From: Promethearchaeota archaeon
GTDB lineage: Archaea > Asgardarchaeota > Lokiarchaeia > Sigyniarchaeales > SOKP01
Assembly: GCA_008080735.1 (NCBI GenBank)
Contig: SHMW01000001.1
Coordinates: 1-64,000, forward strand
DNA: 64,000 nt
Reading direction: 5' to 3'
Shown: positions 1 through 64,000 of the stretch, piece by piece
How the letters are laid out: the number at the start of each line of letters is the position of its first letter
How positions within the stretch are numbered: the first letter of the stretch is position 1
Translations under genes and position numbers: made by a program
Notes under the pieces: model-generated
Told to the model about the DNA's origin: nothing
The model's database searches: none
What the model saw: only the letters and a program-made list of their open reading frames with translations

Positions 1-485
<485 letters not shown>

Positions 486-727
486 ATGGCGTTCGAAAAG
501 GGACATTGTGGTTCAGGCTTAGAACATATAGGTAAGATGTGTATGAGGCTGAAGATTGAAAGGCAAGAAGAAAGAGAGATGCAAAGAAGGCTACTTATGG
601 GTAGGGTGTGTTCCAATGACTTTTATTCTCATTTTTTTATTACCATTCTAATAGGAATAAATTGCTTTTAGAATTGTAATTCATAACCTATAATTATTTT
701 AGAAGATAATAATTTAGACATTATAAG

Positions 728-919
728 ATGAAGTGCGAATATTGCGGCAAGCAGATTGATCATATTCCCTTTCAATGTGAATATTGTGGAAGATATTATT
801 GCGATGACCATCGCCTTCATGAAAATCATTATTGTAGCTATGCTTTGAAAAAATTAGAAGAAGAGCGCTCCGCCACTGTTTGTAGAAAGATAAAAGCATT
901 TTTCCGGCGTCTGTTCTGA
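728..919 (+). CDS. AN1-type zinc finger protein
   Basis: CxxC...PFxCxxCxxxYCxxHRLxExHxC pattern. Confidence 0.85.
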   Translation: MKCEYCGKQIDHIPFQCEYCGRYYCDDHRLHENHYCSYALKKLEEERSATVCRKIKAFFRRLF

Positions 920-1050
920 ATATTTGAAATCTATAACATATGATCCTATTTTATGAAAGCTAATGGAAGTGACACAATTAACAATAAGATAAGATTTTCG
1001 CTAATCTAAAAGATTATATATAAAAGTATCTAACATAAGTATATTCTAAT

Positions 1051-2256
1051 ATGAGTCAAAATTCTCATAAGTTCGATGTTGTCATTTCGGGAGCGGGCCC
1101 GTCGGGTTCAAAATGTGCGGAAATCTTAGCAAAAGCGGGTTATAATGTAGCGCTGATTGAAAAGGATACTACTTGGAGGAAGCCATGTGGGGGAGGGGTA
1201 AGCTCTCGCATTTTTAAATATTTTCCCCAACTTAGAAAAATCAATCCCCATAGAATCAAGAGCATTGGAATGTATTCTGCTGAGTTTGATGAATTAAAGT
1301 TTTCTTGGGAGAGTATGAGAGATGACTCTATTGTGATGGATCGCTTAGAATTAGACACTACTATACGGAATGTAGCCGTGGACGCGGGAGCGCATTTGTT
1401 CGATAACCATCTATCCTATGATTTTATAACGAAACAAGGGAAAAATATAGGAATCAAGACAAAAAATGCATCTGGCTCAGAGGAATTTATTGGAAAAATC
1501 ATTATCATTGCGGACGGGATGAGTTCGAAATTAGCAGTCAAATCGGGCTTACGAGAGAGGTGGGATATTCATGAATTAGGGTTGGCAAAATGCGCGATCA
1601 TGGAAGGAGAGACCTCTTTAGATAAACGATGTATTCATGTGTTTTTCCGACCATATAAGGGTTATGGTTGGATTTTTCCAATAAGCGACACGAAATTTAA
1701 TATTGGTTGCGGAACCTTCGAAGACGCGAATTTAAAGTTTAATTTGAACCACATTTATGAAGAATTTATCCGAGATCCGCATATTAAGAAGATCCTTTCT
1801 GGTCAGGATTATAAAACTCTATGGTCCGCAGCATATCCCCTTCCGGCAAAAGGCGTCAAAAAAAATAGTTTATACGGAGAAAATATTATTCTAATTGGCG
1901 ATACGGCGGGGTTTGTCTCTCCTATCAGCGGAGAAGGCATCCATCCGAGCATCGTATCTGGGAAAGTAGCCGCTGAAACTGCGGTTAAAGCATTAGAGGA
2001 AGAATACATCTCTAAATCAATTCTCAAGGGTTATAGGCGAGACCAGAATATAAACAAAATCATTCAGAATTTTAAACTGAAACGCTCGATGGTCGAATTC
2101 TTTTATGAGAACGATGGTGAAAATCTTTCTAATATGTTGAAATTGGCGAACCAAAATGAATTATTCAGGGAGACGGTTGTAAATATGTTTTTATTTAATG
2201 CTGCACCCTCAAAAGAATTCTTTGCAAAGATTAAAAGTTTTGCAGCAAATAATTAA
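1051..2256 (+). CDS. Geranylgeranyl reductase family flavoprotein
   Basis: GAGPSG FAD motif, KPCGGG, ADG, GYGWIFP, GDTAGFVSPISGEGI. Confidence 0.9.
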   Translation: MSQNSHKFDVVISGAGPSGSKCAEILAKAGYNVALIEKDTTWRKPCGGGVSSRIFKYFPQLRKINPHRIKSIGMYSAEFDELKFSWESMRDDSIVMDRLELDTTIRNVAVDAGAHLFDNHLSYDFITKQGKNIGIKTKNASGSEEFIGKIIIIADGMSSKLAVKSGLRERWDIHELGLAKCAIMEGETSLDKRCIHVFFRPYKGYGWIFPISDTKFNIGCGTFEDANLKFNLNHIYEEFIRDPHIKKILSGQDYKTLWSAAYPLPAKGVKKNSLYGENIILIGDTAGFVSPISGEGIHPSIVSGKVAAETAVKALEEEYISKSILKGYRRDQNINKIIQNFKLKRSMVEFFYENDGENLSNMLKLANQNELFRETVVNMFLFNAAPSKEFFAKIKSFAANN

Positions 2257-2299
2257 GCAACTTATTGAATTAGGCAAATAATCAAGATTTTTATCTAAA

Positions 2300-3367
2300 T
2301 TAATCTAAAAGTTCTTTTACCTCTTTAATCCAATTGGAAATAGTGGTTGCTGAAGCACCATCTATTTGCTTTGCCAGCTCATCAGGATCATTTCCGAGTA
2401 ATTCATTAGCTGATTCAATTCCGATAGCATTGAATTTCTTTTCTGTTTTTGGACCTAGGCGGTATAATTCTGTTAATTTAATAACTTTCTGACTCTCTTC
2501 TTCTATAAGGGATTTCTGGGGCAATGCTTGCTCATCCATTAATTTTTTGGAAACATCCTCCTCAATACTTTCAAAAATCTCAATCGCTTCCACGCAGTTT
2601 AACTCTTTATTAATATAAATCCGTAATTTAAACCCATCTAATTCTAATCTTTCCTTTGAGAATGTTTTTATTGGTTCCCAGTCGGTTTCTACCGATTCTT
2701 TTCCAAAAATTGTAGCTTTTTTTTCTACTGAACCATATAATTCAGAATTTCCAATTAATATATGCCGTCTTTTATATCCCGGTGGCTGTTGACTATCTAA
2801 AACTTTTCTTAAAGTCTCCTTATTATTCCTGTGTAAGGGGCGCTTATTAGGGGATATATGCCTACTCCGAGACTCTTGTCCAAAAGATTTTTGAGAGGAG
2901 TGAATAATTGGTTTTGAATCGATCTTATGCTGATTTGAGGGTGTTTCGGTATCATATGAAAAATATTGTTGATTGATAGCTGGGTTTGGTGCTTTTTGCT
3001 TACTTTTTTCCTTCTTATCAAAACCAAAATGGTGTATAAACTCTGTCAGTTCGTCTCCCTCATCGATTGATACGATTTTACATCGATGGAAATGTGCTTC
3101 TTGTACTAATTCCGTCTGTAAGCTGGCAGCCACTCGAGATGCGATAAACTTTTTCCGGACTGATGATTCTGTGCCTTTCCAGATGTATATCCTTCGAATC
3201 TCTTCTTTTACGATAATAATTACTTCATTTGGTTGTAAAAGAGCTTCACCGTTATTCTTCCTGAACACCTCCTCATCAATGTCAACTCGGATTCTTTCAC
3301 CGTTATTTTTGAGCTTAAATACCATGAAATTAGAATAGGAACTTACCATTTGCATTGTAATAATCAA
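2300..3367 (-). CDS. Asgard gelsolin-domain protein (single gelsolin domain + extra domain + C-terminal HhH-like domain)
   Basis: IYIWKGTESSVRKKFIA...IDEGDELTEF gelsolin signature. C-terminal LYRLGPKTEKKFNAIGI..ELAKQIDG is HhH-like. Real start may be a downstream ATG. Confidence 0.8.
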   Translation of the reverse strand: MIITMQMVSSYSNFMVFKLKNNGERIRVDIDEEVFRKNNGEALLQPNEVIIIVKEEIRRIYIWKGTESSVRKKFIASRVAASLQTELVQEAHFHRCKIVSIDEGDELTEFIHHFGFDKKEKSKQKAPNPAINQQYFSYDTETPSNQHKIDSKPIIHSSQKSFGQESRSRHISPNKRPLHRNNKETLRKVLDSQQPPGYKRRHILIGNSELYGSVEKKATIFGKESVETDWEPIKTFSKERLELDGFKLRIYINKELNCVEAIEIFESIEEDVSKKLMDEQALPQKSLIEEESQKVIKLTELYRLGPKTEKKFNAIGIESANELLGNDPDELAKQIDGASATTISNWIKEVKELLD

Positions 3368-3505
3368 CTATTAATTTAAATTTTGATATTTATCTCTTTA
3401 CCCTCTTGCTTGAAAAGGTAGAGAGAGTACTAATTTTTTGTTAAATGCTCTTTAAATCACCATAACACCAAAATTTAGCATTGATTTTAGTTCTTTCAAT
3501 CATTT

Positions 3506-4213
3506 CTATCCACATTTTTCCAAACTTAATCGATAACCTTTATATGATTGTAAGAAATAGCAGAAAAGGAAAGAATATTGCGATAACTTTTGATAGCTTG
3601 CTTGGATTATTACTTTATCCGATACTGGCAAGAGAGAGGTACTAAAAGTAAGAATTATATAAATTACCGCAGCTATGAGTAAAAATAGATATGCATAACC
3701 ATAAATGTTTGGAAATTCCTTATTTTTCATTACTGCAATAAAATAGAAGAATGCGAAAATTGAACCCGAAAGATTAAATAAGGTCGCAAATAGCATATGG
3801 ATATTTCCGAAAATATCCCATGGAGTAAGAATTGTTAATATCAAAAACCCAGCAGCAAAAATTCCCGCAAAAGAACCTGCTAGGGCAATCTTGTGTTGAT
3901 TTTCATCGACCTCAAAAAATTTTGGCATCAGAAATATAAAGGGAATAAATGACACACTAAATATGAGCGCAGCTGGAGTAAAAATGATAAATGAGATGAG
4001 ATTTGATTCCCCAGAAAGTGCGATAGTCCGCCCAAGATCGCTGAAATAATTCCCCCATATATAAAATCCTGGGCTGGTGGCATCATACAACGTCCCTCCC
4101 GGATAAAAACACATCGATATTAACCCAACAATAAAATATTGAATAGGAGCAATCATTGCAAAAATAAATCCTAAAGAATCCCAATTATTGATAAATTTCA
4201 AATGTTTCATCAT
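3506..4213 (-). CDS. Multi-pass membrane protein (DUF998-like)
   Basis: About 6 hydrophobic segments, YPGG...NYFSDLG motif. Confidence 0.7.
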   Translation of the reverse strand: MMKHLKFINNWDSLGFIFAMIAPIQYFIVGLISMCFYPGGTLYDATSPGFYIWGNYFSDLGRTIALSGESNLISFIIFTPAALIFSVSFIPFIFLMPKFFEVDENQHKIALAGSFAGIFAAGFLILTILTPWDIFGNIHMLFATLFNLSGSIFAFFYFIAVMKNKEFPNIYGYAYLFLLIAAVIYIILTFSTSLLPVSDKVIIQASYQKLSQYSFLFCYFLQSYKGYRLSLEKCG

Positions 4214-4392
4214 TATATTATCACAACCTTATTTTTTATCTTCATATAAAAACTAATAAGAAAAAACTCTAAGCTATTCATATTAGAAGACTTAAAATAC
4301 AAAAGGTTATATAGCTGTTTCCCCATATCAAATTTATTATATAATATTGAAATAAGTAAAATAAAAAACAAATCACGGTCTGGGGTATCAAT

Positions 4393-5526
4393 TTGGAATT
4401 CTCGATTGGAGAATGGACAGTTCTTTTAATAACAATAGCCTTTGGAATTTTAGTCATTTTATTTCTTATCCAGGCAGTTATTCGAAAAAGATATGCGTGG
4501 TCTTTTCTAATTAGTTTAGTATTTGGGCTTTTAGCAGGATTAGCCGCAATCTTTGGAGAAGTAGTATTTTCGGGAAATACTTCTTTACAATTCTTTTCTC
4601 GCTCGCTTCATCTCAATCTATATGGTTTTCATTTCTTTTTCTTTTACATTTTCTTTGAAAGATTAATTTCGAAAAAGATTAACTCAATCCGTCTCTCAAT
4701 CATGATAGCATTGTTATTAACGCAAACAATAGGCTTATGGTTAGTGTTTTATAACGGGATAAACGGATTTAATACAGATATCGCCTGGGTACTCGCTGAT
4801 ATTGGGTATTGGACTCCTGCTTTATTTGTATATTTAGGTTTGGGGGTTCCTATCTTCATTAAAACATATCTGTATACAAAAGAGATTAGACCAATCATTT
4901 TAAGCGCAGCTTTAATTTTAGTGGGATTTGGATTTATAATATCAATGCTAAATGATATTTATTTTATTTTGGGTGTCTTTGGAAGTCCCGCTACCGCCCC
5001 AGATATTTTAACTGAGATTTCAGAGATAGCGAATATTTTTCCTTCTATTGGTGTCATTTTATTTGTTATCACTTATCTAACAAATATAGATTATATTTAT
5101 CGATTACCCAATGATAATTATCTTTTGATGGTACTAAGAAAGGATGGAAGTCCCATCCATTCGGTCCATTTCAAAACAAGGAAACAAGTAGAGATTCAAG
5201 ACATCCTATTATCCGGTATGATCTCTGCAATTAATAGTGTTTTTAAAGAGGTCTTCAAGAAAGAGGCTAGCGTTCGGAATATTAACAGTAGAGGGATTAA
5301 CATACTCTTAGAACCTGGTGAAAATATTCTTGCGGTAATTATAACGGATAACGTATCATATTTTTTGGATCAAGGATTAAAACGATACGTAATCACTTTT
5401 GAACAGACCTTTGCCAATGAGCTGAAGAAAAAAGAAGAAAATCTTAAAGTTTATGAAAGCGCTATAGCTTTACTAAACTCTATTTTCCCTTTTTTCATCG
5501 TGGATTATGAGGCAACGAAAAAATAA
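4393..5526 (+). CDS. 7-TM membrane protein with C-terminal longin/roadblock-like domain
   Basis: Seven hydrophobic segments, then LMVLRKDGSPIHS...LLSGMISAINSVFKEV (longin-like). Confidence 0.7.
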   Translation: MEFSIGEWTVLLITIAFGILVILFLIQAVIRKRYAWSFLISLVFGLLAGLAAIFGEVVFSGNTSLQFFSRSLHLNLYGFHFFFFYIFFERLISKKINSIRLSIMIALLLTQTIGLWLVFYNGINGFNTDIAWVLADIGYWTPALFVYLGLGVPIFIKTYLYTKEIRPIILSAALILVGFGFIISMLNDIYFILGVFGSPATAPDILTEISEIANIFPSIGVILFVITYLTNIDYIYRLPNDNYLLMVLRKDGSPIHSVHFKTRKQVEIQDILLSGMISAINSVFKEVFKKEASVRNINSRGINILLEPGENILAVIITDNVSYFLDQGLKRYVITFEQTFANELKKKEENLKVYESAIALLNSIFPFFIVDYEATKK

Positions 5527-5574
5527 TTTTTTTTATTTTTTTAAATTAAGCGTATCCCTGATTTTAGCTATTAT

Positions 5575-6405
5575 TTATTTTGATTTTTCCATAAGATTTT
5601 CAAGATATTCGATCTGTGAAGTGAAATCGCAATCAATCGCGTTTTTTGGACATTTTAAATCGCAAATATAACATCTATCACAATCTTTTATCCATTTAGG
5701 GTAAGGATCTAAGATAATAGCATCCCAAGGGCAAACCTGGGCGCATAGACCGCACTTGTCACATTTTTCCTCATTTAATGTAAACTCGGGAAACCACTCT
5801 TGAATACCTTCCCATGACCATATTTTCGCGGTTTCATTATCTTTCTTCCAGAAATCCGTCTTTTCTTCAAGATCTTGATCTAAACATCTTTTTAATAACG
5901 ATTGTCCAAATGTTCTCGCTAGATTTAATTCATTCTCATTAGGATGTCCAAAAGAGGATTTTAACCATCCATAATGACCATTTGAATTTGATTGATTTGC
6001 ATACATTTGATGTATATCCCATCCAATCCACTTGTCCCGTCCATCTATAATCTTCATTTCCTTTTTATTAAGAACCTCTTTCATTTGATTGAGCGTACTC
6101 CCCGGATTTCCTCCACTTGTACAAAATAAAAACCCTGGTTTATTTTTTAATCTTGGAAAATGTTGAAGTTCAAATAAAATATGATAGGGAGGATGAAAAT
6201 AATATACTGGGACACCAATTCCTATTAAATCATATTTATTAAAATTAAATTTCTCTATCAAATCGATATCTTTTTTGTATTTCCTTAATCTAATCAAATC
6301 GCATCTATTTTCTCCCTTGCTTAAGCCTTCTGCTATTTTTTCCGCAATTAATTTAGTATTTCCCGTAACAACTTGAGAAAAATAAAAAATTACACTTCTT
6401 ATCAT
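5575..6405 (-). CDS. Flavodoxin-ferredoxin fusion (EFR1-like)
   Basis: YFS..TGNT flavodoxin motif and two CxxCxxCxxxCP clusters. Confidence 0.85.
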   Translation of the reverse strand: MIRSVIFYFSQVVTGNTKLIAEKIAEGLSKGENRCDLIRLRKYKKDIDLIEKFNFNKYDLIGIGVPVYYFHPPYHILFELQHFPRLKNKPGFLFCTSGGNPGSTLNQMKEVLNKKEMKIIDGRDKWIGWDIHQMYANQSNSNGHYGWLKSSFGHPNENELNLARTFGQSLLKRCLDQDLEEKTDFWKKDNETAKIWSWEGIQEWFPEFTLNEEKCDKCGLCAQVCPWDAIILDPYPKWIKDCDRCYICDLKCPKNAIDCDFTSQIEYLENLMEKSK

Positions 6406-6428
6406 GAAATATTATGTTTTTTTGTAAG

Positions 6429-7829
6429 CTATTCTGAATTTATAATATTCTTTATTTCTGGTTCAATTGATTGATATGAATCGATAAGCAAAGAATTTTG
6501 TTTATCAAGATAGATCAAAACTTTTGTTATTCCAAAACCATGAATTTTTTGTAAAAAGGTCTCATTACTTCTATAAAAAATTTCAGGGGGATTATTTTTT
6601 TCCTGTATCCAAATAGTTTGTTCTTCCTCTTCCTTAAATTTCATTTCAACATCTTTAGACAGATCAGATGGAGGGATTTTAGTTGTCATATATTTTGTAA
6701 AAGCATTCTTTGGAGTATGGATGAAAAGCTCATTCGGAAACGCTTCTTTTAGTTTTTTTAGATGCGAGTGTATTCGAAATTTTATAATATCCGTTTCTGA
6801 CTCAGATTTTGAGGTAAAAATGGAATAATTTTTGATTTTGAAAGACTTCTTTCGAAATAGCACCGCTTCCAGTATTTTTTTTAGATATTTCGCTTCTGAA
6901 TCTAGCATTGAATTTCTAAGCTCGCGATATTCTTGAAAGAATTTGCTAAGTATACAAAAATCTGAAAATTCCACAAACTTCATAGAGTCTTGTTCTGTAG
7001 ATAATATCTCATTTAATTCTTTGTGGTTTTGAAATGAAGGAAATTCCGATTTACTTATTAAATCATGCCCAGCAACCATTAACATATAAGTAAAATATGA
7101 GCTAGTCTTATGAGTGTAAACTCTATCATGCAAGGAAAAACGAGAAATTATAAATTGTTCGATATCTCTTATGGCTTTGCTATCTAAAACAATTCTTTTA
7201 TTTTGATAAGGCTTAAAACTACTAAGGAGGTAATGATAATTTATGTTTCCAAATCCCACTCCCGTGAAAAAAGAATCTCGTAATATATAATCCAATCTAT
7301 CTGAATCTAATTCCCAATTTATAATTCTATTGAGAATTAAATTTTCAATATCTTTTCCTTCGATTAGATTGCAAATCAGATTTAGATCATAGCTATGATC
7401 TGCTAGGATATCTTTAATATAGGAATTCTTTATTAAATATATTCCAAATTCTTCATGTGGAAGTGTTAAAAATGAAGGAAAACCCTCTAAAGGAAAATCA
7501 TCTTGTTTACCATAGAATTCAAGAGCATGTGAAAATGGAAAATGTCCTATATCATGTAATAGAGCAGCCATTTTTAAATTCTTAACACTAAATTCGTCAA
7601 GAAGCCCCTCGCTCTTTCTGTTTAATTCGAATGCAATCTCTTTTGTTAGATGAAACACCCCTAAAGAATGTGTGAATCTATCGTGCGTAGCTGTCGGATA
7701 TACATAATTAGCCAATGCCAATTGTTTTATTCTACGTAGTCTCTGAAATATTGGGGTATCTATGATATAAGATTCTACTTTATTAAATTCTATCAATCCA
7801 AATAATGGATCATTTATTTTTCGTACCAT
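6429..7829 (-). CDS. HD-domain phosphohydrolase (SAMHD1/YwfO-like dNTPase family)
   Basis: FQRLRRIKQL, HDRFTHSLG, LLHDIGHFPFSH, LDSDRLDYILRDS. Confidence 0.9.
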   Translation of the reverse strand: MVRKINDPLFGLIEFNKVESYIIDTPIFQRLRRIKQLALANYVYPTATHDRFTHSLGVFHLTKEIAFELNRKSEGLLDEFSVKNLKMAALLHDIGHFPFSHALEFYGKQDDFPLEGFPSFLTLPHEEFGIYLIKNSYIKDILADHSYDLNLICNLIEGKDIENLILNRIINWELDSDRLDYILRDSFFTGVGFGNINYHYLLSSFKPYQNKRIVLDSKAIRDIEQFIISRFSLHDRVYTHKTSSYFTYMLMVAGHDLISKSEFPSFQNHKELNEILSTEQDSMKFVEFSDFCILSKFFQEYRELRNSMLDSEAKYLKKILEAVLFRKKSFKIKNYSIFTSKSESETDIIKFRIHSHLKKLKEAFPNELFIHTPKNAFTKYMTTKIPPSDLSKDVEMKFKEEEEQTIWIQEKNNPPEIFYRSNETFLQKIHGFGITKVLIYLDKQNSLLIDSYQSIEPEIKNIINSE

Positions 7830-7851
7830 CTTCTTAATAAAAAAAGTAACT

Positions 7852-8346
7852 CTATTCTAATAGACCTTGAGATTTTAAATCTCTCAGCGTTTTCTCAATA
7901 TCAAATGCTCTGAAGAGATCGGGTTTAAACTTTCTTACGACTTGAATTAGTTTTCGCTTATTTTGGTCCTTTATATACATATCTTTATAGATATACAATA
8001 CACTGGCGTAAAATTCTAATTCCTTAATATTCTTTCCCCATAGTTGAAAAATTTTCTTTACCTTACTGAGAATTTCATTTTCCTTTGGGGAAAAATCGAT
8101 ATCGGGAAAATAATCTAATTTTTGCCGATTTAAATTTAAAACCGAATAATACATATCCGTCAAATCAGGAGAATAGGGCCCATATTTGTAAAAATTATAT
8201 TTGATATCCAAATCAAGACCAAGTTTTTGAAGAAAATAAAATATTTTCTGAATGATCAATCTCCTCTCAAAATCATCTGATCCCTTCGTTTCTATCTCTA
8301 AAACATCACAGATCTTCCTAAATTTGACAATTTTTTGTATAGTCAA
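7852..8346 (-). CDS. YwgA-like winged-helix protein
   Basis: RLIIQKIFYFLQ...YNFYKYGPYSPDL...ELEFYAS, directly upstream of the HD gene. Confidence 0.7.
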   Translation of the reverse strand: MTIQKIVKFRKICDVLEIETKGSDDFERRLIIQKIFYFLQKLGLDLDIKYNFYKYGPYSPDLTDMYYSVLNLNRQKLDYFPDIDFSPKENEILSKVKKIFQLWGKNIKELEFYASVLYIYKDMYIKDQNKRKLIQVVRKFKPDLFRAFDIEKTLRDLKSQGLLE

Positions 8347-8566
8347 TAGTAATACTAACTATATTTGGTTTTTTTGCTCTATAGAAGTTTATTTCTTATT
8401 TATAATACTAGGTGCTCATCGTTTTTTAATTTAATATCAAAATATTAATAATCTCGAAGAAAAGAATAAATCACCATAGATGAATAATAGAATCAAAATT
8501 CTATAATCGATGATTATAAATTACACAACGAATTTTCTTCTAACATAATTCTAAAGATGATTTAAT

Positions 8567-9001
8567 ATGGATGCCTTGGTTAATGAATTCCCAGTTATCA
8601 TTGAAATCCCTATACTCTGGGGACAAATGGATTCATTCCAACACCTAAATAATGTAATGTACTTTCGGTTCTTTGAGAGTGCGAGGATAGCATATTTTCA
8701 AAAAATTGGTTTTTTAGATTATATGGATGAAACGGGCATTGGACCTATCCTAGCATCCACAAACTGTAAATATCTAAAACCTATAACATTTCCCGATACC
8801 ATTTTTGTTGGAGCCAAGGTAACCGAAATGAAAGATGATCGATTTTTGATGAAATATGCGCTAAAAAGCGAGCAAGCTGACGATCTCGCGGCAATAGGAG
8901 AGGCTAAAGTAGTATGTTATAATTATAACCAGAATACTACATCAGAATTACCCAAAAAGATTAAACAATATATTATAGATTTAGAAGGAGATTTGGATTA
9001 G
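8567..9001 (+). CDS. Acyl-CoA thioesterase (4HBT/YbgC family)
   Basis: WGQMDSFQHLNNVMYFRFFESAR. Confidence 0.9.
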   Translation: MDALVNEFPVIIEIPILWGQMDSFQHLNNVMYFRFFESARIAYFQKIGFLDYMDETGIGPILASTNCKYLKPITFPDTIFVGAKVTEMKDDRFLMKYALKSEQADDLAAIGEAKVVCYNYNQNTTSELPKKIKQYIIDLEGDLD

Positions 9002-9003
9002 GT

Positions 9004-9321
9004 TTGGGTCGAGATAAAAAATGGAAGACACGGAGGGAGAAACTAATGGAAGTTTTGGAAAATATGGGAGAAATTAATAATTTAAAAAAGATCTTGAGGG
9101 AACTGGAATATCCAAGGAAAAAACGCTTGATCAATGATATTAAACATATTGCCAAAACTTTTAAACATCAAGGGCTCCAAATCTTAGTCCGCCCCGCTTC
9201 TTGTAAAGCTTGCGGCTATCCATTTAATCAAAAAGGATTGACTTTAAAAATTCCTTCTAAATGTCCTAAATGTAAGGAGGAAAGAATTAAATGGCCCTCA
9301 ATTAAGATTGAAGAAGCATGA
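9004..9321 (+). CDS. HTH + Zn-ribbon predicted transcriptional regulator
   Basis: TRREKL...DIKHIAKT...PASCKACGYPF...PSKCPKCKEERI. Confidence 0.8.
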   Translation: MGRDKKWKTRREKLMEVLENMGEINNLKKILRELEYPRKKRLINDIKHIAKTFKHQGLQILVRPASCKACGYPFNQKGLTLKIPSKCPKCKEERIKWPSIKIEEA

Positions 9322-9371
9322 GGTACGTTCCTTCCTATGAGTGGAGATTTACCCTTTTCTTTTCTCTATTT

Positions 9372-9890
9372 TTATTCAACATATTTTATTGTTGGATTTA
9401 TTCCCCCTTCTTTAGATATAACTAACACTATATATGATGCGGAGGGCCCATAATATGATTTTTCGAGGTATCCTTTTCCAGGATTCAATATCAAGAGCCT
9501 TCCTCGCTTTTCTATCTTCGCTGAATGAGTATGACCGAAAATTAGGATTTCTATCTCGCTTTTTTCAAAACTTCTATAGGCGCACTTTTCTGCTTTCTGA
9601 TCACGCCCTCCGGCAGCCGGATGTACTAAACCAAATCTGATATTGTTAATCGAAAACTTTCTTTTGTGAGTCAATTTCTTTCTTATGCTTAATGGGTCCG
9701 CGTTTCCATATACCCCGATAAAGTTATCCTGTTTTATGCATATAAACGTTTCAAGGACACTTTCCGAAATGAAATCTCCGGTATGAATCAACCAGTCAGA
9801 ATTATTGATCTCTTTCATTATCTTGTCGGGAAATTTATCCATTGAACGGAGATGTGTATCACCGATAATAATTATTTTTAAATCAAGCAT
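9372..9890 (-). CDS. YfcE-like metallophosphoesterase
   Basis: GDTH, HTGD, GNAD, FGHTH, LNPG. Confidence 0.9.
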   Translation of the reverse strand: MLDLKIIIIGDTHLRSMDKFPDKIMKEINNSDWLIHTGDFISESVLETFICIKQDNFIGVYGNADPLSIRKKLTHKRKFSINNIRFGLVHPAAGGRDQKAEKCAYRSFEKSEIEILIFGHTHSAKIEKRGRLLILNPGKGYLEKSYYGPSASYIVLVISKEGGINPTIKYVE

Positions 9891-9943
9891 TTATTAAATA
9901 CAATTCCAACTTATTTTGGACAATTCATATTTATATAAGTAAA

Positions 9944-10102
9944 ATGGATAAAAATAAAAAATTTACACGGATTCAAGATCAAGAAGAAAATAAAGACCCA
10001 AATACATCCGTATCAGATGTGATTCAATTCTTACAACTATTTAAACTGATGGGAAGGAAGCTACAAGACAAATTTGATGAACTTGACTCTAAATCATCTT
10101 AA
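9944..10102 (+). CDS. Small hypothetical protein, 52 aa (below ORF-track cutoff)
   Basis: ATG directly after TATA-like TTTATATAA. Reads MDKNKKFTRIQDQEENKDPNTSVSDVIQFLQLFKLMGRKLQDKFDELDSKSS*. Confidence 0.5.
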   Translation: MDKNKKFTRIQDQEENKDPNTSVSDVIQFLQLFKLMGRKLQDKFDELDSKSS

Positions 10103-10191
10103 TTCAACACAAATTACTATAAATTATCGAAAACCCGGCCTCACATATCTTTAAGATAGAGAATCTAATAAAACATAAAAAAATAAATTAA

Positions 10192-11217
10192 TTAAACATC
10201 AACGACCCATCCAAATTCATCTTCAATTTCTTTTCTCTGGATGCCGGTTAATAGATCATAGAGTTTTACGGTTATCTCTCCAGGCTCCCCGTCATTAAAA
10301 ACACGTTTCTCTTCATTTAGCGTAACAGAACCGATAGGAGTAATTACTGCGGCAGTGCCAGTACAAAATGCTTCGGAACAACTTTTGTTAAATAATTCTT
10401 TGTAAGAGATGTCTCGCTCTTCAGTTTCCATCCCAAGCTTTTCTTCAGCTATTTTTAGCACAGATTTTCTGGTAATTCCCGGCAAAATTGTTCCCTTTAA
10501 TTGAGGTGTGGCTAATTTGCCTTCAATTACCGCAAAAAAGTTGGCCGTACCTACTTCGTCAATATATTCCAACTCTGATGCGTCCAAATAGATTATCTGC
10601 GCATATCCCTTTGCTTTAGTCTCTTTGGCGGGTTTCATAGTTGGGGCATAATTACAACATGTCTTAGCAAATCCCGAGCCACCTGGGGCTGCTCTCGTAT
10701 ACTCTCTGGAGATCTCTAAGTCAATCGCATTGAATCCCTCGGGAAAATAGGGACCTACAGGAACAGTAAAAATTATTAATTTATACTCGTCAGCGGGCGC
10801 AACTCCTAACACGGGTCCATTTGCTACCATGACGGGGCGAATATATAACGCACCACCGCTATCATACGGAGGAATATATTCTTTATTTGTTTTTACCACG
10901 TTTTTAACTGCGTTTAGGAACTCATCCTCATCATAGGTCGGCATAAGCATACGCTTTGCACTTTCATTAAATCTCTTCGCATTTTCTACTGGTCTAAATA
11001 GTACTAAATCTCCATTTTTCGCTTCTAACGCTTTCATCCCTTCAAAAATACCTTGACCGTAATTTAATACTCCCGCACCGGGAGAGATTTCAAACGGACC
11101 AAAAGGCTCCATCTTTCCTTTGCTCCAAGAACCGTTCTTATAATCCGCTACATACATCTCTTTAGTCTCTATAAAATTAAATCCAAGATTGTAAAAGTCA
11201 ATTTTTCCAGGATCCAT
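10192..11217 (-). CDS. ilvE: Branched-chain amino acid aminotransferase
   Basis: LNYGQGIFEGMKA, LYIRP, AKTCCNYA, ILPGITRKS, GTAAVITP. Confidence 0.92.
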   Translation of the reverse strand: MDPGKIDFYNLGFNFIETKEMYVADYKNGSWSKGKMEPFGPFEISPGAGVLNYGQGIFEGMKALEAKNGDLVLFRPVENAKRFNESAKRMLMPTYDEDEFLNAVKNVVKTNKEYIPPYDSGGALYIRPVMVANGPVLGVAPADEYKLIIFTVPVGPYFPEGFNAIDLEISREYTRAAPGGSGFAKTCCNYAPTMKPAKETKAKGYAQIIYLDASELEYIDEVGTANFFAVIEGKLATPQLKGTILPGITRKSVLKIAEEKLGMETEERDISYKELFNKSCSEAFCTGTAAVITPIGSVTLNEEKRVFNDGEPGEITVKLYDLLTGIQRKEIEDEFGWVVDV

Positions 11218-11422
11218 TTTTCATCATATCTCTGTTTGTGTTATGTGTTAGAAATAGTATATGATGCTTTAGTTAAAAAATCTTTTTTACCGGAATTTCA
11301 AGTGGAGTGAACACGCTTTAAATTGAACAAAACTCACGGGGCAATAAAAAAATCACAAAATTAAAATTTTATATTTCGTTTTACTAATTAAGACCTTGTA
11401 TCATCATGTGCGTAGCAAATAA

Positions 11423-11509
11423 GCCAGAGTCGCTTAGCGGCTGAGCGTCAGCCTGCAGAACTGCTCTCGCAGAAAGTTGATGACGGGGGTTCGAATCCCT
11501 CCTCTGGCT
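11423..11509 (+). tRNA. tRNA-Cys(GCA) with 16-nt intron at 37/38 (11459-11474)
   Basis: Acceptor GCCAGAG/CTCTGGC, U73, T-loop TTCGAAT. CTGC pairs with intron GCAG, followed by an AA|A bulge. Confidence 0.93.
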
Positions 11510-11579
11510 TCAATCCTTTACTTCTCACTGATATCAGAATTGAAAAATTATTACTATTGAAAAAGATAGTTGAATTCAC

Positions 11580-12920
11580 TTATTTTTGCTTTTCCCACTT
11601 CTTCAGATACATTACTTCTGAAAGAGTAGAGCCCCGTTTTATCTCTTCGCGAAACCTATTTTCTTTTTCTAAAACATCGATCGCCCTATTCGCCATCTCT
11701 TGTGCTCTAGCTTTCGGAATAACCACCACTCCAGAATCATCTCCCACGATCCAGTCTCCGGGATCTACCTGCATCCCTGCGCATTCAATACTCACATTAA
11801 TCTCTCCTAACCCTCTGGGTTCTCCCGCTGTGGGCGTGAAATGTCTTGCAAACAATGGAAATTTCATCTTTCGAATGTCGTCAATATCCCTAGCGGCACC
11901 ATCTATAACCACGCCCGCAATTCCTTTGACTTTACTACTCCAAGACGCTAACTCACCCCAGACTGCATCTTTTCCCTCACATGCATCTATCACAATCACA
12001 TCTCCTTTATTTGCTTCTTCTATTGCCTCTACTGGTTTGCTCCAGTCTCCGTTATATGCACGTACAGTCACTGCGGGTCCAGCAAACTTCAGTGGGTGAT
12101 CCTCCGTCCCTATCCATACGGGTTTTAGACCTTGCATTTCGCCCGAACGATGCATTGCATCAGAAATGTTTGGACATGAAACCTTCATCAACGCATCGCG
12201 AATGTGGGCTTCATCGTATTTTTTATAGAGATCAGTATTAACGGGTTGGGCAGAGATGATCGCTTGCTTAATCTTTTGGGCCGTTTCCTTAGGTTGTTCC
12301 GATTTATACAAGGCACCACCTACGATGATAACATCTACCCCGAGTTCTTTTGCTTTGGCAGCCGTCTCGCTGTTGATCCCTCCCGCAATTGCTAACCATG
12401 TGGTTGGTTTAAGCTTTTTCTTCAACTTGCGTGCCACCTCAAGGGTTTTTTCTCCCCCGTAAATTGTCTGTTGATCAATTCCAACATGAGATACTATCAT
12501 ATCCGCCCCCATCTCCTCTAATTCTAAGGCCCGTTCTATTAACCGCTCTGGGGGGATATCTATGGTATCGCAGCCCAACTGTACACCATATTTTCGAGCT
12601 GCTTCTATTGCTTCTGTCACTGACGCATCATCGCTCCCCCCCAACATTAATACCACATCAGCACCAGATTTCGCAGCGATTTCAATCTCTATGGAACCTC
12701 CGTCAACTGTTTTCATATCTGCTACGATAGTGCTTTTCGGGAATTTTTTATGAAGTGCTCGAATTGCATTCATCCCTTCGGATTTTATCAGTGGAGTCCC
12801 CGCCTCTATCCATTCCACCCCGCCCTCAACCGCCTCTTCAGCGATTTGTAATGCGCGATGGAGATTGATTACATCCAAGGCGATCTGCAAATAAGGCTCA
12901 TCTTCTCGTTTTCTGATCAC
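11580..12920 (-). CDS. 3-hexulose-6-phosphate synthase fused to RraA/HMG-aldolase-like domain
   Basis: LQIALD, IEAGTPLIKSEG, ADMKTVDGG, AGGIN. C-terminal AVWGELAS, VIDGAARD, GDDSGVVVIP. Confidence 0.9.
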   Translation of the reverse strand: MIRKREDEPYLQIALDVINLHRALQIAEEAVEGGVEWIEAGTPLIKSEGMNAIRALHKKFPKSTIVADMKTVDGGSIEIEIAAKSGADVVLMLGGSDDASVTEAIEAARKYGVQLGCDTIDIPPERLIERALELEEMGADMIVSHVGIDQQTIYGGEKTLEVARKLKKKLKPTTWLAIAGGINSETAAKAKELGVDVIIVGGALYKSEQPKETAQKIKQAIISAQPVNTDLYKKYDEAHIRDALMKVSCPNISDAMHRSGEMQGLKPVWIGTEDHPLKFAGPAVTVRAYNGDWSKPVEAIEEANKGDVIVIDACEGKDAVWGELASWSSKVKGIAGVVIDGAARDIDDIRKMKFPLFARHFTPTAGEPRGLGEINVSIECAGMQVDPGDWIVGDDSGVVVIPKARAQEMANRAIDVLEKENRFREEIKRGSTLSEVMYLKKWEKQK

Positions 12921-13254
12921 TTTCCATAACCTATTTGATTTGAATATTTACAGTGCTTTATATCCGTGAGACATAATGTAGGATGGAAAATAAAATTATG
13001 TAAGAATTCCTCACGTATGAGTGGTTATTTCACTTTCGCAAATTTTTAATACAAGGATTCTCATACTTTTGGTAGATGCTATTTTCGTTCTATTTTCTTT
13101 TTTTCTTGAATGACATAAAGAAACTAGACCAGTATTTATCTGAATAAAATTATAAATCTTAATAATGTTATATTATACATAAAATGATTACGAAGAGATA
13201 TTTTCGAAAAATAAAATTTATTCAAAAAAAATTAAACAGAAAGGTTGATTGCTA

Positions 13255-14979
13255 ATGGGAGAAGATTATGACTATTTATTCAAATGTATCGTTGTTGGAG
13301 ACGGCGGAGTAGGAAAGACCGCGCTAACGCTGCGATTTAGCAAGGGTTTCTTTACAGAGGATTATAAGATGACGATAGGAGTAGAGTAAGGGAGAGATAC
13401 TGCCTTACGCACAAACTTCCACGTCAAAACTATATCTTTAGACTCTGTTGAGGGCCCAATTAGAGCAAAGCTTCAAATCTGGGATACGGGAGGTCAAGAG
13501 CGTTTTAGTTCAATTCGACCAATGTATTATCGGGGTGCATTAGGCGCGCTCCTCATATTTGATTTAACCTCAATCTCTAGTTTTGAGCATCTACCGCAAT
13601 GGATTGAGGAGGTTCGAGCAAATGTACAGACCGAAATTCCCTTGCTCTTGGTAGGAAACAAAAATGATTTAATTGACCAGAGAGCTATTTCATTGGAGGA
13701 GGTGAATGATTTTACAAGAGATTTTAATTTGTATTATATGGAAACATCAGCAAAGACGGGAGATAATGTAGGTGATTGCTTTAGTGTTTTAGCTAGCCTT
13801 ATGATTCCTGGAAAAGGTGTTCCAGATAAATTGGTTGGGGATGCGATCTACCCTCCTGGACAGATTCCCGTCACTCCGCAAGAAGATACATTAATTCCCC
13901 CAGAAGAGGCAGACCAAACCCAGTATCAAGAGCCCGTCCAACCAGAAGAAGCAACATCCCCCGAGCCAGAGCCAGAATTTGTTCCAGAACCGACACCAGA
14001 ATACGCAGAACCTCCAGAGCCAGAACCGCTTCCCGAAGTCGAACCCGTATCCGAACCACAATATCAGCCCGCTCAAGAACAATATTCCCAATCAGAGGCC
14101 GCTCAACCACAATACCAATCAGAATCAGAACCCAAATCCCAATCACAACAACCAGAGCGGTCGCAACCATCGGAACCGGTATTTTTTGAGCCAGAGATGC
14201 AAGAAGCTGGACCCGATATTCCAGTGCCAGAGCCAGAAGCTCCACAACCAGCCCAGCCAAGTGGTGATTTTGAATTTAAAACACCCGATCAAATAATGGC
14301 AGAAGATCAAAACTTGCAGCAACAAGCCGAGGAAATGTCCGATCTACCTGAGATGCCAACATCATCAGCCACAGAATCATATAAGCCTAAAAGTGTTCCC
14401 TTTTCTTCTGGTGCACCGCAACCTACTGAACCTCCCGAGGAGTTTTCAGCGCCGCAAGAACCTGTTCAACCAACTCAATCAGTGCCGCAACCGCCTCAAC
14501 AAGAGCACCAACCAAAAGGCACAGAATCATTATTTAGTTATATGCCAGAGCCAGAACCAGAACCTGAATCAAAGAAAGGATTTGGGCTTTTCTCACGCAA
14601 GAAGAAAAAAGAAAAAGAAGCCATACCCGAGGAAGAGCCTGAAGAACAAGAACCGAGAGCACCCTCGTTATTCGATACACTTTCGGGCAGGGCGGCAGGC
14701 CAAGGAGCTGGAGGAAGACAAGCTGCTTTCGTACCATTCTCCGCACCGGGGGAAGATTCCCAATCACAAAAACAAAAAGAGGAACGGTCTAACTTACGAA
14801 TAATCCCGAATGCAGAAACTATCGAAGAGGAAACAAACGATTTTGTAGAAATCCCCGCAACAGAATCACAAAATCAACAACAATCTCCAACTGCACCGAC
14901 GATGGTTACTTGTCCGAGCTGTGGGGCACGGTTATCCTCAGAATACGCCTTTTGTAATAAATGTGGTTCTAAACTATAG
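13255..14979 (+). CDS. Rab-like small GTPase + P/E/Q-rich disordered linker + C-terminal Zn ribbon; spliced CDS join(13255-13384,13415-14979), 564 aa
   Basis: MGEDYDYLFKCIVVGDGGVGKT...TIGV[D]FHVK...KLQIWDTGGQERFSSIRPMYYRGA...LIFDLT...GNKND...ETSAK. The ORF track starts only at 13522 because of the in-frame TAA at 13387. Confidence 0.88.
13385..13414 (+). other. Putative bulge-helix-bulge mRNA intron (30 nt)
   Basis: AGTAAGGGAGAGATACTGCCTTACGCACAA. Intron stem GTAAGG/CCTTAC, 3-nt bulges AGA and AAA around GAGT/GCAC. Excision gives GTA GAC TTC (V-D-F). Confidence 0.8.
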
Positions 14980-15117
14980 GATCTCTGTTTTTTTAACTTT
15001 TATAATTCTCATCGAATTATTGGGGTATATCCCTTTCCTTATTTTCTAAATGTTAAATAATCCTGGAAAATTAGATCTAAAAAGAATTTTAGAGAAGAAA
15101 TGCAAAGATGTAGAAAT

Positions 15118-15882
15118 CTAAAATTTATGACCGCAAATTGGGCATACAGACCAGAGCGACTTGATCTGTGAATTACAATCAGGGCATACCTTAAGATCGG
15201 TTTCTTTTTCCGTCTGAGGTTCTCCGAAAATAGTGAAACTCGGACTTTTTTGGGATGTGTTTTGAGAATTTTCTAAATACTCAGTTGCCCCTTTGCTAAA
15301 ATCTACGGGGGGCGTTTGATCGTGTTCAAGACTCCCAGAAGTGTCAGGTTGGAAATATTCTTTCGGTGAGGAAGGTGTGGATGTTATACTTTCTTGAGCA
15401 GGCTCTGAAGACGGGATTTTCTGTTCCTTTGATGGCGGTTCTGCTTTTTCCCTATCCACGCTTCCTACTTGATAAATAAAATATCTTCCTTCATTATTTT
15501 CAATAATCTTTTCATTATCAATTAATTCTACCTCAATATAGTAGATAATTCGTGCTCCTTCGGGAACTTCCATGATTTCTGCGACATAATAATCAGACTT
15601 AAACTCCATTCTCATTTTGTACCATGATTGTCCTTGATCCCCACTAAAGACGAGATTGACGTGCTTGATGGGTTTATCAAAATCCTCTTCGGTCATTTTA
15701 GCAACAATCTTCACATTTTTCTTGATAGAAGATTCATCTGTCCCTACAGCCTCATCCCATGATGCTCCACACTTCGGGCAACTAACAAACCAATTAGGAT
15801 ATTCATATCCGCAACTTGAACACTTTTTAGTGAAATAACGACTTGTCTTGATCCCAAGTTTCGATTTATTTTTTTTGCCCAT
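15118..15882 (-). CDS. Zn-ribbon protein (N- and C-terminal CxxC pairs, central beta-rich domain)
   Basis: CSSCG...CPKCG and CPDCN...CPICG. Confidence 0.75.
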   Translation of the reverse strand: MGKKNKSKLGIKTSRYFTKKCSSCGYEYPNWFVSCPKCGASWDEAVGTDESSIKKNVKIVAKMTEEDFDKPIKHVNLVFSGDQGQSWYKMRMEFKSDYYVAEIMEVPEGARIIYYIEVELIDNEKIIENNEGRYFIYQVGSVDREKAEPPSKEQKIPSSEPAQESITSTPSSPKEYFQPDTSGSLEHDQTPPVDFSKGATEYLENSQNTSQKSPSFTIFGEPQTEKETDLKVCPDCNSQIKSLWSVCPICGHKF

Positions 15883-16048
15883 TCTCTATCGAATTAATCA
15901 ATAATTATAAATATTAAATGGTTTTTTACCGTATAAATATTTTTATGAGATATAATATCCAACCAAGTCTTCATTCATCAAGAAAACATCGAGATTAATA
16001 AAATTATCTTCATTATGTATACTACCCAAAAATGGATGGCTCCCTTAT

Positions 16049-16651
16049 ATGAAGATTAAAAAAGAACATGTGACTTCTCTCTTAGAAGCTATAGAGTATA
16101 TAGTAGATATTAAGATGATCATAAGGCAGATTACGCCGCATTATGAAATTAACGATCTTATGAAAGATAAATATATTTCTTCATTACAAAAACTCCATAA
16201 TAGGCTCAATCCTATCTTTTCTAGGTATTTACCCGAAGAACCCTTGAAGGGGGAAAAATTTCTGGAAAAAAGCCGACAGCGAATTCTAAATGCTTTAGCT
16301 AAAGATGATCGTTTTTTACTCTCATCAAACTCTGCAAAAAAAGTATTGAAGGATTTAGGGGCGGACCCACGCAATATTATAGTATCGGGAGGACCCTTCT
16401 TCTTGGAAGATTATCAAAAAGTAAATCCCAATATTCCAGATCATGCTTTAGCTGGCATACAAAAGAAATGCGAGCGATTAAAAGAAGAATTGTCGGAAGA
16501 AACATGGAGTGATAAGGATCTCTATTTTATTTATGAACAAAATGATATTGCAGACCAACTTACCTTAGAAAAAATAGACCGCATTTCGAAACTTATTGGA
16601 AGGGATGTAAAAACCATCGATATTAAATCATGGGATGAGTTAGTAGAATAG
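16049..16651 (+). CDS. Conserved archaeal protein (DUF2100-like)
   Basis: KKVLKDLGADPRNIIVSGGPFFLEDYQKVNPNIP. Confidence 0.65.
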   Translation: MKIKKEHVTSLLEAIEYIVDIKMIIRQITPHYEINDLMKDKYISSLQKLHNRLNPIFSRYLPEEPLKGEKFLEKSRQRILNALAKDDRFLLSSNSAKKVLKDLGADPRNIIVSGGPFFLEDYQKVNPNIPDHALAGIQKKCERLKEELSEETWSDKDLYFIYEQNDIADQLTLEKIDRISKLIGRDVKTIDIKSWDELVE

Positions 16652-16662
16652 AAAAGACCACA

Positions 16663-17841
16663 TCAAACAAGTTTAAGCTTTTTACAGACTTTTTTTAAGT
16701 CCTTAATAAAACGTGATATGTGAGCTTCTGTCACATGAGGCATGACTACTACCCTTACCAAATTAAATTCTGTAAATTTGCCTAGCATCCATTCGGATTT
16801 TCTTAACTCTTCATCTAATTCGCAGATGCTTTGTCCATTTTCTGTGGTGATTCCCACAACATTCATCGTAGGTTCTGCCGCCAGCTTCACTCCGTCTATA
16901 TTCCGAACGTTTGCGGCTAAAAACTCGGTATTTTTCATGCATTTTTTCACGACTTTGCTAAATCCTTGATTACCGAGATATTGCATAAGTGCCCAAAAGG
17001 CGATCACGGTTCCACCAGGACGCGTACCGACGATATGAAGATGTTTAAAATTACCACCCGCTAAGTAAGGAATTTCGAATCCTGTTTTTTGAATAATTGC
17101 TTCGTTTCTAAGAAAATATCCTCCAGAAGGAATGATTCCCATCCCCATTTTATGGGGATCCGCGGTAATTGAGTCGACCTCCTCTACTGAAAAATCCCAT
17201 TTTCGGACTTGCTTTCCTAACTTATCCAAAAAAGGAAGGACAAACCCTCCGAACGCAGCATCTACGTGAAAAAAAATATCTTTACCCTTGATAAGTTTTC
17301 CGATCTCTTCTATTGGATCAACTAATCCAAGAGAGGTTGTCCCAGCCACTCCCACCACTCCGCAGGTGTTTTCATTGAGAAGTGATTCGAAATGATTCAA
17401 ATCGAGTTCAAAGTCATCATTTAGTTTTGCTTTTCTAAGTTTAATATCTAATAAATCAGCTGCCTTATCAAAAGACATATGAGCAGAAACAGGAAGAACC
17501 ACCTCCGGATCTTTAATATCTGGTCGTAATTTCTTTGCAATTCTCATTGCGATTAAATTGGCTTCGGACCCACCCGTGGTAAATGACCCAAGAATATCTA
17601 TCCCATTAAATAATTCCCCAATTTCCGCAACCACCTCATCTTCTAATTTTTGAGTACCGGGAAAAAGACCTGGATCCCCTAAATTTTTACTCACATATTT
17701 GCAATAGATTGATTTTGCAAATTTATGTGCATCAGTACACATTGAGCCGAGGATAAATCCAGAATCATAACTATAATCTGGAGATAATTTTTCCTCTAAG
17801 ATCCTCCTAATTTCTTGTTTATTCAGTCCTTCATCTAACAT
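16663..17841 (-). CDS. mfnA: L-tyrosine/L-aspartate decarboxylase (PLP group II)
   Basis: ILGSMCT, NLGDPGLFPGT, GGSEAN, HVDAAFGG, DPHKMG, GTRPG. Confidence 0.9.
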   Translation of the reverse strand: MLDEGLNKQEIRRILEEKLSPDYSYDSGFILGSMCTDAHKFAKSIYCKYVSKNLGDPGLFPGTQKLEDEVVAEIGELFNGIDILGSFTTGGSEANLIAMRIAKKLRPDIKDPEVVLPVSAHMSFDKAADLLDIKLRKAKLNDDFELDLNHFESLLNENTCGVVGVAGTTSLGLVDPIEEIGKLIKGKDIFFHVDAAFGGFVLPFLDKLGKQVRKWDFSVEEVDSITADPHKMGMGIIPSGGYFLRNEAIIQKTGFEIPYLAGGNFKHLHIVGTRPGGTVIAFWALMQYLGNQGFSKVVKKCMKNTEFLAANVRNIDGVKLAAEPTMNVVGITTENGQSICELDEELRKSEWMLGKFTEFNLVRVVVMPHVTEAHISRFIKDLKKVCKKLKLV

Positions 17842-17996
17842 TTCTGAAATTAAAAATTAATGATACTTAATATCATTTTGTTTAGCGAAATCCTAAATAA
17901 AATGATCAAAAAACACATTTTATATCAATTTATTGTAACTATTTCACCATATCTCAAAAAGGGATGGATATCTTTTTGAGTTTTTCGGAGGATTGC

Positions 17997-18314
17997 TCAA
18001 GTAAATCTATTGGCATCTCTATTGGAATATTTCTTTAGCACTTTCCTAAATTCCTCTTGAAGATTAATTTGATAATGATTTGCAATGCATATTAAAGCAA
18101 AAACAGTATCCGCTAATTCTTCCCCAATGGAATGGTCTGGATAGTGTTCTTTTTTGGGTTTGTATCCCTCTACATAATTTATCTCTCTTGAAAGTTCTCC
18201 TAATTCTTCTAATACGGCCGCCAACATAAATAATGGCGGCCAATACCCTCCATGACTTTTTATCCACATATCAGTTTGTTTTTGCAAATCCTCCAAGGAA
18301 TATTTATCCTTCAT
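17997..18314 (-). CDS. MazG-like NTP pyrophosphohydrolase
   Basis: EELGELSRE...EELAD. Confidence 0.88.
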   Translation of the reverse strand: MKDKYSLEDLQKQTDMWIKSHGGYWPPLFMLAAVLEELGELSREINYVEGYKPKKEHYPDHSIGEELADTVFALICIANHYQINLQEEFRKVLKKYSNRDANRFT

Positions 18315-18379
18315 ATCTTAAAATAAGAGAAACATTCTATATAATCTATTGTAAGAGAAGGATTATGAGAAAAAAATCC

Positions 18380-21300
18380 TTATATTACATTTTCCCTTTT
18401 CCGACTTTCCCATTCTGCGCGTTTTCCGTCATTATATCTATTCACTTCACTATAATATCCTGTTATCCTTGAATAAACCTTTACATCCTCTGAGTGACAT
18501 TTTGGGCACGTCCATTGCCCTCCTCTGAACATTTTTTGGCACTGCGGGCAATAGGTAAAGTCAGTGGTATAAGCAAAATACGCTGTATTTGTATTTAAAC
18601 AAATATTTTTAGTAAGTTCCCATAATCCGTTTATATCTGGTTTCTGTTCTCCCAACCAGATATGAGAAATGACTCCTCCGCCTACAATTGGATGATAATC
18701 ACCTTGTTTATGTATACGTTCATACAAAGGCATCTCCGCATCGTACCTGAAATGGCTGGAATTAGTGTAATATGCAGACTCTCCAGAAGATTGAGGGATG
18801 GCTTTCTTCGGGAAATGCTTTAAATCTAATTTAGCAAACCTTCCAGAACTGGATTCTGCTGGCTGTTCCCATAATGAATATGAAAAACCACTTCTCTCTG
18901 ACATCGTATTGCATTTAGCAACCATATAATTAAGAATTCTTTTTCCTAGCTCAAATGCATTCTCATCTTCGTGTAATTCCATATTAGTAAGACTTTGTAC
19001 TGCTTCATTTAATCCAGTAAAACCGATAGAGAGGTTCTGATCTTCGATCCTAAAGATCGACTTTCCATCTATAGTACCGCTACACAAGGGAAGATGCCTT
19101 GTTTGAAGCCTCTTTTCCATAAGATACCATTTCTTGATGAGGATTCTAGAACAAAGTTCCAACTTTTCATCTAAAATCTCAAAATATTGATCCTCATTAT
19201 CTGCCATATATGCATACCGCGGAAGATTTAAACTTACGCTCTGAAGGGAACCAATCGTTACATAATCCTCCCAAATACTTCCCTTCTTTCGCTTTTCTGG
19301 ATCTAAGATGCATTTACTAACTATTTCATCCCCTCTCAAGAATTTTCGGCAACATTGGCTATGGATCTCATCTGGCATCCAATCTGGACACATATTTAAA
19401 AAATAGGGTGTACCCATTTCAACCGCTTCCTTCATTACTTTCAAATAGGAAGGTTCAAATTCTTTTAACCATTCCTTTTTCATTTTAACTTCGTGTTTTG
19501 GAAAGCCGAACAGCTTTCCATTATGATCCCCTTCAATATAGACATCTGTGAGCGCGTCGAACAATCTTAAACATTCATCTTTATAATCTCCATATGAACC
19601 AACGATCTTTCCTTTCGGACCAATAGCTGGAATATCAGTTAATCCTTTTGGAACCGTAGGTGTACAGGAGATCGAAGTAAATGGTACTTGGCCTCCTCTT
19701 GCTGCAAATATTTGATTCGTCTCGAAAATTAAGCATTGCATACTTTGTTCAATTTCTCTCTCGCTTAATCCTTTAGCAAATGGTGCTAAAAATGTCGTAA
19801 TATAATCATAACCTTGACCCCCTGAATTATGAGCAATAATTAGCCCCTTACCAGCAATAAAATTTTCAATAAACTCTCCATTCGGAGAAACTTCAAAATC
19901 AAAAGCAAATTCTTCTTTTGGTAACTTTTTAATAGTATTTATACGTAAAACACATAGATCGCTATTAATAAACTTCTCTAATCTCTTTTTATAAGGACTA
20001 TCTTCTAATTTAGCCAATATCGAATAAAGATTGTTTCTGCCGATTCGTTCCTTTTGATTTAATATTGCCCGTTCAATATAATTCAAATTAGAAGAATTCC
20101 CATACCTTGAACGTAGTCCCAAATGATTTATAGGTAATAGTAAAGGTATTGGAGATTTTTCGCAACTCGTGTCTTCATAGTTCCATTTTAAATCACTATC
20201 TTTGAAATTATCTAAGAATAAGCTTAAATTATGCTGGCCATAAATTGAAATCCTATTTATATTCTTACCATAACTTATTGAGGGAACAATTCCCAATCTC
20301 AAAAGGAGGAAATTTAAATCTTTTATTAATTGATTACTAATTGTAGATCCAAATATTTCATTTCTAATTCGCTTTTTTTTGGGATTAGAATTTCTACAAT
20401 GTCCATCACGAAGAAAAAATCCTCTTAAAAAGCTTTTAATATATTTCTCATTCAATCCAAAAATAAAAAATGGTGCTTTTTTGTTAGATGCTTTATGTCC
20501 AATTTTGAATAAATCTTCAAAAAGAATTCTATATACTTCACTTTCTAATGATAATTGATTAACTGTACTATGAGGATTTCTATCTTTTAAATACACTTTA
20601 AATGTTGAATAAAACTTCTCTTTTACTTCCTTAATTAAACTTTTTTCATGTTTATCTAAAGTAATATTAAAATGTTTATAACATGCTGAACCTTCTGCCA
20701 CGTAAACGCCCAGAATAAATAACAATTCCTTGCTTAATTCAATAACTGCTGGAAGCTCATAAGGGCTTCTTGCCATCCCAATTTTCAAATTTTTCCATTT
20801 ACTTTCACTGATGTTTAATTTTTTAAATATTTCTAAAGGTATTGAATCATTAAAAATATGTTGGTTAGCCCATTTATCAATTTTTCTCAATTTCTTAATT
20901 TCTTCTTGGGAAAGATTTTTGATAACTGATCTAACATACCAGTTAGGATACTTCTCTGAAGATTCTAAGATTATTTTTAATATATTCAATGATTTGATCT
21001 CTTTTTTATAATTAATTTTTCTAGGAACTACAACATAATCACCAACTTTAAGTTCCTTCCCTTTAACTGGTATAATCCTTCCATCATTAAGAGTAAATAA
21101 ACTATGATGTCTAGTGACTGTAATTTCTCGCCCGTATTCAAGATTGATTTTTAAAAAAGATTCGTTGCAATTGTGTTTAAATACATTGGTTATCCTCTGC
21201 TTTTCCATTTTAAGCGTTTTAGGATTAAAAGCAAAAGTATAAATGGTTTTTAAATCATCTAAATTTTCCTCAACTACATCTCCTATTTTTCGCCAACTTA

Positions 21301-22015
21301 AAATATTATTCTCTTCAATTAAAACAGTTTCATCATATGGCAAACTGAACTCACCTTGAATAATTCCTAACCATTTAGCTAAATGTGTAACAGCAACTCT
21401 AAGACTTCCCGCTGGTCCAGATCGACTACAATGAGGCCAATTACTTACGGGCGGGAGCCCATGTTCCAAGATCATACGGGCATCCCACGCCTGACAGAAT
21501 GGACGAAGGTCAAAATAACGAAGCATATGGATGTGAATATCTCCATACAGATGAGCGTGAGCTTCTTCAGAATTGAGGATCCGTAGTAACGCATATTCCT
21601 CGGAGATACGATTTGCGGCCCAATGATGAATACTTTCGGGATTCATATCTTGATTCGCATTTTCATTTACTCCAAAATTCAATATTTCTTCATAATCCAT
21701 CAGTGGCATTCCGATCCGTGTATACAGTTTCCGCTCTTCTTCGAAATGCTGCTCAGAAAGCACAGAACAGACAATTTCTCGAATATGGGGGCCAGACAAA
21801 AACTTAATTCCTGAAGAGATAATCCGTCGGACGACTATTTCCGTTATCTTTTCGGCAGAAGTGTTATCTAAACCTGTTTCTTTGATGATGCTCTGATATA
21901 TTTTTGAAGGATCAAATTTTACCCAATCTCCTTCAGATCTAAAAACCCTTGGGAGAAGATTTTTCATAAAATCGTGCTTTTCTTCATCCTCATAACAATC
22001 TTGGTTTATAACCAT
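18380..22015 (-). CDS. nrdD: Anaerobic (class III) ribonucleotide reductase with ATP-cone and intein
   Basis: HLYGDIHIH, RGGQVPFTS, SLNLPR, PAES, YYTNS, C-terminal YSRITGYY glycyl-radical motif. ATG at 22015 follows GAGGT. Confidence 0.93.
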   Translation of the reverse strand: MVINQDCYEDEEKHDFMKNLLPRVFRSEGDWVKFDPSKIYQSIIKETGLDNTSAEKITEIVVRRIISSGIKFLSGPHIREIVCSVLSEQHFEEERKLYTRIGMPLMDYEEILNFGVNENANQDMNPESIHHWAANRISEEYALLRILNSEEAHAHLYGDIHIHMLRYFDLRPFCQAWDARMILEHGLPPVSNWPHCSRSGPAGSLRVAVTHLAKWLGIIQGEFSLPYDETVLIEENNILSWRKIGDVVEENLDDLKTIYTFAFNPKTLKMEKQRITNVFKHNCNESFLKINLEYGREITVTRHHSLFTLNDGRIIPVKGKELKVGDYVVVPRKINYKKEIKSLNILKIILESSEKYPNWYVRSVIKNLSQEEIKKLRKIDKWANQHIFNDSIPLEIFKKLNISESKWKNLKIGMARSPYELPAVIELSKELLFILGVYVAEGSACYKHFNITLDKHEKSLIKEVKEKFYSTFKVYLKDRNPHSTVNQLSLESEVYRILFEDLFKIGHKASNKKAPFFIFGLNEKYIKSFLRGFFLRDGHCRNSNPKKKRIRNEIFGSTISNQLIKDLNFLLLRLGIVPSISYGKNINRISIYGQHNLSLFLDNFKDSDLKWNYEDTSCEKSPIPLLLPINHLGLRSRYGNSSNLNYIERAILNQKERIGRNNLYSILAKLEDSPYKKRLEKFINSDLCVLRINTIKKLPKEEFAFDFEVSPNGEFIENFIAGKGLIIAHNSGGQGYDYITTFLAPFAKGLSEREIEQSMQCLIFETNQIFAARGGQVPFTSISCTPTVPKGLTDIPAIGPKGKIVGSYGDYKDECLRLFDALTDVYIEGDHNGKLFGFPKHEVKMKKEWLKEFEPSYLKVMKEAVEMGTPYFLNMCPDWMPDEIHSQCCRKFLRGDEIVSKCILDPEKRKKGSIWEDYVTIGSLQSVSLNLPRYAYMADNEDQYFEILDEKLELCSRILIKKWYLMEKRLQTRHLPLCSGTIDGKSIFRIEDQNLSIGFTGLNEAVQSLTNMELHEDENAFELGKRILNYMVAKCNTMSERSGFSYSLWEQPAESSSGRFAKLDLKHFPKKAIPQSSGESAYYTNSSHFRYDAEMPLYERIHKQGDYHPIVGGGVISHIWLGEQKPDINGLWELTKNICLNTNTAYFAYTTDFTYCPQCQKMFRGGQWTCPKCHSEDVKVYSRITGYYSEVNRYNDGKRAEWESRKRENVI
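19826..21346 (-). mobile_element. Intein (507 aa) with LAGLIDADG endonuclease in NrdD
   Basis: QGEF|SLPYDE...VTRHHSL...IIAHN|SGGQ. LAGLIDADG-like LGVYVAEG and FLRGFFLRDG. Confidence 0.92.
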
Positions 22016-22398
22016 TTTACTTAGATACCTCAATAAATTTTTATTATTCTTCTTGTTATTATCCCCTTAATCTCAACTAGAATTTGTCGTAACTGCTTAC
22101 AGGGTTATTAAATTTATCGCGCAATTAATGTTATTAAAATATGATACTCATTGATATAAAAACTTGTTTTTTTTACAATTTAAACTATTATATTAACGAA
22201 TTAATTGAGTTTTTATGGGTTATCTGTGATTTCCTCATCTTTTTATAGAGACTTTTCTCTTTTATTTTCGTTCTTCTGTTCTTATCTTAAAAATGTCGTT
22301 GATGTAGGGATTATTTATAAAATTTTTTTATTCATATAGTATGATTATATTTAAATAACAAATGAGTGTCCTAATTTACTAAAAAGGTCAAATTTAAA

Positions 22399-22728
22399 AT
22401 GCCAGAAAATCCAACCAATAAAGATGATATCGAACCAATACAAGCTTTAGAAGGGATATACAGAAAAACCTTAATCTATAATGAGAATGTTATGCTTTGT
22501 TTGTTTTATTTAGACAAAAATGCGAGCATCCCTATTCATAACCACGAAGCTCATCAAATTGGATATATTTTAAAAGGAAAGATTAAATTTCTATTGGAAG
22601 ATGGAAGTTTTCTCGCCGAAATGGGAGATAGTTATGTTTTTAATTCAATGGAAAAACATGGTGCGGAAATAATAGAGGATAGTGAAGTAATTGAAGTTTT
22701 TTCTCCTTCACGCAATGATTATAAATAA
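22399..22728 (+). CDS. Cupin domain protein
   Basis: PIHNHEAHQIGYILKG...GD..VF....HG...EVFSP.R. Confidence 0.88.
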   Translation: MPENPTNKDDIEPIQALEGIYRKTLIYNENVMLCLFYLDKNASIPIHNHEAHQIGYILKGKIKFLLEDGSFLAEMGDSYVFNSMEKHGAEIIEDSEVIEVFSPSRNDYK

Positions 22729-22777
22729 AAGGTATCCAATTGGGAAATAAAAGCAAATGGTAAGAAATAATCACATT

Positions 22778-23146
22778 TTACCATTGATACGCCGCTAATG
22801 TGAATATGGCAAACATGCAGAAGAGAAATTCGGCAATCAACCAATCAGTAAATAATTTTTTCTTTTTATCTCGATTTTTTTTAACATTTGCAGCCAATCC
22901 AAATGAGAATGCTGATGATGTAGCGGTAAACACAATAAAGGAAAATGTCAATACATTCTCTTCAAAATCTAAAAAAGGAATGTCAATTATATAATCTAAT
23001 ACGACCCATGAAAAAAGAAACCCAATCAAAGCAAATAGGAAAATCCAACCTGAATATTGGATTGCCTTTTCAAATTTAATATCTTCTTCCAGTCCTGCCT
23101 TTGATTTCCTAACTTTTTTCTTTTTTATCTTTGACATATAAATCAA
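22778..23146 (-). CDS. Small 3-TM membrane protein
   Basis: Three hydrophobic segments with basic loops. Confidence 0.65.
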   Translation of the reverse strand: MIYMSKIKKKKVRKSKAGLEEDIKFEKAIQYSGWIFLFALIGFLFSWVVLDYIIDIPFLDFEENVLTFSFIVFTATSSAFSFGLAANVKKNRDKKKKLFTDWLIAEFLFCMFAIFTLAAYQW

Positions 23147-23216
23147 TGTATAAGTTATTGAAGATCAGAATCTTTGATGATTCTTAATGTTTTTTAAATG
23201 AGTATATTGAAGGTAT

Positions 23217-23711
23217 TTATCTATTTTTCAGAAGTACGATTGCTTTTGCGATGTCTCCCTCGCATTCTCGTAATACTGCTTCTGCTTCTTCTTTTGGCAC
23301 ATTAGCTTGCGCGGCCACTAACATGATATCATTTTGGGTAATAGTCGGACGGGCTTCCTCTTCGATCCTCTCCTCTTCAATCCTCTCCTCTTCGATCTCC
23401 CCCTCTTCTATATACTCTTCTCCAATGTCTATATCTCCTGGTTCACGTTCTTCTGCCTGACCTACAACTTGATATATTTCTTGACCCATCTGATTTAATT
23501 TCATTACTTCTGGTTGATTGATTATTATCGTCTTATCTGTGCCTTCAATTATAACTCTTGTTGCATCTATTTGATCCATATCAATTCCTTGTTGTTGCAT
23601 TCTTCGTCGCATAGATCTGGAACTATATTGCGATCCCGGTCGTTTTTTTACTTTTGTAGGTCTTTTTGGCTTACTTTTTTCTTTCTTTTGTATTTCTTTT
23701 GGTAGTTTCAT
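23217..23711 (-). CDS. nac: Nascent polypeptide-associated complex protein
   Basis: MRRRMQQQGIDM..IDATRVII, YQVVG, UBA-like DIMLVAAQANV...GDIAKAI. Confidence 0.9.
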   Translation of the reverse strand: MKLPKEIQKKEKSKPKRPTKVKKRPGSQYSSRSMRRRMQQQGIDMDQIDATRVIIEGTDKTIIINQPEVMKLNQMGQEIYQVVGQAEEREPGDIDIGEEYIEEGEIEEERIEEERIEEEARPTITQNDIMLVAAQANVPKEEAEAVLRECEGDIAKAIVLLKNR

Positions 23712-23802
23712 AATGGATAATCATTTTGCTTCCTATTCTTATATTAATATAATATAGCGAAATTTTTAATTTTTTGACTTTTTTTACTAATTCGGAATTT
23801 AT

Positions 23803-24282
23803 TTAACTGATACCCTTTCTTACATCAACCCCTACACCGCGAGTGAATTCTCTAATATAAGGGACGGGAATGGAAACTCTCCCAATTGCTAATATTTCTT
23901 GTTCTTGATTTACGACTATAATCTCATCATTTGGTCTAAGAGAATCATCTATATCTAATATATGCTTACAAAATACATTTCTGCCTTTTCGAATAAATTT
24001 TGAAATTTCTGTAAGAACCACAGCTCGCAATCTCGGACTTTTTGTGTTGCTAATAATAATATCGCTGGCTAAAAATGTTAAAGTGAATAAACCATTTGTG
24101 GGTTTTAGTGTTAGTAACAGTTCCTCCCCAGAATATACATATCTGATCTTTCCGGTATTTTTTGAACGGACAATCCTAATGTGATCTAAATTCTCAAATA
24201 AAATATCTGTAATTTCAGGACCAAATTGATAATCTGAGATTGCCTTTAACTTTCTGATTGCCAAAATTTGTTCTATTTCCAT
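23803..24282 (-). CDS. PUA-domain protein (archaeosine TGT C-terminal-like)
   Basis: ISDYQFG, SKNTGKIR, GRNVFCKHI, VDVRKG. Confidence 0.85.
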   Translation of the reverse strand: MEIEQILAIRKLKAISDYQFGPEITDILFENLDHIRIVRSKNTGKIRYVYSGEELLLTLKPTNGLFTLTFLASDIIISNTKSPRLRAVVLTEISKFIRKGRNVFCKHILDIDDSLRPNDEIIVVNQEQEILAIGRVSIPVPYIREFTRGVGVDVRKGIS

Positions 24283-24396
24283 ACTTAAATGTATTATTCT
24301 TAAACTAAAAAGTAATAATAAATCAAATCATAATTTAAAATAAAAATATATTCAATAAAAATCTATAAAAAAAGGTTAAAAACGGTCTTAGTTGAT

Positions 24397-25608
24397 TTAC
24401 GAATAGATTCGCGATTCAACGCATTTATTTTTATTTTTATTGAGTACTTTTGAAATCGCGTTAAGGAAATCCTCTTCAGTTATATTTTCGGAATCTCTTC
24501 GAATTGCGAACATCCCTGCTTCTGTACATATGGCCTTAATATCTGCTCCTGTTGCACCTTCAGTGATCTTTACGAAACGATTGAAATTAACGCTATCTTT
24601 AATATTTAGATCTCTTGTATGAATTTTGAATATTGCTTCTCTAGATTCATCTTTAGGAATAGGAAACTCAATCATCCTGTCAAATCGACCGGGGCGTAAT
24701 AGGGCGGGATCTAGTATATCAACTCTATTGGTGGCTCCAATAATTTTTACATCTCCGCGAGCTTCAAATCCATCTAATTCGCTTAATAATTGCATTAATG
24801 TTCTTTGAACTTCACGATCGCCAGATGTTGCGATCTTAAGTCTCTGAGACCCAATAGCATCCAACTCGTCAATAAACAAGATACTTGGAGCATTTTGCTT
24901 GGCTAAACTAAACACTTCCCTCACTAATCTAGCCCCTTCACCAATGAACTTTTGCACTAATTCTGAACCGATAATTCTAATGAATGATGCTTCTGTTTCA
25001 TGAGCAACTGCTTTAGCCATTAAAGTTTTTCCAGTTCCTGGTGGTCCGTGCAATAAAACTCCTTTTGGTGGCTCTATCCCTACTTTTTTAAACAATTCTG
25101 GTTTTGTTAACGGTAATTCTACAGTCTCCCTTACTTCTAACAATTGTTCTTCCAATCCGCCAATATCGTTATATGATACATCTGGAATCGAGTCGATGAC
25201 TTCCATTCCTTTTACAAATGGATCTAATTTTGTTGGGAGTACTTCCATAATTGCGAAGGTTCTTTGATTCAAAGCTACACGCATCCCAGGACTTATTTTT
25301 TCATTTTTGACCTTTCTCGAAGCATTGACAACAAAACTCGGACCCGTTGAGCTTTTTACAATCGCTCGTCCCTTACTCTCGTCTAATACATCAATAACAC
25401 TAGCGGAGACTAGTGGAGGTTCTCTCAATCGATCTATTTCATTACGAAGGCTATGTAATTCCTGTTCCAAACGTAGTCTCTCCGCATCTAACAATTGTTT
25501 CTCCGTTTCCAAATTTCTCAATCGCTTTTCTAAATGCCGAGTGTAGGTGATTAGATACTCCCCATCCTTTGCTTCCTTTTCTTTTTTCTTATCTTTAGTC
25601 GTTGGCAA
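24397..25608 (-). CDS. pan: Proteasome-activating nucleotidase
   Basis: N-terminal coiled coil, [30 protein letters not shown]-terminal HbYX (IYS). Confidence 0.95.
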
Positions 25609-25859
25609 GAAGATTTTCCCTTTTACAATATATTTTATCTAATTTAAGTTGATCTATCCTTTATTTTATTAAAGATGATCTACAAATATAAATTTATATT
25701 TGTTAAACTCTCGTTATTTTAATATTGTTGTGGGAAAATAAAAAGGTTTAATTTTATATTTTATAACAGTTAAAATGGTATAACCAAAAATTATAAAGAT
25801 TTAAATCTATTAATTCTAATTGCAATTAATTTCAAATTATTGACTTAAATAAATCTCAA

Positions 25860-26393
25860 ATGCCAAAATCTCAGAATGAAGAATGTCCTATATGTGGTGG
25901 CGTCATATGGGGCGGTGGTCAAAAAGTCTTGATAGAAGGCGCAAAAATTCGAGTTTGCGAAAGTTGCGCTCAACATGGCAAAAAGATAATTTCCACAAGA
26001 TCACGTAGAACTTATCACAAACGTTCACCTTCCTCAAATAGAAAAACATCTTCCCCAAGCTCATATAAAAGTTCGCGCTCATATTTAGAACCAGAGCTTA
26101 TAGTGGTGGATGATTATGCAAAACGTATTCGTGAGGCCAGAGAAAAAAGAAATCTCACTCAAGAACAATTTGCCCAGCGTATCCACGAGAAAGAATCATT
26201 AATTCGCAGATTTGAGGCTAGCAAGACTAAACCTACCATTGAATTGGCTAAAAAACTGGAAAAGGAATACAATATTAAATTATTGGAAGAATCTGATGTT
26301 ACTCAAGTAAATACCAGTGATTATATCAAAAAGAAACGTGGCGGAACATCCTTAGGAGATATTGCCTTTATTAAAAAGAAGAAAAAAGACTAA
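25860..26393 (+). CDS. mbf1: Archaeal multiprotein bridging factor 1
   Basis: N-terminal Zn ribbon CPICG/CESC, HTH, SLGD tail. Confidence 0.9.
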   Translation: MPKSQNEECPICGGVIWGGGQKVLIEGAKIRVCESCAQHGKKIISTRSRRTYHKRSPSSNRKTSSPSSYKSSRSYLEPELIVVDDYAKRIREAREKRNLTQEQFAQRIHEKESLIRRFEASKTKPTIELAKKLEKEYNIKLLEESDVTQVNTSDYIKKKRGGTSLGDIAFIKKKKKD

Positions 26394-26403
26394 ATTTCTC
26401 CAA

Positions 26404-26985
26404 TTATTCCTGCTCATCAATAGAGAAGGATATTTTTTTATTGGAAATAATTCTTTCTTTTAAAAAATTCTTAGTCTCTTCATTATCTAAAGCCTTTAAT
26501 TCACCACCGCACTCCGGACATCTGAAATTTAGTTCGAATGCTTCCTCGAAAGTATACTTTATTTGATTCTCCTCGCAATCTTCGCATTCAAAGAAATAAT
26601 TCTTCTCTTCATATTCTAATCTATCGCGCAATTTTTGCTGAAGTAAATTCTTTTTCTCTAATAATATTTCTTCCAGTAAGTCAAACTCATGCCACCAGTA
26701 ATAAATGAACCATCCTGTAGATTTATCTCGTATGCGTCGGAATTGCGCTAATTTTTCGGAATATAACTTATATAAGGTTTTCCGAACAGTGTTAAGCTTC
26801 AAAATCTCCTCATCTTCAGGCTCAAAATCTTTTTTACCTTTAATTCTATCCTTAATATTCTCCGTGATATCTTCATCAGTGATATCTTCCTCTTCTGAAG
26901 CGATTAGCTCTTTCCCAACCTCTATAGCAATATCTCCACCTACAATATATAAGAAAGACTGTAATAACGGATTAAATTCTGTAAT
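26404..26985 (-). CDS. tfe: Transcription factor E (TFE/TFIIE-alpha), probable ATT start
   Basis: ITDEDI...NTVRKTLYKL, RDKSTGWFIYYW, FEEAFELNFRCPECG. Frame is open ~60 codons upstream of the 26802 TTG. Confidence 0.88.
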   Translation of the reverse strand: MTEFNPLLQSFLYIVGGDIAIEVGKELIASEEEDITDEDITENIKDRIKGKKDFEPEDEEILKLNTVRKTLYKLYSEKLAQFRRIRDKSTGWFIYYWWHEFDLLEEILLEKKNLLQQKLRDRLEYEEKNYFFECEDCEENQIKYTFEEAFELNFRCPECGGELKALDNEETKNFLKERIISNKKISFSIDEQE

Positions 26986-27087
26986 AACTGATTCCCTCTG
27001 CTATTTTGATTAAATAAATATGTAGTGTTAAATGTAAATTTTTTGATTTTTATTAATATTTGATTTTAGGCATTTAAAAAAGAGGAT

Positions 27088-27864
27088 TTAAACGACAAAT
27101 GAATATTGCTTCTCAATGATTTCTCCATCTATATCTGCAGTTCTAATTAATTTTCCCTTTCGCACAGCTAGAATTCTGAGTTTTCTAGAGTCTTTTATCC
27201 CTCTCGGTATTGCTATTTCATTGATTCGATAATTATTCGTAAGGGTAATTTTACTCCAATCTTCAGGAATCTCCTCTTTAAAATCAAAAACCACCTCATC
27301 CATGATCATTTGATTGTTCTTGGCTGAGGGATTCATATATCCCTTACAAAACTGAACTCTCTTTCCAACATCGTCATCAATTGGTTTCTTCTTGGAAGGT
27401 TTAGGCAACCTACTCTTAGTATCAACTCTGACCCATTTTTCTAATTGGAAATTCAATAGTAGATAACAACATGTTCGAAATTCGTCAATTAGATCAATAA
27501 TTTTCTCTGTTTCGATGGATTGTTCAAAACTAGCTTTATAATTTTTGGTTTTTCCGGTTGATTCTTTTAATTCCCAATTTATATCAAATTCATTTAATTT
27601 ATCAGAAATATCTTGACCCGAGATTAACGTTCCATCAATCTCTAGCTCGTCCGTTCTTATAGAACGCAAAACTAATTCTTGGACTAAATCTTCATATTCC
27701 AGTGAACCTTTAAGGGTAAATTTGGTCGAGGTCTGTCTAAGCTTAATCGCTGGACCAATAAATTCACCTCTGGAATATCGATAAAAATGACGATGGACAT
27801 CCATATGTTCTTTAGCTGGGTCTTCCAAGGCTGGATTCTCAGTAATTTTCTTTAGAAAATGCAT
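27088..27864 (-). CDS. Conserved hypothetical archaeal protein
   Basis: 258-aa ORF with VHRHFYRYSRGEFIGP and RKGKLIR motifs. Confidence 0.7.
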   Translation of the reverse strand: MHFLKKITENPALEDPAKEHMDVHRHFYRYSRGEFIGPAIKLRQTSTKFTLKGSLEYEDLVQELVLRSIRTDELEIDGTLISGQDISDKLNEFDINWELKESTGKTKNYKASFEQSIETEKIIDLIDEFRTCCYLLLNFQLEKWVRVDTKSRLPKPSKKKPIDDDVGKRVQFCKGYMNPSAKNNQMIMDEVVFDFKEEIPEDWSKITLTNNYRINEIAIPRGIKDSRKLRILAVRKGKLIRTADIDGEIIEKQYSFVV

Positions 27865-27958
27865 ATTAAATCAATTTTATATTCTCGTATATTTTCCGTG
27901 TTATTGTTTAATATTTAATGTAACTCATACCTTTAAATTTTTATTAATTAAAAAATTA

Positions 27959-27994
27959 AAAGAAAGTAATTAATTGAAAGAAAGTAATTAATCG
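27959..27994 (+). repeat. Tandem 18-nt direct repeat AAAGAAAGTAATTAAT(T/C)G x2
   Basis: Read directly, just upstream of ORF 28010. Confidence 0.7.
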
Positions 27995-28009
27995 AATACA
28001 CTAAAAATT

Positions 28010-28216
28010 ATGAAGGAGGCTGGCGTGGTTTCCATACCATTATGGGTATTTGCCTGGATTCTATTAGTTGTTGGGATATTCACTTTCCTTATTTTACTAA
28101 TCTATGCTAAATATGGAAGAGAAATTTCTATTAAATTTTCCATAATTACCATACTGATCACTTCCTCCTCGATTGCTTTTGCTATTCATTTCTTTCTACT
28201 GAATTTAGGTTTATAA
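28010..28216 (+). CDS. Small 2-TM membrane protein
   Basis: Two hydrophobic helices. Confidence 0.6.
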   Translation: MKEAGVVSIPLWVFAWILLVVGIFTFLILLIYAKYGREISIKFSIITILITSSSIAFAIHFFLLNLGL

Positions 28217-28351
28217 TTCCAGAGTTTCTTTTTTTTGATGATTTCCTTATAGGCTCATTTTTAGACTTGAATGTGAATCTTTAAAAAATATGGAATCTAT
28301 ATTGTAATAATTAATATTTCAAAAAATCGCTATAACAAACAGTGATGTAAA

Positions 28352-28792
28352 ATGTTACTACAGGATACAAATGCAATAATCTTTTTACTAGGTATAATAA
28401 TCGGTACCGTTATATTAGGTCTTATCATCTATTTGGCCGTTCTTCTGATAGAGTCAAAAACTAAAGCATCTGATAAAGTTGTACTGATATTTTTACTTGC
28501 ATTGATAACAATCTTGATCTTGCCCCCCGTTCTGGGAGCAATTGGGCAAGTGCTCAGTGCAATTGGAAATGTTTTTGTTGCAATTAGAGATGTCTTTGGT
28601 GGGGGTGGTGCTAATTATCTCGTACAATTAGTACCAATCATAGGATTTTTAATTTTGTTAGTTCTTACTAAGTTCTTTATTGATATTAGATGGGAAACTT
28701 CCGTTTGGATTTCATTATTGACTCTCTTTCTACTATACATTCTCTTATCTTTGATCCCCGAATTGGATTTCTTTGACCTATATGTAATTTAA
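28352..28792 (+). CDS. 4-TM membrane protein
   Basis: Highly hydrophobic ORF. Confidence 0.7.
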   Translation: MLLQDTNAIIFLLGIIIGTVILGLIIYLAVLLIESKTKASDKVVLIFLLALITILILPPVLGAIGQVLSAIGNVFVAIRDVFGGGGANYLVQLVPIIGFLILLVLTKFFIDIRWETSVWISLLTLFLLYILLSLIPELDFFDLYVI

Positions 28793-28859
28793 ATATATAA
28801 TCTTCTTTTCTTTTTTTTAATCTAAGGGTAAAACAAAATAGAAGTAAAAATTATTTGGA

Positions 28860-31800
28860 TTATATTTTCTCTTTTAGTTTCAACCGTGGAGCTAATCCGA
28901 GTGACATCATTTCTTGTAAAAGAAGTTTAAACGCATATGAACAAACCACTTTTGATATTGTTGTTCCTTCACCACATACCGGACAGTATCGTTTATCCCG
29001 GTTTCTATCATAGACCGCCAAAAGACCGCATTTTTCGCATACGAGGATGACAGTTTTATCTGATTCATCCAATAAACGTTCTTTCAAGAGTAAGGCAGAA
29101 CCGTGTCCGACAAGACAATCTCTCTCCATTTCTCCAAATCTTAGGCCTCCTTCTCGAGCTCTCCCTTCAGTGGGCTGCCGAGTTAGAATCTGTACCGGCC
29201 CCCGTGCTCTGGCGTGTAATTTATCTGCGACGAGATGATAGAGTTTTTGATAATAGATTGGAGCACAATAAATTCCCGCTTCATATTTTTCTCCCGTAAT
29301 TCCGTTATACATTACCTCCCGTCCATTAAACTCAAATCCCGCATCAACTAATTGTTCTTGCAACTTGGTGATATCTTTCCATTCGAAAGCTGTGGCATCA
29401 CCTAATTCCCCTGTGCTACATGCGATCTTTCCGCTAATCCCTTCAAATAATTGTCCTAAGGTCATTCTTGAAGGCATCGCGTGTGGATTCACAATTATGT
29501 CGGGTCTCACTCCTGAGGATGTGAAAGGCATATCATATTCGTCTACAACTAATCCTAGAACCCCTTTCTGTCCGTGTCTCGAGGAAAATTTGTCTCCAAG
29601 CTCTGGAATCCTCAAATCTCTAACTTTTATTTTTACTAATTTGTTTCCATCAACAGTTTCAGAAATCAACACAGTATCAACGATTCCTTGCTCATTATGA
29701 CGCATATTTTTTGAAGTTTCTCTTCTATTAGGTTGCATGAGTTCGAATTCTTCATAAGATTTGATAAATCGTGGAGGGGATGTTCTACCGATTAGTACAT
29801 CTCCACCATTCACTTGAGTTTCTGGCTCAATTATACCATCATCTTCAGAAAGCAATCTATATGACTCTGCTGATTTGAATCCTCGTACTCCCCGTTCGGG
29901 TATCTCAAATTTATCCACCTCTCCTCCGGGATATTTTCTCTCTTCGGCATCATAAGTTCTAAAGAAATGACTGCGTGCCAACCCTCGTTCTATAGAGGCT
30001 TTATTGATAATGATGGCATCTTCAATATTATACCCCTCAAAGGACATCATCGCAATAACAAAATTTTGTCCGGCAGGACGCTGATTGAAGCCGATTATTT
30101 CCATTGGACTTGTTTTTACGAGCGGTTGCTGTGGATAATGAAGTGTGTGTCCGCGTGTATCCAGCCGGAGATGCATATTGGCAGCAAATAATCCTAATGC
30201 TTGTTTCACCATTCCCGCTTCATAAGTGTTTCTCGGGGATTGGTTATGTTCTGGGAAAGGGATAATTGATGCACAAATCCCAAGAATAGCTGCGGGTGAG
30301 ATTTCTAAATGTGTATGCTCGGCTGTTATTTCCTCCTCGAACATCGCAATATAGGCGTTTTCTTCTTCCTCTGCGTCAAGATGCTCTATTACACCTTTTT
30401 CTACTAAATCAGACCACATGATTTTTCTTTGCCTTATCTTTTCAATATCTTCTTTCGTCACTAAGAGTTCTTTATCTTTAATGACGAATAGAGGTCTTGT
30501 AGCTCGCCCCGCATCACAGTTGATTTGGATTTCTTTTGAATCTTGATAAAATCCAATATTAACGTGCTGTCCTATTTCTCCCCTCCGTCGTTTTTCACGT
30601 AATTGACGGATAAAGGGATTATAATTTTGATGGATACCCACTAATTTTCCGTTGAGAAATACTTTGACCTTATCTCCTCGAATATTTCCTACTTCGTTGA
30701 TGGGCACCACGCCTAAATCGATTAGAATGTTTTCTATGATTCTCTCATCTGCACCTACAGAAATAATTGAAGCAAGACCGAGATTTTTCACAAGACCGCA
30801 ATTTGGACCTTCGGGAGTTTCTGCGGGACATATTTTACCCCATTGGGTCGGATGTAAGTCTCGTGCTTCAAAATGAGGCTGGGATCTACTTAAAGGAGAA
30901 ATGACTCTTCTCAGATGGCTTAATGTCCCAACTTGATTCGTTCTATTTAATAATTGGCTGACTCCTGCTTTTCCGCCCACCCAATTTCCTGTTGCTAATG
31001 CGTGTCGGATTCGTTCGGTAATAACATCTGCTCGAACTGCAGTCTTTATGTTCGGAGCTCTTCCCCTTACGGCAGTACGCTCCAATTGGTATTTAATATC
31101 TTTAACCAGATTTAAAAACGCTACTCGAAATAATGATGTGAATAGATCTCCCGCAAGTTTCAGCCGTTTATTTGCGTAATGATCCTTATCATCAGGTTCT
31201 CTCATTCCCAAGGCAAGTTCCATCACTTTCTGGGCCATCTGACCCAAATAATATGCTTTTTTAATTCGATCTTCCTCATCATTTCCGATATGGGGTAATA
31301 AATAACGATCTAAGACTTGGAGTGCTCTTCTAATACGATAATCTTTTGTCTGTCCAATCGCCACTCTTTTTCCTATGTAATCTAATGCATTTTGTTGAGA
31401 TTTTTCTGGATCTTTTAATACTTGAATTTCGGAGGCAACATCTATCACAGGAATCAATTCTTTTTGAATTTCCTCATCTTCTGAGATTGCCTCGAATATT
31501 TGTCGATCTGAATGAAGTCCCAGAGCTCTCATCAAGATTGCTAGGGGAATTTTACCCGGAACGGATGGAAAAGAGACTCGTAAATTGCCGTCTTTCTTTC
31601 GCTCGATTGAGACTGGTGCTCTAAATCCGCTACGTGTAGAAAACACTTTCGCTTGGTGAGTAGCGCTTGAGCTTCTACTTGCCTCTTCTGCAAGAATTCT
31701 ATTCGGTGCTAAATCTTCCTGAGTTACGAGAACCCGTTCTGTTCCATTTATAATGAAATAACCGCCTGGATCTAATGGATCCTCGCCTCGGTTAATGAGT

Positions 31801-32249
31801 TCTTGATCAGATAGGCTTTCAAGTGGACATCGACAGCTTTTTAACATAATTGGAATTTTTCCAATATAGATATCAAGAGTTTCTTCCGGTTCCTCTCTCT
31901 GTGTCCTTTCATCAATCGTGATTGGAGTCATCTCTAGCGTAATATCAGCAGCATAGCTTAATTCTCGAATTCGCGCCTCGATCGGTGTAATCTCCATTGT
32001 CGCACCGTCTGCTTCCCTCACTTTCGGTTTACCAACTTTAATCATTCCAAACCGAATTTTAAAACCAGGTATATCGGGAACTACTTCAGCTGATTCATCT
32101 ACAATGTCTTGCATTTCTTTCTCGATAAAATCATTATAGGAATCAAGATGTTGGCGGACGAGACCCTTCTCATCGAATAAAGAGCCTAAAACTTCCCACT
32201 TTTCTTCATTTGTCAAATTGTCAGTGCTCATAATATAACCTTTTTTCAT
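28860..32249 (-). CDS. rpoB: RNA polymerase subunit B (unsplit Rpo2)
   Basis: GGYFIINGTERV, ETPEGPNCGLVKNL, GDKFSSRHGQKG, GGLRFGEMERD. Confidence 0.97.
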   Translation of the reverse strand: MKKGYIMSTDNLTNEEKWEVLGSLFDEKGLVRQHLDSYNDFIEKEMQDIVDESAEVVPDIPGFKIRFGMIKVGKPKVREADGATMEITPIEARIRELSYAADITLEMTPITIDERTQREEPEETLDIYIGKIPIMLKSCRCPLESLSDQELINRGEDPLDPGGYFIINGTERVLVTQEDLAPNRILAEEASRSSSATHQAKVFSTRSGFRAPVSIERKKDGNLRVSFPSVPGKIPLAILMRALGLHSDRQIFEAISEDEEIQKELIPVIDVASEIQVLKDPEKSQQNALDYIGKRVAIGQTKDYRIRRALQVLDRYLLPHIGNDEEDRIKKAYYLGQMAQKVMELALGMREPDDKDHYANKRLKLAGDLFTSLFRVAFLNLVKDIKYQLERTAVRGRAPNIKTAVRADVITERIRHALATGNWVGGKAGVSQLLNRTNQVGTLSHLRRVISPLSRSQPHFEARDLHPTQWGKICPAETPEGPNCGLVKNLGLASIISVGADERIIENILIDLGVVPINEVGNIRGDKVKVFLNGKLVGIHQNYNPFIRQLREKRRRGEIGQHVNIGFYQDSKEIQINCDAGRATRPLFVIKDKELLVTKEDIEKIRQRKIMWSDLVEKGVIEHLDAEEEENAYIAMFEEEITAEHTHLEISPAAILGICASIIPFPEHNQSPRNTYEAGMVKQALGLFAANMHLRLDTRGHTLHYPQQPLVKTSPMEIIGFNQRPAGQNFVIAMMSFEGYNIEDAIIINKASIERGLARSHFFRTYDAEERKYPGGEVDKFEIPERGVRGFKSAESYRLLSEDDGIIEPETQVNGGDVLIGRTSPPRFIKSYEEFELMQPNRRETSKNMRHNEQGIVDTVLISETVDGNKLVKIKVRDLRIPELGDKFSSRHGQKGVLGLVVDEYDMPFTSSGVRPDIIVNPHAMPSRMTLGQLFEGISGKIACSTGELGDATAFEWKDITKLQEQLVDAGFEFNGREVMYNGITGEKYEAGIYCAPIYYQKLYHLVADKLHARARGPVQILTRQPTEGRAREGGLRFGEMERDCLVGHGSALLLKERLLDESDKTVILVCEKCGLLAVYDRNRDKRYCPVCGEGTTISKVVCSYAFKLLLQEMMSLGLAPRLKLKEKI

Positions 32250-32278
32250 TAAATAGCATTAAAATAAAAAAGAAATAA

Positions 32279-32536
32279 TTAACTTTTCTCTTTCTTAACA
32301 TATCGATAATAATTAACTTGTTTAACTGATGTATCGCTTTCGCGGACAATTTTCACCACATCTCCCTCTTTCGCACCAATCGCGATCGCAACGGGATCTT
32401 TTTCAAACATTTGAGGGAGATCGGTATAGCGAATTTTATACTTTTCTAATAATTCCTCGGTCTCTGATTTCGTAAGAAGTACGTGCCGAGGAACAAGCGA
32501 ATGTCGTAAGACATCAACTTTTTTTTTCTTAGTCAA
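32279..32536 (-). CDS. rpoH: RNA polymerase subunit H (Rpo5)
   Basis: HSLVPRH...LPQM..KDPV...GDVVKIVR.S...YYRYV. Confidence 0.95.
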   Translation of the reverse strand: MTKKKKVDVLRHSLVPRHVLLTKSETEELLEKYKIRYTDLPQMFEKDPVAIAIGAKEGDVVKIVRESDTSVKQVNYYRYVKKEKS

Positions 32537-32717
32537 AAGGAATTATCCTCATATATTTTAAGTTATATAATATGGAGTGTATAATTTCTAAAAAATTTTA
32601 TCCTTTTATTCATAATATCGGAATTTTTTTATTTCATAGTACCTCTTATGGGAGAATAGGAAATTCTGCGTTATCATTTAACTTTAGATGTTTAATATGA
32701 TGTAATTTAACATCACT

Positions 32718-33365
32718 TCACCCAAACCCATGAAAACAATGAAAAACCCAATAGCCACTCCGTTTTACCATTACATCAATTTGATCATTGGGAAATTCGT
32801 TCTGAAAATATTTTTGAATATAGGGTGCACCCATCTTTTTTCTGATGACAAATTCGAAGAACCCCTTTTCATTTAGATATTTTGGAACTTCATTGAAGAC
32901 CCGCAAAAATTCATCCCGTCCTTCTCGTAAAGGGGGATTCATATAAATTCCATCGAATCGGACGGATTGATCCTTTAAGGCTTCGAAATAATCTCCTGCA
33001 CGTACATGCATTCTATCTCGAGCGTTTGGGAGATTAATTTTTATGTTTTCCTTAACACACCAAATAGCTCGTCTGTTTTTATCTATGAAGTAAATATCAC
33101 TCTCTCTGGAATTATATCCCAACACCATTCCAATAGGTCCATATCCACATCCAAGATCGAGCAAGACACTTGGTTCGGATGGTATTTCCATATGTTCAAC
33201 AAAGACTTGCGTTCCTAAATCAATTTTTCTGTAAGAAAAAACTCCCGTTGTTGTTTTGAAAATGTATAGATGCCGTCTCAGACTCTCGGAGATAGTATAT
33301 ACCTTTAAATTTACATCGGGATATCGTGTAGAATAATGCTCTTTTTTAGGTCCCATATATATCAA
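32718..33365 (-). CDS. Class I SAM methyltransferase (RsmC-like)
   Basis: GVFS...DLGT, LDLGCGYGPIG, NPP. Confidence 0.88.
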   Translation of the reverse strand: MIYMGPKKEHYSTRYPDVNLKVYTISESLRRHLYIFKTTTGVFSYRKIDLGTQVFVEHMEIPSEPSVLLDLGCGYGPIGMVLGYNSRESDIYFIDKNRRAIWCVKENIKINLPNARDRMHVRAGDYFEALKDQSVRFDGIYMNPPLREGRDEFLRVFNEVPKYLNEKGFFEFVIRKKMGAPYIQKYFQNEFPNDQIDVMVKRSGYWVFHCFHGFG

Positions 33366-33376
33366 TAAAATTTTGA

Positions 33377-34384
33377 TTATTCAGTGATTTCTTTCCAATG
33401 TGGATAGATTCCACGCTTCATAAAAACCTTATTAATCTTTACCATTATTCCGTTTTTAGCCTTATAAATCGCCATAGCATCTTTCTCAGCGATTCCAAAT
33501 CCAATTAACTCATTTTTTAATGTCATCAACGCCACTTTCATCCCCGTTTGTATTCGCGCATCTATAGAACAAATGCCTGCGGCAGCTAAATCTGCACCAT
33601 GACATAATGCATCTACTGCAGTGTCTCGAACATGAACCTTTGGGATATGCTTCACCATCTTTTCCATAGGATGGATAATATACCTTAAATAAGATTCATC
33701 ATTTTCTTTTTGATAGATTGTAAATGCATCCTTAAGATTTTGAAGAGTTACAAGGCTTTTATCCTCTCTGAAAGGACCAACTCGCGTTCGTCTCAACTCC
33801 AGCATATGCGCACCAGAACATAACGCCTCCCCAATATCATAACATAATTTGCGGATATATGTTCCCGCTTCACATCCCACGCGAAATAATACATTATTTT
33901 CTCTCATTTCTAAGAACTGGTTATAATAAATTTCCCTAATACGCAATCTCCTACTCACGGAGGATTTTAAAGGGGGTCTTTGATATATCTTTCCCTCAAA
34001 TACATGAAGCATCTTCTCAATTTTTTTCTGAGGTTCAGGGTTATGAAGATGCATCACACAGACGTATTCTTTTCCCGCATTTAACAAGGCAGACAAGACT
34101 CTCGTGGCTCTCCCGAGTGCTACGGGCAATATACCGGTTACTTTTGGATCTAAAGTACCGCCATGTCCTACATTTTCTATCCCCAATATTGTTTTAATCC
34201 AAGATACAACCTCATGACTCGTGGGACCGCTTACTTTGTCGAGATTTATGACGCCATATTCTATGAGTTCATTTATTGTTCTCTCTTCGGGGTTCTTCCC
34301 ATATTTAGGGTCTGTAGTGTCTTCCGATTTCACTAATAATTGTTCTGGCTCGTCCGATGGAAGTTTTAAGTCTGTTTCTACCAT
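33377..34384 (-). CDS. cbf5: H/ACA pseudouridine synthase Cbf5
   Basis: DKVSGPTSHEV, GHGGTLDPKVTG, IYQRPP, GTYIRKLC, PUA domain. Confidence 0.95.
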   Translation of the reverse strand: MVETDLKLPSDEPEQLLVKSEDTTDPKYGKNPEERTINELIEYGVINLDKVSGPTSHEVVSWIKTILGIENVGHGGTLDPKVTGILPVALGRATRVLSALLNAGKEYVCVMHLHNPEPQKKIEKMLHVFEGKIYQRPPLKSSVSRRLRIREIYYNQFLEMRENNVLFRVGCEAGTYIRKLCYDIGEALCSGAHMLELRRTRVGPFREDKSLVTLQNLKDAFTIYQKENDESYLRYIIHPMEKMVKHIPKVHVRDTAVDALCHGADLAAAGICSIDARIQTGMKVALMTLKNELIGFGIAEKDAMAIYKAKNGIMVKINKVFMKRGIYPHWKEITE

Positions 34385-34596
34385 GTTCTTATTGGGATTT
34401 TAAAACTATAATATAATTCAATAGTATACAATAGTAAATTATATTTTTCGTTTAAAACCTATAAATCCATAAATTTTTGTATCAGTAGAGAATATAACAA
34501 AAATTCAAAATACCAACTTCAGTTATGAATAGTCTAAAAATCAATTCTATTTCTTATAAATGAAATTTATAAATTCTTCGTTCTTTAGGGATTATT

Positions 34597-35133
34597 ATGA
34601 ACATCAGAATTGCAACGCCATCAGATGCATCAGCTATAACAAAAATCCAAATAGATAACTGGAAATACGCCTACAAAACAATATTTCCAGAAGAATTTTT
34701 GGAAGATCTAAACTATAAACATAAAATTATCCAAAACAAATTATGGCTTGAGAATTTGGAAGATACTACAAGAGTGTATAGTGCCGAAAATGACTCTCAA
34801 GTAATCATTGGATTCGCAGTCGGGGGCTTAGAGCGAGAAAACACTCCTGAGTTCTCTGGTGAGTTATGGGGGTTATATGTATCTAATAACCATCAAAGGA
34901 GGGGGATCAGAACACAACTCCTTGGAAAAATAGTTCAATATTTATTAGACCTTAATTTTTCATCTATGCTTGTGTGGATCCTAAAAGGTAATCCTTATCG
35001 CGCATTTTATGAAAAATTCGATGGAAAAATAATCGCAGAGAAGCAAAAAGATTTCAATGGCTTAAAAAGACCTATTTTCGCCTATGGATGGTCGGATCTA
35101 CAACAATTAAACAATTTAATTTCGCTTCAATAA
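34597..35133 (+). CDS. GNAT acetyltransferase
   Basis: IRIATPSDA, ELWGLYV..HQRRGI, WILKGNP.RAFYEK. Confidence 0.85.
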   Translation: MNIRIATPSDASAITKIQIDNWKYAYKTIFPEEFLEDLNYKHKIIQNKLWLENLEDTTRVYSAENDSQVIIGFAVGGLERENTPEFSGELWGLYVSNNHQRRGIRTQLLGKIVQYLLDLNFSSMLVWILKGNPYRAFYEKFDGKIIAEKQKDFNGLKRPIFAYGWSDLQQLNNLISLQ

Positions 35134-35198
35134 TATAAAAACATGAATTAGTGATTATGGTTAAAAAGAGATATTTCATAGACTCACACGGATGATAA

Positions 35199-35305
35199 TG
35201 GCGGGCTATGTGGGATTTGAACCCACGACCTGTACCCGATCCCCCATAATTCGAAGGACCTTCAGGTTAAAAGCCTGCTGCGCTACCTGCCTGCGCTAAT
35301 AGCCC
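35199..35305 (-). tRNA. tRNA-Lys(TTT), CCA encoded, 30-nt intron at non-canonical ~43/44 (35232-35261)
   Basis: Acceptor GGGCTAT/ATAGCCC, anticodon loop CTTTTAA. Central helix ACCT/GGGT and intron stem GGTCCTTC/GGGGGATC. Confidence 0.9.
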
Positions 35306-35491
35306 ATCCAAGGAAAAAAAAGCTCTTCTTAATTTATCTACTCTTAAAATTATCAGAACTTAAGACTTAAAATCCATAATAATTAATAAATTTTTTTTAA
35401 ACATATAGTAAAATCCATAATCTTTAAATATAATAAGTCTTAGTACGTAAGATATTCCCAAATCCCCCTCAAAATTCAATCTCCTCCACGC

Positions 35492-36520
35492 TTACCGAAA
35501 ATGCTCGTATCCTTCACTCTTTAAGATATGCGTTTTATTTTCTTGTATAATAGTGATATCACATTCAGATACAACTTCTCCAATTTCAAATATATGCCCG
35601 CTTTTTCTTTCCACCAGATCTACTGCTTTTTCAATATATTCGGACTTGACTGAAAAGAGATGAATAAATTCCTCCCCTGCGTTCAGAACTATTTTTTCTA
35701 TCGGAATATCAAATTCTTCTGAATATTTGAGAGCTTCAGGATGAATAACCGTTTCATCTAGGATAATCTTAAATCCCACCTCGGGATTAGAAAACTGCAA
35801 TTCTCGTAGAGACTTTGCCAATCCATCTGAAGAGTCGATACTCGCTGTTGCAAAATGATTCTGGCCAAGTATAAGCCCTTCCAAACCAAGATCGAATGGC
35901 TTTAATACGCTATCGAGAGATTTTCTATATTTGGGAAAGTCTTCATACGAGCCGTTTTGCCGAAGTAAAATATCAAAACCTACACCAGTTAATCCGAATT
36001 TACCATTCGCGACAATTATATCACCTATATTCATCCCTTTTCGGTATATTATCTCTGATTTCCGTTCGAAACCAAAAACCGTTGGGTTGAGGATAATCTC
36101 TTGAGTCTCGTTCAGATCGCCACCAATATAGTCAAGGTCAAAGGTCTTGGAATAAGACAGTATCCCCTTCATAAGGAGGTCGAATTCATCAGAAAGCATG
36201 GTTCCGGGTAAGCCAAAGGATAAGATTAAACCTACAGGATTCACACCTTTCACAATCAAATCACTTAAATTCATAATAAGTGATTTTCGTCCCATATGGA
36301 AGGATTCCATCTGCTCTGGGACATCAGTAGTCGAGACCAGCATGTCCGAATTAGAAACCAAAGTAATCTCTTCAGATTGCTTTTTTTGGATTTTATCTAA
36401 GGGATAAAAAAACGCATCATCTCGAATGGATTCTTTTTCCGTATTTTCGTAGATTAGCTGCTCGATATAGCTGATTATCATTGTTTCTCCTATATCCTTC
36501 AATGGTGTATTGGGTTTCAT
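35492..36520 (-). CDS. thiL: Thiamine-monophosphate kinase
   Basis: DIGE, DDA, DMLV, NLSDL..KG..P, GGDLNE, IDSSDGL, GEEF. Confidence 0.9.
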   Translation of the reverse strand: MKPNTPLKDIGETMIISYIEQLIYENTEKESIRDDAFFYPLDKIQKKQSEEITLVSNSDMLVSTTDVPEQMESFHMGRKSLIMNLSDLIVKGVNPVGLILSFGLPGTMLSDEFDLLMKGILSYSKTFDLDYIGGDLNETQEIILNPTVFGFERKSEIIYRKGMNIGDIIVANGKFGLTGVGFDILLRQNGSYEDFPKYRKSLDSVLKPFDLGLEGLILGQNHFATASIDSSDGLAKSLRELQFSNPEVGFKIILDETVIHPEALKYSEEFDIPIEKIVLNAGEEFIHLFSVKSEYIEKAVDLVERKSGHIFEIGEVVSECDITIIQENKTHILKSEGYEHFR

Positions 36521-36660
36521 GAGTATAATGAAGATCTCAACTTAATTGTGATGTTTCGCGACCCCAATAAGGCACATGATTAGACCGCAAAATTAAAATT
36601 TATTATTAATTTATAAGAATTAGTACTTTTTGAATCTTTAAGGTATCAATGAGTTATATT

Positions 36661-36733
36661 GCCCTTGTAACTCAGCTGGTAGAGTGTCAGATTCGTAATC
36701 TGGATGCCGGGGGTTCAAATCCCCCCAAGGGCT
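36661..36733 (+). tRNA. tRNA-Thr(CGT), no intron
   Basis: GCCCTTG/CAAGGGC acceptor, loop TTCGTAA, T-loop TTCAAAT. Confidence 0.93.
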
Positions 36734-36737
36734 TCAT

Positions 36738-37751
36738 CTAAACCTCTTCTGCGGTAAAGAATCTCTTTATCATTTCCAACGCAAGCATTCTAAATGCATC
36801 ATCGATATTTTCTCCCGTCTTTGCAGAGGTTTCTACATAAGAAACCTCTATTTCTTCCGCCAAGGCCTCTCCCTCCTCACGATTCACTTCTCTTTGATCT
36901 TCTAAATCAATTTTATTACCAACTAAAAGCAATGAAATCTTTGGAGTGACTTCTTTTATCTCCTCATACCAATTTTGAATATTCTCATAGGTTTTATGCC
37001 TCGTCACATCAAATACGAGAATGCCCGCTTCTGCGTTAGCCAGATATGATTTGCGTATTCGACGGAATTGGGTTTGCCCTGCTAAATCCCAGATGACGAA
37101 ACGCACGCTGGACTCAAGTCCTTCAAAATTACACTCCTTTTTCATAATGGAAGTGCCTATTGTGGCTTTATAGTCTTGCTGGAATGAATTCTCTACGAAT
37201 CTATGAACCATACTGGTCTTTCCAACCCCTCCATCCCCGCCTAAAATCAATTTAAACGCATATTCATCAGCTTTGGCTTTAATTTTTCGTAGTTTATCCA
37301 CACTTTTCTCGATTTCTCCGCTTTCTCTGCTAGTAATTATCTTGGGTATAACGGGGCTTACGGGACGTCCATCAAAAATTCGAGCTATTTTTTCGGCGGT
37401 TAAATATGCGACGGGAAACACAGGATCGATCATAGCTAACGCATCGAGAACCGTTACAAAGACCGCATGTTCACCTGCCTCACAAAATATAAGGCGGTAT
37501 TCATCTGTATCAAATGTTCCCGTGCCAAAAGATCCTGAACTGAATTCTTTCGTGATGCGATTAAGGACTGGCTCTACTAATGAGCTTAGTCCGCCCACAA
37601 CATCCTCTTCTACGGACTTGCCAGTAGTCCCCGAGACAGCATCCATAATTAGTCCTTCTCGGTTAACAATAATCGCCGCAACTAAATCCTCTTCGATTTC
37701 CTGACGATACCATTTTAAAAGCGCTTTTAATTTTTCCCTATCTACAGCCAT
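36738..37751 (-). CDS. Roadblock/LC7 domain fused to Rab-like small GTPase
   Basis: AAIIVNREGLIM roadblock N-terminus, then GDGGVGKT, WDLAGQ, GNKID, ETSAK. Confidence 0.9.
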   Translation of the reverse strand: MAVDREKLKALLKWYRQEIEEDLVAAIIVNREGLIMDAVSGTTGKSVEEDVVGGLSSLVEPVLNRITKEFSSGSFGTGTFDTDEYRLIFCEAGEHAVFVTVLDALAMIDPVFPVAYLTAEKIARIFDGRPVSPVIPKIITSRESGEIEKSVDKLRKIKAKADEYAFKLILGGDGGVGKTSMVHRFVENSFQQDYKATIGTSIMKKECNFEGLESSVRFVIWDLAGQTQFRRIRKSYLANAEAGILVFDVTRHKTYENIQNWYEEIKEVTPKISLLLVGNKIDLEDQREVNREEGEALAEEIEVSYVETSAKTGENIDDAFRMLALEMIKRFFTAEEV

Positions 37752-37884
37752 TCTTTACTCACATTTGTATTTTATTTTTTGGAGGTACTGAAATAAGTAT
37801 TAAGATTATCTTCACTCGATACTCTTTTGAATTAAAATAAAAATGTTGGAATAAAAATTTATCTAATCTATTTAAATGGAATGT

Positions 37885-38685
37885 CTATTTTCCTTGGAAA
37901 TATGGTTTCCGTTTTTCTAAAAATGCACTCATTCCTTCTTGAGAATCCATAGTGGTAGAGGTCAACTTTAGATTTTTAAGCTCATCTTCTAAATGCTCGT
38001 TTAGCCAATTACCATATGAACGAAAAAATAATCGTTTGGTACTTCCATAGGCGATCGTTGGACCACTACTTATTTTAATAGCAACTTGTTTTACTCTCTC
38101 TAATAATTGGTCGTTGGAGGTTATTTCAGAAACTAATTGCGCTTGTTTTGCTTCATTCGCAGTGAGAGTTTTATTCAATAAGACCATTTCGTTCGCCAAA
38201 GATAAGCCTATAATTTTGGGCAAATGAAAGGTCAAGGATGAATCGGGCGACAATCCTACGTTTGTAAACGCTACGGAAAACCGAGCAGATTGCGAACAGA
38301 ATCTCAAATCACACGCACTTACCAGACTTAATCCCACTCCATAACACGCTCCATTCACAGCTGCGATACTCGGAGCGTTAAGATGTTTTAATAGTTTGAT
38401 GGCTTTATGAAATTTTCCCGCTAACTTATATAGGAAATCCGGATCATCCGAGCTTTTAAATTCAGCAAGGTCACCCCCAGCACTAAACGTTTTTCCCTTT
38501 CCCGTGATTATTAGTGAACGAATCTTGTTTGATTGTTTTGAAACCTCTTGTAATCCTATGGTAATATCCTCAGCCATTTGAGTATTTAACGCATTAAGAT
38601 TATCAGGGCGATTTAAATGGAGGATCGCAAAATTATTTTCTTCAAATAATTCCAATTCAATAGTATCAAGCTTCAAGTATATCAA
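37885..38685 (-). CDS. Enoyl-CoA hydratase/isomerase family
   Basis: LNRPDNLNAL, FSAGGDL, AAVNGACYGVG, AFLEKRKP.FQG. Confidence 0.92.
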   Translation of the reverse strand: MIYLKLDTIELELFEENNFAILHLNRPDNLNALNTQMAEDITIGLQEVSKQSNKIRSLIITGKGKTFSAGGDLAEFKSSDDPDFLYKLAGKFHKAIKLLKHLNAPSIAAVNGACYGVGLSLVSACDLRFCSQSARFSVAFTNVGLSPDSSLTFHLPKIIGLSLANEMVLLNKTLTANEAKQAQLVSEITSNDQLLERVKQVAIKISSGPTIAYGSTKRLFFRSYGNWLNEHLEDELKNLKLTSTTMDSQEGMSAFLEKRKPYFQGK

Positions 38686-38804
38686 TTCCTCGTTATAGGT
38701 TCGTAATTTAAGGGAAGATAATATTATTTTAAAATTTACGTATAATAAAAAAAGCTTACTTCTTCCAGCATATTAGAGATTCATTATATTTCAAATCTGA
38801 GAAA

Positions 38805-38910
38805 TGCAGAGAGTGGGATTCGAACCCACGTACTCCTATGAGACTAGAGCCTCGGTCTAGCGCCGTTAGCCACCCGATTAGGTGTTTTGGCCAGGCTTGG
38901 CGATCTCTGC
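38805..38910 (-). tRNA. tRNA-Leu(GAG) with 21-nt D-loop intron (~38866-38886); C at position 33
   Basis: GCAGAGA/TCTCTGC acceptor, long variable arm, stem CTAGA/TCTAG. GGCC/GGCT helix flanked by AAA and AAC bulges. Confidence 0.88.
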
Positions 38911-38995
38911 ATATGAAGTAAGAATATTTCGAGGTAAAAACTAATCGTGATTTTTATAGTTAAAAAACCTTAATTAATTTTTTTTTTCTCTCGCA

Positions 38996-39474
38996 GAAAG
39001 CCATGTCCTTTAAGGGCATAGATGAATGCGTGTAAAAATCACTAAACTCAGGCAGGTATACCCTTTTTATCCTATTTCATGTATTTATCTATAATGGAAT
39101 ATCGAAAAGAGCCCCTTAGGGTCTATTCCCTCATCTATGACTTAATCGTTATAGGAAAACACCGTCATCCAGTGTGTATAAAAGAGACCGGGAGGAGTGG
39201 AGTTCTAAAAAGAAGGATTCTTGACCTATCAAAGAATTTTGAGGGAAAGGTGGTGGAAATCGAATGTGGCACGCATTATCACCGAGACAAGAACACCTCT
39301 ACTAATATTGAAAAAGAAGGAATACCCCTCTTAGAGGAAAGAGGTATCATCGTCATTTCATGACCGTCCGTAGGGACTACGGGAAGTTATGCTTGTGGAG
39401 ATCGTGTAAGACACCATTTAGGTGCGATGGGCAAGGAAGCAAGAATCCAGCTCCTTTAGGGGCTGGGAGCTCAC
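38996..39474 (+). mobile_element. Internally deleted IS200/IS605 element: both end hairpins, tnpB C-terminal remnant and omegaRNA-like tail
   Basis: Left hairpin ATGTCC-TTTAA-GGGCAT, right hairpin CCAGCTCC-TTTA-GGGGCTGG, and ECGTHYHRDKNTSTNI resembling TnpB CG..HDRD.NAA.NI. Confidence 0.75.
39079..39363 (+). pseudogene. tnpB: tnpB fragment
   Basis: Only a degenerate Zn-finger/RuvC-III tail is present. Confidence 0.6.
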
Positions 39475-39515
39475 CTATTCCATCAGAGAAATGGTTTAAC
39501 GGTAAATTAAGGAAT

Positions 39516-42500
39516 TTAAAAAAAGTCTGATAATTTTTGTTGTTTTATACGGGGATTATTTGTGAGACTGCTGACATACTCCTCAATGAGTTCCATTCGT
39601 TGGCACGTGTACTCATCAAGATTAAAATCCTCGCATAATTTCAATGCGCGTGGGATATATTTTTCAATTCCTCCCCGATTTACCGTGAGGATGACATTTC
39701 CTCCGCATTTAGGGCACTTACCCATATTTGATAGGGGGGGTCTGCGGTACTTGGTATTGCATTTAACGCACCGAAATTCTTGAAGGGAAAATTTTCTGAG
39801 ATTTCCTAATATATCAGGATTGAAATGACTGGATAAAATCTTTTTTGCTACTGCTTTCGCCTCAACCGACTGGATAATCTTCGCTAGATGTAATTGCGCC
39901 TCGATTTTTTCGTCCATTGATTCGTGCAATTTATAGGCTGTTGTTGTTGGACCAGCATTGATATCATCAGTCGGAATATTATAGCCGATATGTTCATATT
40001 GACCTTCTGTACCCAAGCGATTCTTTACCAAATCCATAATCTCCTCTATTTCGTTTGGAGAAGCATAGCGCTCGGTAGCCTCATAAAATTCTAAGGGATA
40101 CTGAAATAAAGTATCTACGTTATGTGCTTCTGTATCTATCTCTTTCGGGTCTAAAAATGTACCAATAACCAGTGTTGCATCCATCCTACCACCGATCTTA
40201 CTGGGAAGATAGTGTCGGGAGAAGTTAAGCAAGGGATCTAAGAGGAGCATTATACCATCCTCGTCACCGTCACACTGATGGGTCACTATATTATCATTTA
40301 CTAATACTGAATGATAATTTTTAGCGTGTAATGAATATACAAATTCTTCTTTAGAGTGTATTTCTTCGATATCTTTTATCCTTAATAATGCATGTTTTTT
40401 GTAGGTATCTTCTGGTCTTGTTTTCATCGTTTTTATGATATATCTTAAGCCATCCGAATTCTTTTTTGACGTGAAACCAACTTTTTGCCGAAATTTAACG
40501 ACATTCGTTCCTTGGATTGATAATTCATACTCGGTATTGCTATCTCTTTTAGATCGGGATAGTGCGCTAAATATTCCAAATCTTAATAACATTAAATCCA
40601 AATCCTGAATGAGCTTCGAACTAAATGAAGAACACACTACTTTCTTATGATTCATATCAAGTCCCGCATCACTACTAAAATAAGCGGCTAAGAGATATTG
40701 TATTTTTTCTTTCGGTAGATTATAAAACACAGAAGGAATGCTTTTTCTTCTTGCTTTATTTTTAAATCCTAATATCTCTTTGAAAAAATAATACAGAATT
40801 CGATTTGAAATTGTAATTCTCTTTTTATTAATATTAGGACCAAAATCATTTCCAAATGAATGGGAGATCGAATTTAATATATCATTTCTAAGTTCATTTT
40901 CACTAAAAAAGAAACTGATTTTATACTTATCTTTGCTCTTTTGATAAAATCCTTTTGCGATATAATAACCGCAGATTTTCAAAAGCGATTCATCAACTCG
41001 GATATATCTATTTAATTGTATATCTTCTTGTTTGAATCCGAGGATACAATCTGGAACATCTTTCATTGAAAGATTATGAAGATTTAACAGGTTAATCAAA
41101 ACATCAAATGGAATTGAATCCCGTGAGCTATAATAAGTTTTTAATATTTTTTTACTTATTTTTAATTTTCTTGCCGTTTCTTTTAATCCCAATATTGAAA
41201 CTAATTCAGTAACAAAATCTTTTATCCCTATAATCATCAATTCTCTCCAAATCTTTTTAAATTTCTCATTCCTGAATTCATAGATTAGATCAATAAACTC
41301 CTTATCTATTACTTGGAAATCCATTCTTGGAAGTAAAAATTTGTCGGTTTTTTTAACTTCAAAAGCCTTCTTCTCAATAAGCTCTCCTTTAGAGTATACT
41401 ATAACTGGATGGTTTAAGGTGGTTTGAAAACTGCGTCCGTTATATAATTTAAAATTTATGAGGTGATTAGAATTGGGAATTTTTAAGACGTTTTTGATAT
41501 TGGTTTTTTTTATTTGGTTTGATTTAGTATCAAATGAATATACTTGAATATTTTCTATTGCCTTTTTTTTAACGTAAACCATTTTATCAAAATACTCTTC
41601 AAAGAAATGGTTTTCGTAAAGTTCTTTTAAAGTAATCTTTTTTACTCTTTGATTAATATCAACAAGAATGGTGGTATTGCCCGGAAAGCAATTTCTCCGC
41701 TTCGAAGCATGCCAGAATGGATGAGCGTAGATAGATCGAGCGGGACTAAATCCTAGCACTCGTCCTATAATTCCGGCACTGGTATGCGGCGCTAATCCTA
41801 CAACCAAATGCCCGATAAGATCGGATTTCGAATCCACATGATAATAGCGTGGCATTTGATAAAAGAGGTCTAATTCGTCATCCAAAAAATTGGCAACTTT
41901 TACCAGATACTCGGCGCAATCATCCGATAATATTACATCTTGAACTTTTATTTCTATAATTTGATCCCGAGAGTGAAGTGGTGCTCCTTTATAGTCGTAG
42001 TTATATCCTAATTCTCTTAATTGTTTGAGGGTTATTCCGATCTCACTCGGTTTAAAATGAGTAAGAGGAATATCTGTGGCGTCATATCGGATCTCCGCAG
42101 TTTTATAAACAAGTACGCCATTCTCTGCCCTAAGGATACCCTTTTCTATGGGTTCTGGCACCTTATATCGGTTTGTAAGCCCAAAAATACCCTTCATCTT
42201 GTCCGGAAGCGCAAGATTTAGGGATTTCACGATTTTTCTGAGGTGTTTGTCGATATTGAAAAGTGCCTCTTCTGAATAATCTAATCGACTTTGACATTGA
42301 GGACATTCTTCATAGCTCGTATCGAATAATTTACGACATTTGGTGCATATTTTTTGTAATTGGGTATGTGTACCGCAATTTGAACATTTATTAAAAATGG
42401 TGACTTTACCACAGTTCAGACATTTTTTTCTGCATACATCAATTTTCACTTTGCGGAGTTCTACAGCTTTTTCCACGAGCCGAGAGTTGCCCACTTCATC

Positions 42501-44372
42501 GCTCAAAGGAAAAAGTGTATGAATTCCTTTCATACTTTTTCGTTCAGATTTCTCAGGTCGCCCCATACGCGAGCCCATGTAATAGGGGGCTTTGTTTTTT
42601 ATTTTAATTGAACTTTGCTTGTAAAAATAAGAAAAAACCGTAATATCTTCATCGGTTTCAATGATATTTTGACTTTTTAAATTAAAGATTTCAATATACA
42701 CCGAATCCATTGCCTTACTGAAATAGATCGAATCTCCTTTTACTTTATGAATTATTAAAGCTTTTTCTAAGATGCCTTTAATCTCTTGTTCATTTTTCAA
42801 TTCTATCGACTTATCGGACTTTGAATATGCCATTAAAAATGCTTTATGCAGGAGTTTTAACTCATCTAATTTAAGATTCCCCCAAAAATCTGTATAAGTT
42901 GGATGCAAGGGAATGTTAAAATCCATTGAAATCTTGAGAGCGTGTTCTGCCATAGGGATATTGGAAAATGGATTATTTACAAGCTTCTCCAATTCAGGAC
43001 TTTCAATCTTTCGTTCCTCCAATACCTTTTTGAGATCAAGAACCCACCATTCTTCCACATAACCAGAAGGGAGTAGTTTATGATTATTTTCGGCGAATTC
43101 TCCATATCCAAACAATATGTCTCCGAGAAAAAGGATTTTTTCAATTTTTGGGAACAATTTCTTGGCCATCTGCATTGAGCTCACCCTGATTACGTCACCA
43201 TTTTTCAGTTTGACAATTGGGGGTTCTATACCAGAGACAGGACAAATACTAGTGCTTTTTCCCGGTCTCTCTATGCGTAGTTGAGTTCCGATTGCAACAA
43301 AATTATCCAATAGAACCATCGTCGCGGGATGAAATCCTCCCGCGGCTAGTCCGGTATTCCTTGATCGTCCATATCGTATTCTATGACCACCCACTTTTGA
43401 AGGATAGCTAAAAACAGGTCTTCCTGCAATAATATCAGCTACATATTTTGAATTGGGAGTTATTTTGTTGTTATTTTGGTTTTCTTCTTGAGTTTTTTCT
43501 TTTTTATCTTGATCAGAATTCTTTTGGGCCACTTTCTTTAACTCCTTTAACCATTCCCATCCTTCAAGATTCATTTTGTTCGCTATTTTGAGGAGCTTGG
43601 GAGCTTTAAGTAAAATGCCATCATTCAAGACCAAACATGCGCCTCCTCTGATGCTATTGGTCTCAACACGAGGTAGATCTCTAAATGCCGAAACTTCTTC
43701 ATTTTCCGTGGAATCTCCATTTATTTCTATAGGTAAATGATCAACAGCAAAACGAATCTCATTGTTAGAGGAGGGGTATTGTAAATGTACTCTTCGGTCG
43801 TATAACTTTACTTCTTCCACATATCTTCCAATTTCTCCATCTGTTGCCTTATACTTGGGAATACTTGATTTTCTTCTAACAAAATCTGCGATAAGCACAC
43901 ATAATCCCGCAGTCGTCCCTCCAGCAGCACGTATAGGTCCCGCAAAGTATAAGGAAAGATATTTTTTTCCCTCATGATCGGTCCGTATCGAAATCTTTGA
44001 AATCCCTTCTAGAGGTGCACTGACGACACCCATAGTTTTAATTGCGAGCCCCACTCTGATTGCTCTATCAACACGATCATTTAAATCCTCAATATTTCCA
44101 ATTTTCTTATCTAAAATATCAGATACCACTTTAAATACAATCTCATCATCAGTTTTTCCTTTTTCTTTTAAAGTTCTGATTATGTTCGCTACTCCTTTCG
44201 GTCCAACTAATTTCTCAACTCTTCCAGCTAAATCTTTTGCTTGGGGAGATTCAATATATTTTTCTGGATCCATTCCTAGCTCCCGAGCTTGACTTGCGAT
44301 ACGATAACAATTATCCACTTCCTTTTGGATCTCTTCCATATATCGATCCATTTCCTCGCTCATTTCAACCAT
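39516..44372 (-). CDS. polC: DNA polymerase D large subunit (DP2) with intein
   Basis: YFAGPIRAAGGT, RIRYGRSRNTG, SRMGRPEK, KRRN|C...HQ|CDGDED. Confidence 0.96.
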   Translation of the reverse strand: MVEMSEEMDRYMEEIQKEVDNCYRIASQARELGMDPEKYIESPQAKDLAGRVEKLVGPKGVANIIRTLKEKGKTDDEIVFKVVSDILDKKIGNIEDLNDRVDRAIRVGLAIKTMGVVSAPLEGISKISIRTDHEGKKYLSLYFAGPIRAAGGTTAGLCVLIADFVRRKSSIPKYKATDGEIGRYVEEVKLYDRRVHLQYPSSNNEIRFAVDHLPIEINGDSTENEEVSAFRDLPRVETNSIRGGACLVLNDGILLKAPKLLKIANKMNLEGWEWLKELKKVAQKNSDQDKKEKTQEENQNNNKITPNSKYVADIIAGRPVFSYPSKVGGHRIRYGRSRNTGLAAGGFHPATMVLLDNFVAIGTQLRIERPGKSTSICPVSGIEPPIVKLKNGDVIRVSSMQMAKKLFPKIEKILFLGDILFGYGEFAENNHKLLPSGYVEEWWVLDLKKVLEERKIESPELEKLVNNPFSNIPMAEHALKISMDFNIPLHPTYTDFWGNLKLDELKLLHKAFLMAYSKSDKSIELKNEQEIKGILEKALIIHKVKGDSIYFSKAMDSVYIEIFNLKSQNIIETDEDITVFSYFYKQSSIKIKNKAPYYMGSRMGRPEKSERKSMKGIHTLFPLSDEVGNSRLVEKAVELRKVKIDVCRKKCLNCGKVTIFNKCSNCGTHTQLQKICTKCRKLFDTSYEECPQCQSRLDYSEEALFNIDKHLRKIVKSLNLALPDKMKGIFGLTNRYKVPEPIEKGILRAENGVLVYKTAEIRYDATDIPLTHFKPSEIGITLKQLRELGYNYDYKGAPLHSRDQIIEIKVQDVILSDDCAEYLVKVANFLDDELDLFYQMPRYYHVDSKSDLIGHLVVGLAPHTSAGIIGRVLGFSPARSIYAHPFWHASKRRNCFPGNTTILVDINQRVKKITLKELYENHFFEEYFDKMVYVKKKAIENIQVYSFDTKSNQIKKTNIKNVLKIPNSNHLINFKLYNGRSFQTTLNHPVIVYSKGELIEKKAFEVKKTDKFLLPRMDFQVIDKEFIDLIYEFRNEKFKKIWRELMIIGIKDFVTELVSILGLKETARKLKISKKILKTYYSSRDSIPFDVLINLLNLHNLSMKDVPDCILGFKQEDIQLNRYIRVDESLLKICGYYIAKGFYQKSKDKYKISFFFSENELRNDILNSISHSFGNDFGPNINKKRITISNRILYYFFKEILGFKNKARRKSIPSVFYNLPKEKIQYLLAAYFSSDAGLDMNHKKVVCSSFSSKLIQDLDLMLLRFGIFSALSRSKRDSNTEYELSIQGTNVVKFRQKVGFTSKKNSDGLRYIIKTMKTRPEDTYKKHALLRIKDIEEIHSKEEFVYSLHAKNYHSVLVNDNIVTHQCDGDEDGIMLLLDPLLNFSRHYLPSKIGGRMDATLVIGTFLDPKEIDTEAHNVDTLFQYPLEFYEATERYASPNEIEEIMDLVKNRLGTEGQYEHIGYNIPTDDINAGPTTTAYKLHESMDEKIEAQLHLAKIIQSVEAKAVAKKILSSHFNPDILGNLRKFSLQEFRCVKCNTKYRRPPLSNMGKCPKCGGNVILTVNRGGIEKYIPRALKLCEDFNLDEYTCQRMELIEEYVSSLTNNPRIKQQKLSDFF
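40275..41690 (-). mobile_element. Intein (472 aa, C-terminal His-Gln) in DP2 with degenerate LAGLIDADG
   Basis: CFPGNT...TTLNHP...IVTHQ|C. Motifs ICGYYIAKG and LLAAYFSSDAG. Confidence 0.92.
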
Positions 44373-44470
44373 TCGGAATAAACCTCTCTAAATTTTATGA
44401 AGATCATATGCTATACTTATATTATGTTATAAATCGAAATCATCATTAAACTCTAATTATTAATGGATTA

Positions 44471-44559
44471 TTTTTCTTTTAATATTGAAAGAGATAGCCG
44501 AAATGTTGATTTATTCTGAATAATATTAATCTTTCTCTCTCTCAATATTTAAAGAAAAA
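44471..44559. promoter_or_regulatory. 24-bp inverted repeat (22/24 match) between divergent DP2 and DP1
   Basis: TTTTTCTTTTAATATTGAAAGAGA (44471-44494) vs reverse complement of 44536-44559, TTTTTCTTTAAATATTGAGAGAGA. Confidence 0.55.
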
Positions 44560-44642
44560 GATATTTTTTCTTTAATAAGAAATAATAAAACTATGTCTTC
44601 AACATAGTAATTATTAATTATTAATACAAGGAAATTGAACTA

Positions 44643-46475
44643 ATGGAAAAATCATTGGAAAAGAAGAAAAAATTAGTCAAAAAATTAGTTAATGCTGGAA
44701 TTAATGCCACCCCATCCGTATTGGATTTAGTTATGACCATGCCAAATCCTTCAGAAAGTCTTGAATTTATAATTAAAGAAACAAGTTTTATTCCTACTTT
44801 TAAAAGTCATTTAACCTTGGAGATTATCAATAAAATTTCCAATGATGAAATCCAAAAGGCTCTGAAAAGGGCAATAAGAAAAAAAATAGTTAAACCTCCA
44901 AATGAAGAAGTTGAATCAATTGATAAGAGTTTAATTAATGTTTCAACAGAAATAACAGAGGATAAATCTGAAAAAATAACACAGGAAGAAATTAAAAATA
45001 CTCCATCCCGTAGACCCAAGGATTTACAACTAACACAGGTAAATTCTCCTTCTTCAAATATTAATACAAGTACCAAATCGTCAACCATTATTGTTCAAAA
45101 AGAACCATTTCAAGAAGACTCCGAATCCTCTACAAAAGTTAAAAATGATATCTCTACCAAAATTCAACAGATGAACCCCGGGAAATCGCAATTTAGATTT
45201 AACCCCATATCCAAGGAATATGATCCTAACTATAAAATAAAAATGGATCCAACGGGGAAGCTTTTTACTTCGGGAAAGTATGACGATTTTTATGATTTAA
45301 CTGTGGATAAGTATAACCAATTATATAAACTCATGCGAAAAAGACCGGAAACCCAATCAGCTATCAATATTGGAAATATTCTGAAATTTAATGAAAACAC
45401 AGAAATATCTACGATTGGACTAGTCAATGATTATAGACAGACTAAAAATGGCCATTACTTTTTCGTTTTAGAAGATCTAACTGGAGCTATTAATGTTTTA
45501 GTGAGAAAAGATTCTGAAATGTTTAGTACAGCGCAAAGAACGATTAATGATCAGATGCTTTTTGTTCAAGGAGAATATAGCCCTGGAAAAAAAGGGAAAA
45601 GTGGAATAATATTCGCATCCGCTATTTCAAAAATCGATGTACCAACCGGAATTAAACCTAATACTTCTCCAGATCCCCTATCAATTATGATGGTTTCAGA
45701 TACACACATTGGAAGCAGAGAATTCGAAGAAAAGTTATGGAAAAAGTTTACTGATTTTCTTAATGGACGGCTCGGAAATCAATCATACAGAGAAAGTGCT
45801 GGAAAAGTCAAATACATCATCATAAATGGAGATTTAATTGATGGAATCGGGGTATATCCGAATCAAGAGCAGGATCTGGTAATAGGAGACCTTTACAAAC
45901 AGTTTGAAAAAGCCGCAGAATTACTTTCTCAAATTCCAGATTATATCACAATATTCTATAGTAGCGGCAACCATGAACCTGTACGAAATGCTATTCCAAG
46001 ACCGGCAGTTCCTAAAAAGTATTGTCAAGAATTGGTAAATCTTGGTGTGAAAGTCGTTGGAAATCCTTGTCTAATTGAGACGCATAATGTAAATAGCCTA
46101 GTATTTCATGGAGATAGCTTGCTCGATCTGAACTTGCTTATTCCTGGTTTGGATAATAATAAGCCAGTTGACTCCATGAGAGAGTTATTAAAGTGTAGGC
46201 ATCTAGCTCCCGCATATGGTAATAAAACACAGATCGCTCCTACTGAAAAAGATTGGCTTGTTATTGATAAAATTCCCGAAATATTCCATTGCGGCCATTT
46301 GCATATTAATGGATTAGAAGGATATAGAAATGTTCAATTAGTAAATTCAGGATGTTTTCAAACTCAAACAGATTATATGAAAAGTTTTGGAATTAATCCT
46401 ACTCCGGGACAAGTCCCCCTTCTTGAGTTAGACACTCTTCATAGTCTTGAAGTAGACCTCAAGAAACTCACCTAG
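44643..46475 (+). CDS. polB: DNA polymerase D small subunit (DP1)
   Basis: OB fold (TKNGH, LEDLTG), SDTHIGS, GDLIDGIGVYP, GNHE, RHLAP.YG, GHLH. Confidence 0.95.
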   Translation: MEKSLEKKKKLVKKLVNAGINATPSVLDLVMTMPNPSESLEFIIKETSFIPTFKSHLTLEIINKISNDEIQKALKRAIRKKIVKPPNEEVESIDKSLINVSTEITEDKSEKITQEEIKNTPSRRPKDLQLTQVNSPSSNINTSTKSSTIIVQKEPFQEDSESSTKVKNDISTKIQQMNPGKSQFRFNPISKEYDPNYKIKMDPTGKLFTSGKYDDFYDLTVDKYNQLYKLMRKRPETQSAINIGNILKFNENTEISTIGLVNDYRQTKNGHYFFVLEDLTGAINVLVRKDSEMFSTAQRTINDQMLFVQGEYSPGKKGKSGIIFASAISKIDVPTGIKPNTSPDPLSIMMVSDTHIGSREFEEKLWKKFTDFLNGRLGNQSYRESAGKVKYIIINGDLIDGIGVYPNQEQDLVIGDLYKQFEKAAELLSQIPDYITIFYSSGNHEPVRNAIPRPAVPKKYCQELVNLGVKVVGNPCLIETHNVNSLVFHGDSLLDLNLLIPGLDNNKPVDSMRELLKCRHLAPAYGNKTQIAPTEKDWLVIDKIPEIFHCGHLHINGLEGYRNVQLVNSGCFQTQTDYMKSFGINPTPGQVPLLELDTLHSLEVDLKKLT

Positions 46476-46557
46476 GTATAGATTTAAATTCTTTATATGA
46501 TATTAGATTTTTAACAGAAGGCGCATTTATTAGAATTAATAACGATGTATAGGAAAA

Positions 46558-47244
46558 ATGAGATTATTTAGCCCGCCCAAAAAAGACCCTTCTGAATTGC
46601 TTCTTTATATCTGGAAAATTATTAATCTGGATAACGTTTCGGAACAAGACTTACTATATAACATCTCCTTTGAGTTATACTTAATGTCTCCCGACAAAAC
46701 CTATATATTCATTCAGAAATGTGTTGAAAAAAATCTTTTAATACGTAATAGTGATGAGACCTTATCTTTGAATGAAAATTTAGAAAAAAAATTGCAGAAT
46801 TGGCAAGAAAAGCGAAAAAACCAAATGAAAAAATGGGAAATGCAATCAAAAACACAAAAAAGTACTTTAAAACAATTAAAACAAGAGAAGAAATCAGATT
46901 TTAACGTCCTCTTAAAAGCGTTTTTAGATAAAGGAACACTAAACCGAGCGGTGACTGTTTCTGACAGTGCTTTTAATATCAATGTTTTAGATGAAGCATC
47001 AGGGGTCATTGAAGCAGAAGTCCAAGGATCTAAAGAACAGCCATATAAAATTACACTGAATACCAACAAGAAGAATTTAAATCATGATTGTGATGATTTT
47101 ATTAATAAACGCGCAAGAAACAAAAAATTCTGCAAACATCTAGCAAAATTATTCCTTCTTTTAAAAGAAAATAATGAAAGTCTTGCTTTAAAGCTACTAA
47201 ACAATTTAGCAAGTTCTATAAATGATTGGGAATTTTCCTCTTAA
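46558..47244 (+). CDS. SWIM zinc-finger protein
   Basis: AEVQGS..PY...HDCDDF......FCKHL. Confidence 0.8.
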   Translation: MRLFSPPKKDPSELLLYIWKIINLDNVSEQDLLYNISFELYLMSPDKTYIFIQKCVEKNLLIRNSDETLSLNENLEKKLQNWQEKRKNQMKKWEMQSKTQKSTLKQLKQEKKSDFNVLLKAFLDKGTLNRAVTVSDSAFNINVLDEASGVIEAEVQGSKEQPYKITLNTNKKNLNHDCDDFINKRARNKKFCKHLAKLFLLLKENNESLALKLLNNLASSINDWEFSS

Positions 47245-47256
47245 ATTTTGATACTT

Positions 47257-48570
47257 CTAACTTAATTTCCTAAATACATTATTTTTAATTCTGACTTTTT
47301 TATTTTGTATCAAGACTGGTTTATAATTGAGCAGAGTTTTAATTTTCGCAATATGAGATAAAGTTCCCTCTAACAGCTTCTTGTCTATATCAAGGTTTAT
47401 AACTTTTGTCCTGCCATAATAGCCCAAAGATTTTTTTGCCGCAGTAATAATACCTGCTAATGATAATTCATTAATATAATCGCTAATCCTTCTGCGAGTT
47501 AAGGATCTTACACCCGGCATTTTATTTGTAAGTTCATCATGAACTTCATAGATGTCACCAGAAACAATTACTCTGTCATTGCTAAATATGGTAATTAAAT
47601 AAATTGCCGTCAAAACCAATTGGGCTTGTAGGGGCATCCCTTTTATATAATCAATAATATGGTCTCTCTCTAATTCATGTTGCGCTTTATTTACATGTTC
47701 ACGGGTAATCATCTTGTTTTGAGTTCTTTCTGCTATTTCTCCTGCTTTTCGAAGCAATTGGAGAGCTTTTCGAGCATCACCATGTTCCTTTGCCGCTAAA
47801 GCAGCACATAAAGGAATCACTCCTTCTTTAAGGATATCATCGCAAAAAGCTATTTTTGCTCTTTCTTTTAGTATATCTCCGAGTTCCTTTGCGTTATATG
47901 TGCTGAAAGTTATATGCTCCTTTCCTAAACTAGAGATAACTCTGGGATCTAAAGAATCTTTAAACTTTAATTTGTTAGAAATACCTATGAGACAGGTTCT
48001 ACAACTATCCAGATTCTCATTTAATCGCGTTAAATCGTACAAAATCTCATTACCTCCGCGTTTGTCCGCGATTAAATCTATCTCGTCCAATACTAAAAAA
48101 CAAATGGAATTACTAATTTTATGATCCAGTAAACCAAGAAGTTTTTTGAAGATAACATCTTTTGGAAGACCAGTTGGGGGGATCTTCTCTTGACCAACTA
48201 TTGTGTTATAGATATGAGCAAGAATACGATATGGTGTAGATACGATGCTACAATTTATATATATCCACCATGGTTTACTTTTCTTTGTGAATTGAGCTAA
48301 TTTTTGGCTAATATATCTGATTGTTGCCGTCTTTCCTGTCCCTGTCATTCCATAACAGAGAAAATTTGGGGGTGTATCTCCTCGCAATGCACAAGCCGTC
48401 TTACTTGCTATTTCTTTGATTTCGGTATCTCTGTGAGGTAATTCATTTGGTATATAGGCGGGTTCTAAGGCATCACGCTTTTTAAATATTTTGGGGCCGT
48501 TCAGATAATTTTTATAAAATTGATCAATGTTAAAATTATGATATTTTCCGTTTTTCAACACTACTAACAC
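47257..48570 (-). CDS. cdc6: Orc1/Cdc6 replication initiator
   Basis: YIPNELPHR, YGMTGTGKT, VLDEID, LDPRVISSL, HGDARKAL, C-terminal wH GYYGRT. Confidence 0.95.
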   Translation of the reverse strand: MLVVLKNGKYHNFNIDQFYKNYLNGPKIFKKRDALEPAYIPNELPHRDTEIKEIASKTACALRGDTPPNFLCYGMTGTGKTATIRYISQKLAQFTKKSKPWWIYINCSIVSTPYRILAHIYNTIVGQEKIPPTGLPKDVIFKKLLGLLDHKISNSICFLVLDEIDLIADKRGGNEILYDLTRLNENLDSCRTCLIGISNKLKFKDSLDPRVISSLGKEHITFSTYNAKELGDILKERAKIAFCDDILKEGVIPLCAALAAKEHGDARKALQLLRKAGEIAERTQNKMITREHVNKAQHELERDHIIDYIKGMPLQAQLVLTAIYLITIFSNDRVIVSGDIYEVHDELTNKMPGVRSLTRRRISDYINELSLAGIITAAKKSLGYYGRTKVINLDIDKKLLEGTLSHIAKIKTLLNYKPVLIQNKKVRIKNNVFRKLS

Positions 48571-48584
48571 CTTATTTAATGCTA

Positions 48585-48616
48585 ATTTGCACTGGAAGTA
48601 CCAACATTTCCACTAC
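48585..48616 (-). promoter_or_regulatory. Two mini-ORB-like motifs just upstream of cdc6
   Basis: Minus strand GTAGTGGAAAT-gttggtac-TTCCAGTGCAAAT vs ORB core TTCCAGTGGAAA. BRE/TATA GAAACTTTATATAG at ~48646-48660. Confidence 0.5.
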
Positions 48617-48868
48617 ATTTTACTATATTATATGGTTTTTTGAAAACTATATAAAGTTTCTTATTAACGCTTAATTTACTTCGAAAATGTTAATGTTTTA
48701 ATAAAACGCTAACTAGAATTGCTCTCATCTGTAAGTATAATTATTTATGTCGCTCTATTAAAAAACTTTTGTTAGCGCAAAAATAGGATTTAATATAACA
48801 TTAATAAGAAATCAAAAGAACAGCCCTAAAGGTTTTTGTCGATAAAAAACAAATCATAAACTCACAAT

Positions 48869-49453
48869 TTAAAAAATGAAAGAGATATCATATCCCTCTC
48901 TATTTTCTAATTCCTCCAGAAACACATCTAAGGGATACTCAGTTTCTATCATTTTTTTTGCAAACCTACGCATATGGTAATTTATCAAAGAATGTTTTTC
49001 CTTAAGGAGCTCTTTTTTCTCCTCTTCACTCATGTTTTCATATTCAATATAATTTTCAGTCCAGCTCTTTAGAGCATTAAATTTATATCTAAACTCATTA
49101 CGTTTATTATACAATTCTCGATATAATAAAAAAAGATCCGCATGGCTAAAAGTCCGGAGTCGTTTTTCTGCTTGTTCATATTCCTCTTTTACATCTATAA
49201 ATATATTATTCCAAACCACGATATAAATTTCCGCATCCCATGAGCCTTTTTTTCTACTTTTCTTATGACTACAATAAACCGTTTCTTTTAAAATACCTGT
49301 TACTACATATTTAGGTAAAATATCCCCCACGTTATAATGATTCAATATATTTTCAAACATTTTCGTTTGCGTGCTTGTAATCTCTGTTCCACATTCTTTA
49401 CATTTAATCGGATTCGGAAACTCAATAGTGTCAAATAATCCCATATTATTCAC
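48869..49453 (-). CDS. Hypothetical protein with N-terminal Zn-binding motif
   Basis: MGLFDTI...CKECG...QTK...Y.VGD. Confidence 0.7.
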   Translation of the reverse strand: MNNMGLFDTIEFPNPIKCKECGTEITSTQTKMFENILNHYNVGDILPKYVVTGILKETVYCSHKKSRKKGSWDAEIYIVVWNNIFIDVKEEYEQAEKRLRTFSHADLFLLYRELYNKRNEFRYKFNALKSWTENYIEYENMSEEEKKELLKEKHSLINYHMRRFAKKMIETEYPLDVFLEELENREGYDISFIF

Positions 49454-49556
49454 TTCATAAATCTAGGTTTAACTTAATTTTTATTTTAAATTTAAAAAGA
49501 GAACTCAAAAAGAATTAATGAATCTACCAAAAACATCTATCAAATATAGGAAACAA

Positions 49557-49748
49557 TTAGTGTAGTACCTTTAATTTTCTTTTTAATTTGGAGAACTTCA
49601 ATTCATATTCAGGACATTGTTTATAATTTGGAAATTTGCAAATTTCACATTTTTGAGGTAAAATACAACTCTCACTAAAAGGACAAAACAAAATATTAAA
49701 TTCCTTATTCTCCTTCACTTGATTAAGGGATATAACGCTCACCTTCAT
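49557..49748 (-). CDS. Small Cys-rich protein
   Basis: CPFSESC...CEIC....YKQCPEY. Confidence 0.6.
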   Translation of the reverse strand: MKVSVISLNQVKENKEFNILFCPFSESCILPQKCEICKFPNYKQCPEYELKFSKLKRKLKVLH

Positions 49749-49853
49749 ATTTTTGTTAAAGAGAGAAATTCTTCTCTAATATAAAATCAAGGAGAGGGTG
49801 AAAATTTTCTAATTTATTTTTATGAATTTTAGAACTCTTCCTATGGAAATTTT

Positions 49854-50624
49854 TTACCAAGGAACATCTTTCAAACCAAGAATATAAGCAATTGTATTGG
49901 CAATGATGCTTACGGCGGGTGTTAAAATTATTAAAAAGATGAATATATTAAAATCTGGCGCAAGAAATAAATCAGGAAAGAGGAGTGATGGTATAAAACT
50001 CAGAAGTATACTAAATAAGGCAAAATCTAGCTGATCAATAATCCAGAACGGTCGACCACTTTGTATATTGAATCTGCGTTTTAAAAAAGAACCAAAGAGA
50101 TCACCGAATGCCGCACCAAAACTAATCATCACGATCCGTATTCCTAAAATGAGCACACCTAAAGGTAAAGGTCCTCCTGTAAAATAGTATTGATAGGTTG
50201 AAACGTGGGTGTAAAGCTGATATTGATCTATGGAGGAAGCAAATTCTACGATCGGAGCGATAAATGGCCACAAGATTATGAATATAATAAAAATACCCAT
50301 CGATATTGGGATCCCGATAAAGAGAGGCCCCAAAAATAACCCTTTCCAAGTTTTATGGGCCCCAAATAATCTCCTTCCATCAATAAAATTTTTCCCTCCA
50401 TCAATTGGATCTCCACCACCCGTTATAACCATACCCGCATTTGATATATACGCTGGTGCAATAAACAATAGAGCAAAAATAAGCGTGGCGACCCAATCTG
50501 CCCATGAATAGATAAACGAAACTACCAAAAAATCTGCGAGAAAAAAGAGTGCAAATAGAATTGCTAAAGTTTTTGCTATCCTCTTCTCACGAATGTCTGT
50601 ATTAATTTCTGTTTCATCCGTCAA
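49854..50624 (-). CDS. carS: CDP-archaeol synthase
   Basis: PAYISN, PIDGGKNFIDGRRLFGAHKTWKG, GDLFGSFLKRR, DQLDF, LGLKDVPW. Confidence 0.92.
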   Translation of the reverse strand: MTDETEINTDIREKRIAKTLAILFALFFLADFLVVSFIYSWADWVATLIFALLFIAPAYISNAGMVITGGGDPIDGGKNFIDGRRLFGAHKTWKGLFLGPLFIGIPISMGIFIIFIILWPFIAPIVEFASSIDQYQLYTHVSTYQYYFTGGPLPLGVLILGIRIVMISFGAAFGDLFGSFLKRRFNIQSGRPFWIIDQLDFALFSILLSFIPSLLFPDLFLAPDFNIFIFLIILTPAVSIIANTIAYILGLKDVPW

Positions 50625-50733
50625 TGTTAATTTCCTAAAAAAATCGTTAATAATTAATATAAAATACTAAATTTAGAGTAAAATTTAAGGATTTTTGCTA
50701 TTCTTTAAATAACTCTAAACAGAATGAAGAAAT

Positions 50734-51273
50734 CTAAATTGCCATTTGTATCTGATCTAATGAACATTTGATTCTAATAGGACATTCCGCATTCTTTATA
50801 AAAATATACTCACTAAAGAGTTTATTGACTGTATGAATATAACTGCCTTTTTTCCCCACCGCAATCCCTCTATCTTCATAACTGAGAAAAAGGATGGAAA
50901 TCAGAATCTTTTCCACAGATAATCTTCTCTCGTCTGATGATTCAATCCATTCTATTTGGATATCATGAATATAAGTATCTGGAAAAAAACTGAATAACAA
51001 TTTTATCAATTTCTCCTCGTTTCGAATAAATAGAACTTTTGTTGAGTTAAAATCCTTTCGAATTTTATGGATATATTTTGATAAAAAGAAATAATCTTGA
51101 GGATTAAGAAAAAAGAAAACGAATTGATTTAGCACGATAATATTTTCGGGAAAATATCCCCCAGTCTTTTCATAAAAATAATTAAATAATTTTAATTCGC
51201 TATTGGAGTATTTTTTTCTAATATTTACTTCCTTTGAGAATATTAGATCTTCAGCATATTTACTGAGCATCAT
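50734..51273 (-). CDS. Divergent archaeal NusA-like KH-domain protein
   Basis: YFYEKTG...DRGIAVGKKGSYI. Confidence 0.6.
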   Translation of the reverse strand: MMLSKYAEDLIFSKEVNIRKKYSNSELKLFNYFYEKTGGYFPENIIVLNQFVFFFLNPQDYFFLSKYIHKIRKDFNSTKVLFIRNEEKLIKLLFSFFPDTYIHDIQIEWIESSDERRLSVEKILISILFLSYEDRGIAVGKKGSYIHTVNKLFSEYIFIKNAECPIRIKCSLDQIQMAI

Positions 51274-51375
51274 CTAAAAATAGTGATCTAATCTTTTAAA
51301 CCCCAGAGAAAAAATTAATTTTCTTATATGAATTAAAAAATGTATTAATTAAGAAAAATTAATCAATGAACTATA

Positions 51376-51813
51376 ATGAAAGATAGTGGATTTGAGTTTC
51401 TGGAACATACCGCAGACGTGAAGGCGCGAGCATATGGACCCAGTCTTGAAATCGCCTATTCTCAAGCTGCATATGCCCTAATGGCAACTATAACTCCAGA
51501 TCTAAGCAAGATTTCCAAAAAACGTGAAAAAATGTTTACAATAGCGGCTGAAGATGAAGAAGCTCTTCTTTTTGATTTTCTCTCAGAACTTCTTTATATC
51601 TTTGATGTAGATCATCTCGTATTTGGGGACATAACGGTGGAATCCATTGAAGAAAAAGGGCAGGAATATGAACTTAGCACAATTTTAATTGGAGAGGAAT
51701 TTGATAAAAATAAACACGAAATTGGTACTGAGGTTAAAGCTATTACTTATTCCTATATGAAAATTGAAGAAAAAGGAGATCTATGGGAAATTGAAGTGGT
51801 TTTTGATATTTAA
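51376..51813 (+). CDS. Archease
   Basis: FEFLEHTADV, LLFDFLSEL, EVKAITY, VFDI. Confidence 0.95.
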   Translation: MKDSGFEFLEHTADVKARAYGPSLEIAYSQAAYALMATITPDLSKISKKREKMFTIAAEDEEALLFDFLSELLYIFDVDHLVFGDITVESIEEKGQEYELSTILIGEEFDKNKHEIGTEVKAITYSYMKIEEKGDLWEIEVVFDI

Positions 51814-51839
51814 ATTTACTTCTATATAGTTAGGTACTA

Positions 51840-53318
51840 TTAGCCTTTGACGACACCAACAGGATGCATTCTCGCAACTTTCTCTATTAGATTAAGACGC
51901 GATTGAATTTTTACCACTTGATTTATGTCTTTATATGCACCTGGAGCTTCCTCTGCAATAACTTTTTGTGATTTTGCTTTCACAAGAATTCCCTTTTTTT
52001 CTAACCCTTTTTCAATATCCTCTCCCCAATAGGCATTCTTTGCCCGAGATCTTGACATTACCCTCCCCGAACCGTGTGCGGTCGAACCAAATGTGAGATT
52101 CATGGAATCTTTCCTTCCCACACATAAATATGAGGCGGAACCCATGGTTCCTGGAATTAATACGGGTTGTCCTATTGATTTATAGCTTTTAGGCAACACC
52201 GAATGATTCGGAGGGAATGCTCGTGTTGCTCCTTTCCTGTGAATATTGAGTTCCATATTCTTCCCGTCAACTAGGTGTGTTTCCTTTTTAAGAATATTAT
52301 GACATAAATCATAAATTAATTCTAATTCATATTCTTGGCTCTCGTTTCCAAAGACTTCCTTAAAGGATTCTCTAATCCAAAAGGTAATGAGCTGTCTGTT
52401 GCAAAATCCAAAATTTGCCGCACAAGCCATCTCTTTAAAATATTTTTGGGCTTCTTCGGTATTTGCAGGCACGCATGATAATTCTCTATCGGGAATTTTA
52501 ATATTATATCGTTTCATGGCTTTTTCAAATTCACGCACTGATTCTGTGCAAACTTGATGCCCCAAAGCCCTGCTACCGGTATGAATCATTACCATAATTT
52601 GGTCTTTCTGTGTGATCCCCAATTCTTTTGCAATCTTTTTATTGTAGATTTTATCTACTTTCTGCACTTCGAGGAAATGATTTCCACTTCCTAAGCTTCC
52701 TAATTGTCTAATACCTCGCTGTTTTGCACGCTTTGAAACAATATTGTGGTCTGCATCTTCTAATCTGCCGTTTTCCTCACAAAACTCAATATCTTCGTCC
52801 GTTGCAAATTCATGTTCACGTGCCCATTCCACACCCATATCAAGCACCGAATTCAATTGATTATAATCTATCTTCAGCCTCCCTCTTGAGCCCAAACCCG
52901 AAGGAATTCGATTAAATATATAAGTCAATAAAGTGGGAAGCTTACTTTGTATATCTTCATAGCTCATTTCAGTTCTCAATAGTCTCACTCCGCAATTTAT
53001 ATCATACCCTACACCGCCAGGTGAGATCATCCCATCTTCGGAATCTGTCCCGCACACCGCCCCTATACAGAAGCCATACCCTTGATGAGCATCAGAAAGC
53101 GCAATCACATGCTTTTCTACTCCATCTAAACACGCTACATTACTAATCTGTTCTAATGTTCTATCTTCTTGAATTTTTGATAATATTTCCTCATTTGCAT
53201 AGATATGAACAGGAACTTTCATTTTAAAGCTTTCAATCGTCCCTGAAACTCTGGCCATTAGTCTTTTTGGCGGAATTTCATAAATATACTCATCGATTTT
53301 ATTTACATTCATGTTCAT
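51840..53318 (-). CDS. rtcB: RNA-splicing ligase RtcB
   Basis: DAHQGYGF, GVGYDINCGVR, GSGNHF, HTGSR, HN, HRKGATRA, PGTMG, AHGSGR, EEAPGAYK. Confidence 0.96.
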   Translation of the reverse strand: MNMNVNKIDEYIYEIPPKRLMARVSGTIESFKMKVPVHIYANEEILSKIQEDRTLEQISNVACLDGVEKHVIALSDAHQGYGFCIGAVCGTDSEDGMISPGGVGYDINCGVRLLRTEMSYEDIQSKLPTLLTYIFNRIPSGLGSRGRLKIDYNQLNSVLDMGVEWAREHEFATDEDIEFCEENGRLEDADHNIVSKRAKQRGIRQLGSLGSGNHFLEVQKVDKIYNKKIAKELGITQKDQIMVMIHTGSRALGHQVCTESVREFEKAMKRYNIKIPDRELSCVPANTEEAQKYFKEMACAANFGFCNRQLITFWIRESFKEVFGNESQEYELELIYDLCHNILKKETHLVDGKNMELNIHRKGATRAFPPNHSVLPKSYKSIGQPVLIPGTMGSASYLCVGRKDSMNLTFGSTAHGSGRVMSRSRAKNAYWGEDIEKGLEKKGILVKAKSQKVIAEEAPGAYKDINQVVKIQSRLNLIEKVARMHPVGVVKG

Positions 53319-53446
53319 ATCAGTTAAGAAAGGGTTGCTGCTAACAAAAAATTTGGTATTTTCAACTATGGTCTTAAAATGTTTTTTGTAAATCTAAATA
53401 TAAAAAAATATTATACTCCCTTTTTCCTAGGTATGAAATTTATCAA

Positions 53447-54172
53447 TTATTTTATTTCTATGAACTTAAGCAATCCAAGGTTATCTAAATTGTCAATAAT
53501 GACTTGAATTTTTGCTTCTGGAAGCCCAGCATCTTCGGCAATATCCGTAACAGTATGAAATCCGTCCGCAAGATGGGCAATTTCATATTGTTTCTCATTT
53601 AAAAAACCTTGAGTTATTACTTGTTTGGGTAGTCTTTTTGAGGTCCAATCTGGTTTGGTATCTGATACAGTACGTAAATCATCCTCGGAAAGAGTCATAC
53701 CTTTCTTTTGTAAGCGAGATTGAGATTTTTTAAAATCCTTTTTGTAAATTTTTAATATTGGAATGCGAATTGGGATTTCAGCTACTCTGCCGTTTTCTAA
53801 AATTTCATCAACCTGTTCTGCAAAATCACGGAAAATACGTACATCACCGGACCATTTATCAAGAATGTTCCCGAACTGATCAATAAATTTATCGATAATA
53901 TTATTTAATGCCTTATGAGTGATTTTTGCATCATCGTTCTTATCAGCGGCAGCAGTGATTAGCACACCCTCCCGAAATACCAGCATCAAATAAAATACTT
54001 GCATGTCAATTACCTTCAATTCTCCTGAGCCCTTTGAAAATTCTATGCTAAAATCTTTTAACGCGGTTAAAAACCCACTTACCAAGTCTTGATTAAATTC
54101 TATTGAACCGTATTTTCTATGTAATAGACAAATTCCGGTTTTCTGGTCAATAATATATACATTATGTATCAA
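53447..54172 (-). CDS. Longin-domain protein with C-terminal winged helix
   Basis: MIHNVYIIDQKTGICLL...DLVSGFLTALKDFSIE. C-terminal DG..TV.DIA....L...GLL. Confidence 0.75.
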   Translation of the reverse strand: MIHNVYIIDQKTGICLLHRKYGSIEFNQDLVSGFLTALKDFSIEFSKGSGELKVIDMQVFYLMLVFREGVLITAAADKNDDAKITHKALNNIIDKFIDQFGNILDKWSGDVRIFRDFAEQVDEILENGRVAEIPIRIPILKIYKKDFKKSQSRLQKKGMTLSEDDLRTVSDTKPDWTSKRLPKQVITQGFLNEKQYEIAHLADGFHTVTDIAEDAGLPEAKIQVIIDNLDNLGLLKFIEIK

Positions 54173-54344
54173 GATGACACCTCAAAAAATTTTCACTAAC
54201 GTTTTTTTGTTATAGATATCTAATAAAATTCCAATTATTTAAATTTCTTTTCGTTTAATCTCCATAAATAATTCAATAATTTATAGTAAACTGAGTCCGA
54301 TCTTTTGTGTAGCATTTTTATCTATTTAGAATTTTTATATAATT

Positions 54345-54665
54345 ATGAGACAATTCGTATTTTTCGTGACAGTACCTTCTAAAGAAGAGGGAGAAAAGAT
54401 CGCCAAACACCTTGTAGAACAGAAAATTGTTGCGTGCGTGAATATCATACACGATATCCACTCGATTTATCGATGGAAAGGTGAGATCGAAGAGGATAAC
54501 GAATACTTATTGGTGATGAAGACCACTAAAGAGAAAAAATCAAATTTAATCCGAGCCATAGAGAAACTTCATAGTTATGAGACACCAGAATGTATTGGAT
54601 GGAAAATTGATACGGGCTCGAAAACATATTTAAGATGGATAGAAAATTCCACAAGGGGTACGTAA
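54345..54665 (+). CDS. cutA: CutA divalent-cation tolerance protein
   Basis: VACVNI...SIYRWKG...HSYETPE. Confidence 0.92.
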   Translation: MRQFVFFVTVPSKEEGEKIAKHLVEQKIVACVNIIHDIHSIYRWKGEIEEDNEYLLVMKTTKEKKSNLIRAIEKLHSYETPECIGWKIDTGSKTYLRWIENSTRGT

Positions 54666-54686
54666 TATAATATAGAGTGAGATTCT

Positions 54687-55499
54687 ATGAATATATTTCA
54701 TTTAGACTGGGTTGCAATTAGCTCTGTTGTTATTATTCTTCTGCTTATTCTATTGATTTCTGTGAAATTATACAAACACTTTTCCAGATGGCGTGGATAT
54801 ATTTCACATAGCGCTATAGAGACCAAAAATCTCACAAAATTAAAATCAAAATTACCCTCTTTAAGGCGATTTTCTACCATAATTTTCGCCAAAAAGAAGA
54901 ATTGGAAAGGCTTTTTAAAAGCTCAATCAGAATCTTCTCTTTATATCATTATCGGGGATTATTGGTTTCAAAAGCTTCAGAAGATTTTCATCGAATCTCT
55001 CTGCACGTATGGACAGCAAGTGATTTCTTTGACCCTCTTCCCTCGTTTCATTTACAAACTGAAAAGGAAAACAGCAAAATTGAGTTTAAAGGAAACTCTC
55101 TCTACCCTTATGTCATATCTTAATCAAAAGGGATATATGAATTGTGAAAAGTATTCTTTTATAGATACCACGGGAACAGAACTGTACTTCAAGAGTCTTT
55201 TTTGCGATCCAACAGTTTTCGCACTTATATCAATTAACCCAAAAATTACTAAATCTTCCTTATCTATTTTACATAAGATTCTATCTAAGCGCATCCATAA
55301 TAAATGGTATTGTATATTCAGCCATTATTCATATTTATTCCTTAAAAATAGATATCAAAGACGCTTAGAAACTCACCTTCCAGATGGTATCCCGGATAAG
55401 GTTAAGATAGTATCTATTAAGAATGCGAGATATTCATTTCGTAATTACGAAACCATTTTATTGGCAGAAATTATCCATATAGTCAAGGAAAATGTCTGA
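54687..55499 (+). CDS. Membrane-anchored hypothetical protein
   Basis: N-terminal TM helix; co-oriented and overlapping with the next gene. Confidence 0.6.
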   Translation: MNIFHLDWVAISSVVIILLLILLISVKLYKHFSRWRGYISHSAIETKNLTKLKSKLPSLRRFSTIIFAKKKNWKGFLKAQSESSLYIIIGDYWFQKLQKIFIESLCTYGQQVISLTLFPRFIYKLKRKTAKLSLKETLSTLMSYLNQKGYMNCEKYSFIDTTGTELYFKSLFCDPTVFALISINPKITKSSLSILHKILSKRIHNKWYCIFSHYSYLFLKNRYQRRLETHLPDGIPDKVKIVSIKNARYSFRNYETILLAEIIHIVKENV

Positions 55500-56190
55500 A
55501 CGTATCCAGAGAGAATTTTACAGGAAAATAACATATTCGCAAAAACATTGGGCCCTATTGGAAAAAAAAAGAGCGCTAGCACTGGAGGTGTTAGAAATTT
55601 TTAAGACACAAAACCTTTCACCTTACCTTTACGGAAGTACTGCGCGAGGAGATGTCCACAACCATAGCGACATTGATCTCGCCTTCCTGCATCGCGTACC
55701 AGCCTTCAAAATTGAATTTCTCTTGAATCAAAACGGATATAGAAATTATAGGCGAGAAATAATAATGGCAACCCCTGGCGATGCGATAAAATTATATATT
55801 TATTTGAGTGAGTTGACCGCTATTACCCTTCCTCTTACGAAATTAACCAAAACTTCGCTCGAGTTTTATGGTTTCGGAGGAAAAATCGATTATGAGGGAA
55901 TTATAGAGAATGAACGGGTTCCAGGAATTGATAAACGTTTAGTTCTGATTACACCCCAATCGTATGGCCATGAGGAACGTTCTGTTATTAATCGAGAGAA
56001 TATTGCTGCAAAAGAGGTGGGAGTCACTATTGAAACTATTTATGAAAGAGAGAGAGTACTCCTTCGAAGGGAGAAACACGGCAGAACGGGAGTATTTCTC
56101 AAAAGGGAATTATCACCACAAGAAACACCCGAAGGAGTCCTTGAAAACCTAGCAAGAAAAAATCCAATTATTAGAAAAAAAATATATTAA
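55492..56190 (+). CDS. Archaeal nucleotidyltransferase-domain protein
   Basis: YGSTARGDV...SDID, EFYGFGG, RVPGIDKRL, GRTGVF. Confidence 0.85.
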   Translation: MSERIQREFYRKITYSQKHWALLEKKRALALEVLEIFKTQNLSPYLYGSTARGDVHNHSDIDLAFLHRVPAFKIEFLLNQNGYRNYRREIIMATPGDAIKLYIYLSELTAITLPLTKLTKTSLEFYGFGGKIDYEGIIENERVPGIDKRLVLITPQSYGHEERSVINRENIAAKEVGVTIETIYERERVLLRREKHGRTGVFLKRELSPQETPEGVLENLARKNPIIRKKIY

Positions 56191-56191
56191 T

Positions 56192-57343
56192 ATGTCAAAA
56201 GCGAAGATTATTGAAACAAAAGAGTCAAATTATTGTATAAAAGCAAGAGGGATCCCGAAAGGGTGTCAACTATGCCTAAAGGGATTAAAATCTGTTCTAT
56301 TCCTCAATGGACTCTGTCAAAAACCTGAGAAATGCACATGGTATTGTCCACTTTCAGAGGTGAGGCGAAATAAAAATATCACCTTTATAAATGAAATACA
56401 AATTACGGAAGATGATGAAATAATAAAAGAAATATATAAATCGGGGTCACAAGGAATCAGTATCACGGGGGGAGAACCGTTCTTTGCCAATAATACGGAA
56501 AAGACCTTAAAATATATCAAACATATTAAGAATGAGTTCGGAGAAAAGTTTCATATACACCTCTATACAAATGGAATTGGCTTTACAGAAACAATAGCAA
56601 ATAAACTCGCTGATCTGGGTTTAGATGAAATACGATTTCATCCTCCCAAAGAGTCATGGATAAATATTAAAAGAGCACTGAATAAAGGAATAACCGTAGG
56701 CGTTGAAGTCCCCCTCATTCCTAACTCAGAATACCTCGCTCAATTAAAAGAATTGGTACTCTATTTAGATCAAATCAGGGCCGAATTTATAAATTTGAAT
56801 GAATTTGAATATTGTTTCCCAAACAGTCGCTCATTAAAGGAAAAAGGGTATTTGCTTAAAGAAGGCTCGATTGCAACCGTCCAAAGAAGCAGAGAAAAAG
56901 CATATGAATTTATGGAAGAAATAAACTCTAAAGTCTCACTGAAAATGCATTTCTGCTCGATTCGGGCCAAAGATTATTATCAACTAAAAAATCGCTATTA
57001 TCAACGGGCAAAACATATTAAAAAACCCTATGAAGAGATTACTGACGAGGGATTATTAGTATATGGCCAAATTGAGGGTGATAAGGATGAATTGAACGTC
57101 TTGTATGATGAATTAAGATATAGCTCTCAGATCCCATTAAAATACATCCAATTTGCTGAGTACATGATTTTTTTACCTTATTACCTCTTAATTGATGACG
57201 ATTTTTTGGAATTTCTTAATCAATTTAATGTGGAAGGGTATATAGTTGAAGCAATTCCTTTTCGGAGGGATATATACCGCCAAATTACTGAAAAAACCCC
57301 AATTATGGTATTCAAGAAAGAATTATGTGAAGATGAGGATTAG
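56192..57343 (+). CDS. Radical SAM protein
   Basis: PKGCQLC, CQKPEKCTWYCP, ITGGEP, HIHLYT, LDEIRFH, FINLNE. Confidence 0.88.
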   Translation: MSKAKIIETKESNYCIKARGIPKGCQLCLKGLKSVLFLNGLCQKPEKCTWYCPLSEVRRNKNITFINEIQITEDDEIIKEIYKSGSQGISITGGEPFFANNTEKTLKYIKHIKNEFGEKFHIHLYTNGIGFTETIANKLADLGLDEIRFHPPKESWINIKRALNKGITVGVEVPLIPNSEYLAQLKELVLYLDQIRAEFINLNEFEYCFPNSRSLKEKGYLLKEGSIATVQRSREKAYEFMEEINSKVSLKMHFCSIRAKDYYQLKNRYYQRAKHIKKPYEEITDEGLLVYGQIEGDKDELNVLYDELRYSSQIPLKYIQFAEYMIFLPYYLLIDDDFLEFLNQFNVEGYIVEAIPFRRDIYRQITEKTPIMVFKKELCEDED

Positions 57344-57812
57344 AACTGTTAAAAAGAAGGATTTATACAAAATTACCAAGTTAGAAAAGAAAATATTCCA
57401 AGATCAAGCATTTTCCAAAAGCTTAATGAAAGAACTCTTGGATCAGAGCTTACTATTTCATAAAATAGAAATGAAAATATTATTTACAAAATTGATTGGA
57501 TTTATTATTCTGATAAAAGATATGAACGATCGAGCTAATCTTATTAATTTTGCAATTAAACCTAAATATCAAGGAAGAGGTTATGGCACGCTCCTCCTGA
57601 AAAATAGCCTTGACTGGCTTCGGTCAAATCATTCCTTGATAAAAAAAATAATTCTAAATGTGAAAACAGATAATAACAGAGCAATCCGTCTGTATGAAAA
57701 ATTTGAATTTCATATCGTTAAAAAAATAGAAAAATATTATCAGAATAAAGAAGCGGCATATTTAATGGAATTAAATCTAGAGTCCGTAAAGAAATACGAC
57801 TTATCACTATGA
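57333..57812 (+). CDS. RimI/Ard1-like N-acetyltransferase
   Basis: ATG at 57333 overlaps the upstream stop. YQGRGYG, LNVKTDNNRAIRLYEKF, YY..EAAYLM. Confidence 0.85.
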   Translation: MRIRTVKKKDLYKITKLEKKIFQDQAFSKSLMKELLDQSLLFHKIEMKILFTKLIGFIILIKDMNDRANLINFAIKPKYQGRGYGTLLLKNSLDWLRSNHSLIKKIILNVKTDNNRAIRLYEKFEFHIVKKIEKYYQNKEAAYLMELNLESVKKYDLSL

Positions 57813-57973
57813 TTTAAAACTAAAATATGAATGAACTTAGTACATACATTATTGACTTAAGACTGCTCTCCTTTTATTTTCTGATAAACCCAAGAACTTA
57901 TATATAAAAATTTAGTTACTCTTGATAGTAAGAATATAATAAAAGAATAATTAATGTTGCAAGGTGTTGACAT

Positions 57974-58132
57974 ATTCCCCAGTTAGATGATGAATTAAAA
58001 AATGAGATAAAAAAAGGCGTTAAGTTAGAGAAATTAAGCGAAGAAGAAAGGAAGAAAATCGAGGAAGAGCGAAAGAAACGACAAGAAGAACTTCAAAAAG
58101 TAAAAGAAGCCTTAGAAAAAGGTCAAGGCTAA
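57974..58132 (+). CDS. Small WH2/beta-thymosin-like helical protein (52 aa, probable ATT start)
   Basis: (M)PQLDDELKNEIKKGVKLEKLSEEERKKIEEERKKRQEELQKVKEALEKGQG*. TATA-like at ~57898, AAGGTG SD-like motif, U-rich terminator downstream. Confidence 0.6.
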   Translation: MPQLDDELKNEIKKGVKLEKLSEEERKKIEEERKKRQEELQKVKEALEKGQG

Positions 58133-58273
58133 TCAAATCACTTTTTTTGTACTTATATTTTATTTTTCTTTTTTTATTAAATTTAGAAAGTCCATATAAG
58201 GATTAAGAATTAATCTTATCTTTTACCAAATACTCATTAGAGGTAATAGATCAAATCTTATGGAGATAGATTA

Positions 58274-59344
58274 GTGCAGATCCTTGATCAAGATAAGAAA
58301 AAAGGCGAAATCACGGTAAGAGTGCAAGATTTAAATGATTTATGGACGCTCTACAATATCATTTCAAAAGGAGATACAGTTTCATCATTAACGCAAAGGA
58401 GAGTTGTAATGAAAGAAGGGAGCAGTGGAGAGAGAAAAGTAATGCGGCTCACGTTAAAAGTTGAAGATGTCGCGTTTCATGAATTCAGCAATCGTTTGAG
58501 GATAAAAGGCACGATATTGGAAGGACCCGATGATTTTGTAAGTTTTGGCTCCTATCACACTTTCAATTTAGAAATTAACCAAAAAATTACTATTATCAAA
58601 GAGAATTGGATGCGTCAAGACTTAATGAGATTGAAAGAATCGTCAAAATTATCTACGAATTTTGTTATGCTTATTATAGCAATGGAAACGGGATTAGCAA
58701 ATGTGGCGCTTATTACTAATTACAGTCATAATAATATCGCAACGATTACTAAAACTATTCCCGGAAAGCGATATGAACAATCCTTTCGAAAAAAGTTCTT
58801 GCACGATTTTTTTGAGGACGTGCAGCGGGTAATTGAATCGAACACGGAAACCAGAGATATTAACCTTATAATTATCTGCGGTCCGGGGACGGTCAAAGAT
58901 CAGTTTATTCGATGGTTAAAAGAAAACTCAAGTCAAGAGTTTGATAATATGAGAAGTATCCATGCGAGTTCTGGAACCGAAAGCGCGATTTATGAGACGC
59001 TCAAATCACAGGAACTGGCAAAATTAAAAAAAAATATCAAAATTCTACAAGAAACCGAAAAAATTGAACAAGTCTTAACACAACTGGGAAAGGATGCAGA
59101 TTTAATTTCGATTGGCGTAGCAGAGGTGGCAAAGGCAGCGCAAATGGGAGCAGTGGAACAATTACTTGTTGCCGACATTGTCATTCGAGGAGCATCTAAG
59201 GCGAAAAAATTGGAAATAGAAGAAATAATAACCAATGTGGAGCAAACTGGGGGACAAGTGGATATTCTTAATACAAAACACCCGGCAGGAGAACAACTTA
59301 CTGATCTGGGCTCGCTTATTGCGATCTTACGATATAAGTTCTGA
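58274..59344 (+). CDS. pelA: Pelota/Dom34 ribosome rescue factor
   Basis: DLWTLYNII..GD.V, RLRIKGTI, GSYHTFNL, IPGKR, GEQLTDLGSLIAILRY. Confidence 0.93.
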   Translation: MQILDQDKKKGEITVRVQDLNDLWTLYNIISKGDTVSSLTQRRVVMKEGSSGERKVMRLTLKVEDVAFHEFSNRLRIKGTILEGPDDFVSFGSYHTFNLEINQKITIIKENWMRQDLMRLKESSKLSTNFVMLIIAMETGLANVALITNYSHNNIATITKTIPGKRYEQSFRKKFLHDFFEDVQRVIESNTETRDINLIIICGPGTVKDQFIRWLKENSSQEFDNMRSIHASSGTESAIYETLKSQELAKLKKNIKILQETEKIEQVLTQLGKDADLISIGVAEVAKAAQMGAVEQLLVADIVIRGASKAKKLEIEEIITNVEQTGGQVDILNTKHPAGEQLTDLGSLIAILRYKF

Positions 59345-59364
59345 TTTCCTTCAAAGGTTATATA

Positions 59365-60396
59365 ATGGCAGAAAAAATTATTTACCTCAACCAAGATTCT
59401 GGAATCCCACTCTTTGGGTTAGATTTTATTGGAATCATTGATAGAGGAACAAATATCATCGAATTGAAGCCGCTCACATTATGCAATATAAAATGTAGAT
59501 ATTGTTTTGTAAGTGCGGGAGAATTTCGAACTAATTTTATCATTGACCCCACCTATTTTTTAGAGGGTGTTCGAACCCTCATTGACCTTAAAGGTGCTTA
59601 TGATATTGAAATTCATATAGCGCCTTATGGAGAAATCTTTCTCTATAAAGATCTCCTTATGCTCCTGGACTTATTGTGGCAACTCGAAGGTATTACAACC
59701 ATTTCCATTCAAACAAATGGGCTTTTACTTACTCCTTCCCTCATAAAATCCTTGGAATCGGTAAATGTCACACGTCTAAATATCAGTATTAATACTCTCA
59801 ATGAGAAATTGGCTCAATATTTGTCGGGTTGTGAGAACTATGATATTAACTCTCTTATGAAGAATGTCAAATTATTGTTAGAATCAAATATTGATGTTTT
59901 AATTGCCCCTGTGTGGTTTCCTGGTGTGAATGATGAGGATATCGAGGACATAATTTCATTTGTCGTTGAAATGCGCACCATGGGGTATTCTAATCTCGAT
60001 ATCCAACTCGGAATTCAAAAATATTTAATTTATCGAACTGGGAGAAAACTTAAGAAAATCCGACCAAAAACATGGGGCTATTTTTACCAACAACTCGGGA
60101 ATTTAGAAGAGAGGTATGATATAAAACTCAAATTAGGACCTCACGATTTTAATATTCACGATCGCCCGCTCTATTCTATTGATATCAATGAAGGTGAAAT
60201 ACTTCCCGTCACTATTAAAGCCCCGGGACGATGGAAAAATGAATGTATTGGGGTTATAAACGAGTTGTCTGCTGTTAAGGTATTATTAAATAGTCCACTC
60301 GAATATTCGGACACGCTTCTCGGAAAAAATATCAATGTAAAGATTTTAAAATCAACTCAGTATGATAGTATCATCACCACCTATCTCCCATATTGA
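59365..60396 (+). CDS. Radical SAM protein (archaeal)
   Basis: IPLFG..FIGIIDRGTNIIE.KP...CNIKCRYC, QTNG. Confidence 0.88.
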   Translation: MAEKIIYLNQDSGIPLFGLDFIGIIDRGTNIIELKPLTLCNIKCRYCFVSAGEFRTNFIIDPTYFLEGVRTLIDLKGAYDIEIHIAPYGEIFLYKDLLMLLDLLWQLEGITTISIQTNGLLLTPSLIKSLESVNVTRLNISINTLNEKLAQYLSGCENYDINSLMKNVKLLLESNIDVLIAPVWFPGVNDEDIEDIISFVVEMRTMGYSNLDIQLGIQKYLIYRTGRKLKKIRPKTWGYFYQQLGNLEERYDIKLKLGPHDFNIHDRPLYSIDINEGEILPVTIKAPGRWKNECIGVINELSAVKVLLNSPLEYSDTLLGKNINVKILKSTQYDSIITTYLPY

Positions 60397-60481
60397 GTAA
60401 TGTGAAAAAATTATAATAGGGTATTTTATCTTATTGTATTCATAGATTAATTCAATCGTTATTTACTATCAATAATATTTA

Positions 60482-61114
60482 GTGGTGATAAGCTTGCCTA
60501 TTATAACCCATGAAGATGAACTTGACCTTGCACGGCTTGAAGATGAGCTTGTGGATAAACTTGAATACCATGCGAAAGAGCAGAGTAAGGTGATAAAAGC
60601 ACAAAAAAAGCTAGCTGAGAGAATTACTGATATGAATATCTCTCGAAAAGCTTTGAACAGAACGATGAGAGATGTCTTTAAACAAATGCAAATGTTAGCA
60701 CGCGAACATAGATCCAACGTAAAGGAAGAAGATGTAAATTTAATGGAGGAACTCATCCGACAAAACGATAAATATATAGAAGCGAATGATAAATATTTAA
60801 ATGCCATGAAAGATCTGGCTGTGCGTAAAGATTATCTCGTCGAAAAGAAAATGGAATTCGCAGAAGCTTTAGAGGAAGTCGCTGAGAAAAGAGAAGTTGT
60901 AATAAAGAAAGCACTTGACGTTGAGAAGGCCAAAAATAAGATGATCGAAGGAGATAAATTAAATCGTCTTGATCAAGAACTTAACGATATCCAACGAGAA
61001 TTTGACAGAGCTCGGGATATCTTGCTCAAAAAGATTGAGCAGTTTTTAGATGTTCGCAAAGAAATAAATGAACTGTGGCTCAAATTAGAACAAAGTACAA
61101 CTGAATTAAGTTAG
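60482..61114 (+). CDS. All-helical coiled-coil protein, BAR-domain-like
   Basis: ~210 aa of long amphipathic helices; DKLNRLDQELNDIQREFDRARDILLKKIEQF. Confidence 0.6.
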   Translation: MVISLPIITHEDELDLARLEDELVDKLEYHAKEQSKVIKAQKKLAERITDMNISRKALNRTMRDVFKQMQMLAREHRSNVKEEDVNLMEELIRQNDKYIEANDKYLNAMKDLAVRKDYLVEKKMEFAEALEEVAEKREVVIKKALDVEKAKNKMIEGDKLNRLDQELNDIQREFDRARDILLKKIEQFLDVRKEINELWLKLEQSTTELS

Positions 61115-61296
61115 GATTTAATAACATTTTTTTTCACTTTTTTTCTTAGTATAAAATTGGGATCTGATATTTCTATGTCTTAGAACGCTATAGAAAAATT
61201 AGCTCAAACTTAATAAATCTAAAATAATATGTTATATAGTGAATTTGATAGAAATTTTATCAGAAATTATAACGAAAAAGAGAAAAAGGAGTAAAA

Positions 61297-61809
61297 ATGG
61301 CAGAGGAATTTAGTAGTTTTCTTGCATCAGCGAAAAAAGAGCCTATAGAGGAAAAGGTTAACCAATTCGGCGAGATTGTAGAGAAGATCATGAGTATTGT
61401 ACTCCGTATCCCGGATTTAGTCGATCAATCCATCGCAACCATCAATCAAAAAATTTCAGGCTTAGAATCAAAAGTTAATAACATGAATAGCGAAATTTCG
61501 TCCTTAAAAAGTCAAGTGAGTTCAGGTGCTACAGCTTCTGGAGGGTCTAGTTCTGGCTCAGCACCCGGAGGCCCAACTGGGAAAGCACCCGGAGGCCCAC
61601 CGCCAGGGCCATCAAAACCATCGGGTGGCGCACCTGGAGGACCGCCTGGAGGACCACCTGGAGGACCACCACCTGGACCAGGAGGCGGAGCGCCTGGAGG
61701 ACCACCTGGAGGGCCAGGAGGCGGATCGAAGCCCGCAAACCCGGTATCTCTTAGAGGCGCGATTATGGGCGAACTAAAAGAACTCTTTGCAAAGAAAAAC
61801 CGAAAATAG
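61297..61809 (+). CDS. Coiled-coil + Gly/Pro-rich (PPGG) linker + C-terminal WH2-like helix
   Basis: AGGAG SD motif, GGPPGGPPGGPPPG repeats, C-terminal LRGAIMGELKELFAKK. Confidence 0.75.
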   Translation: MAEEFSSFLASAKKEPIEEKVNQFGEIVEKIMSIVLRIPDLVDQSIATINQKISGLESKVNNMNSEISSLKSQVSSGATASGGSSSGSAPGGPTGKAPGGPPPGPSKPSGGAPGGPPGGPPGGPPPGPGGGAPGGPPGGPGGGSKPANPVSLRGAIMGELKELFAKKNRK

Positions 61810-62026
61810 TTCAGTAGCGCCCCAATTTTTTCCTTATCTTATTTTAGCTCACAGATTTCTTATATATAGGTGCATTTGTCTTTCTGGGGAAGAAATACTT
61901 TTAAGAGTATGAGTTCTAAAATTAATTTTTAATTTCTACTTCAATTACCTACCCCATCCACTTATATCAAGATTTAAAAACGAAAATACTTATAATCTAT
62001 CATACGGGACAAAATGAGGGACATTT

Positions 62027-63772
62027 GTGAGAAGTCTTAGACCGCTCTTCGAGACCGATAAAAAAGTGAAGGTATCTCATGATTTTAAGCGACAAATCTT
62101 AGAGGTACTTTCCTTAGCTCGCGTTATCAATAATTATTACTATAAGAAAAAAAAGGTACAGGAGCAGATCAGACCGCAAATTCTACGACAATTTAGGGAA
62201 GAGCTGAGTACGATTAAACAAAATCAAGATTGGTTATTCGCGATTCCTTCGGTCTTAGAAAAGATCAGCGAAGATTTTATTAGTAAAAACGACTCCTTCC
62301 GCTTTCCAGATAGTATCATCCTCTTTGAAGTTTGGATGAATTTGGGAATTACAAGTTTGTATCCTCAAGTTGCTTTACACTTTAAATTTCCAGGATTCTT
62401 AAAAGGAGAACAAACACGCCATATCTTTCAATTTATCTTTTCTACTTCTCGGGGCTTAGCTTTTCCTATACAATTTCCGCCAGAATTCTATTCCTATTCA
62501 CCCAAGTTCCTTAAATACTTAAATCCTCTCTTTAAATGGATCTATAAGATATGCCATGTTCTCAATATTGCAATTTTTAAATTAGAAAAACGGTTTCATT
62601 CAAAACGGCATCACCCTGGAGATTTTGAATCCGTCATCATCTCAAAGTACAATAATAATTTCTATAGAGCTGTGAACACGCTTTTTCATGGGTATTTTAC
62701 AGATGCACCGAAAACGCTTGGTCAATATTCATCTTTTCAGGAAATTTTAGAGGATACTATGTTTTGTTATCGAATCGGTGATCATGCCATTGAAGTGAAG
62801 AAAGATGAACCACACTATCAAACTCTCGATGTACCTTTAATTAATCAAGATTTAATCAAAAAACGTTATGAAGTCGATTTTTATGGTTATATTAAGAAAC
62901 TTATGGCGGTTAACAGATTATTAACAAAAAAAATCGAATATTACCGCAAAAAACGTAAGAAACTCATAAAAAATCTGCCCTTGGTGGATCAAATTAAATT
63001 CTGGCTCCAGATTTCGAAAAAACTCTCTCTTCCGGGGCAGCACCTCCCGCCTAATTATGCGGAAATAGAAAAATACCATAAGCACAAACATCTTATCGAA
63101 AAATTACGGAAATTGTTATGGTTGACTCCCCTCTTTACGCACACAATCCATGATGCATCAAGAGTGAAAGAATCTTTCAAATTTTCTAAAAAAGCGGAGC
63201 AATTGGATGGGTACGACTATAACATAGAATCCTCAAAACCTATCTTTTTTACCTTCATCTCTACCTATGAAAAAGATGAAGAATTTGAGTTTGCGGATAC
63301 GGAAGTACTCACTTCATTAGAAGATCTCCGTGACACAATGGCAAAAATGTGGCTTTATTTTAAAGAGCGCCATTTCAAATATGCTTTAAAAAAATTAAAT
63401 GATGTGGCGCGGCTTTCTACCGAAAATAAGGAAAACAAGGCGAAAATAGAGACGGACATTAAAAAACTAATCCCAATTATTGCGATTTATGAAATTTTTA
63501 ACAGACCCCTATCCGAATCCGTATATCCCGAGTCCATTCCTCAAACTAAGCGTTTTAAAGCATATTTAGCAAAATTTTTAACCTCTCGCTATAATATACT
63601 CGGATTAAATCTCATTAAATTCTTTAATAAGTTAGCCTATAGAAATTGGGCATATCTTATAACACAGAAAGAGATGAATCTCCATCAATTCTTTCGTTTT
63701 ATCTTTAGTTTGGACATTTGGAAACATATCCCTAGAAATATAAAAGAATATTTGACACAGAACTCTGTCTAA
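62027..63772 (+). CDS. Hypothetical protein, 581 aa
   Basis: Long ORF with GAGG SD motif; no recognisable motif. Confidence 0.7.
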   Translation: MRSLRPLFETDKKVKVSHDFKRQILEVLSLARVINNYYYKKKKVQEQIRPQILRQFREELSTIKQNQDWLFAIPSVLEKISEDFISKNDSFRFPDSIILFEVWMNLGITSLYPQVALHFKFPGFLKGEQTRHIFQFIFSTSRGLAFPIQFPPEFYSYSPKFLKYLNPLFKWIYKICHVLNIAIFKLEKRFHSKRHHPGDFESVIISKYNNNFYRAVNTLFHGYFTDAPKTLGQYSSFQEILEDTMFCYRIGDHAIEVKKDEPHYQTLDVPLINQDLIKKRYEVDFYGYIKKLMAVNRLLTKKIEYYRKKRKKLIKNLPLVDQIKFWLQISKKLSLPGQHLPPNYAEIEKYHKHKHLIEKLRKLLWLTPLFTHTIHDASRVKESFKFSKKAEQLDGYDYNIESSKPIFFTFISTYEKDEEFEFADTEVLTSLEDLRDTMAKMWLYFKERHFKYALKKLNDVARLSTENKENKAKIETDIKKLIPIIAIYEIFNRPLSESVYPESIPQTKRFKAYLAKFLTSRYNILGLNLIKFFNKLAYRNWAYLITQKEMNLHQFFRFIFSLDIWKHIPRNIKEYLTQNSV

Positions 63773-64000
63773 GGGAAACCAACCTTAAGAATAAAAACTT
63801 TTTGTAACAAAACCTCTAGATTTTACTGAGGACGTCTCAAGACGACGATAAAACCTTAATATTGTTGGAAATGTTTAGTGGGGAAATCTAAATCTTTAGA
63901 TAATATTTAAATTATTAGGGATATGCATTTTTCATTATGAGAAGAAAAGACTTAGAAACATGGAGATCTCGAAAATTTTGGCTCTTCTCACGATAATATA

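What the first reader, a model, noticed from the sequence alone, without database searches (positions are those of the whole stretch)
13255..14979. Rab-like GTPase gene split by a bulge-helix-bulge mRNA intron inside the IGVDF switch-I motif
Seen: the frame from ATG 13255 reads ...GDGGVGKT...EDYKMTIGV-E*GRDTALRTN-FHVKTISL...KLQIWDTGGQERFSSIRPMYYRGA, i.e. a 30-nt in-frame insert carrying TAA (13387-13389). The insert folds with BHB geometry: outer exon helices TGACG/CGTCA (13370-74/13422-26) and AG/CT; central 4-nt helix GAGT/GCAC (3 of 4 paired); 3-nt bulges AGA (13383-85) and AAA (13413-15); intron stem GTAAGG/CCTTAC. Cutting after the 2nd base of each bulge removes 13385-13414 and yields GGA GTA GAC TTC (G-V-D-F). 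All five RabF-like motifs are then present (IGVDF, KLQIW, RFSSI, YYRGA, LIFDLT). Established: EndA cuts BHBs at these positions, RtcB ligates, and the classic archaeal mRNA example is crenarchaeal cbf5. Inference: an Asgard eukaryote-signature GTPase is switched between a 44-aa dead peptide and a 564-aa protein by tRNA-type mRNA splicing, conceptually like HAC1/XBP1. Gene callers would miss or truncate it.
Basis: partly seen in the sequence, partly recalled or inferred. Interest (0 to 1): 0.97.

Follow-up and report, generated by a model that had tools for sequence, protein, structure and literature searches.

The report
tRNA-type mini-intron in Asgard Rab gene
A Rab-like GTPase gene of a Loki-type Asgard archaeon is interrupted by a 30-base insert shaped like a tRNA intron, and related genomes indicate that the tRNA-splicing enzymes cut it out of the mRNA, which published work I could search reports for only one archaeal protein gene (cbf5).

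Summary
A 564-codon Rab-like gene (13255-14979, +) carries a 30-nt insert (13385-13414) with an in-frame TAA, inside the IGVDF motif.

Eight other assemblies have an insert at the same site: four Promethearchaeota genomes and four metagenome contigs. There it is 31 nt and shifts the frame. Only excision at the bulge-helix-bulge (BHB) cut points restores G-V-D-F.

- **Structure:** the predicted helices show compensatory changes. 85% of cells pair, against 33-61% in slid controls.
- **Selection:** the insert changes more slowly than synonymous sites. The host genes are under strong purifying selection (dN/dS 0.03-0.05).
- **Distribution:** at least 29 sequenced orthologues lack the insert exactly.
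- **Machinery:** the genome encodes EndA alpha and beta, two RtcB and archease.
- **Second case:** I confirmed an intron of the same build in the RNase HII gene of the same contig.

The best reading is a genuine EndA/RtcB-spliced mRNA intron, probably removed constitutively.

No RNA data could be examined, so splicing is inferred, not shown. This scan had already found the same Rab intron on other genomes, and similar mini-introns in other genes of this genome.

The parts
13255..13384 (+). Exon 1: start codon to the first base (G) of the split Asp codon. Encodes the P-loop GDGGVGKT and T-I-G-V of switch I.
13385..13414 (+). 30-nt intron, with cuts after the 2nd base of each bulge. Because of a shared A, 13386-13415 gives the same product. 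It contains an in-frame TAA at 13387-13389.
   Evidence: same-site 31-nt introns
13415..14979 (+). Exon 2: AC of the Asp codon to the TAG stop. Encodes the rest of the GTPase domain, a roughly 360-aa Pro/Glu/Gln-rich tail and a C-terminal zinc ribbon (about 14902-14976).
13379..13382 (+). 5' strand of the central 4-bp helix (exon, GAGU). It pairs with 13409-13412.
13409..13412 (+). 3' strand of the central helix (intron, GCAC).
13383..13385 (+). 5' three-base bulge AGA; predicted cut after 13384.
13413..13415 (+). 3' three-base bulge AAA; predicted cut after 13414.
13386..13408 (+). Intron hairpin: 6-bp stem 13386-91 / 13403-08 with an 11-nt loop.
13377..13378 (+). Short outer (exon-exon) helix, pairing with 13416-13417. 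The G-C pair is invariant in all 9 intron-bearing genes.
51843..53150 (-). RtcB RNA ligase gene, one of two in the genome. Presumed exon-joining enzyme acting in trans.
51391..51810 (+). Archease gene (RtcB cofactor), divergent neighbour of RtcB.

Best explanation
The 30 nt at 13385-13414 are an archaeal bulge-helix-bulge intron inside a protein-coding gene.

In the pre-mRNA, four exon bases (GAGU, from the Gly-Val codons) pair with four bases near the intron's 3' end. The intron's own hairpin stacks on one side, and a short exon-exon helix closed by a G-C pair stacks on the other. This leaves two 3-base bulges on opposite strands.

The heterotetrameric splicing endonuclease (EndA alpha2-beta2) cuts after the second base of each bulge. 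RtcB, with archease, joins the exons and probably circularises the intron. The spliced mRNA encodes a 564-aa Rab-like GTPase with an intact switch I.

Shown here: anatomy, conservation, covariation, selection and the presence of the enzymes. Inferred: the cutting and joining themselves, and that removal is constitutive.
For: 1. Anatomy and coordinates are confirmed.
2. Eight further versions sit at the identical codon position. They come from four Promethearchaeota MAGs of another genus and four metagenome contigs, including Loki's Castle. All are 31 nt and shift the frame, so only excision at the BHB cut points restores G-V-D-F.
3. On the 9-sequence alignment 85% of cells pair, against 33-61% for slid partners. 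Five pairs change on both sides, and 0 of 500 shuffles reach the covariation score. The wobble base of the Gly codon covaries with its intron partner (C-G, U-A).
4. The Asp codon is GAC in 9 of 9 intron-bearing genes against 4 of 29 intronless ones. Its C closes the outer G-C pair.
5. Intron-bearing gene pairs have dN/dS of 0.025-0.05. Their introns differ at 2-3 of 31 bases where 24-26% of synonymous sites differ.
6. Twenty-nine sequenced orthologues lack the insert exactly, and 115 of 135 family genomes hold an uninterrupted TIGVDF-coding match (this count includes paralogues). Intron-bearing genes lie in three clades of the gene tree.
7. The genome has a catalytic and a non-catalytic EndA paralogue, two RtcB and archease. 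Asgard EndA is reported as the broad-specificity (alpha-beta)2 type (PMC5829648).
8. A second intron of the same build and cut rule sits in RNase HII on the same contig. It is 28-31 nt in 8 of 12 orthologues and exactly absent in 4.
Against:
- In this genome the central helix has an A.A mismatch, and the outer helix is only 2 bp. This makes it a relaxed BHB.
- Free-energy folding prefers a slightly different register. The BHB-constrained fold is -11.6 kcal/mol against an MFE of -18.7.
- The nine sequences represent only about four or five independent lineages.
- Cleavage of this substrate by an Asgard EndA has never been tested.
Confidence: 0.85

Rival explanations
1. Same splicing chemistry, but used as a regulated on/off switch. 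The mRNA stays unspliced and yields a 44-aa peptide until a signal triggers EndA/RtcB splicing, like HAC1/XBP1.
For: The unspliced frame ends after 44 codons. The authors of the cbf5 study proposed that their intron acts as a negative regulator of expression (PMC2738675). In this genome the central helix has an A.A mismatch, which could make cleavage inefficient.
Against: No sensor or condition is known. The RNA has BHB geometry, not the twin 7-nt loops cut by Ire1. Most orthologues work without the intron. The housekeeping RNase HII gene carries the same kind of intron, so a gene-specific switch is not needed to explain it.
Confidence: 0.08
2. The gene is a decaying pseudogene broken by a small insertion.
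For: There is an in-frame stop here and a frameshift in the relatives.
Against: The 521 codons after the insert remain open in a 34% GC genome. dN/dS is 0.025-0.05 between intron-bearing genes while synonymous sites diverge by 24-26% or are saturated. The insert stays at one exact site, with a conserved structure, across lineages.
Confidence: 0.03
3. The ribosome deals with the insert itself, by stop-codon read-through or by translational bypassing as in phage T4 gene 60.
For: A stop codon directly follows the break and a hairpin follows it. This superficially resembles a bypass element.
Against: The Asp codon is split G|AC between the flanks. No matching take-off and landing codons exist. The 31-nt versions would also need a frame change. 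Read-through would put 10 foreign residues into switch I.
Confidence: 0.02
4. Assembly or sequencing artefact.
For: None beyond the fact that this is a metagenome-assembled genome (7% contamination).
Against: Nine independent assemblies carry an insert at the same site, with diverged sequences.
Confidence: 0.01

Closest known systems
BHB intron in the cbf5 pre-mRNA of Crenarchaeota (Watanabe 2002; Yokobori 2009, PMC2738675)
   Same: A short intron inside an archaeal protein-coding sequence. It has a BHB-type structure, disrupts the frame, is removed by the tRNA-splicing endonuclease, and has a patchy distribution explained by an old gain and repeated exact loss.
   Different: The gene is different (a Rab-like GTPase, a eukaryotic signature protein). 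The phylum is different (Asgard/Promethearchaeota). It is one of at least two, and possibly many, such introns in the same genome. Splicing is not yet shown experimentally here.
Non-canonical tRNA introns of Asgard and TACK archaea, cut by (alpha-beta)2 EndA with the L1 loop (PMC5829648; bioRxiv 10.64898/2026.10.13.758758)
   Same: The same motif, cut rule and enzymes. The size range overlaps the 7-52 nt that ARAGORN calls in this genome. [quoted passage not shown]
   Different: The host RNA is an mRNA. The exon half of the motif is therefore made of codons and is constrained by protein sequence and codon choice.
HAC1/XBP1 unconventional mRNA splicing (Ire1 plus tRNA ligase/RtcB)
   Same: Spliceosome-independent cut-and-ligate removal of a short intron from an mRNA, changing the protein made. 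RtcB is the ligase in metazoa.
   Different: The nuclease is different (Ire1 KEN domain versus EndA). The RNA motif is different (two 7-nt loops versus BHB). HAC1/XBP1 splicing is stress-regulated; no regulation is indicated here.
Thorarchaeota Rab (PDB 7ezb) and eukaryotic Rab2/8/1/11
   Same: These are the best sequence matches of the GTPase domain (E 1e-40 to 1e-36). After splicing, RabF1-F5-like motifs are present.
   Different: The protein has a roughly 360-aa disordered tail ending in a zinc ribbon, in place of prenylated cysteines.

Membership tests
Archaeal BHB (EndA/RtcB-spliced) intron | [quoted passage not shown] | tested here: met
   Bulges at 13383-85 and 13413-15. The central helix is 3 of 4 paired here and 4 of 4 in six of the nine variants.
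Archaeal BHB (EndA/RtcB-spliced) intron | Flanking helices: intron helix h' and exon helix h | tested here: inconclusive
   h' is present in all nine and has compensatory changes. h is only 1-2 bp (an invariant G-C, then A-U or U.U), so this is a relaxed form of the kind described for (alpha-beta)2 EndA substrates.
Archaeal BHB (EndA/RtcB-spliced) intron | Cuts inside the bulges give a functional joined RNA | tested here: met
   A cut after base 2 of each bulge restores G-V-D-F for the 30-nt form. For the 31-nt forms this is the only junction that works. The exact cut position in the bulge is from my own knowledge of EndA-RNA structures.
Archaeal BHB (EndA/RtcB-spliced) intron | Splicing enzymes encoded by the genome | tested here: met
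   EndA alpha-like (Tyr/His/Lys motif) and beta-like paralogues, two RtcB and archease.
Archaeal BHB (EndA/RtcB-spliced) intron | Spliced RNA and excised (circular) intron exist in vivo | not testable with these tools
Rab-like small GTPase (Ras superfamily) | G1-G5 nucleotide-binding motifs and the Ras-family profile | tested here: met
   Pfam Ras E 2.4e-49. GDGGVGKT, DTGGQ, GNKND and ETSAK are read directly.
Rab-like small GTPase (Ras superfamily) | RabF1-F5 motifs | tested here: met
   IGVDF (after splicing), KLQIWDTGGQE, RFSSIR, YYRGA and LIFDLT. The motif definitions are from my own knowledge (Pereira-Leal and Seabra).
Rab-like small GTPase (Ras superfamily) | C-terminal prenylation cysteines | tested here: not met
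   The C-terminus is a four-Cys zinc ribbon (Pfam Zn_Ribbon_1, E 5e-6). So it is Rab-like, not a canonical Rab.
HAC1/XBP1-type regulated splicing | Ire1-type nuclease and twin 7-nt loop cut sites | tested here: not met
   The RNA motif here is a BHB. No KEN-domain match was found in the genome, but the control rang nowhere, so that search is uninformative.
Translational bypass element (T4 gene 60 type) | Matching take-off and landing codons flanking the gap | tested here: not met
   The Asp codon is split G|AC and no repeated codon sits at the borders.

The most novel reading that the evidence does not exclude
This family of Promethearchaeota carries a whole population of 28-37-nt EndA/RtcB-spliced mini-introns inside protein-coding genes. 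The Rab-like GTPase and RNase HII were verified here; many more were flagged by the scan. These introns would be old, kept foldable by selection on codons, and repeatedly lost exactly. That would make protein-enzyme mRNA splicing a routine step of gene expression in close archaeal relatives of eukaryotes.
Probability: 0.6. Interest if true: 0.92.

Novelty: new member of a known kind. Interest (0 to 1): 0.8.

Why it matters
In the papers I could search, cbf5 is the only documented archaeal protein gene with an endonuclease-spliced intron. No searchable paper reports such introns in Asgard protein genes.

Here a eukaryote-signature GTPase needs mRNA splicing to be made at all. At least one housekeeping gene on the same contig does too.

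If confirmed at the RNA level:
- Gene callers systematically truncate or drop such genes in Asgard genomes.
- Transcription and translation cannot be fully coupled for these mRNAs, which bears on ideas about why a nucleus evolved.
- The system gives a tractable case of intron gain, maintenance and exact loss in the closest prokaryotic relatives of eukaryotes.

Tried and rejected
- **Genome-wide census:** three scripts combined BHB geometry with an ORF-restoration test. They gave 587-646 hits against 526-717 in frame-shifted controls, so there was no usable excess. Adjacent genes swamp the signal, and I dropped the census.
- **Other Ras paralogues:** six paralogues flagged with 'stops inside' were fetched. 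They are uninterrupted; the stops lie past their ends.
- **Spliced product in protein databases:** the large protein collection holds no near-identical uninterrupted copy of this gene's product. The nearest are 87-88% identical intronless relatives.
- **Spliceosomal reading:** the GTAAG at the intron start resembles a eukaryotic 5' splice site. However, there is no 3' AG, and the other eight variants lack the GT.
- **Mobile element:** there is no target-site duplication and no terminal repeats.
- **Group I/II intron:** 30 nt is far too short.
- **Distal helix:** the 13370-74 / 13422-26 pairing depends on a Val codon that varies among the other variants (GTC, GTG, GTT, GTA), so it is not conserved.
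- **Ire1 search:** uninformative, because the control rang nowhere.

Full report
**What is in the sequence.** The plus strand from ATG 13255 encodes a Ras-superfamily GTPase. The frame runs into TAA at 13387-13389 after 44 codons, then stays open in the same frame to TAG at 14977-14979. I read the stop as X and compared the result with Pfam Ras (E 2.4e-49) and with solved Rab structures. The best match is Thorarchaeota Rab 7ezb (E 1e-40), followed by Rab2A, Rab8A and Rab1. Removing 13385-13414 joins G to AC and gives G-V-D-F and a 564-aa product. Downstream of the GTPase domain lie a long Pro/Glu/Gln-rich tail and a C-terminal zinc ribbon.

**Is it more than chance?** The 65-nt region folds better than all 200 shuffles (z = -4.2). 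My BHB geometry filter, which this site passes, accepts about 2.4 per 10,000 position/length combinations in the genome. Only two combinations restore the motif.

**Comparative evidence.** In 40 relatives of the same order, about 18 orthologues (76-87% identical) read TIGVDFHVKT without interruption. One genome of another genus has an insert at the identical position. That insert is 31 nt, so exon 2 lies in another frame.

A degenerate DNA pattern for the flanking codons found more copies:
- Five of 135 genomes of the family have the insert. These are this genome and four in one other genus, deposited as Promethearchaeota or "Hermodarchaeota" MAGs.
- Four metagenome contigs have it, one of them from the Loki's Castle assembly.

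All eight additional inserts are 31 nt. For them, the only excision that restores G-V-D-F is a cut after the second base of each predicted bulge. Read-through, bypassing and assembly error are therefore excluded as general explanations.

**Structure.** I applied one geometric model to all nine sequences: a 4-bp central helix between exon GNGU and the intron's 3' part, 3-nt bulges, an intron hairpin, and an exon-exon closing pair.
- The central helix is fully paired in six sequences. It has an A.A mismatch in three, including this window.
- The variable base of this helix is the wobble position of the Gly codon. It is C with intron G in two sequences and U with intron A in four.
- The first pairs of the intron hairpin also switch between G-C, U-A and C-G.
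- On the alignment, 85% of cells pair, against 33-61% when partners are slid. Five pairs change on both sides, and no shuffle in 500 reaches the covariation score.
- The closing G-C pair beyond the 3' bulge is invariant. Its C is the third base of the Asp codon, which is GAC in 9 of 9 intron-bearing genes but in only 4 of 29 intronless orthologues.
- The outer helix is short, so this is a relaxed BHB. Plain energy minimisation prefers a shifted register in several sequences.
- Asgard archaea are reported to have the (alpha-beta)2 endonuclease with the L1 loop, which is associated with cutting relaxed motifs (PMC5829648).

**Selection.**
- Pairs of intron-bearing genes have dN/dS of 0.025-0.05, with dS about 0.3.
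- Between more distant pairs, synonymous sites are saturated while proteins stay about 90% identical.
- The introns of those close pairs differ at 2-3 of 31 bases, while 24-26% of synonymous sites differ. The intron is therefore itself constrained.
- This rules out a pseudogene.

**Distribution.** In a maximum-likelihood tree of the GTPase domain, intron-bearing genes fall in three places:
- this genome, among intronless members of its own genus;
- three metagenome contigs, next to an intronless genus;
- three basal lineages of a third genus, whose larger derived clade is intronless.

The introns of the last two groups are about 77% identical although their host genes are saturated at synonymous sites. 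They are therefore homologous. The 30-nt intron here is more diverged, and its homology is uncertain. An old intron with repeated exact loss fits best, as proposed for cbf5 (PMC2738675). Repeated gain at a permissive site is not excluded.

**Machinery.** The genome encodes:
- two EndA paralogues, one with the Tyr/His/Lys catalytic pattern and one without the His;
- two RtcB ligases, one of them in this window at 51843-53150;
- an archease next to that RtcB, at 51391-51810.

ARAGORN finds only 30 tRNA genes in the 4.1-Mb assembly, and 18 of them need an intron call. This agrees with published reports of heavily interrupted Asgard tRNA genes.

**A second case.** Following a lead from the scan's notes, I checked the RNase HII gene 21 kb beyond the window on the same contig. 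Its invariant GIDEAG-R-GP motif is split by 30 nt with tandem stops. Eight of twelve orthologues carry an insert of 28-31 nt at the same point, again after AG and before an A preceded by AA. Its central helix changes in step with the exon. Four orthologues lack it exactly. The Rab intron is thus one of a class, which argues against a gene-specific switch.

**What is not shown.** No RNA data could be examined, so cleavage, ligation and their efficiency are inferred. The HAC1/XBP1 analogy holds only for the chemistry (endonuclease plus RtcB-type ligase). Regulation is speculation. My attempts at a genome-wide count failed against controls.

**Literature and earlier scan notes.** Searches of the held library found BHB introns in archaeal coding sequences only for cbf5. 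They found nothing on Asgard protein genes. The scan had already reported this same Rab intron on two other genomes, and similar mini-introns in other genes of this genome. My tests were made independently and agree with those notes.

**Verdict.** This is a real feature. It is very probably a constitutively spliced tRNA-type mRNA intron, and a new member of the kind known so far only from cbf5.

Noticed in passing
G000 contig C1 84792-85508 (outside the window; loci L169, L170): The RNase HII gene is split inside GIDEAG-R-GP by a 30-nt BHB-type insert with tandem stops. Orthologues carry 28-31-nt versions at the same site (8 of 12) or lack it exactly (4 of 12).
   Followed up: yes
window 51391-51810 (+) and 51843-53150 (-): A divergent archease-RtcB gene pair, the RNA ligase module expected to join exons. 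A second RtcB lies on contig C10.
   Followed up: partly
window 11422-11511 (+): tRNA-Cys(GCA) is 90 nt long, with about 17 extra bases modelled by ARAGORN as a long variable arm. This is probably a non-canonical intron.
   Followed up: no
whole genome G000: ARAGORN finds only 30 tRNA genes in 4.1 Mb (93% complete), and 18 of them need an intron call of 7-52 nt. The tRNA genes seem heavily interrupted and many are probably missed.
   Followed up: partly
window 36768-37265 (-): A second Ras/Rab-like GTPase domain (44% identical) in a 338-aa open frame, uninterrupted.
   Followed up: no
window 15118-15882 (-): The convergent neighbour encodes a 254-aa protein with CxxC zinc ribbons at both ends, resembling the zinc-ribbon tail of the Rab-like protein.
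   Followed up: no
L145, L148, L157, L162 (genomes G016, G063, G097, G084): A short (about 179 aa) paralogue shares the TIGVDFHVK coding sequence but never carries the intron. It forms a separate, long-branched clade.
   Followed up: partly
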